This document shows positions 1 through 64,000 of a stretch of DNA of 64,000 bases, one piece after another (within the stretch, counting starts at the first letter, position 1; the number at the start of each line of letters is the position of its first letter). Source of the DNA: an uncultured Chloroflexia bacterium (GTDB lineage Bacteria > Chloroflexota > Limnocylindria > Limnocylindrales > CSP1-4); contig CAWFXA010000003.1 of NCBI GenBank assembly GCA_963819655.1, positions 640,001 through 704,000 of the forward strand. Direction: 5' to 3'. The position numbers and the translations under genes are program-made. Below the pieces are notes generated by a model that was not told the origin of the DNA, ran no database searches, and saw only the letters and a program-made list of their open reading frames with translations.

Positions 1-1017
1 GTCGTACAGCCGCGGCCACGGATGTTCCGCGAGCAGGTCGGCGGCCTCGCGGTGACCGCGCAGACCGGCGTAGTCGTCCCACATCCACGGGAAGATGTGC
101 TCGGCCGTGAAATAGCCCTCCCTCGTCACCTCCTCCGGCAGGAGGCGGTCGGCGGACCAGCGGGTCGGGACCCCATCCGCGTACGACGATTCGTGGAGCG
201 TGGCGTAGATCGGGTTCCGGTCGAATCTGACCCCAGCGGCGGCATCGTCGAGGAAGGCCGTCGACCCGAACGGCAGCTCGACGACGTGATGCAGGAGCTC
301 GAAGCCGGCGCTGTCTCCGAGCCACATCCCAAGCTGGCGGAACCGTCGTGCGGTCAGGCGGTCTCCGTTCGGCAGCCGCACGTCCTCGCCGTCGAGCCGG
401 CGGAGGATCTCGCTCACACGCTGGCGGTCACCCGGGTATCGGTCGAAATAGCGCCGGTTCTGCACGATCAATCGTCGATAGGTCGCGCCGTAGATGTCAT
501 CGACGTCCCGCCCGATCGGTGACAGGCCACCCGTGATGAAGGCCTCGCGCAGCCCATGGGGAGCGATCGACAGGTAAGACATCGATGTGAACCCGCCAAA
601 GCTCTGGCCGAGGACACTCCACTGCTCGACCCCGAGCTCCCGCCGGATGGCCTCGCAGTCGCGGACGATCGAATCGGCTCGGAAATGGGTCAGGTAGTCG
701 GCCTGTGCCTGCGGGGTATCACCCGGGATCGTGGGTCCAACCGGCGTCGACCGACCGGTGCCGCGCTGATCGAGCAACAACACGCGATAGTCCTGCAGCG
801 CGCGCTTCATCCAGCCCGTGGGCGGGCTGGTGGGTCGCGTCGCTTCGAAGCCGGGACCGCCCTGGAGGAAGACGAGGTACGGGTGGTCGCCACCGTCCGG
901 CGAGGCCACCTCGCGGGTGAAGACCGTGATCCGCGCCCCATCGGGCGCGCCGTGATCCAGCGGGACCTGGTGCTCGCGCTCCTCGAAGACCGCGCCGGGC
1001 GCCCGGTAGATGGTCAT
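1..1017 (-). CDS. Proline iminopeptidase-like alpha/beta hydrolase (runs off the left edge; absent from the ORF track)
   Basis: Manual translation from ATG 1017: MTIYRAPGAVFEEREHQVPLDH...YLVFLQGGPGFE...LLDQRGTGRS...VLGQSFGG (GxSxG nucleophile motif); ATGA overlap with the upstream HD gene stop. Confidence 0.85.
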   Translation of the reverse strand, partial: MTIYRAPGAVFEEREHQVPLDHGAPDGARITVFTREVASPDGGDHPYLVFLQGGPGFEATRPTSPPTGWMKRALQDYRVLLLDQRGTGRSTPVGPTIPGDTPQAQADYLTHFRADSIVRDCEAIRRELGVEQWSVLGQSFGGFTSMSYLSIAPHGLREAFITGGLSPIGRDVDDIYGATYRRLIVQNRRYFDRYPGDRQRVSEILRRLDGEDVRLPNGDRLTARRFRQLGMWLGDSAGFELLHHVVELPFGSTAFLDDAAAGVRFDRNPIYATLHESSYADGVPTRWSADRLLPEEVTREGYFTAEHIFPWMWDDYAGLRGHREAADLLAEHPWPRLYD

Positions 1018-1634
1018 CCTGGAGTCGCCCATGGCGATCGCGCCATCGAGCCCTCGAGATCGCTCTCGTTCAGGAGCCGCGCGCTCTGACAGGTCGGGCG
1101 GACCGCGGCCTCGCGACGGATCGCGCGCAGGAAATGCCGATCGAACGGCCCGCGTGGGTACTTGCGCAGCACCGAGGCGCGCACGCCCTCGATCACGTCG
1201 AACTCGACACCGCGCACGTCGACCGCGGTCGCCCGGTCGAGCAGCAACGCTTCGATTCCATCCTCGGGTGTCACTCGCGGCTGCATATGGAGGATGATCG
1301 CGCTGGCTGCTCGGTCGGCGGCCTCCGCCGACATCCCCTGGTCCTCGAGGAATCGGCGCGCGATCTCCGCACCCTCGACCTCGAAGCACATCGTGTTCCG
1401 CGGGATCCGGGTGAGCCCGACGTCGTGGAACAGGGCGGCGGCCCATAGAACCTGTGCATCGAACGTGCGCCCTTCCCACGCGGCGATCTGTGTGCCCCAG
1501 CAGTACGACCGGACGGAATGCGTGAACAGGTAGCGCGGGAGCGTCGACTGCGCCCAGCGCCATGTCTCGGCGGAGATCGCGTCCTGGGGCACCGGAAGAC
1601 CGGCGATCGAGCTCGGCAGCGGCGTCGCACGCAT
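1014..1634 (-). CDS. HD-domain protein (cyanamide hydratase-like metal-dependent hydrolase)
   Basis: HSVRSY...ALFHDVG...IILH motifs; TACCAT -10 element 6 nt upstream of the ATG. Confidence 0.8.
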   Translation of the reverse strand: MRATPLPSSIAGLPVPQDAISAETWRWAQSTLPRYLFTHSVRSYCWGTQIAAWEGRTFDAQVLWAAALFHDVGLTRIPRNTMCFEVEGAEIARRFLEDQGMSAEAADRAASAIILHMQPRVTPEDGIEALLLDRATAVDVRGVEFDVIEGVRASVLRKYPRGPFDRHFLRAIRREAAVRPTCQSARLLNESDLEGSMARSPWATPG

Positions 1635-1666
1635 CCGACGATGGTAGCGGGGTCATACTTCGGCCG

Positions 1667-2017
1667 ATGGCCAGATATGAGGTCAACCCACGGGCCGTGG
1701 CCCACGCGGAGCGCCTCATCCGTGCGCGGCAGTACGTGTTGCGGAGCGATTGGGGGGAGGCGCAGCCGACCGCCGACGATGAGAACCGATACCTCGAGTC
1801 GCACACGTGGGACGAGTACGCCGAGTGGCACCTTGGTCTGACGGTCGGTGCCAACGACGGCACCAAGACGCGGTACGCCTTCGTCTGCGGCGATCTCCGC
1901 CGCGTTCACCGTTCCGGGATCATCGCGTGCCACTTCCGCGCGGCGGAATGGAGGCACAAGGAGGTCGAGCTGGCCGCGCACGACCTGCTCCAGCTCATCG
2001 ACAAGGTGAGTGCCTGA
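1667..2017 (+). CDS. Hypothetical protein (116 aa)
   Basis: MARYEVNPRAVAHAERLI...; protein-like composition; CATACT 7 nt before ATG 1667. Confidence 0.7.
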   Translation: MARYEVNPRAVAHAERLIRARQYVLRSDWGEAQPTADDENRYLESHTWDEYAEWHLGLTVGANDGTKTRYAFVCGDLRRVHRSGIIACHFRAAEWRHKEVELAAHDLLQLIDKVSA

Positions 2018-2018
2018 C

Positions 2019-2267
2019 TCAGACCGCGTCGGTCCCCGCGTCCTCGTCGCCGGAGCGTCGCTCGCCACCCTCGTCGGGCGGTTGCCAGGAATACTGGGCG
2101 TACCGGAGCTGGCGCAGTCTCAGCTCGTCCATCCGCCCCTGCTCCTCGCGGAGCAGCTCGAGGTCGCGCGCTCGCTCCTCGGCGTCGATCTCGGCCGGAT
2201 CGACCGCCGGCGCCGCGGGCTCCTCGGTGCCGCCAGCGCCGCCGAGCAGCTTCCGCAGGAACCCCAT
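2019..2267 (-). CDS. Small hypothetical protein (82 aa)
   Basis: MGFLRKLLGG N-terminus followed by an acidic helical region; packed 3 nt after the upstream gene. Confidence 0.65.
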   Translation of the reverse strand: MGFLRKLLGGAGGTEEPAAPAVDPAEIDAEERARDLELLREEQGRMDELRLRQLRYAQYSWQPPDEGGERRSGDEDAGTDAV

Positions 2268-2270
2268 GCC

Positions 2271-2993
2271 CTATTCCTGACGCAGGACGCGCGGGTCGAA
2301 CTCGAACGGGAGGACGAGGACGTACTTCCCCGAAAGTGAGCCGAATCGCGACGACGACCGGCGCCGAACGAACTGCCGGCCAAGCTCGGAGATCGACAGC
2401 GTCGAGCCGGGCGCCGGACTGACTCCCCACACGCTCGAGCCGCCATGCGGGTACAGCGGATCCTCGACGATCGCGGCCGTGACCTTGGCCCCCCTGAGCA
2501 GCGGGTCCCGCGTTGCCTTGAACCCGCTCATCACCCACGCGTGGCGCCCGCGCCAGACGAGCAGGCCGACCGGCCGGCCCGTCCTGCGCATCGCCTTGGC
2601 CGCCGTGACCATGGCCTCCTGGATCGTCGGGAAGCCGACGACCCGATATGGCCCGGCACCCATCATCGTCAGGCCGGCCGCCCACCCTCGGACGCTCGCG
2701 CCCTGCCGAACGCGACCGTTCCTCGACGGGCCGCTCCAGGCCCTGGCCAGGTTCTGAAGACGCAGTTGTGTGGAGGCGCTGCGGTCGGCGCCAGGGCGGA
2801 CCATGTTGAGCATCATCTGCATGCTCGCGCCGACACATTGGACGAGATTCGTCTGCGCGACGTAGTCAGAGCGGGCGCCGAGGTCGAGCCGGAACGCCTT
2901 CGGGGCGGCCGCCTCGGTCACCGGCGCGAATGACAGCACCAGCAACCCGGCCAATGCGAGACCAACGGACCGTTGCGCGCGCACCGACTTCAT
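2271..2993 (-). CDS. Secreted papain-fold (C39-like) cysteine peptidase
   Basis: Signal peptide-like N-terminus; QTNLVQCVGASMQM (Q...C), GRHAWVMSG (H), IVEDP (D-P) triad pattern. Confidence 0.55.
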   Translation of the reverse strand: MKSVRAQRSVGLALAGLLVLSFAPVTEAAAPKAFRLDLGARSDYVAQTNLVQCVGASMQMMLNMVRPGADRSASTQLRLQNLARAWSGPSRNGRVRQGASVRGWAAGLTMMGAGPYRVVGFPTIQEAMVTAAKAMRRTGRPVGLLVWRGRHAWVMSGFKATRDPLLRGAKVTAAIVEDPLYPHGGSSVWGVSPAPGSTLSISELGRQFVRRRSSSRFGSLSGKYVLVLPFEFDPRVLRQE

Positions 2994-3093
2994 GGAAACA
3001 CGGTACGCCAAATGCGCAATATCGGATGCGATTGAAGGTTCCTGGCGCCCCGATTGTCATGTCATCGTGATGCGACCTTCCGAGGCAGAGGCC

Positions 3094-3633
3094 ATGAGCG
3101 GCATAGAGGCGACCACGCTTGATCGACACGCTGGGCCCGCGGTCGACTTCGAGCGCTTGGCCGATGAGCATCTCGAGACCGCATATCGATTGGCCTACGC
3201 GATCCTCCACGACCCGTCCGAGGCGCAGGACGCCACCCACGACGCGTTCATCCAGGCGTGGCGGGCCTGGACGACGCTCCGAGACCCCGCCCGTTTCGAG
3301 GCGTGGTTCGACCGGATCCTTGTGAATACCTGCCGCAACAGGCTGCAGCGGCGATCCCGGTGGCAAGCGCGCGACATCTCGGACGAGGTCGTTGTCGCCT
3401 CAGGCGATCCCTTTACCCAGACCCACGACCGCGATGTCCTCGGGCCGGCTCTAGTCCAGCTCTCCCCGGACCACCGGGTCGTGGTCGCGCTCCGGTTCTA
3501 CCGGGACCTCACGGTCGATCAGATCGCGGCGCGACTGGGCATCCCCGCCGGCACGGTGCACTCCCGACTCCATTACGCCCTCCGGCACCTCCATGAGCTC
3601 ATCGACGACGAGCGCAAGGGAACCAAGCGATGA
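3094..3633 (+). CDS. ECF RNA polymerase sigma factor
   Basis: Region 2 EAQDATHDAFIQAW...FEAWFDRILVNTCR; region 4 IAARLGIPAGTVHSRLHYA. Confidence 0.9.
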   Translation: MSGIEATTLDRHAGPAVDFERLADEHLETAYRLAYAILHDPSEAQDATHDAFIQAWRAWTTLRDPARFEAWFDRILVNTCRNRLQRRSRWQARDISDEVVVASGDPFTQTHDRDVLGPALVQLSPDHRVVVALRFYRDLTVDQIAARLGIPAGTVHSRLHYALRHLHELIDDERKGTKR

Positions 3634-5054
3634 ACGAGCAAGACCTGGACCTCGAGCCGCAGCTGCGCGCGTGGTATCGCGCAGAGGTCGACGCGATCCC
3701 GATGCCCGATCAGCTCCGACGCGATGTGCGCGCGGTGCCGAGCCGGTTTGCGCGCGTGGAGCCGCGGATCGGCCGCACCGGGCTGACGCTCCTTGCCGCT
3801 GCGGCCCTCGTGACGCTGGTCGGTGGCGCCGTTCTGTCCGGCACCCGTCCTGCCCCCTCCCCTACGCCGAGCGACCTGGCGGTCGCACCCTCCGTCGATC
3901 CGTTCGCGGCCCCGCCGACCTCGACGATCGTGGCGATCGACCCGACGTGGCGTCCCGCCGGGGCCATGGCATCCGGGCGCTCCGTGCACACCGCGACGCT
4001 TTTGCCCGACGGACGCATCCTTGTCGTCGGTGGCACATCCGTCGACCGCGGGGTGCTCTCGGCCGCCGAGGTCTGGGACCCGGCGACGCGATCCTTCTCT
4101 TCCGCCGGCAACGCGATCTCGGCGCGGATCGGACATGCGGCGACGCTCCTGCTCGACGGCCGCGTCTTCATCGTCGGCGGCGATGCCGAAGGGGGTAAGA
4201 CGGCGGAGACCTGGGATCCGGCCACCGGCACGTTCTCTGCGGCCGGCACCATGACGGCGCTCCGTAAGGGGGGCCTGAGCGCAACGACGCTTCCGAGTGG
4301 TCGTGTCCTCGTCATCGGCGCCATCGAGTGCAGTTACTTCGTCAAGACCCTGCCGCGGTGCCAGGAGGCGGACAGGGGATCATCGGAGATCTGGGACCCG
4401 GCAACGAACGACTTCACCCGCGGCCCGAAGGTCCATATCGATCGAGACTGGCATACCGCGACGCTCCTTCCCGACGGACGCGTGCTGGTCGTTGGTGGCA
4501 CGGGTCTCGCAAGTGACACACCGGAGTCCGCCGAGGTGTGGGATCCGACGTCCGGAGGGTTCACGGAGGTCGACGAGCCGCTGGAGTACCGCGCCGACAG
4601 CCACACCGCCACCCTGATGCCCGATGGCCGCGTCCTGATCGCCGGCGGCGGCACCATGAGTCTCGAGGACGAGACGTCGGGCGGGTCGCTCGCCTCGGCC
4701 GAGCTCTGGGACCCGGTCACGGAGGCCTTCGAACCGGCGGGCAGCATGGCCGAGATCCGGAGCAGGCACCAGGCGGCACGTCTGCCAGACGGTCGCGTGC
4801 TTGTCACGGGAGGAAGCGCCGCGCGCTTCACGGACGTGATAGATGACGCCTACGCGTCGACCGAGTTTTGGGATCCCGCCACGCAGACCTTCAGTGCGGG
4901 GCCCTCGATGATCCACGCACGTCGAAGCTTCACTCTGACCGTGCTCCAGGACGGGAGCGTCGTGGTCATCGGCGGCTGGTCGCGCACGGAGGCCGCCGAG
5001 ATCGTGACGGAGGTCGCGACGGCGGAGATCTGGGGCGCGCCGGTCAGTCCCTAG
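3630..5054 (+). CDS. Single-TM protein with a 7-bladed kelch beta-propeller (putative anti-sigma factor)
   Basis: ATGA overlap with the sigma gene; one hydrophobic helix, Pro/Ser/Thr linker, seven R..HTATLLPDGRVLVxGG...AExWDP-type repeats. Confidence 0.85.
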   Translation: MNEQDLDLEPQLRAWYRAEVDAIPMPDQLRRDVRAVPSRFARVEPRIGRTGLTLLAAAALVTLVGGAVLSGTRPAPSPTPSDLAVAPSVDPFAAPPTSTIVAIDPTWRPAGAMASGRSVHTATLLPDGRILVVGGTSVDRGVLSAAEVWDPATRSFSSAGNAISARIGHAATLLLDGRVFIVGGDAEGGKTAETWDPATGTFSAAGTMTALRKGGLSATTLPSGRVLVIGAIECSYFVKTLPRCQEADRGSSEIWDPATNDFTRGPKVHIDRDWHTATLLPDGRVLVVGGTGLASDTPESAEVWDPTSGGFTEVDEPLEYRADSHTATLMPDGRVLIAGGGTMSLEDETSGGSLASAELWDPVTEAFEPAGSMAEIRSRHQAARLPDGRVLVTGGSAARFTDVIDDAYASTEFWDPATQTFSAGPSMIHARRSFTLTVLQDGSVVVIGGWSRTEAAEIVTEVATAEIWGAPVSP

Positions 5055-5089
5055 GCCCGGGTCCATCCATCCGGCGGTACAGTCAAGCG

Positions 5090-6253
5090 GTGACATCGAC
5101 CCGCGGACCATCGCCGCTCGGCGCGGCTCTCACGCTGCAGGACTTCGAGATGGAGCCCTACGCCGAGCTGGCGCGCCTGCGCGAGCGCGAGCCCGTGTCG
5201 TGGGTCCCGGTCCTCGACGGCTGGGTGGTAACACGGCGTGACCTGTGCATCGACGTTATGCGCGACGCCGCACGATTCACGGTCGACGATCCGCGCTTCT
5301 CGACGGCCCGTGTGGTCGGCCCGAGCATGCTGTCCCTCGACGGCGAGGAGCATCGGCGCCATCGCGACCCCTTCGCGGCAGCCTTCCGTCGAGCGGACGT
5401 CATGGAACGGTTCGCCCAGCGAGTGGAGAGCGAGGCCCTTGATCTTGTCGGTGCGCTGACCCCGACGGGCAGCGCCGAAGTGCGTCGCGAGCTGGCCGGT
5501 CCCCTGGCGGTTCGCGTCGTCGCGGCCGCGCTCGAGCTCATCGACGTCGAGCCGACGGTCGTTCTCGGCTGGTACGACGAGATCGTGGCCGCCGTGGATC
5601 GCGTGTCGGCCGGTGGCGAGATCGGACAGCGCGCGCCTGAGGCGGTGGCTGCCCTGGACCGGCATGTCGGCGCGACGATCGGCCACCGACACGGTGTCCT
5701 GCACAGGGCGACGGCGACGCTCTCGCAGACGGAGGTCGTGTCCAACGCCGCCGTGATGATGTTCGGCGGCATCGAGACGAGTGAGGGCATGACGACCTCG
5801 CTGTTCTGGCACGTGCTGACGACGCCGGGCGCGCTCGACGCCGTCATGACCGACCGCTCGCTGATCGCGAACGCGGTCGAGGAATCCTTGCGGCTCGAGC
5901 CCGCGGCGGCCCGCGTCGACCGCTACGCGACGGCCGATGTAGAGCTCGGTGGGGCGTCTATCCGCCGCGGCGATCTCGTCATCGCGTCACTGACGGCGGC
6001 CAATCGCGACCCGCAAACGTTCCCGGACCCGGACGCGTTCGACATCGCGCGACCGAACGCCCGCTCGCACGTCGCTTTCGCGCAGGGACCGCACGCGTGC
6101 GTCGGGCTGCACCTGGCACGCCTCGAGACGCAGGCCGCCCTCGAGTCCGCGCTGGATGGCTGGCCGGGACTCAGGCTCCAGGACGGCGCCACCGCCCCGA
6201 CCGGCGTCGTGTTCCGCAAGCCTCGCTCGTTACCGGTCGCCTGGGACGCCTGA
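5090..6253 (+). CDS. Cytochrome P450
   Basis: GGIETS I-helix, EESLR (ExxR), FAQGPHACVG heme-ligand motif. Confidence 0.92.
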   Translation: MTSTRGPSPLGAALTLQDFEMEPYAELARLREREPVSWVPVLDGWVVTRRDLCIDVMRDAARFTVDDPRFSTARVVGPSMLSLDGEEHRRHRDPFAAAFRRADVMERFAQRVESEALDLVGALTPTGSAEVRRELAGPLAVRVVAAALELIDVEPTVVLGWYDEIVAAVDRVSAGGEIGQRAPEAVAALDRHVGATIGHRHGVLHRATATLSQTEVVSNAAVMMFGGIETSEGMTTSLFWHVLTTPGALDAVMTDRSLIANAVEESLRLEPAAARVDRYATADVELGGASIRRGDLVIASLTAANRDPQTFPDPDAFDIARPNARSHVAFAQGPHACVGLHLARLETQAALESALDGWPGLRLQDGATAPTGVVFRKPRSLPVAWDA

Positions 6254-6643
6254 CTAGAAGTCCCGACGACCCTCGAAACTCGCCTCGACACCCGGGCGCG
6301 TTCGCTCGTAGATCGCGAGTCGCTGGCCGCCAGGTCCGGCGAACGAGCGCACCGGGCCTTGTGGGATCTCCAGGCCGTGGCCCTCGTCCCAGCCTCGCGA
6401 CCGGAGTTCCGTTCGCACCCGCTCGAGGTCATCGACGCGATAGACGAGGATCGGTCGATCGCCCTCGAGGTGGTCGGCGAGCAGGATGCGCGGCGGGCCC
6501 TCGGTCAGCTCGATCATCGCGACGCGGGTGCCCATCCCATCGATCGCAAAGATCAGCCGTCCGCCGAGGACCTCGGTGAAGTACGCGACGTCAGCGGGCA
6601 CGTCCCGGCTGGGCATGTAGACGTAGTCGAGCGCTTCGAACAT
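6254..6643 (-). CDS. VOC/glyoxalase family protein
   Basis: LDYVYMPSRDV..YFTEVLGG; YRVDDL; GPGGQRLAIYE. Confidence 0.85.
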   Translation of the reverse strand: MFEALDYVYMPSRDVPADVAYFTEVLGGRLIFAIDGMGTRVAMIELTEGPPRILLADHLEGDRPILVYRVDDLERVRTELRSRGWDEGHGLEIPQGPVRSFAGPGGQRLAIYERTRPGVEASFEGRRDF

Positions 6644-6672
6644 CGGTGCCAGCGTACTGCCGTCCTATCGAT

Positions 6673-8055
6673 TCACATCGGTGGCGGCTGCCACCCGCCC
6701 GACGCCGACTCGACGATCCGGGCCGCTGCGAGCGCGACATCGTCGCGCCACGGCCCGGCGACCAGCTGCACGCCGATCGGGAGACCCTCCGGTGATGTCC
6801 CGCCACGGACGACGACGGCCGGCCAGCCGGTCAGGTTGTGGACGTCGCTGTAGGTGTCCCCGAACCAGTCGGCCGTGCTCTCACCGTGGCGGATCGCGGG
6901 CTGCGGCATCGCCGGGCACACGATCACATCGACGTTACGCATCCAGGTGGACAGTCGGGCCCGGATCGCATCCGCACGCTCGACCAGGGCCGTCAGCTGG
7001 TCGCCGGGTAGCGCCGGGCCGACCGTCACCCAGCCGCGCCTGTCGTACGAGCCCATGCCGGCGGTGCCCGCCTCGGTGATGAGGCGCTGGAGCCACGCGA
7101 ACCCGTCCGCGCGGATGAGGGCGTCCCAAGCCGCCCAGGCCTCGCCCAGCCCCGGCGGCAGCCGCTCCTCGACGGTCGCGCCGGCGTCGGCCAGGCTCCG
7201 CGCAGCCGACTGCACGGCTGTCACGGTCTCCCGTGTGGGAGTCCGGATCGCGTTGTCGGTGAAGGTCACGATCCGGAGCGAGGCGAGATCCACGTCCCCG
7301 CGACGCCCGAGAGCGACAGGGGCGATGTGCGGGTCCTCCCCATCCGGACCGACGATGATCGGCAGCACGAGCTCGAGGTCCTCGACGCGACGGGCGATCG
7401 GTCCGAGCTGCGTGAACGATTCGAAGAGGCCGCCGAACCCCGGCCAGTGACCCGTCCGCGGCACGCGACCGCTGGTCGGTTTGATCCCTGCCACTCCACA
7501 GACGTGGGCGGGTTGCCGGATGCTGTCCCCGGTGTCGCTGCCGATGTCGAACGGGGATCCGCCGGCGGCCACGATGGCGGCCGCTCCCCCGCTGCTGCCG
7601 CCCGGCGTTCGCGCGACGTCGTACGGGTTCGACGTGCGTCCATAGACGTCGTTGTCGGTCTCGTCGGACCAGGTGAATTCGGGTGTGTTCGTCTTGCCGA
7701 GCAGGATCGCGCCCGCGGTCTTGAGTCGCGCCACGACCGTCGCGTCCCGGGCAGGGACACGCTGCCGCCACCCAACGGTCCCGGCCGTCGTCACGACGCC
7801 CGCCGTGTCGAAGGAATCCTTGATCGTGAAGGGGACGCCGTGGAGCGGTCCGAGGACCATTCCGGCCGCCCGCGTGGCATCCGCCTCGCGCGCCAGGTCC
7901 ATCGCATCATCGGCGAATCGCACGACAGCGTTGATCCGGGGGTTCACCTCGGCGATCCGATCGAGACACGCTGAGACGATGTCCACGGACGACGCCCGAC
8001 CCGAGCGGATCGTCTCAGCCAGCTGCGTCGCGGACAGCGCGGCGAGGTCGTCCAC
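6673..8055 (-). CDS. Amidase-signature family amidase
   Basis: GPLHGVPFTIKD, PGGSSGG, GSDTGDSIRQPA (Lys-cisSer-Ser triad). Confidence 0.92.
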   Translation of the reverse strand: MDDLAALSATQLAETIRSGRASSVDIVSACLDRIAEVNPRINAVVRFADDAMDLAREADATRAAGMVLGPLHGVPFTIKDSFDTAGVVTTAGTVGWRQRVPARDATVVARLKTAGAILLGKTNTPEFTWSDETDNDVYGRTSNPYDVARTPGGSSGGAAAIVAAGGSPFDIGSDTGDSIRQPAHVCGVAGIKPTSGRVPRTGHWPGFGGLFESFTQLGPIARRVEDLELVLPIIVGPDGEDPHIAPVALGRRGDVDLASLRIVTFTDNAIRTPTRETVTAVQSAARSLADAGATVEERLPPGLGEAWAAWDALIRADGFAWLQRLITEAGTAGMGSYDRRGWVTVGPALPGDQLTALVERADAIRARLSTWMRNVDVIVCPAMPQPAIRHGESTADWFGDTYSDVHNLTGWPAVVVRGGTSPEGLPIGVQLVAGPWRDDVALAAARIVESASGGWQPPPM

Positions 8056-8072
8056 GGGTCAGCGTCCCTCGA

Positions 8073-8627
8073 TCACCATACGTCGCCCGGTCGCCATTCG
8101 CAGCTGATCGGTGCACTGATGTCGAGCTCGGGCGATGTCGGAGTGGGAAGCACGAGGATGGACCCATCGTCGCCCGCCGTCCGCACGAGGCCGTCTCGGG
8201 TCCGGACTGAGGTGGGCCCGCGCCACGTGAGCCAGCCGAGCCGCTCGTAGAAATGATGCGCACCTGTGCCGAGCCCCCCGAGCTCGAAACCGTCGCGAAT
8301 GTAGCCCGTCGCGTCACGCATCACGATGGTCCCGTGACCCCGACCCTGGAGCGCCGGGTCGGTGGCGACAGCCTCGACGTACCCGGTCCGCAACGGCCGA
8401 TCGGCGATACGGAGCTCGCGCTCGACGACCGATGCGTGCGACACGATCCGGCCGTCGATCTCCAGTACGACGTGCGTGCCGCCGAGAGCGTGCTCCCAAT
8501 CATCCTCGGTGAAGCCGTCCTCGCCGGGCGGGAACGCCGCCCACAGCAGGTCGCGGAGTGCCGCGATCTCGCGTGGGGTCAGGTCCGCCGTGGGAATGCG
8601 CCGAAGACCGCTCCCTGCGCCCGTCAC
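8073..8627 (-). CDS. GNAT acetyltransferase, aminoglycoside 2'-N-acetyltransferase AAC(2')-I-like
   Basis: FTEDDWEHALGGTH, GYVEAVA, WRGPTSV, CEWRPGDVW match my recollection of mycobacterial AAC(2')-Ic motifs. Confidence 0.8.
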   Translation of the reverse strand: MTGAGSGLRRIPTADLTPREIAALRDLLWAAFPPGEDGFTEDDWEHALGGTHVVLEIDGRIVSHASVVERELRIADRPLRTGYVEAVATDPALQGRGHGTIVMRDATGYIRDGFELGGLGTGAHHFYERLGWLTWRGPTSVRTRDGLVRTAGDDGSILVLPTPTSPELDISAPISCEWRPGDVW

Positions 8628-8636
8628 TGTCCTCGC

Positions 8637-9161
8637 CTACGCCGCAAATCGCCACCGGGTCGCGCCGTGGGGTTCGGCGCCCGCGACCCCATAGACCGTG
8701 TCGTACCCGAGCCGGTAGAGGTTCCACGGCGGCGGCCCGGCGCTCGGGGCACTGAACGGGGCCGTCAGCGCGTCGCCTTCGACGGTCGCCGGCCAGCCGC
8801 CTTCGTTGTACTTCTTCGCGAGGGCGTCGAGCGTCGGGCGATCGGTCACCCGGGCCACGCCGCCTTCGAAGACGAGATCGATGCCGCTCAAGCTGACGGA
8901 GATGGTCGCCGCTGGATTGCTCGCGAGGTCGCGCGACTTCCGCGTCGCGTCACCGCTGGTGAAGTACAGGTCGCCGTCGTACCACATCGCACCGACCCCT
9001 GCGGCGTGTGGCCGTCCGTCGCTCCGGGCGGTCCCGAGGAACCAAGTCACGAGCGCCGACGGGTCGAGCGCCTCCAGCACATTCCGCGCCCGGCTCCACG
9101 GCAGTGCCTCGTTCCCATAGCGGTCGAGGTTGGTCGTCTCGATGGGATCTCGTTCGGTCAC
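8637..9161 (-). CDS. Pyridoxamine 5'-phosphate oxidase-like split-barrel (FDOR-B-like) protein
   Basis: WFLGTARSDGRPH, LYFTS..TRKSRDLASNP; GTGA overlap with the upstream stop. Confidence 0.8.
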   Translation of the reverse strand: MTERDPIETTNLDRYGNEALPWSRARNVLEALDPSALVTWFLGTARSDGRPHAAGVGAMWYDGDLYFTSGDATRKSRDLASNPAATISVSLSGIDLVFEGGVARVTDRPTLDALAKKYNEGGWPATVEGDALTAPFSAPSAGPPPWNLYRLGYDTVYGVAGAEPHGATRWRFAA

Positions 9162-9895
9162 GGTGTCGCCGCCTTTCTCAGGCCCATGTAGTGGGCTCGC
9201 TCCTGGTCGTCGAAATGTTCGAGCGCGTAGCGCAGCGTGGTCCGCGGCATCGTCGCCGCGTGACGATCGAGGAACGCTCGCAGTCGAGCACGGTCGCTGT
9301 CGCCGGCGGCGCGCAGCGCCCACCCGATGGCCTTATGGATCAGATCCTGCTCATCGGTGAGGAGCGCCTCCGCGATGCGGAAGGTGTCGTCGACCTCGCC
9401 GCCACGGATGAACGCCATCGTCGCAAGGATCGCGGTGCGGCGCTCCCACATGTTCGATGACCGGGCGAGCTCGTCGAGCACGTCGTGCGGTTTGTCGACG
9501 AGCCACCGACCGACAACGTCCCAGGCGCCGAGGTCGACGAGGTCCCAGTCGTTGATCCGGTCGTGGCGCCGGAGATACAGCTCATAGAGCGCCCGCCGCT
9601 GCGCGTCCGGGGTGCGCTTGCCGCGGGCCTGCGTCGCCATGATGCGCACGGCGCCTGCGCGCGGTTCGTGGAAGGGTTCGTCGAGGAGCGCCTCGATCCC
9701 CGCAAGGTCCATGTCCGCGAACTCCTTGGCGAGAGCGAAGACCTGGCCCATGCGGACGCCCATGAACACATCGCCTTCGCCGTATTCACCAGGCCCGGTC
9801 TTGAAGTATCGCTTGTACTTCTGCAACTCCTCGGGCGACCGGAGAGTCTCCAGCCGCCCGAGGAATTCGCGTGCCGTGTGCGGTTCGGTCGCCAT
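9158..9895 (-). CDS. AlkD-like DNA alkylation repair protein
   Basis: GEYGEGDVFMGV, INDWDLVD, WERR, DLIHKAIGWALR. Confidence 0.88.
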   Translation of the reverse strand: MATEPHTAREFLGRLETLRSPEELQKYKRYFKTGPGEYGEGDVFMGVRMGQVFALAKEFADMDLAGIEALLDEPFHEPRAGAVRIMATQARGKRTPDAQRRALYELYLRRHDRINDWDLVDLGAWDVVGRWLVDKPHDVLDELARSSNMWERRTAILATMAFIRGGEVDDTFRIAEALLTDEQDLIHKAIGWALRAAGDSDRARLRAFLDRHAATMPRTTLRYALEHFDDQERAHYMGLRKAATP

Positions 9896-9896
9896 C

Positions 9897-10298
9897 TCAG
9901 TCGGCGGGTCGCTCCTGGAGCGCCCAGCCGTTGCCGTCCGGATCGTCGAAGAAGGCGAAGGAGTTCCAGCGCCCTCCCTTCCCGTCGACCCAGGTGCCGT
10001 TGTCGAAATGGCGGATGGGGCTGATCTCGAGACCTCGCCCGACGAGCTCGGCGTGCGCAGCCTCGATGTCGTCGACGACCAGCTGGAGGCCCTGGACCGA
10101 TCCCGGGGCCGTTTTGATCGCCCCCTTGCCGACCATGATCGAGCAGCCAGAGCCCGGCGGCGTGAGCTGGACGATCCGGAACTCGTCGCTCGGCTGGTGA
10201 TCGACGTCGATGTTGAAGCCGACCTTCTCACTGTAGAAGGCCTTCGCCCGGTCGACATCGGCGACCGGGATCGGCACGAGCTCCAGCTTGTAGTCCAT
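9897..10298 (-). CDS. VOC/glyoxalase family protein
   Basis: VPIPVADVDRAKAFY, QLTPPGSGCSI, FDDPDGNGWALQE. Confidence 0.9.
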   Translation of the reverse strand: MDYKLELVPIPVADVDRAKAFYSEKVGFNIDVDHQPSDEFRIVQLTPPGSGCSIMVGKGAIKTAPGSVQGLQLVVDDIEAAHAELVGRGLEISPIRHFDNGTWVDGKGGRWNSFAFFDDPDGNGWALQERPAD

Positions 10299-10299
10299 C

Positions 10300-10785
10300 T
10301 CAGGCGACCGGCTGCGCGAGCCTGGCCAAGAGGTCGTCGAGGCGATCGAAGCCGTCGTTCATCCCCTCCTCCATGCCGCTCTCGACCATCGCGTCGCGGG
10401 CCTCGACCGACTGGTAGACGGAATGGTTGCGCATGACCGTCTTGCCGTTCTTCTCCTCGAGGGAGAGCGACTCGAGGGCGACATGGCCCGGAGCCCCTTC
10501 GAACTCGAATGTCTGGACCATGCTGTCAGGGGTCTGGGTGCCGTGGAAGACGCCGTGGAAGCCCCACGCATTGCCTTCGTCGTCGCTGTGGACGTAGCGC
10601 CACTTGCCGCCGTCCTGCGTGTCCCATCGCTCGACGGTCATCTTGTACTTGCGTGGGCCGAGCCACTGGACGAGCAGCTCGGGATCGGTGTAGGCCTTGA
10701 ACACGAGGTCGCGCGGGGCGTCGAACTCTCGCGTGATGTCGATGAAGGGCGCACCGGCCGGGGTATCGATCTGGGTTGTGGACAT
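10300..10785 (-). CDS. SRPBCC/AHSA1 domain protein
   Basis: ITREFDAPRDLVFKAYTDPEL..WLGP; GMEEGMNDGFDRL. Confidence 0.9.
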   Translation of the reverse strand: MSTTQIDTPAGAPFIDITREFDAPRDLVFKAYTDPELLVQWLGPRKYKMTVERWDTQDGGKWRYVHSDDEGNAWGFHGVFHGTQTPDSMVQTFEFEGAPGHVALESLSLEEKNGKTVMRNHSVYQSVEARDAMVESGMEEGMNDGFDRLDDLLARLAQPVA

Positions 10786-11126
10786 CAGGGCTTCCTTTCG
10801 TTGGTGGTGACCTGGAGGGCTGCGAGCAGCGCGTCCAGGCGATCGTGGCTCTCCTCCCAGTACTCGCGATAGCTGACGAGCCACTCGGTCGCCTGCCGGA
10901 GGGGATCCGCCTCCAGATGGCTGAGCCGTGCCGTCGCCTTGCGGGTACGCGAGATGAGACCGGCCGACTCGAGCACCTTGAGGTGCCGCGAGATGGCCGG
11001 TTGGGAGACCTTGAATGGCGCCGTCAGCTCGAGGACGTTCGCGTCCCCTTCCGCGAGGCGGGCGAGGATCGCCCGTCGGGTCGGGTCCGCGAGAGCGCCG
11101 AAAACGGCATCGAGCTGGTCGTTCAT
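10785..11126 (-). CDS. ArsR/SmtB family transcriptional regulator
   Basis: VFGALADPTRRAIL, VSQPAISRHLKVLESAGLI. Confidence 0.9.
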   Translation of the reverse strand: MNDQLDAVFGALADPTRRAILARLAEGDANVLELTAPFKVSQPAISRHLKVLESAGLISRTRKATARLSHLEADPLRQATEWLVSYREYWEESHDRLDALLAALQVTTNERKP

Positions 11127-11165
11127 GACATTCATAACAATATGGTTATGAACGTCGTTTGTCAA
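11127..11165 (-). promoter_or_regulatory. Sigma70 promoter TTGACA-N17-TATTGT overlapped by a palindromic ArsR operator
   Basis: GACATTCATAAC-N6-GTTATGAACGTC inverted repeat at 11127-11156 (1 mismatch); -35 at 11160-11165, -10 at 11137-11142. Confidence 0.75.
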
Positions 11166-11201
11166 CCCCTCTGTGAGGGATCGTGCGCCCGATCGGTCGG
11201 A

Positions 11202-11627
11202 TCAGGCCGCCCTAGTCGGCGTCAGGCGCACGACGGGGATCACGCGCCCCGTCTGGGCCGGGTAGTCAGCGAACCAGGGCAGGGCCTTGACGTGATCGTC
11301 CCAGAGGAGGTCACGCTCTTCCCGCCCCACGATCGTCGCCGTCACGTCGAGGCGCTGATCGTCCGCCTCGATGGTCACATGGGGATCAACCTCCAGGTTG
11401 TGCACCCAACTTGGGTCGGTCCTGGCGCCTCCCGCGGTTCCAGCGACGATGTAGTCGGCCCCGTCGCGGTGGTAGGTGAGGATCGCGCGACGCGGCTCCC
11501 CGGTCTTCGATCCTTTGCTGGTCATGATCAGGAGCGGATGGCCGGCGAGCGGGCCGCTCACGACCTTCCCGCTGTTCGACCGCATCTCGGCGATGAGCTG
11601 ATCCTCGAAGGGGTTGTCGTCCGGCAT
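11202..11627 (-). CDS. Deazaflavin-dependent nitroreductase family (Ddn/FDOR-A-like)
   Basis: LLIMTSKGSKTGEPR, AGGARTDPSWVHNL, RVIPVVRL. Confidence 0.85.
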   Translation of the reverse strand: MPDDNPFEDQLIAEMRSNSGKVVSGPLAGHPLLIMTSKGSKTGEPRRAILTYHRDGADYIVAGTAGGARTDPSWVHNLEVDPHVTIEADDQRLDVTATIVGREERDLLWDDHVKALPWFADYPAQTGRVIPVVRLTPTRAA

Positions 11628-11703
11628 GGTGCGTCCTCCGCTGGCTATCTCGTTGCAGACGCAACGATGCCACGGATGGGCCGAGCTTGCCTCCGCCGCG
11701 ACC

Positions 11704-12084
11704 TCAGCGCTTCTTCGCGGCGGCGTCCGTCTCGGCCATGCGCGTCTGGACGACGGTCGCGACCAACGCCTTCGGCAAGGGCCTGTCGGGTTGGAAGCGG
11801 ATGGCGCCCTTCGTCGTGTCGTAGCCCGCGAGCAGGGACTTGTGGGCCTCCATGGCGGCCGGGCTCATGACGTAGAACGCGACATGGGACTTCGCGGCTC
11901 CGAAGGAGACCAGGGGTCGGCCGCGGTACCTGAACGCCGGGAGCGAGTAGCTGATCGCCTCGACAGCCTCCGGTGCTGCGGCGGCGATGGTCTCCCGCAG
12001 GGACTGGAGGGCGAGTCGCTGGTCGTCGGGCAGGCCGGCGAGGATCGCGTCGATCTGCGCGGATGCCAATTCGTCATTCGCCAA
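11704..12084 (-). CDS. DUF1801/YdhG-like protein
   Basis: LQSLRETIAAAAPEAVEAISYSLPAF, KGAIRF. Confidence 0.8.
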   Translation of the reverse strand: MANDELASAQIDAILAGLPDDQRLALQSLRETIAAAAPEAVEAISYSLPAFRYRGRPLVSFGAAKSHVAFYVMSPAAMEAHKSLLAGYDTTKGAIRFQPDRPLPKALVATVVQTRMAETDAAAKKR

Positions 12085-12174
12085 CGTCTACGACCTACGC
12101 GAACAGCTGCGGATCCGCGGCAGGGCGCCGTGCGCGAGCACAATCGGACATCGGCGACGTGATCGTCGTCACGG

Positions 12175-12621
12175 TCAGACCCGGCCTTCGTGGAGCTGGC
12201 TCACGAACTTGTCGATGCGCCGGGTTCGCGTCTCGTCGGTCTTGGCGTCATCGATGGCGAGCGTGAGCCGACGCTTGTTGCTGTAGGACAGGCCATCGAA
12301 CGTCGCGCGCGCCTTCGGATCGGCGTCGAGCGCGGCGGAGAAGTCGGCCGGAACATCGACCTCCCGAGGTGCCGTATCGAGCTCGAGCTCGACCTCGATC
12401 TCGTCGCCGGCCTTGAGACCTGTGGCCGCCCGATGCTCGGCCGCGACCCCGACCATGTAGGTGTCGCCATAGACCGCTACCGTGTTGCGGTAGGTGTAAC
12501 CGTTGACGGTGACGAGAACCGGGGGACGCTTGCCCTTGCCGAGAGCCTCGACGACGTCCTCGGGGATCCGGAACCCTGTCGCGGTCTTGCCACCGAGCTC
12601 GAGGGTGGTCTTGAATCGCAT
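12175..12621 (-). CDS. DUF1905 plus YdeI/OmpD-associated domain protein
   Basis: VTVNGYTYR; VPADFSAAL..FDGLSYS; AKTDETRTRRI. Confidence 0.8.
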   Translation of the reverse strand: MRFKTTLELGGKTATGFRIPEDVVEALGKGKRPPVLVTVNGYTYRNTVAVYGDTYMVGVAAEHRAATGLKAGDEIEVELELDTAPREVDVPADFSAALDADPKARATFDGLSYSNKRRLTLAIDDAKTDETRTRRIDKFVSQLHEGRV

Positions 12622-12659
12622 CGGATGATCAGTATGGCATCGACAGACAGACCAACCCG

Positions 12660-13046
12660 ATGACACGGCCGCGGACGGCTTGGCTTCGACCGTTCACGAA
12701 CCGGATCGTCAACCCGATCAGTCGCCGCGTGGCAGGCCACCTTCCGTGGTTCGGCATCATCGTCGTGCCGGGACGGACTTCCGGCCTGACGAGGCGCGTG
12801 CCGATGAACGTCTTCCGCGACGGCGAGGATTACGTGTTCGCTCTCACGTATGGCACGGATGTGGACTGGGTGAAGAACGTGCTCGCCGCGGACGGCTGCC
12901 AGCTCGAGACCCGCGGCCGGATCGTCGCGTTGCGCGACCCGGTCGTCATCCACGATCCGAGCCGGCGGCTCATGCCGTGGCTTGTTCGGACGTTCCTCGG
13001 CGTGATGCGGGTGACCGACTTCGTGCGGATGCGACCGGCCGCATAG
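12660..13046 (+). CDS. Deazaflavin-dependent nitroreductase family protein
   Basis: GRTSG..RRVPMNVF, ALTYG..DWVKNVLA. Confidence 0.8.
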   Translation: MTRPRTAWLRPFTNRIVNPISRRVAGHLPWFGIIVVPGRTSGLTRRVPMNVFRDGEDYVFALTYGTDVDWVKNVLAADGCQLETRGRIVALRDPVVIHDPSRRLMPWLVRTFLGVMRVTDFVRMRPAA

Positions 13047-13079
13047 GCGCGCGCCGCGCGATATCCGAGGCCGGTCGCG

Positions 13080-14117
13080 TCAGGCGTGGAAGGCCTCGAG
13101 GGCCTCTCGTTCGCGTTCCACGGCGCGCTCGTCACGGGCCGTCAGGTCCTTGAACGGATCGAGGACGATCCGCCCGTCCTTGAGCGACCACCCCCCGGCG
13201 ACGACGCCGTCGACGAGGTACGTCCCCACCGAGAACGGGTTCTTCGTCGAGAAGACGCGCGGTCGGTACGGCTCTGGCAGCAGCCCGGTCCGTCGCGCAT
13301 GGACCAGCAGGTTCGCATCCCAGTGCGGCAGGAACCGCACGGGCGCTGGCGAGTCGGGATCCGGCAGCTGGCCGTCGGGCAGATCCACCAACTCGCCGCC
13401 GTCCTCGTCGCGGAAGGACCGCAGATCCAGGCTGCGCGCGGCCTCCTTGGCGGTCGTGATCGAGATCCCGGCCCATGATGCGATGTCTCGCCACGCCCCT
13501 GGTCCGAATGCCCGCAGGTACGCTCGAACGAGGTGCGCCAGGCCATCGGCTTCCGTCGCCGTGGTCGGACCGATCCAGTCCTCCGCGAGGCCCAGGCGGT
13601 CGGCTCGGCGACGCTCCCACGTGCCGGCCGGTGGCACACGCACAAGATCCACCCACAGGCCCAGGGTCCCGACGAAGCCAGTGGCGAGATCGCCCAGCTC
13701 CTTGACGGATCGCGGACCGTCCGCCAGTGCGGCATGGATGCGGTCCGCCGCCGCCTGCATGTCCTCCTCCCCTGCCCCGGTCAGCCGTCCCACGGTCTTC
13801 CGCCATTGCTCGCGCCGAGCCTCGCGAACACCGAGCGCATAGAGCCAGTACTCATGCCGTGAGACGACGTGGATCGTCACCCGCATCAGCGTGGCCTGGA
13901 TCACCGCTCGATCCTCCAACGCACGCGTGAGCGCGGGACGTTCGAAGCCGTCAAGCCTCGTCCACAGGCCGACATACCCGGACGGCGCGTACTGCGTCTG
14001 CAGGCCGCCGACCTGGTCCACGGCGTCCGGGATCGACAGTGTCGAACGTTCAAGCAACAGCTGTCGCGCCAGGAGCGCGCGGTTCAGGGCGCGCTGCGTC
14101 AGGATCTTGTCAGCCAC
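13080..14117 (-). CDS. AlkZ/YcaQ (HTH_42) family DNA glycosylase
   Basis: LNRALLARQLL, GGLQTQY (QxQ), LMRVTIH, YLRAFGP, RFLPHWD. Confidence 0.85.
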   Translation of the reverse strand: MADKILTQRALNRALLARQLLLERSTLSIPDAVDQVGGLQTQYAPSGYVGLWTRLDGFERPALTRALEDRAVIQATLMRVTIHVVSRHEYWLYALGVREARREQWRKTVGRLTGAGEEDMQAAADRIHAALADGPRSVKELGDLATGFVGTLGLWVDLVRVPPAGTWERRRADRLGLAEDWIGPTTATEADGLAHLVRAYLRAFGPGAWRDIASWAGISITTAKEAARSLDLRSFRDEDGGELVDLPDGQLPDPDSPAPVRFLPHWDANLLVHARRTGLLPEPYRPRVFSTKNPFSVGTYLVDGVVAGGWSLKDGRIVLDPFKDLTARDERAVEREREALEAFHA

Positions 14118-14166
14118 CGGGCGATGATGGCATCTCGAGCGATCGGGGCGGTCGTATGCTGCGTGG

Positions 14167-15798
14167 ATGGCGACCGACGTCCGGGCCAGGACCGGGCTCG
14201 CGGGCATCTCGTGGTCGATCGCCGTCGCGATCGTCCTCCCGCTGGCCGGACTTGGGCTGCTCCTCGCTCGCCCAGAGCTCGACCACGAGTGGGAGCACCA
14301 TCCGAGTCATTTCTGGCTCGTCCTGATCACGGCCGGCGTCAGCGTCGTCCTGGCGTATGTGACCAACGTCGCGGCCGGTCGCTACCGCGACGCGCGCCTG
14401 GTGCTGATCTCGCTCGCGTTCCTGTCCGCCGCCGGGTTCCTCGGCCTGCACGCGCTCGCGACACCCGGCGTCCTGCTCGAGCAGCCGAATGCCGGGTTCG
14501 TCATCGCCACCCCGGTCGGGCTGATCCTCGCATCGATATTCGCCGCCGCGTCGACCAGCGCGATCGCCGGGCCTCGCGCACGCGAGGTGCTCCGCATCCG
14601 ACCGGTGCTGCTCGGCGGTCTCATCGTCTTCATGGTGGTCTGGGGGGTCTTCTCCCTCGCCCGGCTGCCACCCCTGGATGGGCCGCCTCCTGTCAAGGAG
14701 GGAGTCGGCCCGCTGACGGTCCTCGGGGGCGTCGCGGTCGCCCTGTATGCCTTCGCTGCATGGCGCACGATCCGCATGTATCTCGATCGGGGCGGCGCGC
14801 TCCTGCTGTCCGTGGCGATCGCGCTCATCCTGCTTGCCGAGGCGATGATCGCCGTCGTCCTGAGCCGGAACTGGCGCTTGAGCTGGTGGGAATGGCACAT
14901 CCTGATGCTCGCCGCGTTCGCGCTGATCGCGCTCGGAGCCCGTGCCGAGTACCGCCGGAGCGGCTCCCTCACGGGCGCGTTCGGCGGGCTCTATCTCGAG
15001 CAGACGCTCGCCCAGATCGACCGATGGAATGCGGGAGCGATCGCGGCTGTCGCCGCGGCCGATGCGAAGGGCGGCTCCATCGACCGAGTGCTGTCCCAAC
15101 TCCGCACGGAAGGCGCCTCCAGCGACGAGGTCGCGCTCCTGGCCGGCGCCGCGCACGAGCTGCGCCGGCTCGACGCGTCCTTCCAGCCGTATCTGCCCTC
15201 GGTCGTCGCGGAGCGGATCCGGCGCGAGGGCACGGGTGCCGCCATCCCCGGAGAAGAGCGTGTCGTCAGCGTGGTCTTCGCAGACCTCGCCGGTTTCACG
15301 ACCTTCAGCGAGAGACGCCCACCGACCGAGGTCCTCGCCATGCTCAACGCGTTCTGGGGAGTGGTCGTCCCGGGGATCGACCGCGCCGGCGGCGTCATCG
15401 AGCATTTCGCCGGCGACGGGGTGATGGCCATCTTCAACGCGGGCGGCGATCAGCCCGACCACGCGCGGCGTGCCGCGCAGGCGGCAACGGCCATCGTGGA
15501 CGCCGCGCGACCACTGGCCGCCGACCATCCGGGCTGGCCGATCTTCCGGGTCGGCGTCAACACAGGGCCAGCCGTCGTCGGGGATGTCGGTGCCGCGGAA
15601 CGCCGGAGCTTCGCGGTCATCGGCGACACGATCAACACGGCTGCGCGGCTCATGACCGCGGCGGAGCCGGGGCAGATCGTCGTCGGCCGCGCCACATGGG
15701 AAGCGCTCGGCCCGGATCGCGTCGGCGCCGAGCTCGGAGCCGTGCGCGTCAAGGGCAAGCGCGAAGCTGTCGAGGCGTGGCGACTCGGGCCGTCGTGA
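14167..15798 (+). CDS. Membrane-bound class III nucleotidyl cyclase
   Basis: About 8 N-terminal hydrophobic helices; FADLAGFT, HFAGDGVM, RVGVNTG, GDTINTAARL, VKGK. Confidence 0.9.
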   Translation: MATDVRARTGLAGISWSIAVAIVLPLAGLGLLLARPELDHEWEHHPSHFWLVLITAGVSVVLAYVTNVAAGRYRDARLVLISLAFLSAAGFLGLHALATPGVLLEQPNAGFVIATPVGLILASIFAAASTSAIAGPRAREVLRIRPVLLGGLIVFMVVWGVFSLARLPPLDGPPPVKEGVGPLTVLGGVAVALYAFAAWRTIRMYLDRGGALLLSVAIALILLAEAMIAVVLSRNWRLSWWEWHILMLAAFALIALGARAEYRRSGSLTGAFGGLYLEQTLAQIDRWNAGAIAAVAAADAKGGSIDRVLSQLRTEGASSDEVALLAGAAHELRRLDASFQPYLPSVVAERIRREGTGAAIPGEERVVSVVFADLAGFTTFSERRPPTEVLAMLNAFWGVVVPGIDRAGGVIEHFAGDGVMAIFNAGGDQPDHARRAAQAATAIVDAARPLAADHPGWPIFRVGVNTGPAVVGDVGAAERRSFAVIGDTINTAARLMTAAEPGQIVVGRATWEALGPDRVGAELGAVRVKGKREAVEAWRLGPS

Positions 15799-16915
15799 CC
15801 ACGCGATCCTGGAACGTCGTCTCCGTGCGGTGCGACGCGCCGTCCTCGATGGAGGCGTACGCCTTCACGATCACGTCGAGGACATGGCGGGCGTGCTCGG
15901 CCGTCAGGACCGGGTCGGCCCTCCCGCGCAGGCAGTCGACGAAATGGCGGACGCCGGTCTCGACGACTTCGTGATCGTCCGTCGGGACCTCGACGTCGTC
16001 TCGCCAGCCCTCCAGCGCCGACGGCGAGTCGTCGTCGACGTAGATGCTGACAGGCGCGTGGCGGTCGTGCGACTGGCCGCCGAAGCTGATCGTCGCCTTG
16101 GTGAGGTGCACTTCGAGCCACGGAGCCCGGGTGCTCGCCGTCCCGAAGCTCGCAAGGAGCTGCCCGAGCGCGCCGTTCGCGAACTCCAGGTTGATCAGAA
16201 CGTGGTCCGGGGTCGTGACCGCGATCTCCTCGCCGGTCAACGGCCCGCCGCGGACGATCCGCGTCGGCGCGCCGACGCCGCCCATCGCCTGCACACGGGC
16301 GACGGGACCGAGCAGAGCCGTCATCGCGTGGAGTCGATAGACCCCGTGGTCGATGACCGGGCCGACACCAGGCCCGTAGAAGGGCCGCGGGTCGCCGGTG
16401 TACTCGCGCCAGGCCGCCGGCCCCGGATCGGCGTGGTGAGCGACGACCAGGGTCGCGGGCCCGTATCGCCGCGAGTCGACGAGGTCCCTCAGCCACTGGA
16501 CACGCCGCGTCGCCGCGACGCCCGGGGCGCACAGGAACGTGAGGCCGCGGTCGGTGGCCGTCGCGATGAGCCGGTCTGCCTCCGCGACGGTACTGGCGAT
16601 CGGCTTCTCCGAGTAGAGGTTCAGCCCCGCGTCCAGGATCGCCTGGTTGACCGTCGCATGCCGGGGTGCCGGCGCGAGGTCGATCACCGCATCAAGCCCG
16701 CCCGCCCCGAGCATCGCATCGAGATCATCGAACGCGGCGGCGCCCGGCGACCATCCGGCGATCGCCTGCGCCCTGCCACGTGCCGCGTCGAGCCGGACGT
16801 CCATGAGCGCGGCGACCCGGACGTCGCCGGCCATGTCGGCGAGCGCCGGCAGGTAATGGCGTGCGGCGACATCGCCGCAGCCGACGATGCCGATCCTCAA
16901 CCGGTCTGTAGCCAC
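15749..16915 (-). CDS. Gfo/Idh/MocA family oxidoreductase
   Basis: IGIVGCGDVA, SEKP, DHGVY. Confidence 0.88.
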   Translation of the reverse strand: MATDRLRIGIVGCGDVAARHYLPALADMAGDVRVAALMDVRLDAARGRAQAIAGWSPGAAAFDDLDAMLGAGGLDAVIDLAPAPRHATVNQAILDAGLNLYSEKPIASTVAEADRLIATATDRGLTFLCAPGVAATRRVQWLRDLVDSRRYGPATLVVAHHADPGPAAWREYTGDPRPFYGPGVGPVIDHGVYRLHAMTALLGPVARVQAMGGVGAPTRIVRGGPLTGEEIAVTTPDHVLINLEFANGALGQLLASFGTASTRAPWLEVHLTKATISFGGQSHDRHAPVSIYVDDDSPSALEGWRDDVEVPTDDHEVVETGVRHFVDCLRGRADPVLTAEHARHVLDVIVKAYASIEDGASHRTETTFQDRVVTTARVATPRQLRACP

Positions 16916-16954
16916 CCGCCGATAGTAGTCAGCGACGGGTGGCGCCGCTGAGCG

Positions 16955-18286
16955 CTAGGCCGCGTACACGTCCCGCGGCGTCACCACGTCGGGTACGCCC
17001 ACTTCGATCGGGTTGTTGGCGGGATCCTGGCTCCACTCGAACCAGCCGCCGTCGTACACCGCGATGCGTGGCCAGTCCTGGAGAAAGGCGTAGAACCACG
17101 TCTCGCTGGCCCGCCAGCCGGTGCCGCAATAGAACGCGACCCACTTGTCCGGCACGATCCCCGCTTCGGCCCAGTTGGCCGTGATCTCGGGATAGGCGCG
17201 CATCGTGTTGTCGACGTTCCGGTAGTGCTGCATGTGGTAGGCGTCCGTGCCGCAGTTGCCCCACACGTCACCCTTGATCCGGCCGGCCGGGCCGATGTAG
17301 TTGTAGCCACTGACGTTGCCGATGTGCTCGCGCCATGTGCGGACGCTGACCAGAGCCGCGCCGTCGGTGTCGGCGATGATCTCCTTGGCCTCGTCGATGT
17401 CGACGATGACCTCCGGACGGACCGGGATGACCGCGCCGAAGTCGGTGACCGGCGACGGCTCGCGCAGGACCGTCTCGACCGGGTTGCCGGCGCGGACCCA
17501 CCAGTCGTACCCGCCGTCGAGCAGTCGGACGTCCTCGACGCCTGCGTAGGTCAGGATCATCAGCGCCCGGGTGGCAGCGATCTGGCCCGCCCGACGACCG
17601 GGCCATTTCTCGTTGGCCTGCCCCTCCGTGTCACGCCCGTACACGACGACGGTCGTGTCCTTGGTGATGCCGAGCCCGCGGATCGCCGCATCGAGGACGT
17701 CGGGAGACCGCCGGTTCCAGTCGGCGGGGTCTTCGAGCACATTCGTGTCCAGGTACAGGGCACCGGGGATGTGCGCCTCGGCGTACTCCTCGGGAACCCC
17801 GAAGTTGACGTGGAACAACAGGAAGTCGCCCCTCGGCGCGGCCTCCGGGCGCTCGCCGGCGAGGACCTGGCGCAGCCAGTCGATGTGCACGAGCCGGTCG
17901 TACTTCGGGAGCCGCTCGACCGGCAACTCCGGGTCGGCCGCCCAGGCCGCGAACCCGTCGGCGTAGATCCGAGCCGCCGGGATGCCGAGCGACTCGAGCC
18001 TGGTGACAAGGGCCGAGGCGTCGTCGGGCCCGTTGCCGTAGACCACCACATCGCGGTCGGCGGTCACACCCTTGCCGGCAAGCAGGCGGGCGATCTCAGG
18101 CTCGTCGACCGTTCGGAGCCAGTCGATCGGGAACCCGACTGCTCCCGGGATGTGGCCGCCGCGAAGTTCGCCGTTCAGGCGCCACCCGTTATAGGCGGTC
18201 AGCGATCGGACGTCGACGACCGTCACGGACGGATCGGCGAGTCGATCGCGGAGTTCGGCGGTGCTGATCGTGGCGGTTGTCGTCAT
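16955..18286 (-). CDS. Three-domain rhodanese/sulfurtransferase (YnjE-like)
   Basis: Two HIPGA motifs, active-site loop FYCGTGWRAS, YDGGWFEW; SD-like GAGGGG upstream. Confidence 0.9.
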   Translation of the reverse strand: MTTTATISTAELRDRLADPSVTVVDVRSLTAYNGWRLNGELRGGHIPGAVGFPIDWLRTVDEPEIARLLAGKGVTADRDVVVYGNGPDDASALVTRLESLGIPAARIYADGFAAWAADPELPVERLPKYDRLVHIDWLRQVLAGERPEAAPRGDFLLFHVNFGVPEEYAEAHIPGALYLDTNVLEDPADWNRRSPDVLDAAIRGLGITKDTTVVVYGRDTEGQANEKWPGRRAGQIAATRALMILTYAGVEDVRLLDGGYDWWVRAGNPVETVLREPSPVTDFGAVIPVRPEVIVDIDEAKEIIADTDGAALVSVRTWREHIGNVSGYNYIGPAGRIKGDVWGNCGTDAYHMQHYRNVDNTMRAYPEITANWAEAGIVPDKWVAFYCGTGWRASETWFYAFLQDWPRIAVYDGGWFEWSQDPANNPIEVGVPDVVTPRDVYAA

Positions 18287-18315
18287 CGGGATCGTCCCCT
18301 CGTGGTGGGTCGGGA

Positions 18316-18344
18316 TAACAAGAAACCCCTGCGCCTGCAGGGGT
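18316..18344 (-). terminator. Intrinsic terminator (attenuator) in the sulfurtransferase leader
   Basis: Minus strand ACCCCTGC-AGGC-GCAGGGGT followed by TTCTTGTT. Confidence 0.8.
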
Positions 18345-18386
18345 CCGGGGTGAGGGCCGGCGTGCGGGTCTACGTCGAACGCACGC

Positions 18387-18452
18387 CTAGCGACACCACC
18401 TGCCCTGCTCGGCAGCGGCATGACACATGCAGTGGTGGTGCGTGCGGGTCAT
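18387..18452 (-). CDS. Putative Cys/His-rich leader peptide MTRTHHHCMCHAAAEQGRWCR
   Basis: ATG at 18452 to TAG at 18387; lies between a promoter and a terminator ahead of the sulfurtransferase. Confidence 0.7.
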   Translation of the reverse strand: MTRTHHHCMCHAAAEQGRWCR

Positions 18453-18460
18453 CGCGGCGC

Positions 18461-18489
18461 ATTGTCCACTAATCGACTAGGGATTGCAA
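18461..18489 (-). promoter_or_regulatory. Sigma70-like promoter TTGCAA-N17-GACAAT
   Basis: Exact 17-nt spacer; ends 8 nt before the leader ATG. Confidence 0.65.
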
Positions 18490-18534
18490 GGCCTGGCAAC
18501 GAACGCAGCCACGGGCTGGGAACGAGGCCTGGCC

Positions 18535-19731
18535 TCACGCCTGCGTGGTCTCGGGCGCATCCCGATTGACCCCGCGTCGCAGGCGAGCGGGCGACAGCGG
18601 CAGACACGACACGACGAGGACCACGGCGATGGCGACGAGCATCCAGAGGCTTGCGCCGAAATCCCCCGTCAGGTCTCGAGCGGCGCCGAGGATGACCGGG
18701 CCGCTCGACGACACGATGTAGCCGCCGAGCAGCATCAGGGCCGCGACCGATCCCACGCGCGCGGGATCGTCGGCGACGTCCAGCGGCAGCGTCAGCACCA
18801 GCGGGAATACCGCGCCGAGCGACAGACCGAGGACCACCATCCACGCGAACGCGAGCTCCGGCGCCACGATGATCCCGACCAGCCCACCGACCGCGATCGC
18901 CGACGACACGAGGAGCTGCGGCCGGCGCGGTCCGAGCCGATCCGCGATGAGCGGGACACCGATGGTGGTGATCAGGCCGATGCCGTTGAACACGCCGATC
19001 AACGCACCGGCATCGGTCGTGTTCCAGCCGCGCTCAACGAATGCATTCGGCAACCAGGACACGATCCCGTAGAAGAGCACCGACTGCAGGCCGAAGACTG
19101 CGACCAGCAGCCACGCCGTCGCGTCCCCCCACGGCAGCCGCCGAGCGGTGGTCGCCCTGTCGGCGGGGCGCCGATCGAGTCCGCCCAGGACGACCCAGGC
19201 GACCACGGAGAGGATCGACAGAGTCGAGATGACCAGGAGGGCCTGGCGCCAGTCGTCCCCGGCGGCCAGCGGCACGGCGAACCCGGCGGCCAGCGTCGAG
19301 CCGGCGACGATGCCGCCGGCATAGGCGCCGGTGCCGAGGGCCGGACGGTCGGGCATGCGTCGCGACACGATCATCGAGGGGATCGCCCCGGCCGTCCCGA
19401 TCCCGATGCCGATGCCGAGCGTCGCGAGGAGCACGAGCGGCACCGTCGGAGCGAACGCCCGGGCGAGCCCGAAGGCGACGATCGCCACGAGGCAGGCCGC
19501 GAAGGCCACGCCGGATCCGAAGCGCGCGGCCAGACGCGGACCCACGGGTGCGAACAGACCCATGCACAGGACCGGGATGGTGGTGAGCAGACCGGCGATG
19601 CCCGCCGACAGCCCGAGATCCTCGCGGATGAGTGGCAGCAGCGGCCCGATCGCGAGGATCTGCGGTCGCATCGCCAGCGACGCCACGAACAGGCCGGCGA
19701 TGACGCCCAGCGGGATCGCGGCGCGACTCAC
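18535..19731 (-). CDS. MFS transporter, CynX/YeaN-like
   Basis: LAMRPQILAIGPLLP..GLLTTIPVLC; about 12 TM helices. Confidence 0.85.
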   Translation of the reverse strand: MSRAAIPLGVIAGLFVASLAMRPQILAIGPLLPLIREDLGLSAGIAGLLTTIPVLCMGLFAPVGPRLAARFGSGVAFAACLVAIVAFGLARAFAPTVPLVLLATLGIGIGIGTAGAIPSMIVSRRMPDRPALGTGAYAGGIVAGSTLAAGFAVPLAAGDDWRQALLVISTLSILSVVAWVVLGGLDRRPADRATTARRLPWGDATAWLLVAVFGLQSVLFYGIVSWLPNAFVERGWNTTDAGALIGVFNGIGLITTIGVPLIADRLGPRRPQLLVSSAIAVGGLVGIIVAPELAFAWMVVLGLSLGAVFPLVLTLPLDVADDPARVGSVAALMLLGGYIVSSSGPVILGAARDLTGDFGASLWMLVAIAVVLVVSCLPLSPARLRRGVNRDAPETTQA

Positions 19732-19902
19732 GGCTTCGTGCCGTCCCCTCGGCCCGGCGGGCACGCACCGATATGGGGCCGGGAATCGGGCATCCGCGAA
19801 CTCTAGCCGACCGGCGGCGCCTGCCCGGCCCGATCACGCGTACCTAGGAACGGCGCCGCTACTACCTTGGCACCGCCAGTTCGTGCGTGCATACTCCTCG
19901 GT

Positions 19903-20337
19903 ATGGCACGTCCTCGTACGACCGCCGGCCTCCGCGTCGGCCAGGCCGCGGAGATGCTCCAGGTGTCCGTTGACACTCTGCGGCGCTGGGAGGCCGACGG
20001 GCGGCTGCGGGTCGACCGATCGGCGGGTGGGCAACGAGTGATCGCCATCGAGGAAGTCAGCCGGCTGCTCACCGAGCGACGGGTGAGCGGATCGGACCGG
20101 CCCATCGTGGCGCAGTCCGCGCGCAACCGTTTCCATGGCATCGTCACGCGCGTCGAGAAGGATCGCGTGGCTGCCGTGGTCGAAGTGATGGCCGGACCCC
20201 ACCGCCTGGTGAGCCTGATGACGGCCGAGGCCGTCGATGAACTGCGCCTGAAGGTAGGCGACGAGGCCGTGTGTGTGGTCAAGGCGACCAATGTCATCGT
20301 CGAGATGCCGGCCGGCGGTCGTGGTGGTGGCGGATGA
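19903..20337 (+). CDS. MerR-type HTH plus TOBE molybdate-binding regulator (ModE-like)
   Basis: VGQAAEMLQVSVDTLRRW; QSARNRF..; LKVGDEAVCVVKATNV; TTGGCA-N17-CATACT promoter upstream. Confidence 0.88.
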   Translation: MARPRTTAGLRVGQAAEMLQVSVDTLRRWEADGRLRVDRSAGGQRVIAIEEVSRLLTERRVSGSDRPIVAQSARNRFHGIVTRVEKDRVAAVVEVMAGPHRLVSLMTAEAVDELRLKVGDEAVCVVKATNVIVEMPAGGRGGGG

Positions 20338-21157
20338 CCCTGGTCGCGCCGGCGGCGTGATCGGGCGCCGTGCCGTGCTCGGCGCGGCCCTCCTGTTCGC
20401 GCTGTTCCTTGGCCTGCCGATCCTCGTCCTGGTCGGGCGGGCCGTCGTCGGTGGCTCGCTTGCGCAGTCACTCGGCACGCCCGCCGTGCTCGATGCGATC
20501 GCGCTGAGCCTCGTCACGACGTCGGCCTCGCTCGCGATCACGGTCGCGTTCGGGTTGCCGCTGGCCTACGTCCTGGCGCGTCGGACGTTCCCGGGCAAGC
20601 GTCTTGCCGAGATCGTCATCGACCTGCCGATCGTGCTGCCGCCGGCGGTCGCCGGGCTCGGACTGTTGCTGGTCTTCGGCAACCGCGGGCTGCTTGGAGG
20701 CCCATTGAACGCGCTGGGATTGAGCATCCCGTTCACGACGGCCGCGGTCATCCTCGCCCAGACATTCGTGTCGGCACCGTTCTTCGTCCGCTCTGCGCGC
20801 ACGGGCATCGCCGGCGTCGACCGTCACCTTGAGGACGCTGCGCGAGTCGATGGGGCTTCGGAATCCCATCTGTTCCGGACCATCACCGCCCCGCTCGCGA
20901 GCTCCGCACTGGCCGCCGGGTTGGTGATGAGCTGGGCGCGGGCGCTCGGTGAGTTCGGCGCGACGATCATGTTCGCGGGCAATGTGGCAGGACGGACCCA
21001 GACCCTACCGCTTGTGGTCTACGCCGAGTTCGGGGCGGGTGACCTCGATGCGTCGATCGCGGCCGCCGGCGTGCTGGTGCTGGCAGCCTTCGGCGTGCTC
21101 GCCGCTGTCCGTGTGTTCCACTGGGGCCGGGCGCTGGACACCCGGGGACTCGCCTGA
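20327..21157 (+). CDS. modB: Molybdate ABC transporter permease
   Basis: DLPIVLPPAVAG, LEDAARVDGA (EAA loop), WARALGEFGATIMFAGN. Confidence 0.88.
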   Translation: MADDPGRAGGVIGRRAVLGAALLFALFLGLPILVLVGRAVVGGSLAQSLGTPAVLDAIALSLVTTSASLAITVAFGLPLAYVLARRTFPGKRLAEIVIDLPIVLPPAVAGLGLLLVFGNRGLLGGPLNALGLSIPFTTAAVILAQTFVSAPFFVRSARTGIAGVDRHLEDAARVDGASESHLFRTITAPLASSALAAGLVMSWARALGEFGATIMFAGNVAGRTQTLPLVVYAEFGAGDLDASIAAAGVLVLAAFGVLAAVRVFHWGRALDTRGLA

Positions 21158-21164
21158 ATCGAGG

Positions 21165-22173
21165 TCAGCCTTCGGGACTTCCCAGCGGCGTGGTCTGCAC
21201 CAGATGCGCCGGCGCGTTGTGGACGGCAGGGATGCTGCCCAACCGGCCGGCCTGGTAGTCGGCGACAGCCTGCATTACCTCCTCGCGCGTGTTCATGACG
21301 AATGGCCCGAGCCAGGCCACGGGCTCGCGGATCGGGCGACCGCCCAGGACCAGGACGTCCATCGACGGACTGCGACTCTCCTGCTGGCGCGCTGCCTCGA
21401 TCGTGATGGTGTCACCCGGCCCGAAAACGACCAGCTGACCCGTCTCGATCGGCCGGCCCTCGGCTCCGACCGAGCCCTGACCGTTCATCACGTAGACGAG
21501 CGCGTTGTAATCGGGCCGCCACGGCAGCCGGAGGCGTGCGCCGGGACCCAGCGTGGCGTGGACCAGGGTCATGGGGCTGTACGTCGAGCCCGGGCCGGCC
21601 TGACCCGCGACGTCTCCCGCGATCACGCGGACCAGTGCCCCGCCGTCGGGGGACGAGAGGAGCGACACCTCGCTCGCGCGGATGTCCTGGTAGCGCGGGG
21701 CAGCCCACTTTCTGGAGAGCCGGCAGGTTGACCCACAGCTGGAAACCGTGGAACAGGCCCCCGCTGGCCACGAGGGCGTCGGGAGGCCGCTCGATGTGGA
21801 GGATGCCCGAGCCGGCCGTCATCCACTGCGTATCGCCGTTGGTGATGACGCCACCCCCGCCGTTCGAGTCGCTGTGCTCGAAGACGCCGTCGATCATGTA
21901 CGTGACGGTCTCGAAACCGCGGTGTGGATGCCACGGCGTGCCCTTGGCCTCGCCGGGCGCGTATTGCACCTCGCCCATCTGATCGAGATGGATGAATGGA
22001 TCCAGGTCCTCGAGCGCGACGCCGGCGAATGCCCGCCGAACGGGGAAGCCCTCCCCTTCCACGCCGTGCGGGGCGTTCGACACGCCGCGGACCGGGCGCT
22101 CACGCGCGATGGCGAGATCCGGTTCAAGGATGCGCGGGAGGACGGACAGATCTTCGACGACGACTGCGGGCAT
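21165..22173 (-). pseudogene. Pirin family protein split by one extra base near 21710 (pseudogene or sequencing error)
   Basis: HPHRGFETVT and GILHIE in one frame; WAAPRYQDIR...GPFVMNT continues in another; removing one A from CAGAAAGTGG restores the frame. Confidence 0.85.
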
Positions 22174-22202
22174 GCGAGCTGGACTCCTTCGGTTGTGCCG
22201 AC

Positions 22203-22231
22203 ACGCTACCCGCAGGTAGTTGCGTTGTCAA
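22203..22231 (-). promoter_or_regulatory. Pirin promoter TTGACA-N17-TAGCGT
   Basis: Consensus -35 with 17-nt spacer; overlapping imperfect palindrome GTAGTTG-N6-CAACCAC. Confidence 0.65.
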
Positions 22232-22249
22232 CCACTGGCGCGATGCGCC

Positions 22250-24106
22250 CTATGCTGTGGCGGGCTGGTCGACCGACACCCACGCTCGATCCAGCGCCAG
22301 GTGGATGACCGTCGAGCGCTCTTCTGCGAGGGCCTGCCGCAGGGCGGGCTCGACGTCGGCGTCCCGGTCGATGCGGACACCGCGAGCGCCGAGACCCCGG
22401 GCGATCGCCGCGAAGTCGATCGTGCCGAGCTCCGTTGCGATCGCCAGCCCCGCCCCGCGCCTCGACTGCCACATCCGGATCGTCCCGTATTGCTCGTTGT
22501 CGAACACGAGGACGATGATGCGGGCACCCTCGCGCGTCGCCGTCTCCAGCTCGGCCATGGTCATCGCCATCCCGCCATCGCCCGCCAGCGCCACGACTGG
22601 CCGATCACGGTGGACGAGAGCCGCCGCGATCGCGGCGGGCACCGCGTAACCCATGGCCCCGGACGTCGGCCCGATGAAAGTCCCGGGTCGACGGAACCGG
22701 AAGCCGCGACCGGCCCAGCCGGCGAAGTTGCCAGCGTCCGTGGTGAGGATCGCGTCGTCGGGGAGGACGTGCCGCAGGGTCGTGATCACCCGTCCAGGAT
22801 GGACACCTGGGCCCGTCCAGTCGTCGGCATTCGCGTCGACCGTGGCGGCCTCTTCCCAGGCGGCCCGGTCCGTCACGTTGTTGGCCTGCCGGCGCCGGAC
22901 AAGGTCGGCATCGAGCACCGCCTTGCCGACCAGCCGATCGTTGGCCGCGCGCAGGAACGTGCGGGCGTCGGCGGCGACCGTGATGTCCGCGGGGCGTGGA
23001 CCGGACGAACGATGTGGCTCGATGTCGACGTGGGCCCAGCGCGTCGCGACCGCCGGGATCGTGTCATCCCATGACGTCGGCTCGCTCAACCGGCAGCCGA
23101 TGACGAGCATCGCGTCGGCCGTGGCAAGCCGCTCGCGGATCGTCGGTGCGGCACCCAACCCGGCCATCCCGAGATACAGCTCGTGGTCGTTGGAGATCAC
23201 GTCGGCGCGTCGCCACGAGGCGACGATCGGCACCTGGAGAAGCTCGGCGAAGCGCAGGAGGTCGGTCGAGGTGCGCGCCCGGAGGATGCCGCCGCCGGCG
23301 AGGATGACCGGTCGTTCAGCGGACGCGAGGAGCTCGATGACTGCTCGGATGTCGCCATCGGACGGACGTCCGCCGGTGGGGCGCTCCGCGACGACGCGCG
23401 CGTCCTCAGGGACCGGCTCGTCGAGCAGGTCCTCCGGCAGTGACAGGAGCACAGGGCCCGGGCGGCCGCCCGAGACCTGGCGCAGGGCCTCGCCGAGGAT
23501 GGTGGCGACATCGGCGGCGTCCGTCGGCTCTGCGGCCCATTTCGCGAGCCCGCCTATGGTGCCGACCTGATCGATCTCCTGGAATGCCTCGTGACCTCGG
23601 TGCGCCCGCTCGACCTGCCCCACGAGCGCGAACATCGGGGTCGAGTCCTGGCGTGCCGTGTGGATGCCGATCGCGAGGTTGGCCGCGCCGACCGCGCGGG
23701 TCCCGATGCATGCCGCCGGTCGACCGGTCAGGTTCCCGTGGGCCTCAGCCATGAACGCCGCTCCGCCCTCGTGGCGGGTGGCGACGACCCGGATCCCCAC
23801 CTCGTCCAGGGCCTCGAGCAGACCCAGGAAGGACTCGCCCGGCACCGTGAACGCGTAGCGCACCCCGGCCATCCGGAGCGCATCCGCCACGAGCCTGGCG
23901 ACCGTGCGCGGTCCCGTCGGCTCGGCGGGTGAGGCATCGGCCTCGGCCGGAGCCTCGTCTGCGGGCAAGGTCTCGATCTCGGCTACGGGTGGGCTCTCGG
24001 TCTCGGCGGCGGTCTCGGGCGGGCTCTCAGTCTCGGCCGCGGGCTCGATGTCCGAGCTGACGGCCGCCTCGTCCTCGGCCGCCGTTCGCGCGACGTCGTC
24101 GGTCAT
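22250..24106 (-). CDS. Thiamine pyrophosphate-dependent enzyme (acetolactate synthase-like)
   Basis: VPGESFL, RHEGGAAFMA, GAMGY, GDGGMAM...N; acidic N-terminal repeat AAETESPP twice. Confidence 0.9.
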   Translation of the reverse strand: MTDDVARTAAEDEAAVSSDIEPAAETESPPETAAETESPPVAEIETLPADEAPAEADASPAEPTGPRTVARLVADALRMAGVRYAFTVPGESFLGLLEALDEVGIRVVATRHEGGAAFMAEAHGNLTGRPAACIGTRAVGAANLAIGIHTARQDSTPMFALVGQVERAHRGHEAFQEIDQVGTIGGLAKWAAEPTDAADVATILGEALRQVSGGRPGPVLLSLPEDLLDEPVPEDARVVAERPTGGRPSDGDIRAVIELLASAERPVILAGGGILRARTSTDLLRFAELLQVPIVASWRRADVISNDHELYLGMAGLGAAPTIRERLATADAMLVIGCRLSEPTSWDDTIPAVATRWAHVDIEPHRSSGPRPADITVAADARTFLRAANDRLVGKAVLDADLVRRRQANNVTDRAAWEEAATVDANADDWTGPGVHPGRVITTLRHVLPDDAILTTDAGNFAGWAGRGFRFRRPGTFIGPTSGAMGYAVPAAIAAALVHRDRPVVALAGDGGMAMTMAELETATREGARIIVLVFDNEQYGTIRMWQSRRGAGLAIATELGTIDFAAIARGLGARGVRIDRDADVEPALRQALAEERSTVIHLALDRAWVSVDQPATA

Positions 24107-24210
24107 CAGAACGCGAGCGGGTACGCCACGGTCGACAGCACGAGCCCGAGCACGATGATGACGATCACCGCGATCATGACGGCCTTCGCGAAACGCGATC
24201 CAGGCAGCAA
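24106..24210 (-). CDS. Unannotated 34-aa single-TM protein MLPGSRFAKAVMIAVIVIIVLGLVLSTVAYPLAF
   Basis: Fills the yajQ-TPP gap; TGATG overlap with the downstream start; high GC at third codon positions. Confidence 0.7.
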   Translation of the reverse strand: MLPGSRFAKAVMIAVIVIIVLGLVLSTVAYPLAF

Positions 24211-24220
24211 CGTCCAACCC

Positions 24221-24712
24221 TTAGCGGTAGTTCTGGAACTGGAGCGGGACCGGCTCGTCGAGCTCGCGCAAGCGTGTGATGACCTTCTGGAGCTCGTCCT
24301 TGCTCTTACCCGAGACGCGGACCGCGTCGCCCTGGATCTGCGACTTGACCTTCGGGAACTCGTCGCGGATGAGCTTGGTCAGCCGTTTGGCGATCTCGTC
24401 GGTCAGGCCGCGGCGCAACTTGATCTCCTGGCGGACCTTGTTGCCGCCGGCGGGTTCCACCTTGCCCCAGTCGAAGATCTTGAGTGACAGGTTGCGCCGG
24501 ATCGCCTTCGACTCGACCAGGTCCTTGATCGCCGCGGCCCGGTACTCATCATCGGTCACGAGCACGATCTCGTCCTTCGCCTGCGTCAGGTCGACCGTGA
24601 CGCCCTTGAAGTCGTAGCGCTGACCGACCTCGCGACGCACCTGGTCGAGCGCGTTGCGCAGCTCCTGCTCATCGAAGTCGCTTACGACGTCGAACGAGAC
24701 ATCGCCTGCCAT
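24221..24712 (-). CDS. yajQ: YajQ family nucleotide-binding protein
   Basis: SFDVVS..QELRNAL, RYDFKG, IQGDAVRVSGK, LQFQNYR. Confidence 0.95.
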   Translation of the reverse strand: MAGDVSFDVVSDFDEQELRNALDQVRREVGQRYDFKGVTVDLTQAKDEIVLVTDDEYRAAAIKDLVESKAIRRNLSLKIFDWGKVEPAGGNKVRQEIKLRRGLTDEIAKRLTKLIRDEFPKVKSQIQGDAVRVSGKSKDELQKVITRLRELDEPVPLQFQNYR

Positions 24713-24737
24713 GAATCCTCCTTGCGTTACGCGGCTT

Positions 24738-25127
24738 TTACGCGCCGGCCGACGACTCGCGTCGATGCCACCATTCGCGGAAGCGGGCGATCCGCCCATC
24801 CGCCGCGATCTCCATCGTTAGAAAGCCGGCGAGGCGCACCCGGGCCCGATCGGCGCGGTTCACGTAGCTCGCGTGCCACGCCGCCAGCACGGTCGAGCCG
24901 GAGACCCAGTGACGCTCCACGGTGAATTCGACGTCCTGCTGGCGATCGGACTCTTCCAGAAGGTATGCCCGCACGGCATTGTGACCGACGACCGGCGGCT
25001 CGAACGGGTCCTCGCGGTACTCGACGTCGTCCGTGAACAGCTCAGTCCAGGCATCGCCATCGAACGACTCCCAGGCGCGGCCGTATCGCGCGAGCAGATC
25101 CTCGGCGGCGGCGTGATCCAGGTCCAT
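24738..25127 (-). CDS. NTF2/SnoaL-like protein
   Basis: YGRAWES..LFTDDVEYREDPF..FREWW. Confidence 0.8.
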   Translation of the reverse strand: MDLDHAAAEDLLARYGRAWESFDGDAWTELFTDDVEYREDPFEPPVVGHNAVRAYLLEESDRQQDVEFTVERHWVSGSTVLAAWHASYVNRADRARVRLAGFLTMEIAADGRIARFREWWHRRESSAGA

Positions 25128-25129
25128 CG

Positions 25130-26653
25130 TCAGGCCGTCTCCTCCAATCGTCGCAGCAGACCGGTCGCGATCCGGTAGCTGTGGCCTCCACCCATCACGA
25201 GGACGGCATCCCCGGGCCGAACCTCGCCGGCAAGCCATTCGGCCGTCGCGTCCACCGATCCGGGTGCTGCCACCGGGATGGCCCGTCCGAGTCGTGTCAC
25301 AGCCGCGGCCAGGTCCCCTGCCGACGCGATCGTCGTGTCCGGATCGCGGCCGGGCCAGATGTCTGCGATCGCGACCGCATCCGCGGTTGCAAGCGCATGA
25401 GCGAAATCGCTCGCCAGCGCTGCCGTCCGATGGTACGTCAGCGGCTCATAGACCGCCCACAGACGCCTGCTGGGCTCGCGCTGGCGGAGCGCGGCGATCG
25501 TCGCCCGGATGGCCGTCGGGTGGTGACCGTAATCGTCGTAGACGACGACTCCACCGGCCTCCCCCTTGCGTTCGAGTCGACGGCCGACACCCTCGAAGGT
25601 CTCGAGACCGCGCACGATCGCGTCCGGTGGTACCCCCAGCGTCGAAGCTGCCGCGGCCACGCCGAGAGCGTTCGCGGCGTTGTGGCGGCCGGCCGTCGGC
25701 AGGCGCGCGATGAGCGGCCGGGGCTGCGTCCCCAGTCCGTCGAGCTGCAGTGTCGTTCCGCCCGGGTCCTCGGCGATGATCCGGCCAGTCACGGCGAACG
25801 ACTGAGGCGCGGCCGATGCGGGGACCGGGTCTCCGTCGGCGAGCGCGACCGCGACCAACGCGCCGTGCGTGTCAGCCAGGCCATCGACGATCGTGGCGAC
25901 ACCTGGATCGGCCACGTTCGCGATGACCGTTCCGCCAGGTGGCATGCCGCGCAGCCACTCTCGGAACGCGTCGCGTACGGCGGCGGCGTCGGCGAAGATG
26001 TCGGGGTGGTCCCACTCCGCACTCGTGAGCACGGCGATGTCCGGCCGGTACGCGTCGAAGTTCCCGGCATACTCGTCGGCCTCGACGACGAACGGGGCGC
26101 CACGGCCGATCCGCGCAGTAGCCGCTGCACCCCCGGTCACCGTGCGCGGCAGCAGCGCACCGACGAACGCCGACGGATCGAGGCCGGCCCCCACGAGCAC
26201 GTGCACAAGCCAGCCCGCGGTCGTGCTCTTGCCGTGCGTCCCGGCGACGGCGACCAGAGTCCGCCCCGAGGCCGCGTCGGCGATGACCTGCTGCCACGCC
26301 TCGACCGGGATGCCGCGCTCGCGCGCGGCTCGCAGCTCCGGGTTGTCCGGGTCGATCGCGGTGAGCGCCTTCGTGACGGCCAGCCGTTCTGGCGACGGCT
26401 CCTTCGTGATATGGCTCGGATCGTGGAAGGTCGCGACCTCGATGCCGGCCTCCTCGATCGCGACGGTGTAGGGCGAAGCACCACCGGAGTCACACGCCGT
26501 GACGTCGGCCCCCGCCGCACGTGCGAGGAGAGCGGCCGCACTGGCACCCGCGCCACCGGCGCCGATCACATGGATGCGTTCGCCCTCTCGGATCGGGCGA
26601 GCGGCACGTACCGGGTCGAGGCCGGCTCCGATGGCCGCCGCGTCGCGGGTCAC
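25130..26653 (-). CDS. murC: UDP-N-acetylmuramate--L-alanine ligase (MurC-like)
   Basis: [32 protein letters not shown]. Confidence 0.85.
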   Translation of the reverse strand: MTRDAAAIGAGLDPVRAARPIREGERIHVIGAGGAGASAAALLARAAGADVTACDSGGASPYTVAIEEAGIEVATFHDPSHITKEPSPERLAVTKALTAIDPDNPELRAARERGIPVEAWQQVIADAASGRTLVAVAGTHGKSTTAGWLVHVLVGAGLDPSAFVGALLPRTVTGGAAATARIGRGAPFVVEADEYAGNFDAYRPDIAVLTSAEWDHPDIFADAAAVRDAFREWLRGMPPGGTVIANVADPGVATIVDGLADTHGALVAVALADGDPVPASAAPQSFAVTGRIIAEDPGGTTLQLDGLGTQPRPLIARLPTAGRHNAANALGVAAAASTLGVPPDAIVRGLETFEGVGRRLERKGEAGGVVVYDDYGHHPTAIRATIAALRQREPSRRLWAVYEPLTYHRTAALASDFAHALATADAVAIADIWPGRDPDTTIASAGDLAAAVTRLGRAIPVAAPGSVDATAEWLAGEVRPGDAVLVMGGGHSYRIATGLLRRLEETA

Positions 26654-27153
26654 GTCGGCTGTCCGGTCAGACGGCTCAGGACGAGCTCCAGGGCTGCCGC
26701 GGCGCTCAGCCGCTTGTTCCCCGATCGATCGCTGTCCCACACGAAGCGACGCACGTCGCCGCCGTCGGCGTCCACGACAGCGACATAGGTCAACCCGACG
26801 GGCTTCGCGGCCGTCCCGCCGTCGGGTCCGGCTACCCCTGTGACAGAGACGGCGACATCGACCGAGAGCCGGCGGCGAACGCCCTCGGCCATCGCGCGCG
26901 CGACCTGTGCCGATACGGCGCCGTGTGCCTCGAGGACGTCCGCCGGCACGTCGACCAGACCGATCTTGACCTCGTTGGCGTACGTCACGAAGCCGCCGAT
27001 GAAATAGTCGCTCGAGCCCGGGACCTCGGTGATCAGGTGGGCGACCAGGCCGCCGGTGCAACTCTCGCCCGTCGCGAGCCGCACGCCCCGTTCCCGACAC
27101 GCAGCCCCGACGCGGGCGGCCAGGTCCACGAGATCTTGGTCCGAGGGTGGCAC
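26650..27153 (-). CDS. CinA C-terminal domain / NMN deamidase (PncC-like)
   Basis: ESCTGG, PGSSDYF, GAVS, SVTGVAGPDGG..KPVG. Confidence 0.92.
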   Translation of the reverse strand: MPPSDQDLVDLAARVGAACRERGVRLATGESCTGGLVAHLITEVPGSSDYFIGGFVTYANEVKIGLVDVPADVLEAHGAVSAQVARAMAEGVRRRLSVDVAVSVTGVAGPDGGTAAKPVGLTYVAVVDADGGDVRRFVWDSDRSGNKRLSAAAALELVLSRLTGQPT

Positions 27154-27156
27154 CCG

Positions 27157-28509
27157 CTAACGGCGCTTGGTCATCACCGGCTCGTCAGGCGGTGCGAAGA
27201 GCCAGGTCTCCGGGGTGCCACGGCGGCCAAGGGCGCCGAGTGGCGTGCCGTTCAGCGTGAACTTCGTCGCACCCGACGAGCCCGTCCGCACCTCGATCGA
27301 CTCCTTGCCTGTGAAGGTCAGGGTCTTGCCGTCGGCGAGGACCTTGCCCGCCGGTCCGGTCTTAGGATCGAGCTTGCCATCGACCCAGACCTTCAGCCAC
27401 GCTCGGCCGCCGTCGATCGAGACCACCAGGTTGACGCCCTTGAACGCCACCGTGACAGCGCGCGTCAGAGATGTGGTCTTCCCTTCCGGGCTCGACGCAG
27501 TGACCGTGATGGCCCATTTGCCGGCCGTCAGCTCGAGTGGCGCACTGAACGTCCCGTCCTCGCCGACCTCGACCGTGACCGGCTTCGGCTGGGCGGGCGG
27601 GGCCGGGGTCGCGCCGCCCGCGGCCGCCGCAGCCGGCCCGGTGTAGGCGGCGCTGACCACCACGGAGCCGGCATTCGTCGTGCGGCCCTGGATGGGGATC
27701 GCCCCGTTCTCGTACGTGGCGCCGTCGGCGGGTTGCTCGACCGTGAGCGTCGGCGCCTCGATGACGCGGAACGGGACGGTGATGACCCGTTCGACCGGCG
27801 CCTCGGCCACCTTGCCCGTGGCCGGGTCGGTCGCTGAGATCGTGAACAGGTTCTCGCCGCGGCGGAGGTCGACATTGAGGGTCCAGCGCCCGGCGGAGTC
27901 GGCATTCGCGCGTGCCTCGACGTCCGCTGTCTTGATCGACACGGAGCCGCCCGGGATCGTCGTTCCCTCGAGCAGATACGACGTCGCATCCTCATCGACC
28001 TCGAGGACGGCCACGGCCGGGTCGCTGACGGCGATCGTGGGCGGCTTCGAGAAGCGGAGGAGCTGCATGCCGAGGTACCCCGCGAAGCCCAGCACGAATA
28101 GCGCCAGCAAGGCGAACACGATCAGGCTGGGCGAGAACGTCAGTCCGCGGCGTGGCGCGGCGATCGGCCGCGGCACCGAGATGACCTGTTGCGGCTCGCG
28201 CGGGTCGCCTCGTTCACGGCGCCACTGGAGCAGGACCTCGTCCGGATCGAGGCCGAGGTACAACGCGTAGTTGCGCAGGAAGCCCTTCGTGTAGACGGCC
28301 CCGGGCAGCTCGCGGTAATCGCCCCGTTCCAGGGCGGCCAGATACCGCGCCCGAATCTTGGTGTCACGTTCCGCGCGGTACAGGTCGACGCCCTTGCGCT
28401 CGCGCGCGGCGAGGAGGCGTTCGGGGAGCCCGGGCGCGCTGTCGCTGGCAGGAACGCGCGGCTCGCGTTCCGCCTCGACCCCTCGGCGGACATGATCCCT
28501 CGTCGTCAC
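27157..28509 (-). CDS. rodZ: RodZ-like protein (HTH, TM, two Ig-like domains, C-terminal DUF4115-like domain)
   Basis: YLAALERG..LPGAVYTKGFLRNYA; WLKVWVDGK..IEVRTGSSG; position between ftsK and cinA. Confidence 0.8.
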   Translation of the reverse strand: MTTRDHVRRGVEAEREPRVPASDSAPGLPERLLAARERKGVDLYRAERDTKIRARYLAALERGDYRELPGAVYTKGFLRNYALYLGLDPDEVLLQWRRERGDPREPQQVISVPRPIAAPRRGLTFSPSLIVFALLALFVLGFAGYLGMQLLRFSKPPTIAVSDPAVAVLEVDEDATSYLLEGTTIPGGSVSIKTADVEARANADSAGRWTLNVDLRRGENLFTISATDPATGKVAEAPVERVITVPFRVIEAPTLTVEQPADGATYENGAIPIQGRTTNAGSVVVSAAYTGPAAAAAGGATPAPPAQPKPVTVEVGEDGTFSAPLELTAGKWAITVTASSPEGKTTSLTRAVTVAFKGVNLVVSIDGGRAWLKVWVDGKLDPKTGPAGKVLADGKTLTFTGKESIEVRTGSSGATKFTLNGTPLGALGRRGTPETWLFAPPDEPVMTKRR

Positions 28510-28641
28510 TCGGTCGTCCCGTCCTGCTCGCGCTCGGGTCCGGCGCGGTCGATCGGCTCCCGCGCCGCCCGAGCGACCGTTGTCGCGACAGGATACCCCA
28601 GCCCTCCAGCAGGCCCCGGACCAGGGCGTCGTACGGCGGCC

Positions 28642-31041
28642 TCAGTCGCCCGGATCATCGATGTCGTCGTGCGAGCGGAACCAGTTGTCCGGTCCGTAGA
28701 TCAGGCGCGGCGTCGCAGGATTCCGCGGATCCTGCGGCCCGATGATCCCGTAGCGCTCGAGCTCGTCCATCACCCGGCTCGCGCGCGCGAAGCCAAGCTT
28801 CAGCTTCGTCTGGAGCATCGAGGTGCTGGCACGCTGGCTGGTCGTGATGAGCTCTGCCGCCGGGACCGTCATCTCATCGACGCCGAGCTTGCGCAGCCAG
28901 GCGAACTGGCTGCCGTCGGAGCCATTCCCGTCCTCCGGGTCGGCGAAGGCGAGGATGCCCTCGTCGTAGAACGTCCGATCGCCCGTCTGGTCGAGCCAAT
29001 GCTGGGTGATCGCGCCGACCTCGCGATCGCTCACGAACACGCCTTGCATCCGGACCGGCCGCGGCAGGTCGACCGGCTGGTACAGCATGTCGCCACGACC
29101 GATCAGGTCCTCTGCACCCTGCGCGTCGAGCACGGTCCGTGAGTCCACGTTCGAGGCCATCGCGAACGCGATCCGGGACGGGACGTTGGCCTTGATGAGA
29201 CCGGTCACGACGTTCACGGACGGTCGCTGCGTCGCGAGGACGAGGTGGATGCCGACCGCGCGGGCCTTCTGGGCGATCTTCACCACGGGATCCTCGACCT
29301 TGCGACCCTCACGCATGATCAGGTCGGCCAGCTCGTCGATGATGAGCACGATGAACGGCATCCGCTCGCCGTCGTCGCTCGCCCCGCCACCCTCTGCGTC
29401 ATGGCGGGCATTGAACGCGGTGATGTTGCGCACACCGTGTGCGGCGAGGAGCTTGTAGCGATCCTCCATCTCGCGCACGGCCCAGTTCAGCACCGCCTTT
29501 GCCTCGTGTGGCTCGACGATGACGTGCTGGAGGAGGTGCGGCAGCCCGTTGTAGGGCGCCAGCTCGACGCGCTTGAGATCGACCAGGATCAGCCTCACCT
29601 CGTCGGGCCGGGCCCGCATGAGGAGGCTGGTGATGAGCGCGTTGACGCACACGCTCTTGCCCGATCCCGTGGCCCCGGCGATCAGCAGATGCGGCATCTT
29701 CGCCAGATCGACGGAGTACGCCTTGCCCGACACGTCACGACCGAGCGCGAACGTGAGCGGACTCGTCGAGTCGAGCATCACGCTCTCGTCGACGAGCGGC
29801 TTGAACCCGACGACCTCGCTGACCGAGTTCGGGATCTCGATGCCGACGACGTCCTTGCCCGGGATCGGTGCCTCGATACGGATCGATCGAGCGGCGAGGG
29901 CCATCGCGAGGTCGTCAGCGAGTGCCTCGATGCGCGACACCTTCACGTGATGCTCCGGCCGGACCTCGTACTGGGTGACGACCGGCCCCGAGTTGACCGC
30001 GACGACCTTGGCGGGGATCGAGAAGCTCAGCAGCTTCTCCTCGATCCGGCGCTTGTTCGATTCGTGGTCGACGCCGGCGCCGACGCGGCCGGCGGCACGT
30101 GGCTCGAGCAGGTCCGTGCCGGGCAGCACCCAGTCGATCGCGCTGAGCGACTCCAGAGCGGTCGGCTGTTCGGTGGCCACGGCCGTCGCGACGCGCGTCG
30201 CGCCGTTGCCGCTCGAGAGTCGCGCGGCCGTTCCACCCGACCCGCCGTCGAGCGGGCCGGTCCAGACCGTCTGGCTGACCGGCGACTGGCTGTGCACAGG
30301 CGCCGGTTCGTCGAGGATGCTCCGGGCAGCGGCGAGATCGCTGCCCGTCGCCATCGGGACCGGGGCAGGAGCCTTTGCGGGCGCCTCGCGGCGCCGGCCG
30401 TTGGTCGGAGGCGTCGCGGGCTTGGTCGGTCGCGCCTCGGCGACACGGCGCATGGACGCCGCGGTCGTCGCGCCAAGCCATCGCGCCGTCCCTGTCAGCG
30501 GGGAGAACAGCTCGCGCAGCTGCAGGTTGAACGCGAGCATCAGCCCCAGGCCGGCGATCGCCGCGAGCAGCACGAACGTGCCTGGGCCGGTCAGCAGAGG
30601 TTCGAGCGTCCCGGCCAGGAAGCGACCGATACGGCCGCCTCCGCGTTCGGCGTCGAACAGCTCGACCTTCAGGACCTCGAACGCGCCCAGTGCGGCCACG
30701 TACGCGAGCCCGAGACCGGCCAGCGTCATCCCCCAGCCCGAGCCGGGCTGGCGGCCGGGCCCGCCTGCCACGTACCACCCGCCGCCGAGCAGCAGGAACG
30801 GCAGCAGCCAGCGGCCGGTCTCAAACCACGGTGCGATCGAGTCCCGCCACCAGTCGGTGAGCGCACCTTGGCCGGGCAGGATCAGGGCGATCAGCGTGAT
30901 CGCGCCCAATGCCATCATCGTCGTCCCCACGATCGATCGGACGACCTCCGGTGTGAAGATCCTGGCCAGGTCCCGCGAGATGCGGCGCCGCGAACTACGG
31001 CTCCCGGACCGGGGAGCGGCCGAGCGACGGGGTTTGGCCAC
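28642..31041 (-). CDS. ftsK: DNA translocase FtsK
   Basis: N-terminal TM helices, PHLLIAGATGSGKS, IIDELAD, ATQRPS, gamma domain GFARASR. Confidence 0.96.
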   Translation of the reverse strand: MAKPRRSAAPRSGSRSSRRRISRDLARIFTPEVVRSIVGTTMMALGAITLIALILPGQGALTDWWRDSIAPWFETGRWLLPFLLLGGGWYVAGGPGRQPGSGWGMTLAGLGLAYVAALGAFEVLKVELFDAERGGGRIGRFLAGTLEPLLTGPGTFVLLAAIAGLGLMLAFNLQLRELFSPLTGTARWLGATTAASMRRVAEARPTKPATPPTNGRRREAPAKAPAPVPMATGSDLAAARSILDEPAPVHSQSPVSQTVWTGPLDGGSGGTAARLSSGNGATRVATAVATEQPTALESLSAIDWVLPGTDLLEPRAAGRVGAGVDHESNKRRIEEKLLSFSIPAKVVAVNSGPVVTQYEVRPEHHVKVSRIEALADDLAMALAARSIRIEAPIPGKDVVGIEIPNSVSEVVGFKPLVDESVMLDSTSPLTFALGRDVSGKAYSVDLAKMPHLLIAGATGSGKSVCVNALITSLLMRARPDEVRLILVDLKRVELAPYNGLPHLLQHVIVEPHEAKAVLNWAVREMEDRYKLLAAHGVRNITAFNARHDAEGGGASDDGERMPFIVLIIDELADLIMREGRKVEDPVVKIAQKARAVGIHLVLATQRPSVNVVTGLIKANVPSRIAFAMASNVDSRTVLDAQGAEDLIGRGDMLYQPVDLPRPVRMQGVFVSDREVGAITQHWLDQTGDRTFYDEGILAFADPEDGNGSDGSQFAWLRKLGVDEMTVPAAELITTSQRASTSMLQTKLKLGFARASRVMDELERYGIIGPQDPRNPATPRLIYGPDNWFRSHDDIDDPGD

Positions 31042-31043
31042 GC

Positions 31044-32717
31044 TCAGACCTCGACCACGACCGGGAACACCATCGGACGGCGCTTGGTCTGTTCATAGAG
31101 GTACCTCGAGACCCCGTCCTTGATCTGGGTCTTGAGCAGGCCGATCTCGCTGATGTGGTCACCCGGCGTGTCGATCGCAGCGATGACGCGCTCGACGGCC
31201 TCGTCCATCAGCGGATCGCGCTCGTTGAGGTGGACGAAACCGCGCGTGACGATCTCAGGGCGACCGACCACCGAACCCGTCTGTTTGTCGACCGTGACGA
31301 CGATCATGAACATGCCGTCGTTCGCCAGGGAGCGGCGATCGCGCAGGACGATCTCCCCGACATCGCCGACCGACAGACCGTCGACGAACACGTAACCGGC
31401 GGTGACCGGGCTCCCGCGCCGGGCCGAGCCATCGGCATACAGCTCGATCGGCGTCCCGTTCTCGATGATGAAGACGTTCGACGGGTCGACGCCGGTCTCG
31501 ATCGCGAGCCGCCCGTGCTGGACCTGCATCCGGAACTCGCCGTGGATCGGGATGAAGTACTTGGGCTTCGTCAGGCCGAGCATCAGCTTGAGCTCCTCCT
31601 GGCTGGCGTGCCCGGAAACGTGCGCGCGCTTGATCGTGTGGTAGTACACGTTGGCGCCCGCCTTGAACAGGTTGTCGATGGTCCTGGAGACGTACTCCTC
31701 GTTGCCGGGGATCGGGCTCGCGCTCACGATCACGGTATCGCCCGGCTGGATCTCGACGAAGCGGTGATCGCGATTGGCCATCCTCGCGAGACCCGCCATC
31801 GGCTCGCCCTGGGCACCCGTCGTGGCGATCACCAACTGGGCGTCGGGGTGGTCCTTGATGCGGTCCTTCGAGACGATCCGCGACGGCTCATAGGTCAGGT
31901 ATCCGAGATCTGTGGCGATCCGGAAGTTCTGCTCCATCGAGCGACCGATCACCGACACACTGCGGTTCATGTCGGCGGCGGCGTCCAGGACCTGCTGGAT
32001 GCGCGCGATGTTGCTGGCGAAGGTGGCCACGATGACCCGCCCTTCGAGCGGCTCCATGATCTCGCGGAACGCCTCGCCGACGGTCCGCTCGGACGGGGTG
32101 TAGCCCGGGTTCTCGGCGCGCGTCGAGTCGGACAGGAGGCAGATGACCCCTTCGGCGCCCATCCGTGCGAGCGTGGCGAAGTCGGACAGCTTGCCGTCGA
32201 CCGGTGTGTGGTCGAACTTGAAGTCGCCCGTATGGACGATGGTCCCGATCGGCGTCCGGAGGGCGATGCCCATCGCATCCGGGATCGAATGGCCGACGCG
32301 GAACGGGACGACATGGAACGGCCCGACGTCGATCTCGTCGCCGGGGTCGAGCGCGAGCACCGGATTGTTGTGGAGCTTGTGCTCCTTGATCTTGCTGCCG
32401 AGGAGTCCGCGGGCCAGCGTGCTGGCATAGACGGGCACGCCCGGGAACTCGGGGAGCACGTACGGCAGCGCACCGACGTGGTCCTCGTGGGCATGTGTGA
32501 TCAGGAAGGCCCTGACCTTTTCGCGGTTCTCCTTGAGGTAGGTGACATCGGGGATGACGAGGTCGATGCCGAACATCTCCTCGTCGGGGAACATGAGCCC
32601 GCAGTCGATCACGACGATGTCGTCGCCGTACTCGAACACGTACATGTTCTTGCCGATCTCGCCCACCCCGCCGAGCGGGATGATGCGAAGCGGCACGTCT
32701 GGGTCGGTGATGGTCAT
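31044..32717 (-). CDS. rnj: Ribonuclease J
   Basis: PLGGVGEIGKN, THAHEDHVG, HVSGHA. Confidence 0.96.
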   Translation of the reverse strand: MTITDPDVPLRIIPLGGVGEIGKNMYVFEYGDDIVVIDCGLMFPDEEMFGIDLVIPDVTYLKENREKVRAFLITHAHEDHVGALPYVLPEFPGVPVYASTLARGLLGSKIKEHKLHNNPVLALDPGDEIDVGPFHVVPFRVGHSIPDAMGIALRTPIGTIVHTGDFKFDHTPVDGKLSDFATLARMGAEGVICLLSDSTRAENPGYTPSERTVGEAFREIMEPLEGRVIVATFASNIARIQQVLDAAADMNRSVSVIGRSMEQNFRIATDLGYLTYEPSRIVSKDRIKDHPDAQLVIATTGAQGEPMAGLARMANRDHRFVEIQPGDTVIVSASPIPGNEEYVSRTIDNLFKAGANVYYHTIKRAHVSGHASQEELKLMLGLTKPKYFIPIHGEFRMQVQHGRLAIETGVDPSNVFIIENGTPIELYADGSARRGSPVTAGYVFVDGLSVGDVGEIVLRDRRSLANDGMFMIVVTVDKQTGSVVGRPEIVTRGFVHLNERDPLMDEAVERVIAAIDTPGDHISEIGLLKTQIKDGVSRYLYEQTKRRPMVFPVVVEV

Positions 32718-32737
32718 TCGGTTCCTATGGTTCGGTT

Positions 32738-33442
32738 CTAGAAGATGGTGAGTTGGTCGGTGGGGTCCGCCACCGTGTCGGCGTCCACCGCGGGGATCGT
32801 CGCGGCGACCGAGACCGCCGTCTCGGCGGCGGCGAGGGTGCTCTGTCTGCGTCTCTCGCGGGCGTCGGTCAGCACGCGCGGGATGAGCGCGGCGTCCTCG
32901 TAGCTCTCACGCTCGATCGATGGGGTACGGAGCGCGGCGGCGGGGTGATACATCGCCAAGACCGTCGCGTCGTGGGCTCCGGTCGCCGGGTCTGCGAGAC
33001 GGGTGGTGCCGTGTGCCTGCGAGATCCGCGCGCCGGGCATGAACCGGCCCATCGAGTGGCGGCCGAGCGTCACGATGACCGCAGGGTCGAGCGCCTCGAG
33101 CTGCCGCTGGAGATACGGCGCGCACGCGGCCACCTCGTCGGGCTCCGGGTCGCGGTTGCCGGGCGGACGGCACTTCACGATGTTGGTGATGAATACGTCC
33201 CCGCGCGTCCAGCCGATGTGGCCGAGCAGCTTCACCAATAGATCGCCGGCGCGGCCGACGAACGGCCGGCCCTGGAGATCCTCGTTCTGGCCCGGACCTT
33301 CGCCGACGAACAGAACCTCGGTCGACGGATCGCCCTCGCCAGGGACGGCGTTCGTGCGGGTGGTGTGGAGGCGGCAGCGCGTGCAGACGCGGACCTCCGC
33401 TGCGATCGCCTCGAGCGCCGCACGGCGCTCGGCCTCGGTCAC
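32738..33442 (-). CDS. Uracil-DNA glycosylase family 4 (Fe-S)
   Basis: CTRC, GEGPG, PFVG, KCRPP, YHPAA. Confidence 0.92.
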   Translation of the reverse strand: MTEAERRAALEAIAAEVRVCTRCRLHTTRTNAVPGEGDPSTEVLFVGEGPGQNEDLQGRPFVGRAGDLLVKLLGHIGWTRGDVFITNIVKCRPPGNRDPEPDEVAACAPYLQRQLEALDPAVIVTLGRHSMGRFMPGARISQAHGTTRLADPATGAHDATVLAMYHPAAALRTPSIERESYEDAALIPRVLTDARERRRQSTLAAAETAVSVAATIPAVDADTVADPTDQLTIF

Positions 33443-34512
33443 GCGGGGGATCCGGCCGCGTCCCGTGTCGCGGCGGCCTTGACCCACCCGCGCTCGACCA
33501 GCAGCTCAGCCAGCTGGACGGCGTTGGTGGCGGCTCCCTTGCGGAGGTTGTCGCTGACGACCCAGAACGCCAGGCCTCGCCCGCCGTCGATCGATGGATC
33601 CTGGCGGACGCGCCCGACATAGATCTCGTCGGTGCCGGCCGCTTCGGTGGCCAGCGGATAGGTCGAGGTCGAGGGGTCGTCCTGGACGACGACGCCCGGT
33701 ACGGCGCCGAACAAGGTCCTGGCACGGTCCGGCGTGATCGGATCGGTCGTCTCGACGTGGACTGCCTCCGAATGCGCGACGAACACGGGGATGCGGACGG
33801 CCGTGCTCGAGATCCGCAGGTCCGGGAGGTGGAGGATCTTGCGGCTCTCCGTCACGACCTTCCACTCTTCCTTGGTGTAGCCGTTATCCAGGAACACATC
33901 GACCTGCGGGAGGGCGTTGAAGGCGATCTGGTGGGGGTAGACGCTCGCCTCGATCGGTTGGGCCTTGACATGTGCCTCGACCTGCGACTGCAGCTCGGTG
34001 ATCGCCTTGCCGCCGGTGCCGGAGACCGCCTGGTAGGTATCGACCACGACGCGCTCGAGGCCGACCGAATCGCGTAGAGCCATCAGGACCGGGACGAGCT
34101 GCATCGTCGAACAGTTCGGGTTGGCCACGATCCCTTCATGCCACCCCAGGTCGTCCGGATTGACCTGGCTGACGACGAGCGGCACAGAGGGATCCATGCG
34201 CCACGCGCTCGAGTTGTCGATGACGGTCGCGCCGCGCCTGGCGGCCTCTGGCGCCAGGGCCTTGGAGGCATCGCCACCCGCTGAGAAGAGCGCGATGTCG
34301 ACGCCGTCGAAGGCGTCGGGCGCGGCCTCACGGACGGGATGGCGGGTGCCGTTGACATCGAGCTCCGCGCCCGCGCTGCGGGCACTCGCGAGTAGCCGCA
34401 ACTCCCCGAACGGGAACTCCCGCTCGAGCAACATCCGGATCATCGTCCCGCCGACGACGCCGGTCGCGCCGACGACCGCGATCGTGAGTGGCTTGCTGGT
34501 CACCGAGGGCAT
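33439..34512 (-). CDS. asd: Aspartate-semialdehyde dehydrogenase
   Basis: VVGATGVVG, DNSSAWRM, ANPNCST, DNLRKGAA. Confidence 0.96.
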   Translation of the reverse strand: MPSVTSKPLTIAVVGATGVVGGTMIRMLLEREFPFGELRLLASARSAGAELDVNGTRHPVREAAPDAFDGVDIALFSAGGDASKALAPEAARRGATVIDNSSAWRMDPSVPLVVSQVNPDDLGWHEGIVANPNCSTMQLVPVLMALRDSVGLERVVVDTYQAVSGTGGKAITELQSQVEAHVKAQPIEASVYPHQIAFNALPQVDVFLDNGYTKEEWKVVTESRKILHLPDLRISSTAVRIPVFVAHSEAVHVETTDPITPDRARTLFGAVPGVVVQDDPSTSTYPLATEAAGTDEIYVGRVRQDPSIDGGRGLAFWVVSDNLRKGAATNAVQLAELLVERGWVKAAATRDAAGSPA

Positions 34513-34669
34513 GGCTCCGCAGTGGTCTTGATCACGTCGGGCACGGCGGGAGTATAGCAGCGAGTGTTGGCGGCACCCGACGTGGTCGGGCCGTTCGCCG
34601 ATCCCGGCGATGCGAGCATGATCCGCTACCTGCGTGACTGGCACGGGGCCGCCGCCTGGTGTCGGTCCG

Positions 34670-34826
34670 GATTCTGTCCCCACCAGACGATCGGGGCGTT
34701 CGGAGGCGATAACGGTGGGTTGATGCGGGTATTCGCTCACGGCCGAGCGTGTGGGAGGCGTTGGCGACCGGCCGTCGATGGCCTTATGGCACTCCAAGCG
34801 CCGGATCGTCTGCTGCCACCAGAATC
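34670..34826. repeat. Long degenerate palindrome (REPIN/MITE-like or structured RNA)
   Basis: Left arm GATTCTG..CAGACGATC..GGAG pairs with right arm CTCC..GATCGTCTG..CAGAATC; weaker complementarity continues inward. Confidence 0.6.
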
Positions 34827-34986
34827 GCGAGGCGCATTGGTCCGCCGTGTGCGCCTTGTGCGCCGTGCCGCCGATCGTCGCCGATCTCGACGGTGGCCGA
34901 CGCCGCTCTAACGCGGATCGCCGACCCACGACGATCGCCACGGCGCCGCACGCCAGCCCGAGCGTGAGCGGCACCAACCGTGACCC

Positions 34987-35026
34987 GAAAAGCAAGACCG
35001 GCCGGGCCCGGAGGCGCCGACCGGTC
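34987..35026 (-). terminator. Intrinsic terminator downstream of pnp
   Basis: GACCGGTCGGCGCC-TCCG-GGCCCGGCCGGTC stem followed by TTGCTTTT. Confidence 0.75.
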
Positions 35027-35054
35027 GAATGTCGCTGGGGTTGTACCCGAGGAG

Positions 35055-37643
35055 TTAACTCCCGACAGGCTCCTTGGCGAGGTGTCGCTGCATCGCGGCC
35101 TTGCGCGACAGGTTGACGCGGCCCTGCCGGTCGATCTCGGTCACGACGACCATCACCTCGTCGCCGACGGACACGACGTCCTCGACGGTGGGCACGTGGT
35201 AGTCGGCGAGCTCGCCGATGCGGACCAGGCCCTCCTTGCCGGGCAGGATCTCGACGAACGCGCCGAAGCCCATGATCCGGGTCACCTTGCCGAGATACAG
35301 GGCGCCGATCTCGACCTCGCGGGTCAGGCTCTCGATCCACTGGATCGCCTTGCGCGAGTTCTCGCCGGACACGGCCGCGATCTCCACGGTGCCGTCGTCC
35401 TCGACGTTGATCTCGGTCTGGGTCTCTTCCTGGATCTTGCGGATCATCGATCCGCCCTTGCCGATGATCTCGCGGATCTTCTCGGGGTTGATCTTGATCG
35501 TGATGATGCGCGGCGCGAAGTCGCTCATCTCCACGCGGGCCTCTGGCAGCACCGCGGTCATCTTGTCGAGGATCTCGAGGCGGGCCACGAGAGCCTGCTT
35601 GAGACCGTCACGGATGATCGCCTCGCTGATGCCCTGGACCTTGATGTCCATCTGCAGGGCGGTCACGCCGTCCCGCGTGCCGGTCACCTTGAAGTCCATG
35701 TCCCCGATCGAATCCTCCTTGCCGAGGATGTCGGTCAGGACCACGAACCGGCCGTCGGGCTCGCTGATCAGGCCCATCGCCGCACCGGCGACCGGTGCCT
35801 TGATCGGCACGCCGGCGTCCATCAGCGCGAGGGTCGATCCGCACGTCGAGGCCATCGACGTCGAGCCATTCGACGTCACGCACTCGCTCACGAGGCGGAT
35901 GACGTACGGGAACTCATCGTGGTCCGGGAGGACAGGCACGAGTGCCCGCTCGGCGAGATGGCCATGGCCGATGTCGCGCCGGCTGGGCCCGCGCATCGGC
36001 TTGTTCTCGCCGGTGCTGTACGGCGGGAAGTTGTAGTGGTGGAGGTAGCGCTTCTCGGTCTCCGGGCTGATCGTGTCGATCCGCTGGACGTCCGAGGACG
36101 AACCGAGCGTCGCCACGGTCAGCGCCTGCGTATCACCGCGCGTGAACAGGCCGGAGCCATGGGCGCGTGGGACGAGTCCGACCTCCACGCTGATGGGCCG
36201 GATCTCGGTCAGACCGCGACCGTCGATGCGGATGCCCTCGTCGAGGACGAGCTGGCGGACGGTCTTCTTCTGGATCAGGTTGAACAGGCCCTTGCTGACA
36301 CGTGCGTCGCGGCGGGCGAACTCGAGCAGGCTGGCAGTGTCGCCACCCGTGCGCTGGGCGCGGACCGCGTCGGCGATCGCTGTGCGCAGGGTCGAGATCC
36401 GACCCGGCAGGTCCCTCGCGAACCAGATCAGGAGGTTCGCGGTCGCCTCGGCGTCCGGGAGCGCCCGATGGCTCTGGGTCAGGTCGACGCCGAAGAAGCG
36501 CGCCAGGTCCGGGAGCTTGTACGAGTCGCCGCCAGGGTAGCCCTCGCGGGCGATGATCAGGGTGTCGAGGTATGTGCCGGGCTGGAAGCGGAACCCGTCG
36601 CCCTTGGCCTCTTCCATGAAGGCGAGGTCGAAGCCGACGTTGTGCCCGACGACCTTGGCGTCGCCCACGAAGGCGAGCAGCTGATCGGCCGCCTCGCGGG
36701 GACTCGGCGCGCCCTTGACGTCCTTGTCGGTGATGCCGTGCATCTGGTTGCCGACGATGGGCCGGCCGGGGTTCACGAAGGTCGACCAGCGGTCAACGAT
36801 GTCCGTGCCCTTGACCTTGACCGCGGCGACCTCGAGGAGGTCGGCCATCTTCGGATCGGTGCCGGTCGTCTCCACGTCGATGACGACGAGCTCGCGCTTG
36901 TCGTCGGTCGCGGAGGCGAACTCGAGGACCGAGCTCGTCGGGGGCTCGAGGTACGGGACGCGCTTCGCCTTGCCGACCGCCTTCTGGATCTCCTCCTGGA
37001 GGTCCACGATCGGCTGCAGCGCGCGATGCCCGAACAGGATGGCCTCGGCCATGACGTCCTCGGGCAGCAGCTTGGCGCCGGCCTCGACCATCATGATCGC
37101 GTCGCGTGTGCCGGCGACGATCAGGTCGAGCTCGGAGTCGGCGAGTTGGCTGAAGGTCGGGTTGACGACGAACTCTCCGCCGATGCGCCCGACACGGACC
37201 GAGCCGATCGGCCCGTTGAACGGGATCTCACTGATCGTCAGGGCGGCTGATGCCGCGATCGTGCCGACCACGTCGGGGAGGTTCTCCTGGTCGGTCGAGA
37301 GGACCGTGATGACCAGCTGGACGTCGTCCTTGTAGCCCTCGGGGAAGAGGGGACGGATCGGTCGGTCCGTCTGGCGGGCCGCGAGGATCGCGTTCTCCGA
37401 TGGACGGGCCTCGCGCTTGATGAAGCCGCCCGGGATCTTGCCCGCGGCGTACATCCGCTCCTCGAAATCGACGGTGAGCGGGAAGAAGTCCAGCCCGGGG
37501 CGGGGCTCGGAACGGTTGGCAGTGCCGAGCACCATGGTGTCACCGTAGCGGACGGTGACGGAACCGCCGGCGAGCCGTGCAAGCTTGCCGGTTTCGATGG
37601 TCAGTGTGCGACCACCGAACTCTGTCTCGAAAGTCTGAGACAA
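35055..37643 (-). CDS. pnp: Polynucleotide phosphorylase with an in-frame DEDDh exonuclease insertion
   Basis: PH1 (FFPLTVD, GKIPGGF.KRE), PH2 ([37 protein letters not shown]), KH and S1 domains; downstream of rpsO. Confidence 0.97.
36414..36896 (-). other. DnaQ-like DEDDh 3'-5' exonuclease domain inside PNPase (about aa 250-410)
   Basis: Exo[10 protein letters not shown] (D256, E258), ExoII GHNVGFD (D339), ExoIII HRALPDA (H392, D397). Confidence 0.93.
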
Positions 37644-37766
37644 GGGAAACGATCCTCCTTGGTCGTGGAGGAGAAGTCGACCCGCGGGCGGGTCAGCCTG
37701 CTTCGCAGCCGGCGCCGTGTATGCGAGGACCCCGGGCGGTCTGCCCGAGGTCCGTGAGCGGCGACG

Positions 37767-38036
37767 CTAGCGGCGGAGTCCGAGCCGTCCGATGACGGTC
37801 CGGTAGCGCGCGCTGTCCTTCTTCATCAGGTATGCGAGAAGGCGGCGGCGCTGGCCGACGAGCTTGAGGAGGCCGCGACGCGAATGGTTGTCCTTCGGGA
37901 AGCGCCGGAGATGGTCCGTCAGGTCCTTGATCCGCTCGGTCAAGAGCGCGACCTGGACCTCTGGTGAACCGGTATCGCCATCGTTTGTGGCGTAGCCGGT
38001 GACGATCTCCTGCTTCAGTTCCCGCGCGAGCGGCAC
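37767..38036 (-). CDS. rpsO: 30S ribosomal protein S15
   Basis: [33 protein letters not shown]; 89 aa. Confidence 0.97.
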
Positions 38037-38159
38037 TCGGTCCTCCGACACGATCTGTGTGCTTGTACCTTCCTGTTTGACCGGCGGATGGTAGCAGAGA
38101 GGCCTCGAACGCGCCATCGAGCGCCGGTCGGCCCGTCCGACCCCGGCTATCCTTCGCCC

Positions 38160-38723
38160 ATGCCGCGGCTGACGAGGATCTACACGAAGACCGGCGACGA
38201 GGGGATGACCGGGCTCGGTGGCGGCAGGCGCGTGGCGAAGGACTCTCCGCGGGTCCGCGCGTACGGCACCGTCGACGAGTTGAACTCCGCGATCGGGGTC
38301 GCCCTCGCGCTCGGGCTCACCGACCGGCTCACGAGCGAGCTCGGATCTATCCAGAACGAGCTGTTCGACCTCGGGTCGGACCTGTGCTGGCCCGAGGACG
38401 ACGAACGCCGCGCGCGTATCCCGACCGTGCAGCCAAAGCACGTCCGGAGGCTCGAGGCGCTCATCGATGAGCTCAACGAGGTGGTCGGTCCGCTGACGAA
38501 CTTCCTGCTCCCGGGCGGCGCACCGGGCGCTGCGCAGCTCCACGTCGCCCGCACGATCTGCCGGCGCGCTGAACGCGAGGCGATCACGCTGTCACATGAG
38601 GAGCCGATCGGACAGCTGGTCCTCCCCTATCTCAATCGGTTGTCGGACGCGCTGTTCGTCATGGCCCGTTTCGAGAACCACGAACGCGGCGTCGACGAGC
38701 CGCTCTGGCAGCCCGGGCTGTAG
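38160..38723 (+). CDS. ATP:cob(I)alamin adenosyltransferase (PduO type)
   Basis: [34 protein letters not shown]. Confidence 0.93.
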
Positions 38724-38726
38724 GCG

Positions 38727-39242
38727 TCAGGACGCGGCGCGCTCCGGCCAGCAGAACTCGGCGTCGACCATCGGTTCGCCGGGACCCGCCGCCCCCGGTT
38801 CGAATGGCGTCCGGAACGTGAACGCAGCGGGCGTCGGGCCGTCGCGCCGCAGACGCTCGAGCCGATCGAGGGCTTGGTCGAGGGTCGGGATCTGCCCGGC
38901 CGGTACCCACCACAGCACGAGGTGCGCTGTCGCCAGCCGCTCGAACCACGATCGCCGTTCGCGGAGCACGTGGACGTGAGCCGTCGTGTACGTGAACGCG
39001 CGAAGCGCCTCGAGCGACCTCCACACGCTCATGTTGATCAGGAACAGGTCATCCTCGGTCGACCGGATCGACGTCGCGTTCCCGGCGTCCGTCTGGAGCC
39101 GCCACACCATCCCCGGGTCGGCGTCAGCCAAGGCGTTGATGGGCTCGAGCTGAGCCACGAAGCCGGCGATAGCCGGCGACTCGACAGGTGCCAGCAGGCG
39201 ACCGACATTGAGCTGGGCCAGGTGCCACTGCGACTCGGTCAC
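38727..39242 (-). CDS. DUF3291 domain protein
   Basis: HLAQLN, GMVWRLQ, INMSVW, VLWWVPAG, GPTPAAFTF. Confidence 0.8.
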   Translation of the reverse strand: MTESQWHLAQLNVGRLLAPVESPAIAGFVAQLEPINALADADPGMVWRLQTDAGNATSIRSTEDDLFLINMSVWRSLEALRAFTYTTAHVHVLRERRSWFERLATAHLVLWWVPAGQIPTLDQALDRLERLRRDGPTPAAFTFRTPFEPGAAGPGEPMVDAEFCWPERAAS

Positions 39243-39979
39243 GCCGTCAACTCCATGCTGATGGGTCCGTCCTCCACGGGCAGCGCGATCTCGACCGTAC
39301 CATCCCGCACGGTGACGCTCGTCGGCCGTCCATCGATGCGGGACGCGTACCGCCCGGGGGGAGGCATCGCCAGAGGCCACCCGAACGTGACGGCCCTGTC
39401 ACGGACCTGGCCGCGCAGGGAGACCGGTCGACCGAGCAGGCGCTCCGCCGTCGCCAGGTCCCCGGCGCCGATGGCCTCACGGATCGCGGAGCTGCTGACG
39501 GATGCACCATCGAGGACGAACGGCTCGACGACCACGAGATCGAACCCCTTCGTCTTGCCCAAAGCGGCGACGGCCTCCGGAGTGCCGCGGCGCTCGAAGC
39601 CGAACGCGGCGTCTGGCGTCATGAGGAGGCCGGCGAGCTCGGACCCGTTCCGGATCGCGGCGATGAAGTCGTCGTATGTCGTTCGCCGGACCGCCTCGTC
39701 GAAATGCTGTACCACGGTGACCTCGACGCCCAGCGCGGCGAGTCGCTCGAGGCGCTCGTCCGGGTGGACCAGCAATGGCGGCGCCGACCCGGTCAGGACC
39801 TCGTCGGGGTGGTGGTCGAAGGTGATCACCGTCGGCCGGGCGTGGCGCGCTTCCGCCTCGCGCACCAGGTGCTCGAGCAGGTAGACGTGTCCGCGGTGCA
39901 GGCCATCGAACACACCGATCACCGCAAATACCGGCCCATGCCCGGGACGAAGCCCCTCGACCCCGGCGACGACATCCAT
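39239..39979 (-). CDS. ribF: RibF-like FMN adenylyltransferase with a degenerate riboflavin kinase domain
   Basis: IGVFDGLHRGH, VSSSAIR, LLGRP; downstream of truB; no PTAN motif. Confidence 0.85.
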   Translation of the reverse strand: MDVVAGVEGLRPGHGPVFAVIGVFDGLHRGHVYLLEHLVREAEARHARPTVITFDHHPDEVLTGSAPPLLVHPDERLERLAALGVEVTVVQHFDEAVRRTTYDDFIAAIRNGSELAGLLMTPDAAFGFERRGTPEAVAALGKTKGFDLVVVEPFVLDGASVSSSAIREAIGAGDLATAERLLGRPVSLRGQVRDRAVTFGWPLAMPPPGRYASRIDGRPTSVTVRDGTVEIALPVEDGPISMELTA

Positions 39980-40941
39980 CAGGCGGGCGTGCCGGCTCCG
40001 GCGGGTGCATCGGCCGCGACCAGCACCTTGTCTGGGGCCAGCCTGCCTGGTCCGGCGGGGATCGCGATCGCGACGAGGGTCCCGGCGGGACCTCGCAGGC
40101 GGTAGTGGTCCGCGCCGGCTGGAACTTGAGCCGAGGGTCGGACGAACTGGCCACGGGCCACGGCAGCGACCTCGTCGCGCGTGAGATCGACGACCGGGAA
40201 ACGGTCGAGCCCGGTGTCGATCGGTCGCAGGAGGGCCGTCAGCGACGACGGCCCGTCGGCGGCTGCCTCGCGGACGCGGTCGAGCTGGATCGCATCGGCC
40301 TCCGTGAATGGACCGGCCGCGGTCCTGCGCAGCGCCCCGAGGTATGCGGCGCTGCCGAGCCGCTCACCGAGGTCGCGCGCAAGGGCGCGGATATAGGTGC
40401 CGGCGGAACAGACGACGTCGACGATGGCGATCGGGCGCTCCGGTTCGGAATCGTCCCAGGAGACGAGCGTCAGGTCCTCGATGACGACCTCGCGGGTCTT
40501 CAATTCGAGCGTGCCGCCTGCACGGGCCACTGCGTAGGCACGCCGGCCACCGACCTTGATCGCGGAGAAGGCCGGCGGCCGCTGCGAGATGGTGCCCGTG
40601 AACTCGGGCAACGCGGCTTCGACGCGCGCGCGATCCGGCGCCGGACCGGTCGCCGGCGTCATCTCACCCTCGAGGTCATCGGTCGTCGATGACGCCCCGA
40701 AGCAGATCGTCGCCCGATACGCCTTGCGGTCGGCCAGATGGAATTCGACGATCCTGGTCGCCCGTCCGAGGAACACGGGCAGGACCCCCGATGCGAATGG
40801 GTCGAGCGTCCCGCCGTGGCCGACGCGCTTCGTGGCGGCCAGACGCCGGACGAGCCCGACGATGTCGTGCGAGGTCGGGCCGATCGGCTTGTCAATGACA
40901 AGGATCCCGTCGAGACCGGGGCCCAGCGAGGAGCGGGCCAT
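39979..40941 (-). CDS. truB: tRNA pseudouridine(55) synthase
   Basis: DKPIGPTSHD, VGHGGTLDP, CSAGTYIRALARD. Confidence 0.96.
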   Translation of the reverse strand: MARSSLGPGLDGILVIDKPIGPTSHDIVGLVRRLAATKRVGHGGTLDPFASGVLPVFLGRATRIVEFHLADRKAYRATICFGASSTTDDLEGEMTPATGPAPDRARVEAALPEFTGTISQRPPAFSAIKVGGRRAYAVARAGGTLELKTREVVIEDLTLVSWDDSEPERPIAIVDVVCSAGTYIRALARDLGERLGSAAYLGALRRTAAGPFTEADAIQLDRVREAAADGPSSLTALLRPIDTGLDRFPVVDLTRDEVAAVARGQFVRPSAQVPAGADHYRLRGPAGTLVAIAIPAGPGRLAPDKVLVAADAPAGAGTPA

Positions 40942-40942
40942 G

Positions 40943-41962
40943 TCAGCGAGCGACCGCCGCGGCGGACCGGCGGGCCTCGGCGAGCACGGCGTCGCGTGCG
41001 CGGTCCATGGGGAGCGGCACGGTCGCGCCGGCCGCCCGGGCATGCCCGCCGCCCCCGAAGATCCCGGTCAGGACGGTCGCGTCTACCCCACCCGGCTTGG
41101 TGCGCACGCTGATACGAGTCCCGTCCGCCGCCTCCTTGAACAGGATCGCCACCTCGGCATCCTCGGCCTGGGCGAGCAGGTCGATGATGCCCTCGGCGTG
41201 CGGCGGTTGGGTGCCGGTCGCCACGAGATCCGCGTCGAACAGCGTCGATGCGACGACGCGGCCCGCATCGAAGCTCTCGAGCCGGTCGAGGACGCGGCCG
41301 AACAGCCGCAGCTGGACCGCCGGCTTTGAGCGATACAGGCGACGCGAGATGTCCGACAGCGGCGCACCCGCGTCCACCAGCGCGGCGGAGACCGCGAGCG
41401 TTCGCGGCGTGGAATTCGGATGGGCGAAGGTCGCGGTGTCCATGACGATCCCTGCCATCAGGGCGGTCGCCAATGCCCCGCCGGCGGCATCGAGCGGGAC
41501 GCCCAGTCTGACGGCGAGCAACGTGACCATCTCGCAGGTCGCTGCGGCCGCAGGGTCGATCCAGTCGGCTTCTCCCGCAGCCTCGTTCGAGGCGTGGTGG
41601 TCGATGACGACACGTGCAAGGCGGTCGAACAGGTCCCGATGTCTTTCGCCGACCGCCCCCACGCGCTCCAGCGTCGCGCAATCGGAGATCACGAGCAGGT
41701 CGTAGTCAGCGTCCGGGTCGGGGTCGGTCCGAAACCGGTCGACGCCCTCGAGGAAGTCGTACAGCGGCGGGACGGGGTCCGTGCACACCGGGTCGGCCGT
41801 GCCGCCGAACGCCTCGACGAGATGGACGATCGCAAGCGTAGCGCCCAGGGTGTCGGCATCGGGGTTCTCGTGGCTGACGGCGAGCACCCGTCGCGCGTTG
41901 CGGATCCGCTCGACCACGACATCGGGCACGGCGTCGAGGTAGACCGCCAGGTCGACGGTCAT
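40943..41962 (-). CDS. nrnA: DHH/DHHA1 phosphoesterase (nanoRNase NrnA-like)
   Basis: HENPDAD, IDHH, GGGGHARAAG; between rbfA and truB. Confidence 0.9.
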   Translation of the reverse strand: MTVDLAVYLDAVPDVVVERIRNARRVLAVSHENPDADTLGATLAIVHLVEAFGGTADPVCTDPVPPLYDFLEGVDRFRTDPDPDADYDLLVISDCATLERVGAVGERHRDLFDRLARVVIDHHASNEAAGEADWIDPAAAATCEMVTLLAVRLGVPLDAAGGALATALMAGIVMDTATFAHPNSTPRTLAVSAALVDAGAPLSDISRRLYRSKPAVQLRLFGRVLDRLESFDAGRVVASTLFDADLVATGTQPPHAEGIIDLLAQAEDAEVAILFKEAADGTRISVRTKPGGVDATVLTGIFGGGGHARAAGATVPLPMDRARDAVLAEARRSAAAVAR

Positions 41963-42465
41963 CGGTGCTTCCGTGGGGCGGGTCGGCCCGTCGGTCTGCC
42001 GCGACGGCGCGGCTTGGGCGGCACGACGGCCGATGGAGGCTCCTCCGCCGAATCGCCCTCGTGATGCACGCGGGCGACGGGTGTCGGCAGCGTCTCGCCG
42101 AGCGGCAAGTCGCTCTCAGGTGCCGTTCCTGCACTGAGCTCATCGAGCAGGTGCAGGACACGCGTACCGCGCTCCGCCGCATCGTCGAGCTCGACGTGCA
42201 GGTCCGGGATCCGCTTCAGCCGCAGGTTCCGGCCAAGTTCACGCCGCACGAACGGCATCGCCCGCGCGAGCGCCGCGATCGTCTGGGTCCGCTCCTTCGG
42301 CTGGCCGATGACGCTGACCCACACCTTGGCGTGCCGCAGGTCGGGCGTCGTCTCGACCTTTGTGATGGTCGCGAACCCGATCCGCGGATCCGCGACCTCC
42401 CGAGTGACGATGACCCCGATCTCCTGCCTCAGCAGCTCGTCGATCCGGTCAGTACGCTGACTCAC
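41959..42465 (-). CDS. rbfA: Ribosome-binding factor A
   Basis: RTDRIDELLRQEI..DPRIG..DLRHAKVW..LKRIPDL. Confidence 0.95.
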   Translation of the reverse strand: MSQRTDRIDELLRQEIGVIVTREVADPRIGFATITKVETTPDLRHAKVWVSVIGQPKERTQTIAALARAMPFVRRELGRNLRLKRIPDLHVELDDAAERGTRVLHLLDELSAGTAPESDLPLGETLPTPVARVHHEGDSAEEPPSAVVPPKPRRRGRPTGRPAPRKHR

Positions 42466-42471
42466 CGGGCA

Positions 42472-44379
42472 TCAAGCGGTCGCGACGCGTGACACCGTCT
42501 GGCTGGTGAAACATTCGATGATGTCGCCTTCCTCGAGGTCCGTGAACGATGCGAGGCCGATGCCGCACTCGTAGTTCGCCTGGACTTCGCGGACGTCGTC
42601 GCGGAACCTGCGGAGCGACTCGATCCGGTCGGTGGCGATGACCTTGCCTCCGCGCCAGACACGCGCGCCGCCGCGGACGATACGTCCGTCGGTGACATAC
42701 GACCCGGCGATGACCGTGTTCTTGCCGACTCGGATGACCTGGCGGACCTCCGCGCGGCCCTCGACGACCTCGATGATCTCCGGCTCGAGGAGGCCCTTGA
42801 GTGCCGCTTCGATGTCGTCGGTCAGCTTGTAGATGATGTCGTAGAGGCGGACATCGACCCCTTCGGCCTCGGCCGCCCGTCGGGCGGTGTCGGTGATCGA
42901 CGTGCTGAAGCCGACGACGATCGCATTCGACGCCGCGGCCAGCATGATGTCGTTGTCGGTGATGTCGCCGGCGGCCTCATGCAGGATGTTGATGCGGACC
43001 TCGTCCTGATCGAGCTGCTCGAGTGCATGGGTGATGGCACCGAGCGAGCCGGACACGTCCGACTTGAGGATGATCCGCAGCTCCTTGGCCTGGCCGGCCT
43101 GGATCTGGCGATACAGGTCCTCCAGGGTCGCGCGACCGCTTCCTTCGCCGCCCTTTGCGGCGAGCTGGCCCTTGCGCGCGTCGACCAGGGCGCGGGCAGC
43201 CTTGTCATCGGCCACGACGCGCAGGATGTCGCCGGCCTCCGGGACCTCCGAGAGCCCGAGCACGACGACGGCGCTGGCGGGGCCCGCCTGCTTGACGCGC
43301 TTGCCGCGATCGTTCTCGAGCGCCCGGACGCGACCGAACGTCTCGCCGACGACGATGATGTCGCCGACATTGAGCGTGCCGGTCTGGACCAGGGCGGTCG
43401 CGACGGCGCCGCGGTTCTTGTCCATCTGCGCCTCGACGATCGTGCCGATCGCGGGGCGGTCCGGATTCGCCTTGAGCTCCTGCAGGTCTGCGACCAGCAG
43501 GACCATCTCGATCAGCTCGTCGAGGCCCTGGCGGGTCTTCGCCGAAACGGGCACGAGCGGGACTTCGCCGCCGTACTCCTCGATGACGATGCCGGCCTCG
43601 GTCAGCTCGGTCTTCACCCGGGTTGGGTCGGCGTCCGGCTTGTCGATCTTGTTGAGTGCGATGATGATCGGCACCTTCGCGGCCTTGGCGTGGCTGATCG
43701 CCTCGAGCGTCTGGGGCATCACGCCGTCGTCGGCGGCAACCACGATGATCGCGATGTCGGTGACGCGGGCTCCGCGCGCACGCATCGCCGTGAACGCCTC
43801 ATGACCGGGCGTGTCCAGAAAGACGACGCGCTTGCCGTCGTGGACGACCTCCGACGCGCCGATGTGCTGGGTGATGCCACCCCGCTCCCCCGCTGCGACC
43901 TCGGTCGAGCGGAGCGCATCGAGCAGGCTTGTCTTGCCGTGGTCGACGTGGCCCATGACCGTCACGATCGGTGCACGCGGCTGGAGCTTCTTCGGGTCGT
44001 CCTCCTCGAAGAGGACTTCCTTGGTCGCCTCGGGCGCGGCGCCGTCGGTCTCGCCGTCGGGGCCGGTCCCGTTCGTCGACGCGGCGACGGTCTCCGCCAC
44101 CTCGTAGCCGAGCTCGGACGCGACGAGCGACGCCGTGTCGCGGTCGATCAGCTGGTTGATCGTCGCGAAGATGCCGCTCTTGATCAGCTCGCGGATGACA
44201 TCCGCGACATTGACCGAGAGGAGGTCGGCGAGCTCCTTGACGGTGATGGTGCCGGGCAGCTCGATCGCCCCGCGCTCGCGGGGATCGACGACCTGCACGG
44301 GCGATGTGAACGCGTTGTCGCGGCGCGGCGGCTTGCGCGGCCCGCGACGGCCGCGGGTGCCGCTCCTACTCCTGGCCAC
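42472..44379 (-). CDS. infB: Translation initiation factor IF-2
   Basis: [28 protein letters not shown]. Confidence 0.98.
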
Positions 44380-44698
44380 GGGCTCCTCCTTCGATGGTGT
44401 TCGTGGTTGTGGCCCCCGGGTCGACGCTCGCGAGGAACGCCGCCGGAAGCGGGATCTCCAGCGCCCGTCTCAGGGCGCCTTTCTTGATGGCGATGGAAAG
44501 ACAGTCGGTGTCGTGACAGACGTACGCCCCGCGGCCCGCGAGTCGCCCCGTCGGATCGACCACGACCTCACCCGCCGGTGTCCGGACGATCCGCTGCAGG
44601 TCGCGCTTTGCACGCGACGTGCGGCACGCCACGCACGTCCGCGTCGGGACGCGTCGCGGCGTCTCGGCCGTAGCCGCGCGTCCGGCGGGCGCGGCTAC
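44366..44698 (-). CDS. ylxR: YlxR/RnpM family RNA-binding protein (start uncertain; GTA candidate)
   Basis: PTRTCVAC, LQRIVR, GRGAYVC; between nusA and infB. Confidence 0.88.
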   Translation of the reverse strand, partial: VAAPAGRAATAETPRRVPTRTCVACRTSRAKRDLQRIVRTPAGEVVVDPTGRLAGRGAYVCHDTDCLSIAIKKGALRRALEIPLPAAFLASVDPGATTTNTIEGGARGQE

Positions 44699-46185
44699 GG
44701 CGCCACCTCCTCGGCCGGTTCGGTGGCGGGCGAAGGTTCGTCGGCGGGTGCCGGTTCGGTAGCCGGCGCCTCGACGGCGGCACCATCGTCGGAGTCGGTC
44801 GAGGCGGTCGAGGCGGCCGCTGCGGCCTTCTTCGTCGTTCGCTTCGGCTTGGCGGGCGCCTCCGCGGTCACGCCGTCGGTCGACGCGGTCGTACCGTTCG
44901 CCGACGCGGTCGTACCGTCTGCCACCTCCGCCGCCTCCGCCGCCTCCGCCGCCTCTGCCGCGGCCGCGGCCTTCTTGGTGACACGCTTCGGCTTCGCGGC
45001 CGCGGCCCGCTTCGTCGGGGCGGCCTCCTCGGTGGCGGGCTCGCCTCCGACCGCGGCTGCGGCATCGGCCGGAGAGGCGGCGCCGTCGGTGCTCCCGCCG
45101 TCGATCGCGGCCGGTTGCGTCGCCTCCGCCTCGGCGGCGGCCTTCGCCTCGGCGACCGAGACGTCGCTCCGGATGTCGATCCGCCAGCCGGTCAGGCGAG
45201 CGGCGAGCCGCGCGTTCTGCCCCTCGCGGCCGATGGCCAGCGACAGCATCCGCTCGGGCACGGTGACCGACGCGATGCGCTTCTCCTCGTCGATGTCGAC
45301 CGACAGGACCTGGGCAGGGCTCAACGCATTGGCCACGAACACGGCCGGGTCGTCGCTCCACGGGATGACGTCGATCTTCTCGCCGGCCAGCTCGGCCACG
45401 ACGGCCTGGACACGGGCGCCCCGCTGTCCGACCGTCGCTCCGACCGGGTCGAGCCCATCCTGGCGAGACGAGACCGCGACCTTCGAGCGGCTGCCCGCCT
45501 CGCGCGCGATGGCCTTGATCTCGACCGTCCCGGAATGGATCTCGGGCACCTCGAGCTCGAACAGACGGCGCAGGAAGCCCTTGTGGGTGCGGCTGACGAA
45601 GATCTGTGGACCACGCACCGAGCGCCGCACCTCGAGCACGAACGCCTTGACGTTCTGGCCGATGCGGTAGTGCTCGAGCGCGCTCTGCTCGGTCGTGGCC
45701 AGGATCGCTTCCGTGTTCTTGCCGACGTCGAGGATGATCGCGCGCGGCTCGACCCGGTTGACGGTCCCGGTGATCAGCTCGCCCTCGCGGCTCGCGAACT
45801 GGTCGAAGACCTGGTCGCGCTCGACCTCGCGGATGCGCTGCAACACGATCTGCTTGGCGGTCTGGGCACCGATGCGCCCGAAGACGTCGCCATCGAGCTG
45901 CTCGGTCTCGATCACATCACCCGGCTTGGCGTTGGGGTCGTGCTTGCGGGCGTCCTCGACGGTGATCTGGGTCAGTTCGTCCTCGATCTCTTCGACGACC
46001 AGGCGGGCGCGGTACACGCGGATGCGGCCGGACTCGGCATCGATCTGGACATGGATGTCCTCGTCCCCAGCCACGCGACGATATGCGGACTGGATCCCGT
46101 CCTCCACCGCCCCGATGAGCTGTTCGCGCGAGACCTGCTTCTCCGCATTCAGCTGAAGGAGGGCGCCCACGAAGTCTCGACTCAC
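44695..46185 (-). CDS. nusA: Transcription factor NusA with a low-complexity C-terminal tail
   Basis: FGRIGAQTAKQ, ELEVPEI, REAGSRSKVAV, LAIGREGQNARLAARLTGW. Confidence 0.97.
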   Translation of the reverse strand: MSRDFVGALLQLNAEKQVSREQLIGAVEDGIQSAYRRVAGDEDIHVQIDAESGRIRVYRARLVVEEIEDELTQITVEDARKHDPNAKPGDVIETEQLDGDVFGRIGAQTAKQIVLQRIREVERDQVFDQFASREGELITGTVNRVEPRAIILDVGKNTEAILATTEQSALEHYRIGQNVKAFVLEVRRSVRGPQIFVSRTHKGFLRRLFELEVPEIHSGTVEIKAIAREAGSRSKVAVSSRQDGLDPVGATVGQRGARVQAVVAELAGEKIDVIPWSDDPAVFVANALSPAQVLSVDIDEEKRIASVTVPERMLSLAIGREGQNARLAARLTGWRIDIRSDVSVAEAKAAAEAEATQPAAIDGGSTDGAASPADAAAAVGGEPATEEAAPTKRAAAAKPKRVTKKAAAAAEAAEAAEAAEVADGTTASANGTTASTDGVTAEAPAKPKRTTKKAAAAASTASTDSDDGAAVEAPATEPAPADEPSPATEPAEEVAP

Positions 46186-46229
46186 GATCGCCTCCCTTCC
46201 ACGCCAGATGCCAAGCAACGACCGGTCCG

Positions 46230-46257
46230 AAAAAAATACGTGGGGGTCACCCACGTA
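46230..46257 (-). terminator. rimP-leader-type attenuator hairpin upstream of nusA
   Basis: TACGTGGG-TGACC-CCCACGTA followed by seven T; TATACT -10 at 46283-46288. Confidence 0.8.
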
Positions 46258-46381
46258 ACGGAGCGGCCGTTCAGTTGTGCGAAGTATACACCCGGACGCG
46301 TGGACGAGTCGAAGCACGGCCTGCTCGTGCTAGCCTACCGCTCCGTCCGAGCAAACGCGTGGACATGAGGGGAGTCGACCG

Positions 46382-47866
46382 TTGGCCGAGCCGACCGCGC
46401 CCACGCTGCCCCTGATCCAGCGCACCGAGGTCGATGGCGTCCCGCTCCTGTGGGCCGACGCACCAGGCCAGCCGATCCTGGCCCTTCACTTCCGCGTAGG
46501 CCGGGCCGACGAACGCGCCTGGGAAGGCGGCCTGACCCACCTCGTCGAGCATCTCGCGATGGGCACCATCGGCCAGCCCCGCTACGAGCACAACGCGTGG
46601 GTCGATACGACACGGACCGTGTTCTATGCCAACGGGTCGAAGGTCGATGTCGCCTCATTCGGGGGTGCCATCACGACGGCGCTTGCCACCCTGCCCACCG
46701 ACCGGTTGGAGCACGAGCGCTCCATCCTGAAGCGGGAAGCCGCAGGCCAGAGCGCGGGAATCAGCGACAGCCATCTGAACTTCAGGTTCGGGATGGCGGG
46801 TTTCGGGTTGTCGGGTCAGCCGGAATTCGGGCTCGGGGCGGTGACCGCCGGGCGGGTCGCCGAGTGGGCGCGGGAGCGGTTCGGACGCAGCAATGTCATG
46901 GCATTCATGACCGGTCCCCCGCCGGCCGATCTCCGTCTGCAGCTGAACGAGGGCGCCGCGTTCCCGAACCCGCGCCCGATCCCGGAATCGACGGTCCCGC
47001 TGCCGTCGCACGTGAGGACACCCAGCGGCGGTGTCGCGATCGGCTTCCTGCTCGAGCGCAAGATCGGCGCCGGAACGTTCCTCGCGCTCTACCACCGGAT
47101 GCTGCGCCAGCGCCTTCGGCTGGAGCGCGGGCTGATCTACGACGTGTTGGCCGACTACCAGCCCCTCGACGCGACGTGGGCGGCTGCGCTCGTCGGCGGC
47201 GAGTGCGATCCCACGCACGCCCAGGAGGTCGCGGACATCGCGCTGGACGAACTTAGCCGTCTGATGAACGGCGAGGTCGACCAGGCTGAGGTCGACGCCG
47301 AGACCGACGACTTCCGGCAGTCGATCGAGGATCCGACGCAGGTCGCCGGGCTGCTCGACTCGATGGTCCGTGACGAGCTTGCCGGCATGCCGTTCCGGAC
47401 CGCCGAGGATCGCTATCGCGAGCAGCAGGCGACGACGGCCGAACACATCGCCGGCCACGCCGCCCAGGCACGTCGCTCGCTCATCCTGCTCGCCGACGTC
47501 GAGCAGCACACCAGCGACATCGTCGCCTATCCGATGTCGTCGACCGACCTGGTGGCCGGCCGTGAGGTCAAGCCGCTGCTGTCGGTCCTCGGCTTCGGAC
47601 CGAAGGTCCGGCTGACCATCGGCCCGGACGGCGTGTCGCTGCGCGGCAAGGACGGCTCGCTGGCGACCGTGCGCTACGCCGACTGCGTGGTGCTGGAGCG
47701 GCCCAAGGAGGATGAGCTGGTCATGTGGGGCCGCGACCTGTCACGGGTCTACGTGCCGGCGGCCTTCTGGCGGGGCGGCGAGCAAGTCCTGGCCGAGATA
47801 GAAGCTGCCGTGCCGCCCGAGATCGTCGTCCGCGACACGTTCAGCCACGACTACATCGAGGACTGA
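46382..47866 (+). CDS. M16 (insulinase) family metallopeptidase-like protein
   Basis: FRVGRADE..GGLTHLVEHL (HxxEH); RLERGLIY; SD GAGGGGAG. Confidence 0.75.
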   Translation: MAEPTAPTLPLIQRTEVDGVPLLWADAPGQPILALHFRVGRADERAWEGGLTHLVEHLAMGTIGQPRYEHNAWVDTTRTVFYANGSKVDVASFGGAITTALATLPTDRLEHERSILKREAAGQSAGISDSHLNFRFGMAGFGLSGQPEFGLGAVTAGRVAEWARERFGRSNVMAFMTGPPPADLRLQLNEGAAFPNPRPIPESTVPLPSHVRTPSGGVAIGFLLERKIGAGTFLALYHRMLRQRLRLERGLIYDVLADYQPLDATWAAALVGGECDPTHAQEVADIALDELSRLMNGEVDQAEVDAETDDFRQSIEDPTQVAGLLDSMVRDELAGMPFRTAEDRYREQQATTAEHIAGHAAQARRSLILLADVEQHTSDIVAYPMSSTDLVAGREVKPLLSVLGFGPKVRLTIGPDGVSLRGKDGSLATVRYADCVVLERPKEDELVMWGRDLSRVYVPAAFWRGGEQVLAEIEAAVPPEIVVRDTFSHDYIED

Positions 47867-47902
47867 CGGCCTGTCTCGGGCCGACGACGCGCAGGCGCGG
47901 GG

Positions 47903-49147
47903 TCAGCGCGCGGCCGGGACCGCGGGTCCCGGGAACCGCTGCGCGACGTAGTCCTCGAGGATGACGATGAACTCATCGACGAGCCCCTCGCCGCGGAGCG
48001 TGCGATCGAGGCGGCCGTCGATGAACACCGGCGCGACCGGCTCCTCGAAGGTACCGGGCAGGCTGATGCCGATGTCGGCGTGCTTCGATTCGCCCGGGCC
48101 GTTGACGACGCAGCCCATCACCGCCACGCGTAGGTCTTCGGCGCCCGGATGCGTCTCCTTCCACTCCGGCATCCGGTCCTTGAGGTAGGCCTGGATCTGT
48201 TGGGCCATCTCCTGGAAGAACGTCGACGTGGTTCGACCGCAGCCCGGGCAGGCCGAGACCTGGGGCAGGAACGAGCGCAGACCCATCGACTGGAGGACCT
48301 GCTGGGCGATCTCGACCTCGCGCTCGCGCGGGGCGCCCGGCTCCGGGGTGAGCGAGACGCGGATCGTGTCTCCGATCCCCTCGTGCAGCAGGATCGCCAG
48401 GCCGGCCGTCGACGCGATGACGCCCTTGTCGCCCATCCCGGCCTCGGTCAGGCCGAGGTGGAGCGGGTAGTCGCAGCGGGCGGCGAGCAGGCGGTAGACG
48501 TCGACGAGGTCGCGAACGCCACTGACCTTGGCGCTGATGATGATCCGGTCGTGGCCGAGCCCGGTCGCCTCCGCGAGCTCGGCCGAGCGGAGCGCCGACT
48601 GGAGCATCGCCTCGATCATGACGTCGCGCGAGTCCCGCGGCTCGGATAGCTGGGCATTCGCGTCCATGAGCTCGGTCAGGATCGCCTGGTCGAGCGAGCC
48701 CCAGTTGACACCGATGCGGACCGGCTTGTCGTTGTCGATCGCGACCTTGACGATCGTCGCGAAGTGCTCGTCGTGGCGCTTGGCGCCGACGTTGCCGGGG
48801 TTGATCCGGTATTTGGCGAGCAGGCTGGCCGCTTCGGGATACTCCACGAGGAGCTTGTGCCCGTTGTAGTGGAAGTCCCCGATGATCGGGACATCGACCC
48901 CCAGGCCGCGGACCTTGCGGACCATCTCGGGCACGGCCGCTGCGGCTTCCTCGGTGTTCACGGTCACGCGGACGAGCTCGGACCCTGCGTGGGCCAGACG
49001 CGCGACCTGGATCGCGGTCGCGTCCGGATCGGCGGTGTCCGTGTTCGTCATCGACTGGACCACGATCGGATGGGCGCCACCGACCGGGACGCCGCCCACA
49101 TCGACGGTGACGGAGTTCCTGCGCACTGGGGCCTCGGCCTGGGTCAA
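47903..49147 (-). CDS. ispG: HMBPP synthase
   Basis: [40 protein letters not shown]. Confidence 0.97.
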
Positions 49148-50268
49148 GGAGCGGCTGGTGGCGGTCCCCCGCCGAGGGTCCTGATGATGTCGAACCCGGA
49201 GACCCAGATGATGAATCCGAACAGGAACACGAACCCGACCAGATAGGTCAGCTGCTCCGCGCGCACGCTGATACGCCGGCCGAAGATGCGCTTGAGCGTG
49301 ATCATCAGCATCCGCCCGCCATCGAGCGGTGGGAAGGGCAGGATGTTCACGACGGCGAGGTTCGCCGACAGGATGCCCGCGACGTACAGGGTCATGATCG
49401 GGCCGGCGTTGAAGAACACGTCACCGATCTGCGTCGCGATGCCGATCGGCCCGGACACGGGCGGCGGCGCGGTCGGGTCAGCGGCCACGGACGCGACGAG
49501 CGATCCCAGGCCCCCGATGATCAGGCCCATCCAGCGGATGGTGTGATCCGAGCCGACCTGCACGGCAGTTCCCAGGTCATTGGTGGTCGTGGCCCCATCG
49601 AAATAGGCCTCGAACGGCTTGGTGTTGCCGACGATCCCGAGGGCACCCTGGCCCGCGTCGATTGCCGCCTGGTCGCGGAGGGTGACCGTGACGTCGCGCC
49701 GGGACCCATCGGGGTTGTCGATGGTGAGGACGACTGTGTCCCCGGCGTGCCCGCGCAGGCCCCCGATGATCGCGGGGCCGGTCATGAGCTGATAGCGCTG
49801 ACCGTCGATGGCGACGATCGCGTCACCCGGCATCAAGCCGGCCTGGGCGGCCGGCGAACCGGGCTCGACCTCATGGAACCTGATGCCGGCCAGCGGCGAC
49901 GCGAGCCACACGATGCCGGCGAAGATCACGAACGCCAAAGCGAGGTTCATCACGACACCGGACACGAGGATGAGCAGGCGGACCGGCAGGCTCTGCGCCG
50001 AGAATGCCCGCGGATCGCCGCTCCGGTCGCCGTCTTCGCCCTCGAGCTTCACGAAGCCGCCGATGGGCAGCCAGTTCAGGGTGTACAGCGTCTCGCCCTT
50101 CGATCTCAGGACCTTCGCCCGTGGCGGGAAGCCGATCCCGAACTCGAGGACGCGCACGCGCGCGAGGCGGGCGGTGATGAAGTGACCCAGCTCGTGGATG
50201 ACCACGAGCGTGCCCAGGATGCCGAAGAACAGGACGATCGTGACGATCGTCTGGAGGGCGTCGGTCAC
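49144..50268 (-). CDS. rseP: RIP metalloprotease RseP (M50)
   Basis: HELGH, PDZ domain, [11 protein letters not shown]. Confidence 0.93.
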
Positions 50269-51452
50269 GCCGGACCTCCCACGGACCCGGTCGCGAACGC
50301 CGCGCGGACCTCGGCGTCGAGGGCGATGAGCTCGTCGACGTCTGGCTCGCTCGGTCCGGTGCCCTCGCCGACGCCGAAGCGCTCGACGGCCGCCTCCAGC
50401 ACTCGCGGGATGCCGAGGAAGTCGAGGGATCCGGCGAGGAAGCGGGTCACTGCGACGTCGTCCGCGGCGATCAACGCGGCCGAGGCGCGCGGGCCTGCGA
50501 TCCCGGCCTCGCGCGCGATGCGGAGCGCCGGGAAGCGGTCCTCATCGGGCGCTCGGAAATCGAGTCGCGCCGTCGCGATCAGGTCGGGTGGGGCGGCGGG
50601 CGACGGTCGGCGGTCGGGGTAAGTCATGGCGTACTGGATCGGGAGGCGCATATCCGGGGTGCCCAATTGGGCCTTCAGGGAGCCGTCGACGAACCGGACG
50701 GCGGAGTGGACGACGCTCTGCGGGTGGATGACCACCTCGATCGCCTCGTACGCGACATCGTACAGCCAGTGCGCTTCGATGACCTCCAGGCCCTTGTTCG
50801 CGAGCGTCGCCGAGTCGATGGTGATCTTGTTGCCCATCGTCCAGGTCGGGTGATGCAGCGCGGCCTCCGGGGTCACCGCCGCGAGCTGACCGGGCGTCGC
50901 GTCGAGGAACGGTCCGCCCGAGGCAGTCAGGATCAGCGCCTCGACCGAGGCCATCGATTCACCGACGAGGCACTGCCACAGTGCCGAGTGCTCCGAATCG
51001 ATCGGGCGGAGCCAGGCGAGCGGGCTGGCGAACGGGTCGCCAGGAGTCGCGGACGCGACCCCCGCGGCATGACCGCGTGCAATGGGCATGACCAGGTGCC
51101 CGCCCGCGACGAGCGTTTCCTTGTTCGCGGTCGCGACGACCTTGCCCGCCGCGAGCGCCGCCAGGACCGGCCGCAGGCTGACGATGCCGCCGGTGGCGAC
51201 GACCACGAGGTCGACGTCGTCGCGCGTCGCGAACTCGATCAGCGTGGCGTCGGACGGCGTCACCGCAGAGGTGGTCGGGTTCAGTCGCGCGACCTGCTCG
51301 TCCAGCGCGGCACGGTTCGAGCCCGTCGCCAGCGCGACCGCGTGGAATGCCTCGGGGTGCGCGACCAGGACGTCGACGACCTGGTGCCCGATCGAGCCAG
51401 TCGACCCGAGGAGGGCGACGCCGCGGGACCTAGGCGATGACGGCGACGACAT
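50265..51452 (-). CDS. dxr: 1-deoxy-D-xylulose 5-phosphate reductoisomerase
   Basis: [34 protein letters not shown]. Confidence 0.97.
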
Positions 51453-52257
51453 ACAGCGTCATCACGGGTGCCGCGAAGAGGAACGAGTCGACACGATCGA
51501 GGATGCCCCCGTGCCCGGGGATGAGCGTGCCGGAGTCCTTGGCATTGGCGGCGCGCTTGAGCATCGATTCCGCGAGATCGCCCGCCTGGGCGGCGAGCGC
51601 CGTGAGGGGTCCCAGCACGATGGCGTGGAGCGGCGACTGGCCGAGTCCGGCGAGGAGTAGCGCGACGACGACTGTCGAGGCTGCCACGCCGCCGACCAGG
51701 CCCGCATAGGTCTTGGAGGGCGATATGTGGGTCAGGAACCGTTCCCGCCCGAAGCGCCGACCCGCGAGATAGGCGCCCGTGTCGTACGCCCAGACCGTCA
51801 GGATCAGGAGCACGATCCAGCCGCGTTCCTGCCCCAGCACCGCCAGCGGCGCGGTGTCGGGCGGGGTCGGGCCGGCGTGTCCAAGGCGCACGACGAAGCC
51901 GAGCAGGCTCACGTAGATCGCCCCGAAGATCGTCGCCATCCACGTCGCCAGCCCGTCCCGCGGGTCGGGCCGCGTGAAGGCCGCGACCGCGACGAGGACG
52001 ACGCCGATGGCGATGAGCAGCAATCCGCTGCCCTCCAGGAGGTCGGGCACGGCCGCGTCGAGGATGACCGTGAGTGCCAGCACCGACCCGAGGGCAGGCA
52101 GGGTCGGATGTCCCGCAGCACGGAGGAGAGCGAACGCCTCGCGCGCCGCCAGGACAGTAAGGACCGCGATCGCGATCGACAGGGCAGCGCCGCCGAGCGC
52201 GACGACGATGAGGAGGAGCGGGACGAGGACGGCGGCGCTGGTCGCGCGCTGGCGCAC
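51430..52257 (-). CDS. cdsA: Phosphatidate cytidylyltransferase
   Basis: [35 protein letters not shown]. Confidence 0.95.
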
Positions 52258-52263
52258 CCTGCC

Positions 52264-53085
52264 CTACCGCCCGAAACGGCGTTGGCGGCGCGCGAACTCG
52301 AGCAGGGCCTCGTCGAATGCGGCCGGCCCGAAGTCCGGCCACAGCGCCTCGCAGAAATAGAGCTCCGCGTAGGCCGACTGCCAGATGAGGAAGTTCGACA
52401 GCCGCTGCTCGCCGCCGGTCCGGATGACGAGGTCGGGGTCCGGCAGACCGGCCGTGTAGAGCGCCGTACCGACGGTCGCCTCGTCGATCGCCTCGGGCGG
52501 CGTGCCGGCGGCGACGAGCCGGCGGACCGCGTCGACCAGCTCGGTCCGGCCCGCATAGTTGAACGCGATGTTGAGAGTCAGGCGATCGCCGTCCGCCGTG
52601 GCGTCCAGCGCCTCGCCGATCGAACGGCGGGTCTCGTCTGGGAGCTCGTCCAGTCGGCCGAGCAGGCGCACGCGAACGCCCTGACGGCGCAGCTCGTCTG
52701 TCTCGCTTCGCACGGCCGCTTCCAGGAGCCCGAACAGGCCCGTGACCTCGTCGTCGGAGCGCGCCCAGTTCTCGCGACTGAACGCATACAGCGTCATGAC
52801 CGGCACGCCGCGGCGGACCGCGTGGCGGAGGATCTCGCGGATCGACTCGACCCCGGCGGCATGCCCCTCGATCTCGGGCAGCTCGTGCTGGCGTGCCCAG
52901 CGCCGGTTGCCATCCATGATGATCGCGACGTGGCGGGGCAGGTCGTCGGGCGTCAGGAAGGGCTCGGCCGCCTCCACCGCGCCGAGATCCGGCGCCTCGG
53001 TCGTTGCCGGCACGGCCGGCTCGTCGGTCGCCTCGTGGGCGATCGGCGGCGCGTCGGTCGGTCGTGCCAGCGGTGCGCGGGCCAC
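52264..53085 (-). CDS. uppS: Polyprenyl/undecaprenyl diphosphate synthase
   Basis: HVAIIMDGNRRWA, YAFSRENW, IRTGGEQRLSNFL. Confidence 0.96.
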   Translation of the reverse strand: MARAPLARPTDAPPIAHEATDEPAVPATTEAPDLGAVEAAEPFLTPDDLPRHVAIIMDGNRRWARQHELPEIEGHAAGVESIREILRHAVRRGVPVMTLYAFSRENWARSDDEVTGLFGLLEAAVRSETDELRRQGVRVRLLGRLDELPDETRRSIGEALDATADGDRLTLNIAFNYAGRTELVDAVRRLVAAGTPPEAIDEATVGTALYTAGLPDPDLVIRTGGEQRLSNFLIWQSAYAELYFCEALWPDFGPAAFDEALLEFARRQRRFGR

Positions 53086-53643
53086 CTAGACCTCGAGGAC
53101 CTCCTGCTCCTTGGACGACCCGCGCCGATCGACCTCGGCGATGTGCCTGTCGGTCGTCTTCTGCAGCGAGTCGACCTGGCGATGCGACTCGTCCGTACCG
53201 ACCCCGCCATCGCGCTCCTCGCGCTTCAGGTGATCGTTGGCGTCTCGCCGGATGTTGCGGATCTCCACACGCGCCTCCTCCATGCGCTTGTGGACGACCT
53301 TGACGAGCTCCTTGCGACGTTCCTCGGTCAATGGCGGGATGTTGAGGCGCACGACCGTGCCATCCACATTGGGCGTCAGGCCGATCTCGCTCTTCGTGAT
53401 GGCCTTCTCGATCGCGCCCAGCACGCTCCGATCCCACGGCTGGATGACGATCTGGTGCGGCTCCGGGACGCTGATCCCGGCGAGCTGGTTGAGCGGCGTC
53501 TGGGTCCCGTAGTAATCCACGAGGATGCGTTCGACCAGCGCCGTCGAAGCGCGGCCGGTGCGCACGGCCTGGAAGTCGCGCTCCATGGCATCCACGGCTC
53601 GGGCCATCTTGTGGTCGGCGTCGGAGAGGATCTCGTCGCTCAT
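53086..53643 (-). CDS. frr: Ribosome recycling factor
   Basis: [20 protein letters not shown]. Confidence 0.97.
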
Positions 53644-54404
53644 GCAGTCGGCCCTCCGCTCGAGATCAGCGTCCCGACCGGCTCGCCGGTCGCGACCTTC
53701 GTGATGTTGTCAGGTTGATTGAGGTCGAACACGATGATCGGGAGATCGTTCTCCATGCACAGACTCACGGCAGCCGCGTCCATGACCTTGAGCTGGTCGC
53801 GCAGGAGATCGGCATAGTCCAGTCGAGCGTAGCGCCGGGCTCCTTCGTTCGTCATCGGGTCGCGGTCGTACACGCCGTCGACCTTGGTCGCCTTGAGCAG
53901 GACCTCGGCGTTGATCTCAACCGCACGCAGGGCCGCAGCGGTATCGGTCGTGAAGTACGGATTGCCGGTGCCGGCCACGAAGATCGCCACGCGGCCCTTC
54001 TCGAGGTGGCGGATCGCGCGCCGCCGGATGTACGGCTCGGCGACCTCGTTCATCGCGATGGCGGTCATCACGCGGGTCGGCACGCCGGCCTTCTCGAGGG
54101 CGTCCTGGAGGGCCAGGCCGTTCATCACGGTCGCCAGCATGCCGATGTAGTCGCCGGTCGCCCGATCCATGCCGCGGGCGGCAGCCGCCATCCCGCGGAA
54201 GATGTTCCCGCCACCGACCACGATGCCGACCTGCACGCCCAGTGCATGGACGTGCTTGACCTGATCTGCGATGAACGCGCAGAACTCCGGGTCCACGCCG
54301 TATGGCCGGTCGCCCAGCAGGGCCTCGCCGGAGAGCTTGAGCAGGACGCGCCCGTAGGTGACGCCGCGTTCCTCGGCCACGGCTGTCGGGGCGGTGTCGC
54401 TCAC
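53640..54404 (-). CDS. pyrH: UMP kinase
   Basis: [25 protein letters not shown]. Confidence 0.97.
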
Positions 54405-55000
54405 AGCTCTTCCCCAAGCGCGTACCGCGTGAACCGGCGCACGCGGATGTTCTCGCCGATCGTCGCGATCTTCTCCACGATCAGCGCGCGGACCGTTCGT
54501 TCCTCGTCGCGGAACGGCTGATCGACCAGGCAGACCTGGGCGTACCACTTTTTGAGCTGCCCTTCGACGATCTGCGGACGGATGGCCTCGGGCTTGCTGT
54601 TGACGGACTCGTCGGCGGCCAGCTCTGACTTTTTCGCCTCGAGGTCCCCCGGCGGGATCGACTCCTGGTCGACATAGAGCGGCGCGAGTCCGGCGACCTG
54701 GACCGCCAGGTCCTTCACGAGCTTCTGGAACTCGTCCGTCCGAGCGACGAAGTCGGTCTCGCAGTTGACCTCGATGAGCACACCGACTCGACCGCCCGTG
54801 TGGATGTAGCTCGAGACGAGGCCCTCGCGGGCATCACGGCTCGACTTCTTGGCAGCCGCGGCCAGACCCCGCTCGCGCAGGATCACGACGGCCTTGTCGA
54901 GATCGCCGTCGGCCTCGGTGAGGGCCTTCTTGCAGTCCATGAAGCCGGCGCCGGTCCGATCGCGCAGTTCCTTGACCAGCTCCGCCGAGATGTCTGCCAT
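54401..55000 (-). CDS. tsf: Elongation factor Ts (short form)
   Basis: [28 protein letters not shown]. Confidence 0.97.
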
Positions 55001-55101
55001 GGGTGGGTGTGCTCCTGTTCCTTGGTGTCATGCGGGCGCGCCGGGCGCCGCGGTGATCGATGCGTCGTGCGGGTGGCGCCGCGATCGTGCGGCGCCGGGT
55101 C

Positions 55102-56067
55102 TCAGACCGGGTTGTCGACCTCGGCCTTCTCGGCCGCTTCGCGGGCGAGCTCGGCGGCGATCTCCTCGGGGGTCGCCTCCGCGGCCTCGGCCACGGCCGC
55201 CTCGGCGCGCGCGACGCGGTCGCCGGGCAGCAGGTCGTCGTCGTCGGCATCGGGCTCGAATGTGAGCGCGGCACCGCCGGCGAGCGCGGCGACGAGTTCG
55301 TCGCTCGCGCCTGGGGCCTCGTCCTCGCCCTCAGCCGCGGCCGCCGGCTCGAACACCTCGGGCTCGCTCGCCGCGCGGTTCGAGCGCTCCTGGGCACCCT
55401 CGATCGCGGCCTCCGCCACGAGCGTGCAGAGCAGCCGGATCGCGCGGATGGCGTCGTCGTTCGCTGGGATGATGAAGTCGAGCTCGTCGGGGTCGACGTT
55501 GGTGTCGCCGGTCCCCACGACCGGGATCTCGAGCTTGTTGGCTTCGGTCACGGCGATGCGCTCGCGGTGGGGGTCGATGATGAAGATCGCGCCGGGCAGG
55601 CGCTTCATCTTGCGCATGCCGCCGACCGTGGCCTGGAGCTTGATCATCTCCTCGGTCAGCTTGGCGGCTTCCTTCTTCGTCATGCGCTCGAAGTCGCCGG
55701 CGCCCTGCCGTGCCTCGAGCTGCTCGAGCAGGCCGATGCGCTTCTTGATGGTCGTGAAGTTCGTCAGCATGCCACCGAGCCAGCGCTTGTTGACGAACGG
55801 CTGGTTGGCTCGCGTCGCTTCGGCGGAGATGGGCTCCTGGGCCTGCTTCTTCGTGCCGACGAACAGCACCTGCTCGCCGCGGGCAACGGTCTCGCGGACG
55901 GCCTCGAGGGCGACGTCGAGCCGCTGCACGGTCTGGGCGAGATCGATGATGTGGATCCCGTTGCGCTCCGCGAAGATGAACGGGCGCATCTTGGGGTTCC
56001 AGCGGCGCGTCTGGTGGCCGAAATGGACCCCGGCTTCGAGAAGTTGCCGCATGGAAACGGACGGCAT
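55102..56067 (-). CDS. rpsB: 30S ribosomal protein S2 with an acidic C-terminal extension
   Basis: [37 protein letters not shown]. Confidence 0.98.
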
Positions 56068-56595
56068 GATGAGGCGACCTCCTGTCGGTTGATTCCTCCG
56101 CGGACCCTCGCTGATCCCCGGGGACCGGTCGCTTGCGACGGCCGGCACCGCCCGGTGGGAACGGTCCGCGTGTGGGCTCCGCTCGGTGCCGTGGGGACGG
56201 CGTCGGCGGGCGATGCGGTTGGTGGCCGGAATCCGGCCCGGACCGGCGCGGAGTGTAGCACAGGGGTCGTGTTCGACCTGCGGATGCCGAGGAGCGGCGT
56301 CGCCAGTTTCGTGCACCCCCGAGGGGCCCCTGGCGGCGCGGCGGGTCTCACGACCCGCGGCGGGCTCCAAACCACGAATGTCGCGTCTGAGGACGACCTA
56401 ATGTCCTGTCCAAGGGCCGGATCGGCCGCCTGGGCCGCGATGGAGGCCCGTTTTCCGCATCCGACCGTGCGCTGTGTCGGGCTCCATCCGCGTTCGGCAT
56501 GTTGGGTCAGACGGCGGACGCCTTAAGGTCGCCACGATCCGCGTCCTCCATGGTCGCCGGACCATTCGGAGTCCGGGCGGGGCTGTGCCCCTCGC

Positions 56596-57009
56596 TCAGA
56601 ACGCCGCGCGGTGGTGCCGAACGCGCGGCTCCCCTCCCCCGACACCGGGCTCGACCACGACCAGGTCGAAGCGGACCGGCAGCCGCGGCAGGTTAACGCC
56701 GTCGGGGAGCACGCCTCGATCGAGCAAGCCATACGTCGCCATCCGGACGTGCGTGCGCTTGCGGTGGTCGACGGTCTCCTCCGGCAGCCCGAAGCTCCGA
56801 GACGCCCGCCAGCGGACCTCGACGACCACGAGCGTGGCCGGCGGACCCGGGTCGACCGCCACGAGATCGAGCTCGTGACGGCCGACATGGACGTTCCGGG
56901 CCAGGACGGTCCAGCCAGACGCCAGAAGGCGGACCAGGACCAGCGATTCGGCGGTGTCACCTGCCTGCTGGGCGGCGGTCCGGAGTGGCGAGCCGGTCGA
57001 GCCTTCCAT
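56596..57009 (-). CDS. yraN: YraN family (PD-(D/E)xK-like) protein
   Basis: GWTVLARN, ELDLVA, VEVR, RFDLV; downstream of rnhB. Confidence 0.85.
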   Translation of the reverse strand: MEGSTGSPLRTAAQQAGDTAESLVLVRLLASGWTVLARNVHVGRHELDLVAVDPGPPATLVVVEVRWRASRSFGLPEETVDHRKRTHVRMATYGLLDRGVLPDGVNLPRLPVRFDLVVVEPGVGGGEPRVRHHRAAF

Positions 57010-57113
57010 GCGTCGGATGATGATGAGAACCGCTCACCGGTCGGACATCGCCCGCTTCACCCGCGCTTATCCGGCCCGTCCGGCTCGCGAGCAGTGCGCG
57101 CGGCACATCGTCG

Positions 57114-57887
57114 TCAGGCGGGAGACGACTCCAGCGCGACCAGGTCGCCCGCATCGAGCGCCGCATCGTCGACCATGACCGGCACGAGCTCCTGCTCCAG
57201 CAGCTCATGGATCGACTGCGACGCCGCCGGATCGCCGAGCAGATCGAAGTCGAGCTGGTCGCCGGCCAGCGTGCGCTGCAGCGCCAGGAACGACCGGCGG
57301 TGGAACGGCGTGAGGCCGAGCGCCCGGATGGCGTCCCGGTGGTGGCGTGTCGCATAGCCCTGGTTGTGCTCCCAGCCATAGCCCGGGTAGCGGGCCGCGA
57401 GTTTGATCATCATCCGGTCGCGCACGACCTTGGCCACGATCGACGCGCACGCGATCGAATAGACCTTCGCGTCGCCGTCGACGACGTTCGAGTACGGACC
57501 GACCTGCGCCTCGAATCCGACGATCCGGTTGCCGTCGACGATCACATGCTCATGGCCGCCGATTCGCCCGATCGCCCGGCGCATCGCCAGGTGCGTCGCA
57601 TGATAGATGTTCAGCTGGTCGATCTCGCGCACTGAGGCCGCCCCGACCCCGATCGCCACCGCGCGCTTGCGGATGATCGGCGCGAGACGTTCGCGCTGGG
57701 CCATCGACAGCGTCTTCGAGTCCCGCACGCCGGGGATCCGATGGCAGCCAGGCTTCATGATCACCGCGGCGGCGACGACCGCGCCACACGTCGGCGCGAC
57801 CCCGACCTCATCCACGCCGACGACGCGGGTCAGACCCTCATTCCAGAGACGGCGTTCGTGGCGGAGGGTCGGGACGATGACGGCCAT
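57114..57887 (-). CDS. rnhB: Ribonuclease HII
   Basis: GVDE, DSK, VDGN, SIACASIVAKV.RD, GY, HRRSF. Confidence 0.93.
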   Translation of the reverse strand: MAVIVPTLRHERRLWNEGLTRVVGVDEVGVAPTCGAVVAAAVIMKPGCHRIPGVRDSKTLSMAQRERLAPIIRKRAVAIGVGAASVREIDQLNIYHATHLAMRRAIGRIGGHEHVIVDGNRIVGFEAQVGPYSNVVDGDAKVYSIACASIVAKVVRDRMMIKLAARYPGYGWEHNQGYATRHHRDAIRALGLTPFHRRSFLALQRTLAGDQLDFDLLGDPAASQSIHELLEQELVPVMVDDAALDAGDLVALESSPA

Positions 57888-57965
57888 TCGGGTGACAAGC
57901 GTACCCGAATCGAACGACCCCGCCGGTGGGACGGGGTCGGAGGAGTCGCCGAGGCGGTCGCCAGG

Positions 57966-58310
57966 CTAGCTGCGGCGCTCGCGGAGGGTCGCGGCCTTGC
58001 CGACGCGCTTGCGCAGGAAGTACAGCTGCGCGCGGCGGACCTCGCCGTGGCGGAGGACCTCGATCTTGTCGATGCGCGGGCTGTGGATCTTGAAGGTCCG
58101 CTCGACGCCGACCCCGGACGCGATGCGCCGAACCGTGATGGAGCGAGTGATGCCACCGCCGCGGAGACGCATCACGATGCCCTCGAAGACCTGGATGCGC
58201 TCGCGGTTGCCCTCGACGACCTTGGCGGAGACTTTCACGGTGTCACCCGTGGCGAGCTCCGGCAAGTCCGTGCGGAGCTGGTCCTGGACGATCTCGTCGA
58301 GCACGTTCAC
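57966..58310 (-). CDS. rplS: 50S ribosomal protein L19
   Basis: [32 protein letters not shown]. Confidence 0.97.
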
Positions 58311-58573
58311 GCGGCGGTTCCTTGATCGTTGGCAGCCGAAACTGCGGGTCGGGCGATGGGAGGTGGCCGCGTGGTGGGCGACCGACGGCGGAGTATAGCA
58401 CGGGGTCCTGTTCCAGCCGGGCCGTCGCGGGGCCGGACGTCGCGGGCGTCGTATCGTCAGAGGTGACAAGCGACGGAGGGATCCGCTGCGCGATCGTCCC
58501 GGTGGAAGGACCCCCGGCCCTCGTCAGCCGCTCCTTATCACTCCTGACACAACGACCAGGCAAGCATTCCTGA

Positions 58574-59251
58574 TCAGCGGTCCTCGCGCAACAGATCCGG
58601 CCGGCGCGCGCGGGTCCGCTCGAGCGCGCGCTCCTGGCGCCACGCAGCCACCGCGCCGTGGTCGCCCGACGTCAGGATCGGTGGCACGTCCATGCCGCGG
58701 AACGACGGTGGCCGTGTGTATTGCGGATATTCCAGGAGGCCTGCGCTGAACGACTCCTCGTCGGTCGACGCGTCGTCGATGGCGCCGGGAAGCAGCCGGA
58801 TCACGGCATCGATTACCACCAGTGCCGGCAGCTCACCGCCCGTCACCACGTAATCGCCGATCGACAGCTCGATGTCGACGAAGGCGCGGATCCGCTCGTC
58901 GACGCCTTCGTAGCGCGGGCAGACCAACACGATGTGATCGCGCTGGGCGAGGTCCATCGCACGGGCGTGGCCGAAGACCTCGCCACCCGGGTCGAGCAGG
59001 ACGACCAACGACTCTGGCCGTTGCACGGATTCGATCGCCGCCACGACGGGCTCGACACGCATCACCATCCCGGCACCACCACCGTACGGCGTGTCGTCGA
59101 CCGATCGGTGCCGCCCCAGGCCGAACTCGCGCAGGTCGTGGACACCGATCGTGGCGAGGCCGCGCTCCTGGATCCGACCCGGGATGCTCTCGGACAGCGG
59201 GCCGGAGACCATCGATGGGAAGAGCGTCAGGACGTCGATCTCGAGCGTCAC
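58574..59251 (-). CDS. trmD: tRNA (guanine37-N1)-methyltransferase
   Basis: [38 protein letters not shown]. Confidence 0.97.
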
Positions 59252-59940
59252 AGGGAGTTTTCCGCTGGCGGGGGTGAGCCTCCCGGGGGACGGGTCGAGC
59301 CTTCCTCCGGCGCGCCCTCGGGCAGCGAGTCTTCAGGCGGTCGCGGCCGACGCGTCTTCCGGCGTGGTGCACGAGGCCGATCGGGATCGGTCCGTCGGAC
59401 CTTGGGCGGCTGGAGACCGAGCGCCTCGGCATCGACCACGATCTCGCCTCGCCGTGGAGCAAAGACCCTGATGAACGCACGGACCGCCGGCAGGTCGAAC
59501 GTCCCGAATGGCTCCCCGGTCACCACGTAGACCTCGTTCTCCCCGACACGGTAGATGTCCTGGACGACCCCGAGGTCGCGGCCGTCGACGTCACGGATGG
59601 TCACCCCCATCACCTCGTGCCAGTACACCTCGCCGCGGGCGAGGTCGGCTGAGGGACGCACAACGGTCTCCAGGTACGCACCCCGCAGGGCGTCGGCCGC
59701 ATCGCGGCTCGTGACCTCGCTGAATCGGATGCGCCAGCCGGGTCCGTCGGCGACCGCTTCGGCAGATGTGATCGTCAACGGCGCGTCGGATCCCTCTCGA
59801 TGGAGCACGACGCCTGGGCGGAAGCGTTCCTCCGGGCGGTCGGTGAGCACCTCGACACGGACCGCGCCGCGCAGGCCATGGACGCCGCGCACGAGGGCGA
59901 CGACGAGTCGCTGCGTGGCGTCGCCGAGACCGGCGGCCAC
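59248..59940 (-). CDS. rimM: Ribosome maturation factor RimM
   Basis: [11 protein letters not shown]; EVYWHEVMG; conserved synteny. Confidence 0.92.
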
Positions 59941-59954
59941 CGAAGCCGTCTCGC

Positions 59955-60188
59955 TCAGACGATCTCGAGCTGGACCGGCTCCCCGTCCCGGGCGGCGGTC
60001 ACCTTGAGCAGGGTGCGCAGGGCCTTGGCGACACTGCCGTTGCGGCCGATGACCTTGCCCATGTCGTCGTCGGCGACGTGGAGCTCGATGACGGTCGCAC
60101 CGTCTTCCTCGATCACCTCGACCTTCACTGCATCGGGATCATCGACCAGCGACTTCGCGACGTACTCGACCAGTTCCTTGGCTGCCAT
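59955..60188 (-). CDS. khpA: KH-domain RNA-binding protein
   Basis: LVDDPDAV, DMGKVIGRNG..AKALRT. Confidence 0.92.
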   Translation of the reverse strand: MAAKELVEYVAKSLVDDPDAVKVEVIEEDGATVIELHVADDDMGKVIGRNGSVAKALRTLLKVTAARDGEPVQLEIV

Positions 60189-60199
60189 CGTTCGCGCTC

Positions 60200-60454
60200 C
60201 TACTTGCCGCTGGGCAGGATGCCCGCCTGCTTGAACAACCGGGCGACGGTGTCGGACGGCTGAGCGCCCTTCGAGAGCCACGCCTTCGCCTTGTCGGCAT
60301 CGACGCTCAGCTCGATCGGCTCGGTTCGTGGGTTGTAGTGACCGATGGTCTCGATCGCGCGGCTGTCCCGCGCGCTGCGAGCGTCGGCGACGACCACTCT
60401 GTAGGTCGGCTGCTTGGTCGCGCCGACGCGCGTCAGCCGGATGCGGACTGCCAT
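60200..60454 (-). CDS. rpsP: 30S ribosomal protein S16
   Basis: [28 protein letters not shown]. Confidence 0.97.
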
Positions 60455-60498
60455 CTGTGTCGTATCCCTCCTTGGGCTGGGGCGGGCTGGGGACCCGC

Positions 60499-62355
60499 CT
60501 ACTTGACCGTGATCAGCGTGTGCGTCTCCGCGAGCTCCCCACTGACCGCGCCCGTCGAGATGAGAGCGTCGAACGGCGTGAGGAACGGCTTGATGGACTG
60601 CTCGTACTCGGCGCGCTCCTGGGCCGTCGCACCGGACATCGCGCCCTCGGCGAGACCGCGGATCGCCGCGATATCGACGAAGGTGACTCCCGTGTTCTCC
60701 CCATCGACCCGCCCGAGCAAGTCCGTGTATCGGGCATCGTCGGCGAGCGAGGCGCCCGCTCCCGCGTCGAGGACGTGCTTGATGAAGTCGGCCGAGCTGC
60801 CGATCGCGATGACCTCGTCCGTCGCGACGTATGCGATCTGGGCACGCCCCTCCGGCAGGCTGGACGGATCGGTGGGCAGCGGTCCAACGCCACCCGCCAT
60901 GGCGGCCAGGTCGCGCAGGTCGCCAAGGTCGATGACCGTGATCGTCTCGCCCTGGTATTGCTCATCACGGATCGTGACGCCGGCCTGGGCGCCGCCGAGC
61001 TGCAGGAGGCTGCGGATGGTGGTCAGCAGCTGACGCCCACCGGACGCGTCGGCCGGGACGCTGACGAGGCCGCCCTCGACGGACTCGCCCGACGTGGCGA
61101 TCACGACACCGGTGTCCCCCATCCAACTGAGGAGTGCCTCGAGGCCACCGAGCATGCCGGCTGCCTGGTCGATCTGCGCGAAGGCGTCGGCGAGGGTCGG
61201 CTCAGTGCGATACAGCTCGATCCAGTCAAGGAGCGAGCGTCCGTAATCGTTTCCGGCGAGCAGGGCGACGGTCGATGGCGGCGCGAACGCGGCCACCCCG
61301 TTCGCCCGGTTCTCGTCGGGCCCCGGCATGCCCGCCTTGTGTTGCGTGACCGCGTCGATCCGCAGAGCGTCTGCCTCGACACGGATGCGCATCGCGGCCC
61401 AGTCCGGGATCAAGTTGGTGATCGCGCTGCTCAGCGGCGACGCCGACGACAGCGAACCCGTGATACGGGTCGACGCCTCGAACAGCGCATTGGTGTCAAG
61501 GAACATGAACCCGAGATCGTCGCCGGTCAGCGCGGCCTGAGCGGCTGCGACGCCAGGGGCCTTGGACAGCGCGCTGGAGCCCTTGGTATCGATAGCGGCC
61601 TTCACCGACGCGACGTCCCCGACGATGGCGACCTTGCCGCCGGCCAGCGCGAACGCGGCCTGCTCGGTCGGTGCGTCAGGGCTGGCGAACACGGTCAGCT
61701 CCGTGCCCTGATAGCTCTCGGACGTGCCGGTCACGCCGGCTTGGTTGAGTGTGTTCGTGAACCACGTTCGGGCGAGCGCCTCGTCCTTGACGGACACGAG
61801 CAGCACGCCGCGGGCAGTGGACGACATGGGCGCGTTGGGATCGACGTCCGGGATCGGACCGATCGCGAAGCCGAGCTGCCCGCCGAACCACGGCTTCACG
61901 TCGCGGGCAAAGGTCTGCTTGCCCTGGCTGCCCTCGGAGATCAATCGGTCGAGGACTTCGTCGATCTTCGTCTCGAGCGCCGCCTGATCGGCAAAGCCCG
62001 GGAACTTCGACAAGAACTGGCCGACCTTCTGGCGCTGATCGCCGGGCAGGTCGAGCCGCATCTCACCGTAGGCGACGCTGTCGGTCGGCACGTAGCCGAG
62101 GACGACGGACGACGGCGACGAGCTCGTCAGGACGATCGCCGCGAGGGCGGTCACCAGGATCACGAGGGCGATCGCACCGCCGGCCGCGATCCAGCGCGCC
62201 CGGCTCTGGGGTGGCCGGTCGCCAGCCCCGGCGGGCACCGTCGGCGTCGTCGCGACCGGCACCGCTGTCGTGTCGCTGTCGACGGCGCTCGGTGGCGGCA
62301 TCGGCGACGTCGGCGGCGTCCCCGTCGGAGTCGTCGGTCGTTCGGAATCGGTCAT
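60499..62355 (-). CDS. Membrane-anchored extracytoplasmic protein, DUF3352-like
   Basis: Pro/Thr-rich N-terminus, one TM helix, [16 protein letters not shown]. Confidence 0.65.
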
Positions 62356-62375
62356 CGCGTGGTCTCCCCCGGCGC

Positions 62376-63710
62376 CTAGCGCCGATTCCCCATGAGGCTG
62401 CCGAGCGCGCCGCGCCGACCGCCTCCGGAAAGCTGCTTCATGAGTTTCTGCATCTCGCCGAATTGCTTCACCAACCGGTTGACTTCCGGCAGGCTCGTGC
62501 CCGCGCCCGCCGCGATGCGGCGTCGACGCGAGCCGGTCAGGATCGCCGGATCGCGACGCTCGGCCGGGGTCATCGCCCGGATGATCGCCTCGGTCCTTTT
62601 CAAGTCACCGCGGTCCACCGCGGCCTGCGCTTCCCCGGCCATGTTGCCCATGCCCGGGATCATCGACATGATCTGGCCGATCGGCCCCATCTTCTGGACC
62701 TGCTGGAGCTGATCGAGCATGTCCTCGAGGGTGAAGCTCGCCTTGCGGAGCTTCTCGTCCATCTGTTGCGCCTGGTTGACATCGAATGTCTCCTGCGCCC
62801 GTTCGACGAGCGTCAGGATGTCGCCCATCCCGAGGATGCGGCCGGCAAGCCGGTCCGGGTGGAAGGGCTCGAGAGCGTCGGTCTTCTCGCCGGTGCCCAG
62901 GAACTTGACCGGGAGCCCTGTGACGGCGCTGATGCTGAGGGCGGCCCCACCGCGGGCGTCGCCATCGATCTTGGTGAGGATGAGCCCGGTCACCGGCACG
63001 GCCGCGACGAAAGCCTGGGCGACGGCGACTGCCTCCTGGCCGGTCATGGCGTCGACGACAAGGAGCGTCTCGACCGGCTTGACCGCCGCATCCACGGCGG
63101 CGATCTCCTGCATGAGTGCCTCGTCGACGCTGAGCCGGCCGGCGGTGTCGAGGATGACCACGTCGCGGGTCCCCCGCTTGGCTGCCTCGACGCCCTGACG
63201 GGCGATGTCCGGGACGGACGTGCCCTCGGCCGCGCGATAGACGGGGACGTCGAGTTGCTTGCCGAGCGTCTCGAGCTGGTCGGCGGCGGCGGGCCGGTAT
63301 GGGTCGGCCGCGACGAGGAGGGGTCGCCGCCCCTGTTTGATGACGTAGCGCGCCAGCTTCGCCGTGGTCGTCGTCTTGCCGGAACCCTGCAGGCCGACCA
63401 TCGTGACGACGGCGGGGTTGCCCGAGAGATGGAAGACGCGGTCGCCGGTGCCGAGCAGGTCGACCAGCTCGTCGTGGACGATCTTCACGACGGCCTGCCC
63501 CGCGGTCAGGCTCTGGAGGATGTCCTGGCCGAGGGCCTTCTCGCGGACGCGGCCCACGAAGTCCCTGACGACCTTGAAGTTGACGTCGGCTTCGAGCAGC
63601 GCGAGACGGACCTCGCGCATCGCGGCATCGACGTCGGCCTCGCTGATCCGGCCTCGGCCGGTCAGCGTGCCGAGCGTGGCTCGGAGGCGCTCGCTGAGAG
63701 TGTCGAACAC
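62376..63710 (-). CDS. ffh: Signal recognition particle protein
   Basis: ALLEADV, GLQGSGKTT, DTAGR, TKIDGDARGGAALS, M domain. Confidence 0.98.
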   Translation of the reverse strand: MFDTLSERLRATLGTLTGRGRISEADVDAAMREVRLALLEADVNFKVVRDFVGRVREKALGQDILQSLTAGQAVVKIVHDELVDLLGTGDRVFHLSGNPAVVTMVGLQGSGKTTTTAKLARYVIKQGRRPLLVAADPYRPAAADQLETLGKQLDVPVYRAAEGTSVPDIARQGVEAAKRGTRDVVILDTAGRLSVDEALMQEIAAVDAAVKPVETLLVVDAMTGQEAVAVAQAFVAAVPVTGLILTKIDGDARGGAALSISAVTGLPVKFLGTGEKTDALEPFHPDRLAGRILGMGDILTLVERAQETFDVNQAQQMDEKLRKASFTLEDMLDQLQQVQKMGPIGQIMSMIPGMGNMAGEAQAAVDRGDLKRTEAIIRAMTPAERRDPAILTGSRRRRIAAGAGTSLPEVNRLVKQFGEMQKLMKQLSGGGRRGALGSLMGNRR

Positions 63711-63922
63711 GGCCCGATCAGGACTCCGTCATCGTGGTGGACCGACCGTGGTCGCGGGTCGCGCGGCGTCGGGCCGGGTGATGCGCGGGTTCTGGCGCAT
63801 CGAGGCGGGGGCAGTGTAGCGCAGGGTTACCGGAGGCGCGCCCGTGACGATGGTCCGGTGCGGGCGCGCCATCGCCGGTGCCTCGCCTCGGGGGGACGTC
63901 CCGCCGCTATGCTGCGCGCTCC

Positions 63923-64000
63923 GTGCGCAATCCCTTCACATCTCCACTCTGGCAGAACCACGCCTTCGTTCGGGTCTGGGCGGCGGCGAGCATCTCGATC
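63923..64000 (+). CDS. N-terminus of a probable MFS transporter (runs off the right edge)
   Basis: MRNPFTSPLWQNHAFVRVWAAASISI; TATGCT at 63908-63913. Confidence 0.6.
   Translation, partial: MRNPFTSPLWQNHAFVRVWAAASISI

What the first reader, a model, noticed from the sequence alone, without database searches (positions are those of the whole stretch)
35055..37643. PNPase with a complete DEDDh exonuclease domain inserted between its RNase PH domains
Seen: pnp sits in its normal rpsO-linked locus but encodes 862 aa. After PH1 (...VGKAKR) there is a ~160-aa in-frame domain (about 36414-36896) with all DnaQ-like motifs intact: IDVETTG (D256/E258), HGIT, GHNVGFD (D339), DTL and HRALPDA (H392/D397). 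A ~55-aa helical remnant follows, then RIDGR of PH2. The PNPase phosphate/metal motifs ([19 protein letters not shown]), KH and S1 are all retained. Established: canonical PNPase (~700 aa) has only an alpha-helical domain here, on the trimer face opposite KH/S1, and DEDD enzymes include RNase T, Orn, DnaQ and exosome Rrp6. Inference: a phosphorolytic plus hydrolytic dual exonuclease, conceptually like an exosome ring with an attached hydrolase. It might finish nanoRNA products, trim 3' ends, or act on ssDNA. I do not know of this architecture being described.
Basis: partly seen in the sequence, partly recalled or inferred. Interest (0 to 1): 0.93.

Follow-up and report, generated by a model that had tools for sequence, protein, structure and literature searches.

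The report
PNPase with built-in DinG-type DEDDh exonuclease
A widespread group of uncultured Chloroflexota bacteria carries an RNA-degrading enzyme (PNPase) with a second, intact exonuclease domain inserted in its middle, an arrangement not found described in the papers searched and one that appeared in the lineage that lacks the DinG protein which normally carries that domain.

Summary
Window 35055-37643 (-) encodes an 862-aa PNPase. A complete DEDDh exonuclease domain (PF00929, residues 253-405) lies between PH1 and the helical domain.

It is not an assembly artefact. The same junction-spanning architecture occurs in three families (f1, f2, f4) of one Chloroflexota class, whose close relatives are named Ca. 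Limnocylindrales by their sources.

All five DEDDh catalytic residues are invariant in 27 of 27 orthologues. The PNPase site residues are invariant in all 31 aligned PNPases. dN/dS of the insert is 0.09-0.31.

The insert arose once. It is closest to the exonuclease domain of DnaQ-DinG fusions.

Sister families f3 and f5 have a canonical PNPase plus a DnaQ-DinG protein. Insert-bearing families gave no full-length DinG helicase match. Most genomes have exactly one DEDDh domain, on one partner or the other.

Best reading: a dual phosphorolytic and hydrolytic 3'-5' exonuclease. Its substrate (RNA, ssDNA or R-loops) is untested. No description was found in the literature searched. I rate it a new variant of a known kind, interest about 0.7.

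The parts
35055..37643 (-). pnp coding sequence, 862 aa plus stop, TTG start
   Evidence: TIGR03591 948 bits against cut-off 525
37654..37660 (-). Shine-Dalgarno AAGGAGG about 10 nt upstream of the TTG start
   Evidence: read directly from the sequence
37020..37643 (-). PH1 module (residues 1-208: RNase_PH plus RNase_PH_C)
   Evidence: Pfam; dN/dS 0.04-0.17
36888..37019 (-). linker, residues 209-252 (ends ...GKAKR, then about 25 variable residues with a short helix 238-247)
   Evidence: alignment; model; dN/dS 0.16-0.94
36429..36887 (-). inserted DEDDh exonuclease domain, residues 253-405
   Evidence: PF00929 profile 1-164/164, E 1e-28; pLDDT 87-96; top fold match S. aureus DinG 8zef; dN/dS 0.09-0.31
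36870..36878 (-). Exo I codons D256-x-E258 (DVETT)
   Evidence: D256, E258, T259 and T260 invariant in 27 of 27 insert-bearing orthologues
36627..36629 (-). Exo II codon D339 (HNVGFD)
   Evidence: H334, F338 and D339 invariant in 27 of 27
36453..36470 (-). Exo III codons H392...D397 (HRALPD)
   Evidence: H392, R393 and D397 invariant in 27 of 27
36216..36428 (-). helical-domain remnant, residues 406-476; the last DEDDh helix continues unbroken into helix 394-430, followed by helices 436-447 and 451-469
   Evidence: models; PF03726 match 449-476 only
35544..36215 (-). PH2 module (residues 477-700) with the phosphorolytic site
   Evidence: Pfam RNase_PH 480-613; S591 N592 G593 S594 S596, D638, D644, D650 and K652 invariant in 31 of 31 aligned PNPases
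35331..35504 (-). KH domain, residues 714-771
   Evidence: Pfam PF00013
35100..35315 (-). S1 domain, residues 777-848
   Evidence: Pfam PF00575
37767..38060 (-). rpsO (ribosomal protein S15) directly upstream; exact start not determined
   Evidence: TIGR00952 124 bits
40943..41962 (-). NrnA-like DHH/DHHA1 protein in the same gene string (rbfA-DHH-truB-ribF-rpsO-pnp); context relevant to the nanoRNA idea, not part of the enzyme
   Evidence: PF01368 match; NF053633 82.8 bits, below its cut-off of 350; orthologue in 5 of 5 genomes

Best explanation
This is a genuine, vertically inherited PNPase into which a DnaQ/DinG-type DEDDh 3'-5' exonuclease domain was inserted once. The insertion point is the N-terminal edge of the helical domain. 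The event lies in the common ancestor of three families (f1, f2, f4) of one Chloroflexota class.

The protein keeps a complete phosphorolytic PNPase: two PH domains, the phosphate and metal site, KH and S1. It also carries a second, hydrolytic, metal-dependent active site.

Geometry (inferred). The DEDDh domain is joined to the helical domain by a continuous helix. It should therefore sit rigidly on the ring face opposite KH/S1, next to the side pore that leads to the PH2 active site.

Most likely mechanism (inferred). The ring degrades RNA phosphorolytically from the KH/S1 face, as in every PNPase. The DEDDh site provides a phosphate-independent 3'-end nuclease for single-stranded 3' ends. 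[quoted passage not shown]

The clade that gained the insert gave no full-length match to the DnaQ-DinG protein that its sister families keep. The fusion therefore most likely took over that exonuclease's job.

Shown: the architecture, conservation of both sites, purifying selection, single origin, DinG-type affinity, and the complementary distribution. Inferred: catalytic activity, the geometry in the trimer, the substrates, and the functional replacement of DinG.
For: Architecture and motifs.

Independent assemblies:
- More than 120 clusters of about 860 aa carry the same Pfam set, at 82-96% identity over the insert region.
- Full-length matches without stops occur in genus g1 and in family f2.

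Class sample, with a query spanning both junctions:
- f1: 91 of 91 genomes matched.
- f2: 12 of 12 matched.
- f4: 99 of 103 matched; 93 of these have best E <= 3e-88, the range of the contiguous 1-341 matches that are listed.
- f3: 89 of 92 gave only weak split matches.
- f5: 2 of 2 gave only weak matches (E about 1e-24).

Phylum sample of 401 genomes: strong matches in f1 23/23, f2 4/4, f4 16/16 and G000. In the other 357 genomes there are 2 matches, and both cover only the DEDDh domain.

Canonical PNPase of 736-739 aa (open frames 737-749 aa) in f3 and f5.

Catalytic residues: D256, E258, D339, H392 and D397 are invariant in 27 of 27. The PNPase site is invariant in 31 of 31.

Selection: dN/dS of the DEDDh domain is 0.09-0.31 in 10 of 10 pairs.

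Single origin: the inserts form one clade (SH-aLRT 97). The PNPase tree without the insert columns gives (f3,f5) as sister to (f4,(f2,f1)), both with support 100.

DinG-type affinity:
- The insert groups (SH-aLRT 90) with six Pfam-confirmed DnaQ-DinG fusions and the class's own DinG exonuclease domains.
- The best fold match is S. aureus DinG 8zef, E 3.8e-12.
- The AU test does not reject 'inserts plus own-DinG exonucleases' as one clade (p 0.70; constrained tree 12.15 lnL better).

Complementarity:
- DinG helicase module: f3 38/38 and f5 1/1 genomes matched. f1 3/164, f2 0/18 and f4 1/79, all weak or partial hits.
- PF00929 gives exactly one match in 190 of 251 genomes (my hand count). It is the only match in G000.

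Geometry of the helical domain: PMC2723993, passages.
Against: - No biochemical data exist. DEDDh substrate preference cannot be read from sequence.
- The gain of the insert and the loss of DinG fall on one branch. They are a single co-occurrence, not a statistical correlation.
- The free tree does not resolve the insert as sister to the class's own DinG. Several non-DinG DEDDh domains, such as the BRCT-linked P0218 and PolC P0242, score higher on the insert HMM (about 155-158 bits) than the class's DinG exonuclease domains (96-123 bits).
- The position of the insert in the trimer could not be computed. No model coordinates are returned, and a trimer exceeds the size limit of the complex tool.
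- 44 of 168 f1 genomes and 6 of 9 f2 genomes have a second PF00929 match, which I did not characterise apart from G025 and G804.
- No read-level or expression data were obtained, because the tool was unreachable.
Confidence: 0.7

Rival explanations
1. RNA-only role. The DEDDh domain serves RNA decay exclusively. It might hydrolyse the short oligonucleotides PNPase leaves behind, handed over through the side pore next to the helical domain. Or it might be a phosphate-independent back-up for phosphorolysis. On this reading the loss of DinG on the same branch is coincidental.
For: - PNPase is primarily an RNA enzyme.
- No RNase II/R (PF00773) was found in 0 of 5 genomes of the class, each at least 91% complete. 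No PF01612 was found in G000. Hydrolytic 3'-5' exoribonucleases therefore look scarce.
- The helical domain lines a pore to the active site (PMC2723993, passages).
- PNPase is followed by a DEDDh oligoribonuclease (REXO2) in mitochondria (PMC7261184, listing and abstract start).
Against: - An NrnA-like DHH protein is encoded in the same operon and is present in 5 of 5 genomes with or without the insert.
- The sister families f3 and f5 manage without the insert and also lack RNB.
- The domain's nearest relatives by sequence, tree and fold are DinG, PolC and epsilon-type exonucleases, which act on DNA. Orn is not among the hits shown.
Confidence: 0.2
2. Non-catalytic module. The DEDDh fold is kept as a 3'-end binding, gating or protein-docking module on the helical domain, for example regulating the side pore. 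It has little or no nuclease turnover.
For: The insert evolves faster than the PH, KH and S1 domains (49-61% against 66-88% identity between families). Inactive DEDD-fold domains are known in other proteins (recalled, not from a call).
Against: All five catalytic residues, plus the neighbouring T259, T260, H334 and R393, are invariant in 27 of 27 sequences across about 50% divergence. Inactivated domains normally lose such residues. dN/dS is 0.09-0.31.
Confidence: 0.07
3. Assembly or annotation artefact: a chimeric contig, or two genes read through as one.
For: None found. The window is from a metagenome-type assembly of 3 contigs.
Against: - One open frame with no stops.
- No compositional break.
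- The same junctions occur in more than 120 protein clusters from ENA, JGI and NCBI, and in 91 of 91 f1, 12 of 12 f2 and 93 or more of 103 f4 genomes. Some of these contigs exceed 1 Mb.
- The insert tree and the PNPase tree are congruent.
Confidence: 0.01

Closest known systems
Canonical bacterial PNPase (for example the E. coli, C. crescentus, S. antibioticus and staphylococcal enzymes; PDB 7ogk, 4aim, 1e3h, 5yjj)
   Same: PH1, helical domain, PH2, KH and S1 in the same order. The phosphate and metal motifs are invariant. The gene is rpsO-linked. TIGR03591 scores well above its cut-off. The whole-model fold search returns only PNPases.
   Different: About 157 extra residues form a complete DEDDh domain at the start of the helical domain. 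None of the solved PNPases matched has it.
DnaQ-DinG fusion proteins (S. aureus DinG 8zef/9ii8; B. subtilis DinG)
   Same: The DEDDh domain is closest to these by fold. It groups with them in the tree. It is 39-48% identical to the DinG exonuclease domain of the sister families. B. subtilis DinG's DEDD domain degrades ssDNA 3'-5' and the RNA strand of hybrids (PMC12525004, abstract).
   Different: There is no SF2/XPD-type helicase module, since the partner is a PNPase ring. The domain is internal rather than N-terminal.
Eukaryotic RNA exosome (PH-like ring with the hydrolytic nucleases Rrp6 and Rrp44)
   Same: A PH-domain ring is combined with a DEDD-superfamily hydrolytic exonuclease (concept; exosome architecture recalled; Rrp6 is named as the catalytic exosome subunit in the PMC2018643 listing).
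   Different: In the exosome the ring is catalytically inert, the nucleases are separate subunits, and Rrp6 is of the DEDDy type. Here the ring is predicted to be active and the DEDDh domain is covalently inserted. The resemblance is analogy, not homology of the arrangement.
Non-covalent PNPase plus DEDD nuclease pairings: the Caulobacter degradosome (PNPase and RNase D on RNase E), and mitochondrial PNPase followed by REXO2
   Same: A phosphorolytic PNPase works alongside a DEDD-family hydrolase in RNA decay (PMC4245959 and PMC7261184, listing and abstract starts).
   Different: Those are separate polypeptides of other DEDD subfamilies. Here there is a single chain.

Membership tests
Polyribonucleotide nucleotidyltransferase (PNPase, TIGR03591/NF008805) | Whole-protein score above the curated equivalog cut-off | tested here: met
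   TIGR03591 947.9 bits against 525; NF008805 943.6 against 471
Polyribonucleotide nucleotidyltransferase (PNPase, TIGR03591/NF008805) | Two RNase PH-like domains followed by KH and S1 | tested here: met
   Pfam: RNase_PH x2, RNase_PH_C x2, KH_1, S1
Polyribonucleotide nucleotidyltransferase (PNPase, TIGR03591/NF008805) | Phosphate-binding and metal-binding residues of the PH2 active site | tested here: met
   S591 N592 G593 S594 S596 and D638, D644, D650, K652 are invariant in 31 of 31 aligned PNPases. Their assignment to phosphate and metal binding is recalled from E. coli PNPase work, not from a call.
Polyribonucleotide nucleotidyltransferase (PNPase, TIGR03591/NF008805) | Homotrimeric ring with a central channel; phosphorolytic activity | not testable with these tools
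   The monomer model matches PNPase chains. A trimer exceeds the size limit of the complex tool.
DEDDh (DnaQ-like) 3'-5' exonuclease, PF00929 | Full-length domain match above the gathering score | tested here: met
   101.3 bits against 24, profile 1-164/164
DEDDh (DnaQ-like) 3'-5' exonuclease, PF00929 | Exo I D-x-E, Exo II D and Exo III H-x4-D catalytic residues | tested here: met
   D256, E258, D339, H392 and D397 present and invariant in 27 of 27
DEDDh (DnaQ-like) 3'-5' exonuclease, PF00929 | RNase H-like DnaQ fold | tested here: met
   Insert-only model pLDDT 89.4. Foldseek hits: DinG, PolC-exo, epsilon, RNase T, ExoX and TREX2 at E 4e-12 to 5e-7.
DEDDh (DnaQ-like) 3'-5' exonuclease, PF00929 | Metal-dependent 3'-5' exonuclease activity | not testable with these tools
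   Needs an enzyme assay
DinG / DnaQ-DinG fusion (TIGR01407, NF005981) | SF2 XPD/DinG helicase module (DEAD_2 / Helicase_C_2) | tested here: not met
   No helicase domain in the protein. NF005981 126.7 bits against 789 and TIGR01407 112 against 548, matching the exonuclease part only. No DinG helicase match in G000.
Oligoribonuclease (Orn) / RNase T | Best match to the Orn or RNase T equivalog models | tested here: not met
   Neither is among the 25 best of 66 NCBIfam matches. The best DEDD-type matches are PRK07883, DinG, PolC and epsilon. RNase T appears in the fold search only from rank 13.

The most novel reading that the evidence does not exclude
The lineage moved its only DEDDh exonuclease from a DinG helicase onto the PNPase ring. 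PNPase thereby became the carrier of the cell's ssDNA 3'-end and R-loop exonuclease. The result would be a covalent bacterial counterpart of 'exosome ring plus hydrolase', physically coupling RNA decay to genome maintenance. A PH ring with KH/S1 would replace an SF2 helicase as the module that feeds the nuclease.
Probability: 0.3. Interest if true: 0.85.

Novelty: new variant of a known kind. Interest (0 to 1): 0.7.

Why it matters
PNPase is one of the most studied RNA-decay enzymes. Its helical domain is its least understood part.

A conserved, apparently active hydrolytic nuclease grafted onto that domain gives a natural experiment on three questions:
- What the face opposite KH/S1 and the side pore can be used for.
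- Whether a PH ring can feed or cooperate with a DEDD nuclease in cis, as the eukaryotic exosome does in trans.
- How PNPase's reported DNA-repair and R-loop connections arise (PMC2709576, PMC3241651, PMC5379764 and PMC12430004, abstract starts).

The clean swap between 'DEDDh on DinG' and 'DEDDh in PNPase' in sister lineages is also a clear case of a catalytic module changing its delivery partner. The carriers include a family of genomes of only about 1.0-1.4 Mb (f2), so the fusion is retained even under genome streamlining.

Tried and rejected
Chimeric assembly. Rejected.

Independent fusions elsewhere.
- The long multi-stretch hits P0164, P0177, P0183, P0176, P0189, P0232, P0191, P0228 and P0227 in the representative library are DEDDh repeats joined to GIY-YIG/UVR, DinG, PolC or BRCT. 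They are not PNPases.
- The two phylum hits outside the class (G465, G568) cover only the DEDDh domain.
- Limit: the 1e-30 threshold would miss a PNPase carrying an unrelated insert. Only the best 150 of 32,708 library hits were visible.

Stand-alone close relatives of the insert. The short library hits P0138, P0134, P0143, P0160 and P0149 are truncated or frameshifted pieces of the fusion gene.

A further divergent lineage. Fragments at 41-45% identity are all closest to f1 and several lack motifs, so they are probably error-rich partial genes. This is not resolved.

Specific descent from the class's own DinG. The free quick tree leaves it unresolved. The AU test does not reject it, and the constrained tree is better. 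I treat it as allowed, not shown. A second AU test (inserts plus all DinG-fusion exonucleases) did not finish and is not used.

NanoRNase gap. Not supported.

Whole-model fold search. It gave only PNPases and nothing about the insert, so the insert was folded alone.

Trimer geometry. Not attempted. The model tools return no coordinates, and three copies exceed the 1000-residue limit.

Read support and expression. The look-up of sequencing runs did not complete, so read laying was never used. No read-level or transcript evidence is reported.

Supplements of papers were closed. Supplementary gene tables of PMC13212565 could mention this gene, and I could not see them.

Unpublished genomes.
- The tallies include G131, G273, G189, G156, G319 and G122 (all f4) and G139, G126, G102, G145 and G263 (all f3).
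- includes G102 and G145.
- includes G122, G319 and G156.
- No sequence was fetched from any of them, and removing them does not change any pattern.

Rows against or outside the pattern.
- G283 (f3, 6% contamination) has an f1-like fusion fragment on contig C380, of about 1.07 kb. This is probably contamination.
- G075 (f4) has a 107-aa DinG-like fragment at a contig edge.
- Three f1 genomes have partial helicase hits of 33-37% identity in frames of 717-2041 aa. I read these as other helicases and did not check them.
- G756 and G096 have no PF00929 match.
- Four f4 genomes had no junction match, and six had weaker ones (E 1e-42 to 1e-69).
Full report
**1. What is there**

Window 35055-37643 (minus strand) is a single open frame of 862 codons. 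It starts at a TTG preceded by AAGGAGG.

Pfam finds, in order:
- RNase_PH and RNase_PH_C (PH1).
- A full-length RNase_T/DEDDh domain at residues 253-405 (profile 1-164 of 164, E 1.1e-28).
- The last third of the PNPase helical-domain model (449-476).
- RNase_PH and RNase_PH_C (PH2).
- KH (714-771) and S1 (777-848).

The NCBIfam PNPase equivalog scores 948 bits against a cut-off of 525, in two stretches split by the insert. The insert's best named matches are DEDD exonuclease PRK07883, the DinG N-terminal exonuclease and the PolC exonuclease.

Against a solved staphylococcal PNPase, residues 3-249 and 453-851 align. About 203 residues stand where the canonical enzyme has about 46.

The gene sits in the usual string infB-rbfA-DHH-truB-ribF-rpsO-pnp. 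The only correction is that the helical remnant is about 70 residues, not about 55.

**2. It is real and conserved**

Protein database. A search restricted to the insert region returned more than 120 clusters of about 860 aa. All have the same Pfam set and are 82-96% identical over that region. They come from ENA, JGI and NCBI assemblies, some on contigs longer than 1 Mb. Where named, they are called Ca. Limnocylindrales or Chloroflexota. One is labelled Methylomirabilota.

Class sample. With a 341-aa query spanning both junctions:

| Family | Genomes matched | Nature of match |
|---|---|---|
| f1 | 91 of 91 | strong |
| f2 | 12 of 12 | strong |
| f4 | 99 of 103 | 93 with best E <= 3e-88, the range of the contiguous 1-341 matches listed; 6 weaker |
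| f3 | 90 of 92 | 89 weak and split; 1 strong (G283) |
| f5 | 2 of 2 | weak |

The one strong f3 hit (G283) lies on contig C380, of about 1.07 kb, in a genome with 6% contamination.

Sister families. A direct look at three f3 genomes and one f5 genome shows a canonical PNPase of 736-739 aa (open frames 737-749 aa). It matches residues 5-236 and 453-851 only.

Phylum sample. Across 401 genomes, strong matches were confined to f1 (23/23), f2 (4/4), f4 (16/16) and G000. Two other genomes matched over the DEDDh domain only.

Representative library. Among 1.84 billion representatives, 69 proteins scored below 1e-30. Those long enough to judge are this fusion or fragments of it. The other long hits are DEDDh repeats on GIY-YIG, DinG, PolC or BRCT proteins.

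**3. Both active sites are maintained**

In an alignment of 27 insert-bearing orthologues (12 from f1, 2 from f2, 13 from f4), these insert residues are invariant: D256, E258, T259, T260, H302, G303, H334, F338, D339, D360, T361, H392, R393 and D397. The domain has diverged to 49-61% identity between families.

The PH2 phosphate and metal residues are invariant in all 31 PNPases aligned.

| Region | dN/dS range (10 pairs) |
|---|---|
| DEDDh domain | 0.09-0.31 |
| PH1, PH2, KH-S1 | 0.02-0.17 |
| Linker (209-252) | 0.16-0.94 |
| Helical remnant (406-476) | 0.14-0.63 |

This is the signature of a working catalytic domain, not a decaying passenger.

**4. Structure**

The full-length AlphaFold model has mean pLDDT 83 and pTM 0.74. 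The DEDDh domain scores 87-96. Its last helix runs on without a break into a long helix (394-430) of the helical domain, followed by helices 436-447 and 451-469.

The whole model matches only canonical PNPases in the PDB.

The insert folded alone (pLDDT 89.4) matches S. aureus DinG best: 8zef, E 3.8e-12, with the longest alignment. PolC exonuclease, epsilon, a DnaQ domain, RNase T, ExoX, ExoI and TREX2 follow.

Nurmohamed et al. 2009 (PMC2723993, passages read) state two things about the E. coli enzyme. The helical domain lies on the face of the torus opposite S1/KH. It also forms part of a second pore to the active site, thought to pass NDP and phosphate.

It follows by inference that the DEDDh domain sits rigidly on that far face, next to the side pore. 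I could not compute the trimer geometry.

**5. Origin**

In a tree of 76 DEDDh domains, the 27 inserts form one clade (SH-aLRT 97), with f4 splitting from f1+f2. That clade lies in a group (SH-aLRT 90, internally unresolved). The group holds six DnaQ-DinG fusions confirmed by Pfam and the class's own DinG exonuclease clade. It also holds P0250 (PF00929 only) and the long-branch P0227 (DEDDh repeats). PolC and BRCT-linked exonucleases fall outside.

A PNPase tree built without the insert columns, and rooted on five other Chloroflexota, gives (f3,f5) as sister to (f4,(f2,f1)). Both nodes have support 100.

The two trees are congruent. One insertion event followed by vertical descent is the simplest history.

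An AU test does not reject 'inserts plus the class's own DinG exonucleases' as one clade (p 0.70). The constrained tree is 12.15 log-likelihood units better than the quick free tree. On the other side, several non-DinG domains score higher on the insert HMM than the class's DinG domains do. Descent from the lineage's own DinG is therefore allowed, not shown.

**6. Complementary distribution with DinG**

In f3 and f5 genomes, the best match to the insert (41-46% identity) lies in a frame of about 900 aa. That frame is a DnaQ-exonuclease/DinG-helicase fusion.

Searching this protein in G000, one further f1 genome, one f2 genome and two f4 genomes hits only the DEDDh domain inside PNPase (39-48% identity) and no helicase.

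Class-wide, in 301 genomes at least 85% complete, the helicase module is found as follows:

| Family | Genomes with a match | Comment |
|---|---|---|
| f3 | 38 of 38 | strong (a few split across contigs) |
| f5 | 1 of 1 | strong |
| f1 | 3 of 164 | partial, 33-37% identity, in frames of 717-2041 aa |
| f2 | 0 of 18 | none |
| f4 | 1 of 79 | a 107-aa fragment at a contig edge |

PF00929 has exactly one match in 190 of 251 genomes at least 90% complete. By family the counts are f1 123/168, f2 3/9, f3 16/21, f4 47/52 and f5 1/1. This is my hand count of the table. In G000 the PNPase insert is the only PF00929 match.

The class thus typically keeps a single DEDDh module, either on DinG or inside PNPase. 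Because the gain and the loss fall on one branch, this is a single event and not a statistical association.

**7. Other nucleases**

- No RNase II/R domain was found in 5 of 5 genomes searched: G000, G025, G043, G044 and G052.
- No RNase D/NrnC-type PF01612 was found in G000.
- Two DHH proteins exist in G000. One lies in the pnp operon at window 40943-41962 and is NrnA-like, at 82.8 bits against a cut-off of 350.
- The orthologue of that DHH protein is present in 5 of 5 genomes on both sides of the divide.

The nanoRNA-finishing idea therefore has no comparative support.

**8. Mechanism**

Established for the family: RNA enters from the KH/S1 face and is phosphorolysed in PH2.

Inferred here: a second, hydrolytic, phosphate-independent 3'-5' site sits on the opposite face.

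B. subtilis DinG's DEDD domain degrades ssDNA and the RNA strand of hybrids, and it removes R-loops (PMC12525004, abstract). PNPase itself has reported ssDNA 3'-5' activity and DNA-repair roles (PMC2709576, PMC3241651 and PMC5379764, abstract starts). Human PNPase is linked to R-loop homeostasis (PMC12430004, abstract start).

I therefore favour a dual enzyme whose DEDDh site trims single-stranded 3' ends and inherited DinG's exonuclease role. An RNA-only finishing or back-up role is the main rival.

**9. Novelty**

I found no description of a PNPase with a DEDD insert in any of these:
- Full-text searches for 'polynucleotide phosphorylase' + DEDD + fusion (20 papers, 15 listed).
- PNPase + Chloroflexi + 'exonuclease domain' (0 papers).
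- PNPase + DnaQ (19 papers, 12 listed).
- A term look-up in the 2026 Limnocylindria genomics paper (0 occurrences of six terms in the main text). Its supplements were closed.

Databases already hold the proteins under ordinary names: 'polyribonucleotide nucleotidyltransferase' or 'DNA polymerase III epsilon subunit family exonuclease'.

It is a new variant of a known kind. Both modules are textbook families. The arrangement, and its swap with DinG, is what is new.

**10. Limits**

- There is no biochemistry, no trimer geometry and no read or expression data. The sequencing-run tool failed six times.
- The class name rests on names that sources gave to close relatives.
- The single-gene trees used the quick method.
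- The family tallies include a few unpublished genomes, listed under Tried and rejected.

Noticed in passing
L052:937-3579 (-) (genome G332, family f14, another Chloroflexota lineage): Its PNPase is 880 aa because of a C-terminal tail of about 160 aa made of RGG/RDRGG-type repeats after S1. That is a different way of extending PNPase, with an arginine-glycine-rich and probably disordered RNA-binding tail.
   Followed up: partly
G000 whole genome (window = C3:640001-704000): No stand-alone DnaQ/epsilon gene. The only PF00929 match in this 3.49-Mb, 91%-complete genome is the PNPase insert. No PF01612 was found. No RNase II/R domain was found here or in 4 other genomes of the class.
   Followed up: partly
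window 40943-41962 (-): An NrnA-like DHH/DHHA1 protein lies between rbfA and truB. It scores 82.8 bits on the NrnA equivalog, below the cut-off of 350. It is conserved next to pnp in all 5 genomes checked.
   Followed up: partly
G283:C380:50-1072 (family f3, 6% contamination): An f1-type PNPase-DEDDh fragment (84% identical to the window) on a contig of about 1.07 kb, in a genome of the insert-less family. This is most likely binning contamination.
   Followed up: no
G465:C5:257958-258575 and G568:C3:710710-711318 (family f11): DEDDh matches (39% identity) inside long frames of 1607 and 934 aa, each interrupted by 2 TGA codons. These could be recoded, broken or mis-joined genes.
   Followed up: no
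protein P0111: An 860-aa fusion protein, 83% identical over the insert region, is labelled 'Methylomirabilota bacterium' by its source. It is probably a mis-binned contig of the Chloroflexota clade.
   Followed up: no
window 38088-38723 (+): A PduO-type cob(I)yrinic acid a,c-diamide adenosyltransferase is encoded on the opposite strand, between ribF and rpsO, interrupting the otherwise co-directional gene string.
   Followed up: no
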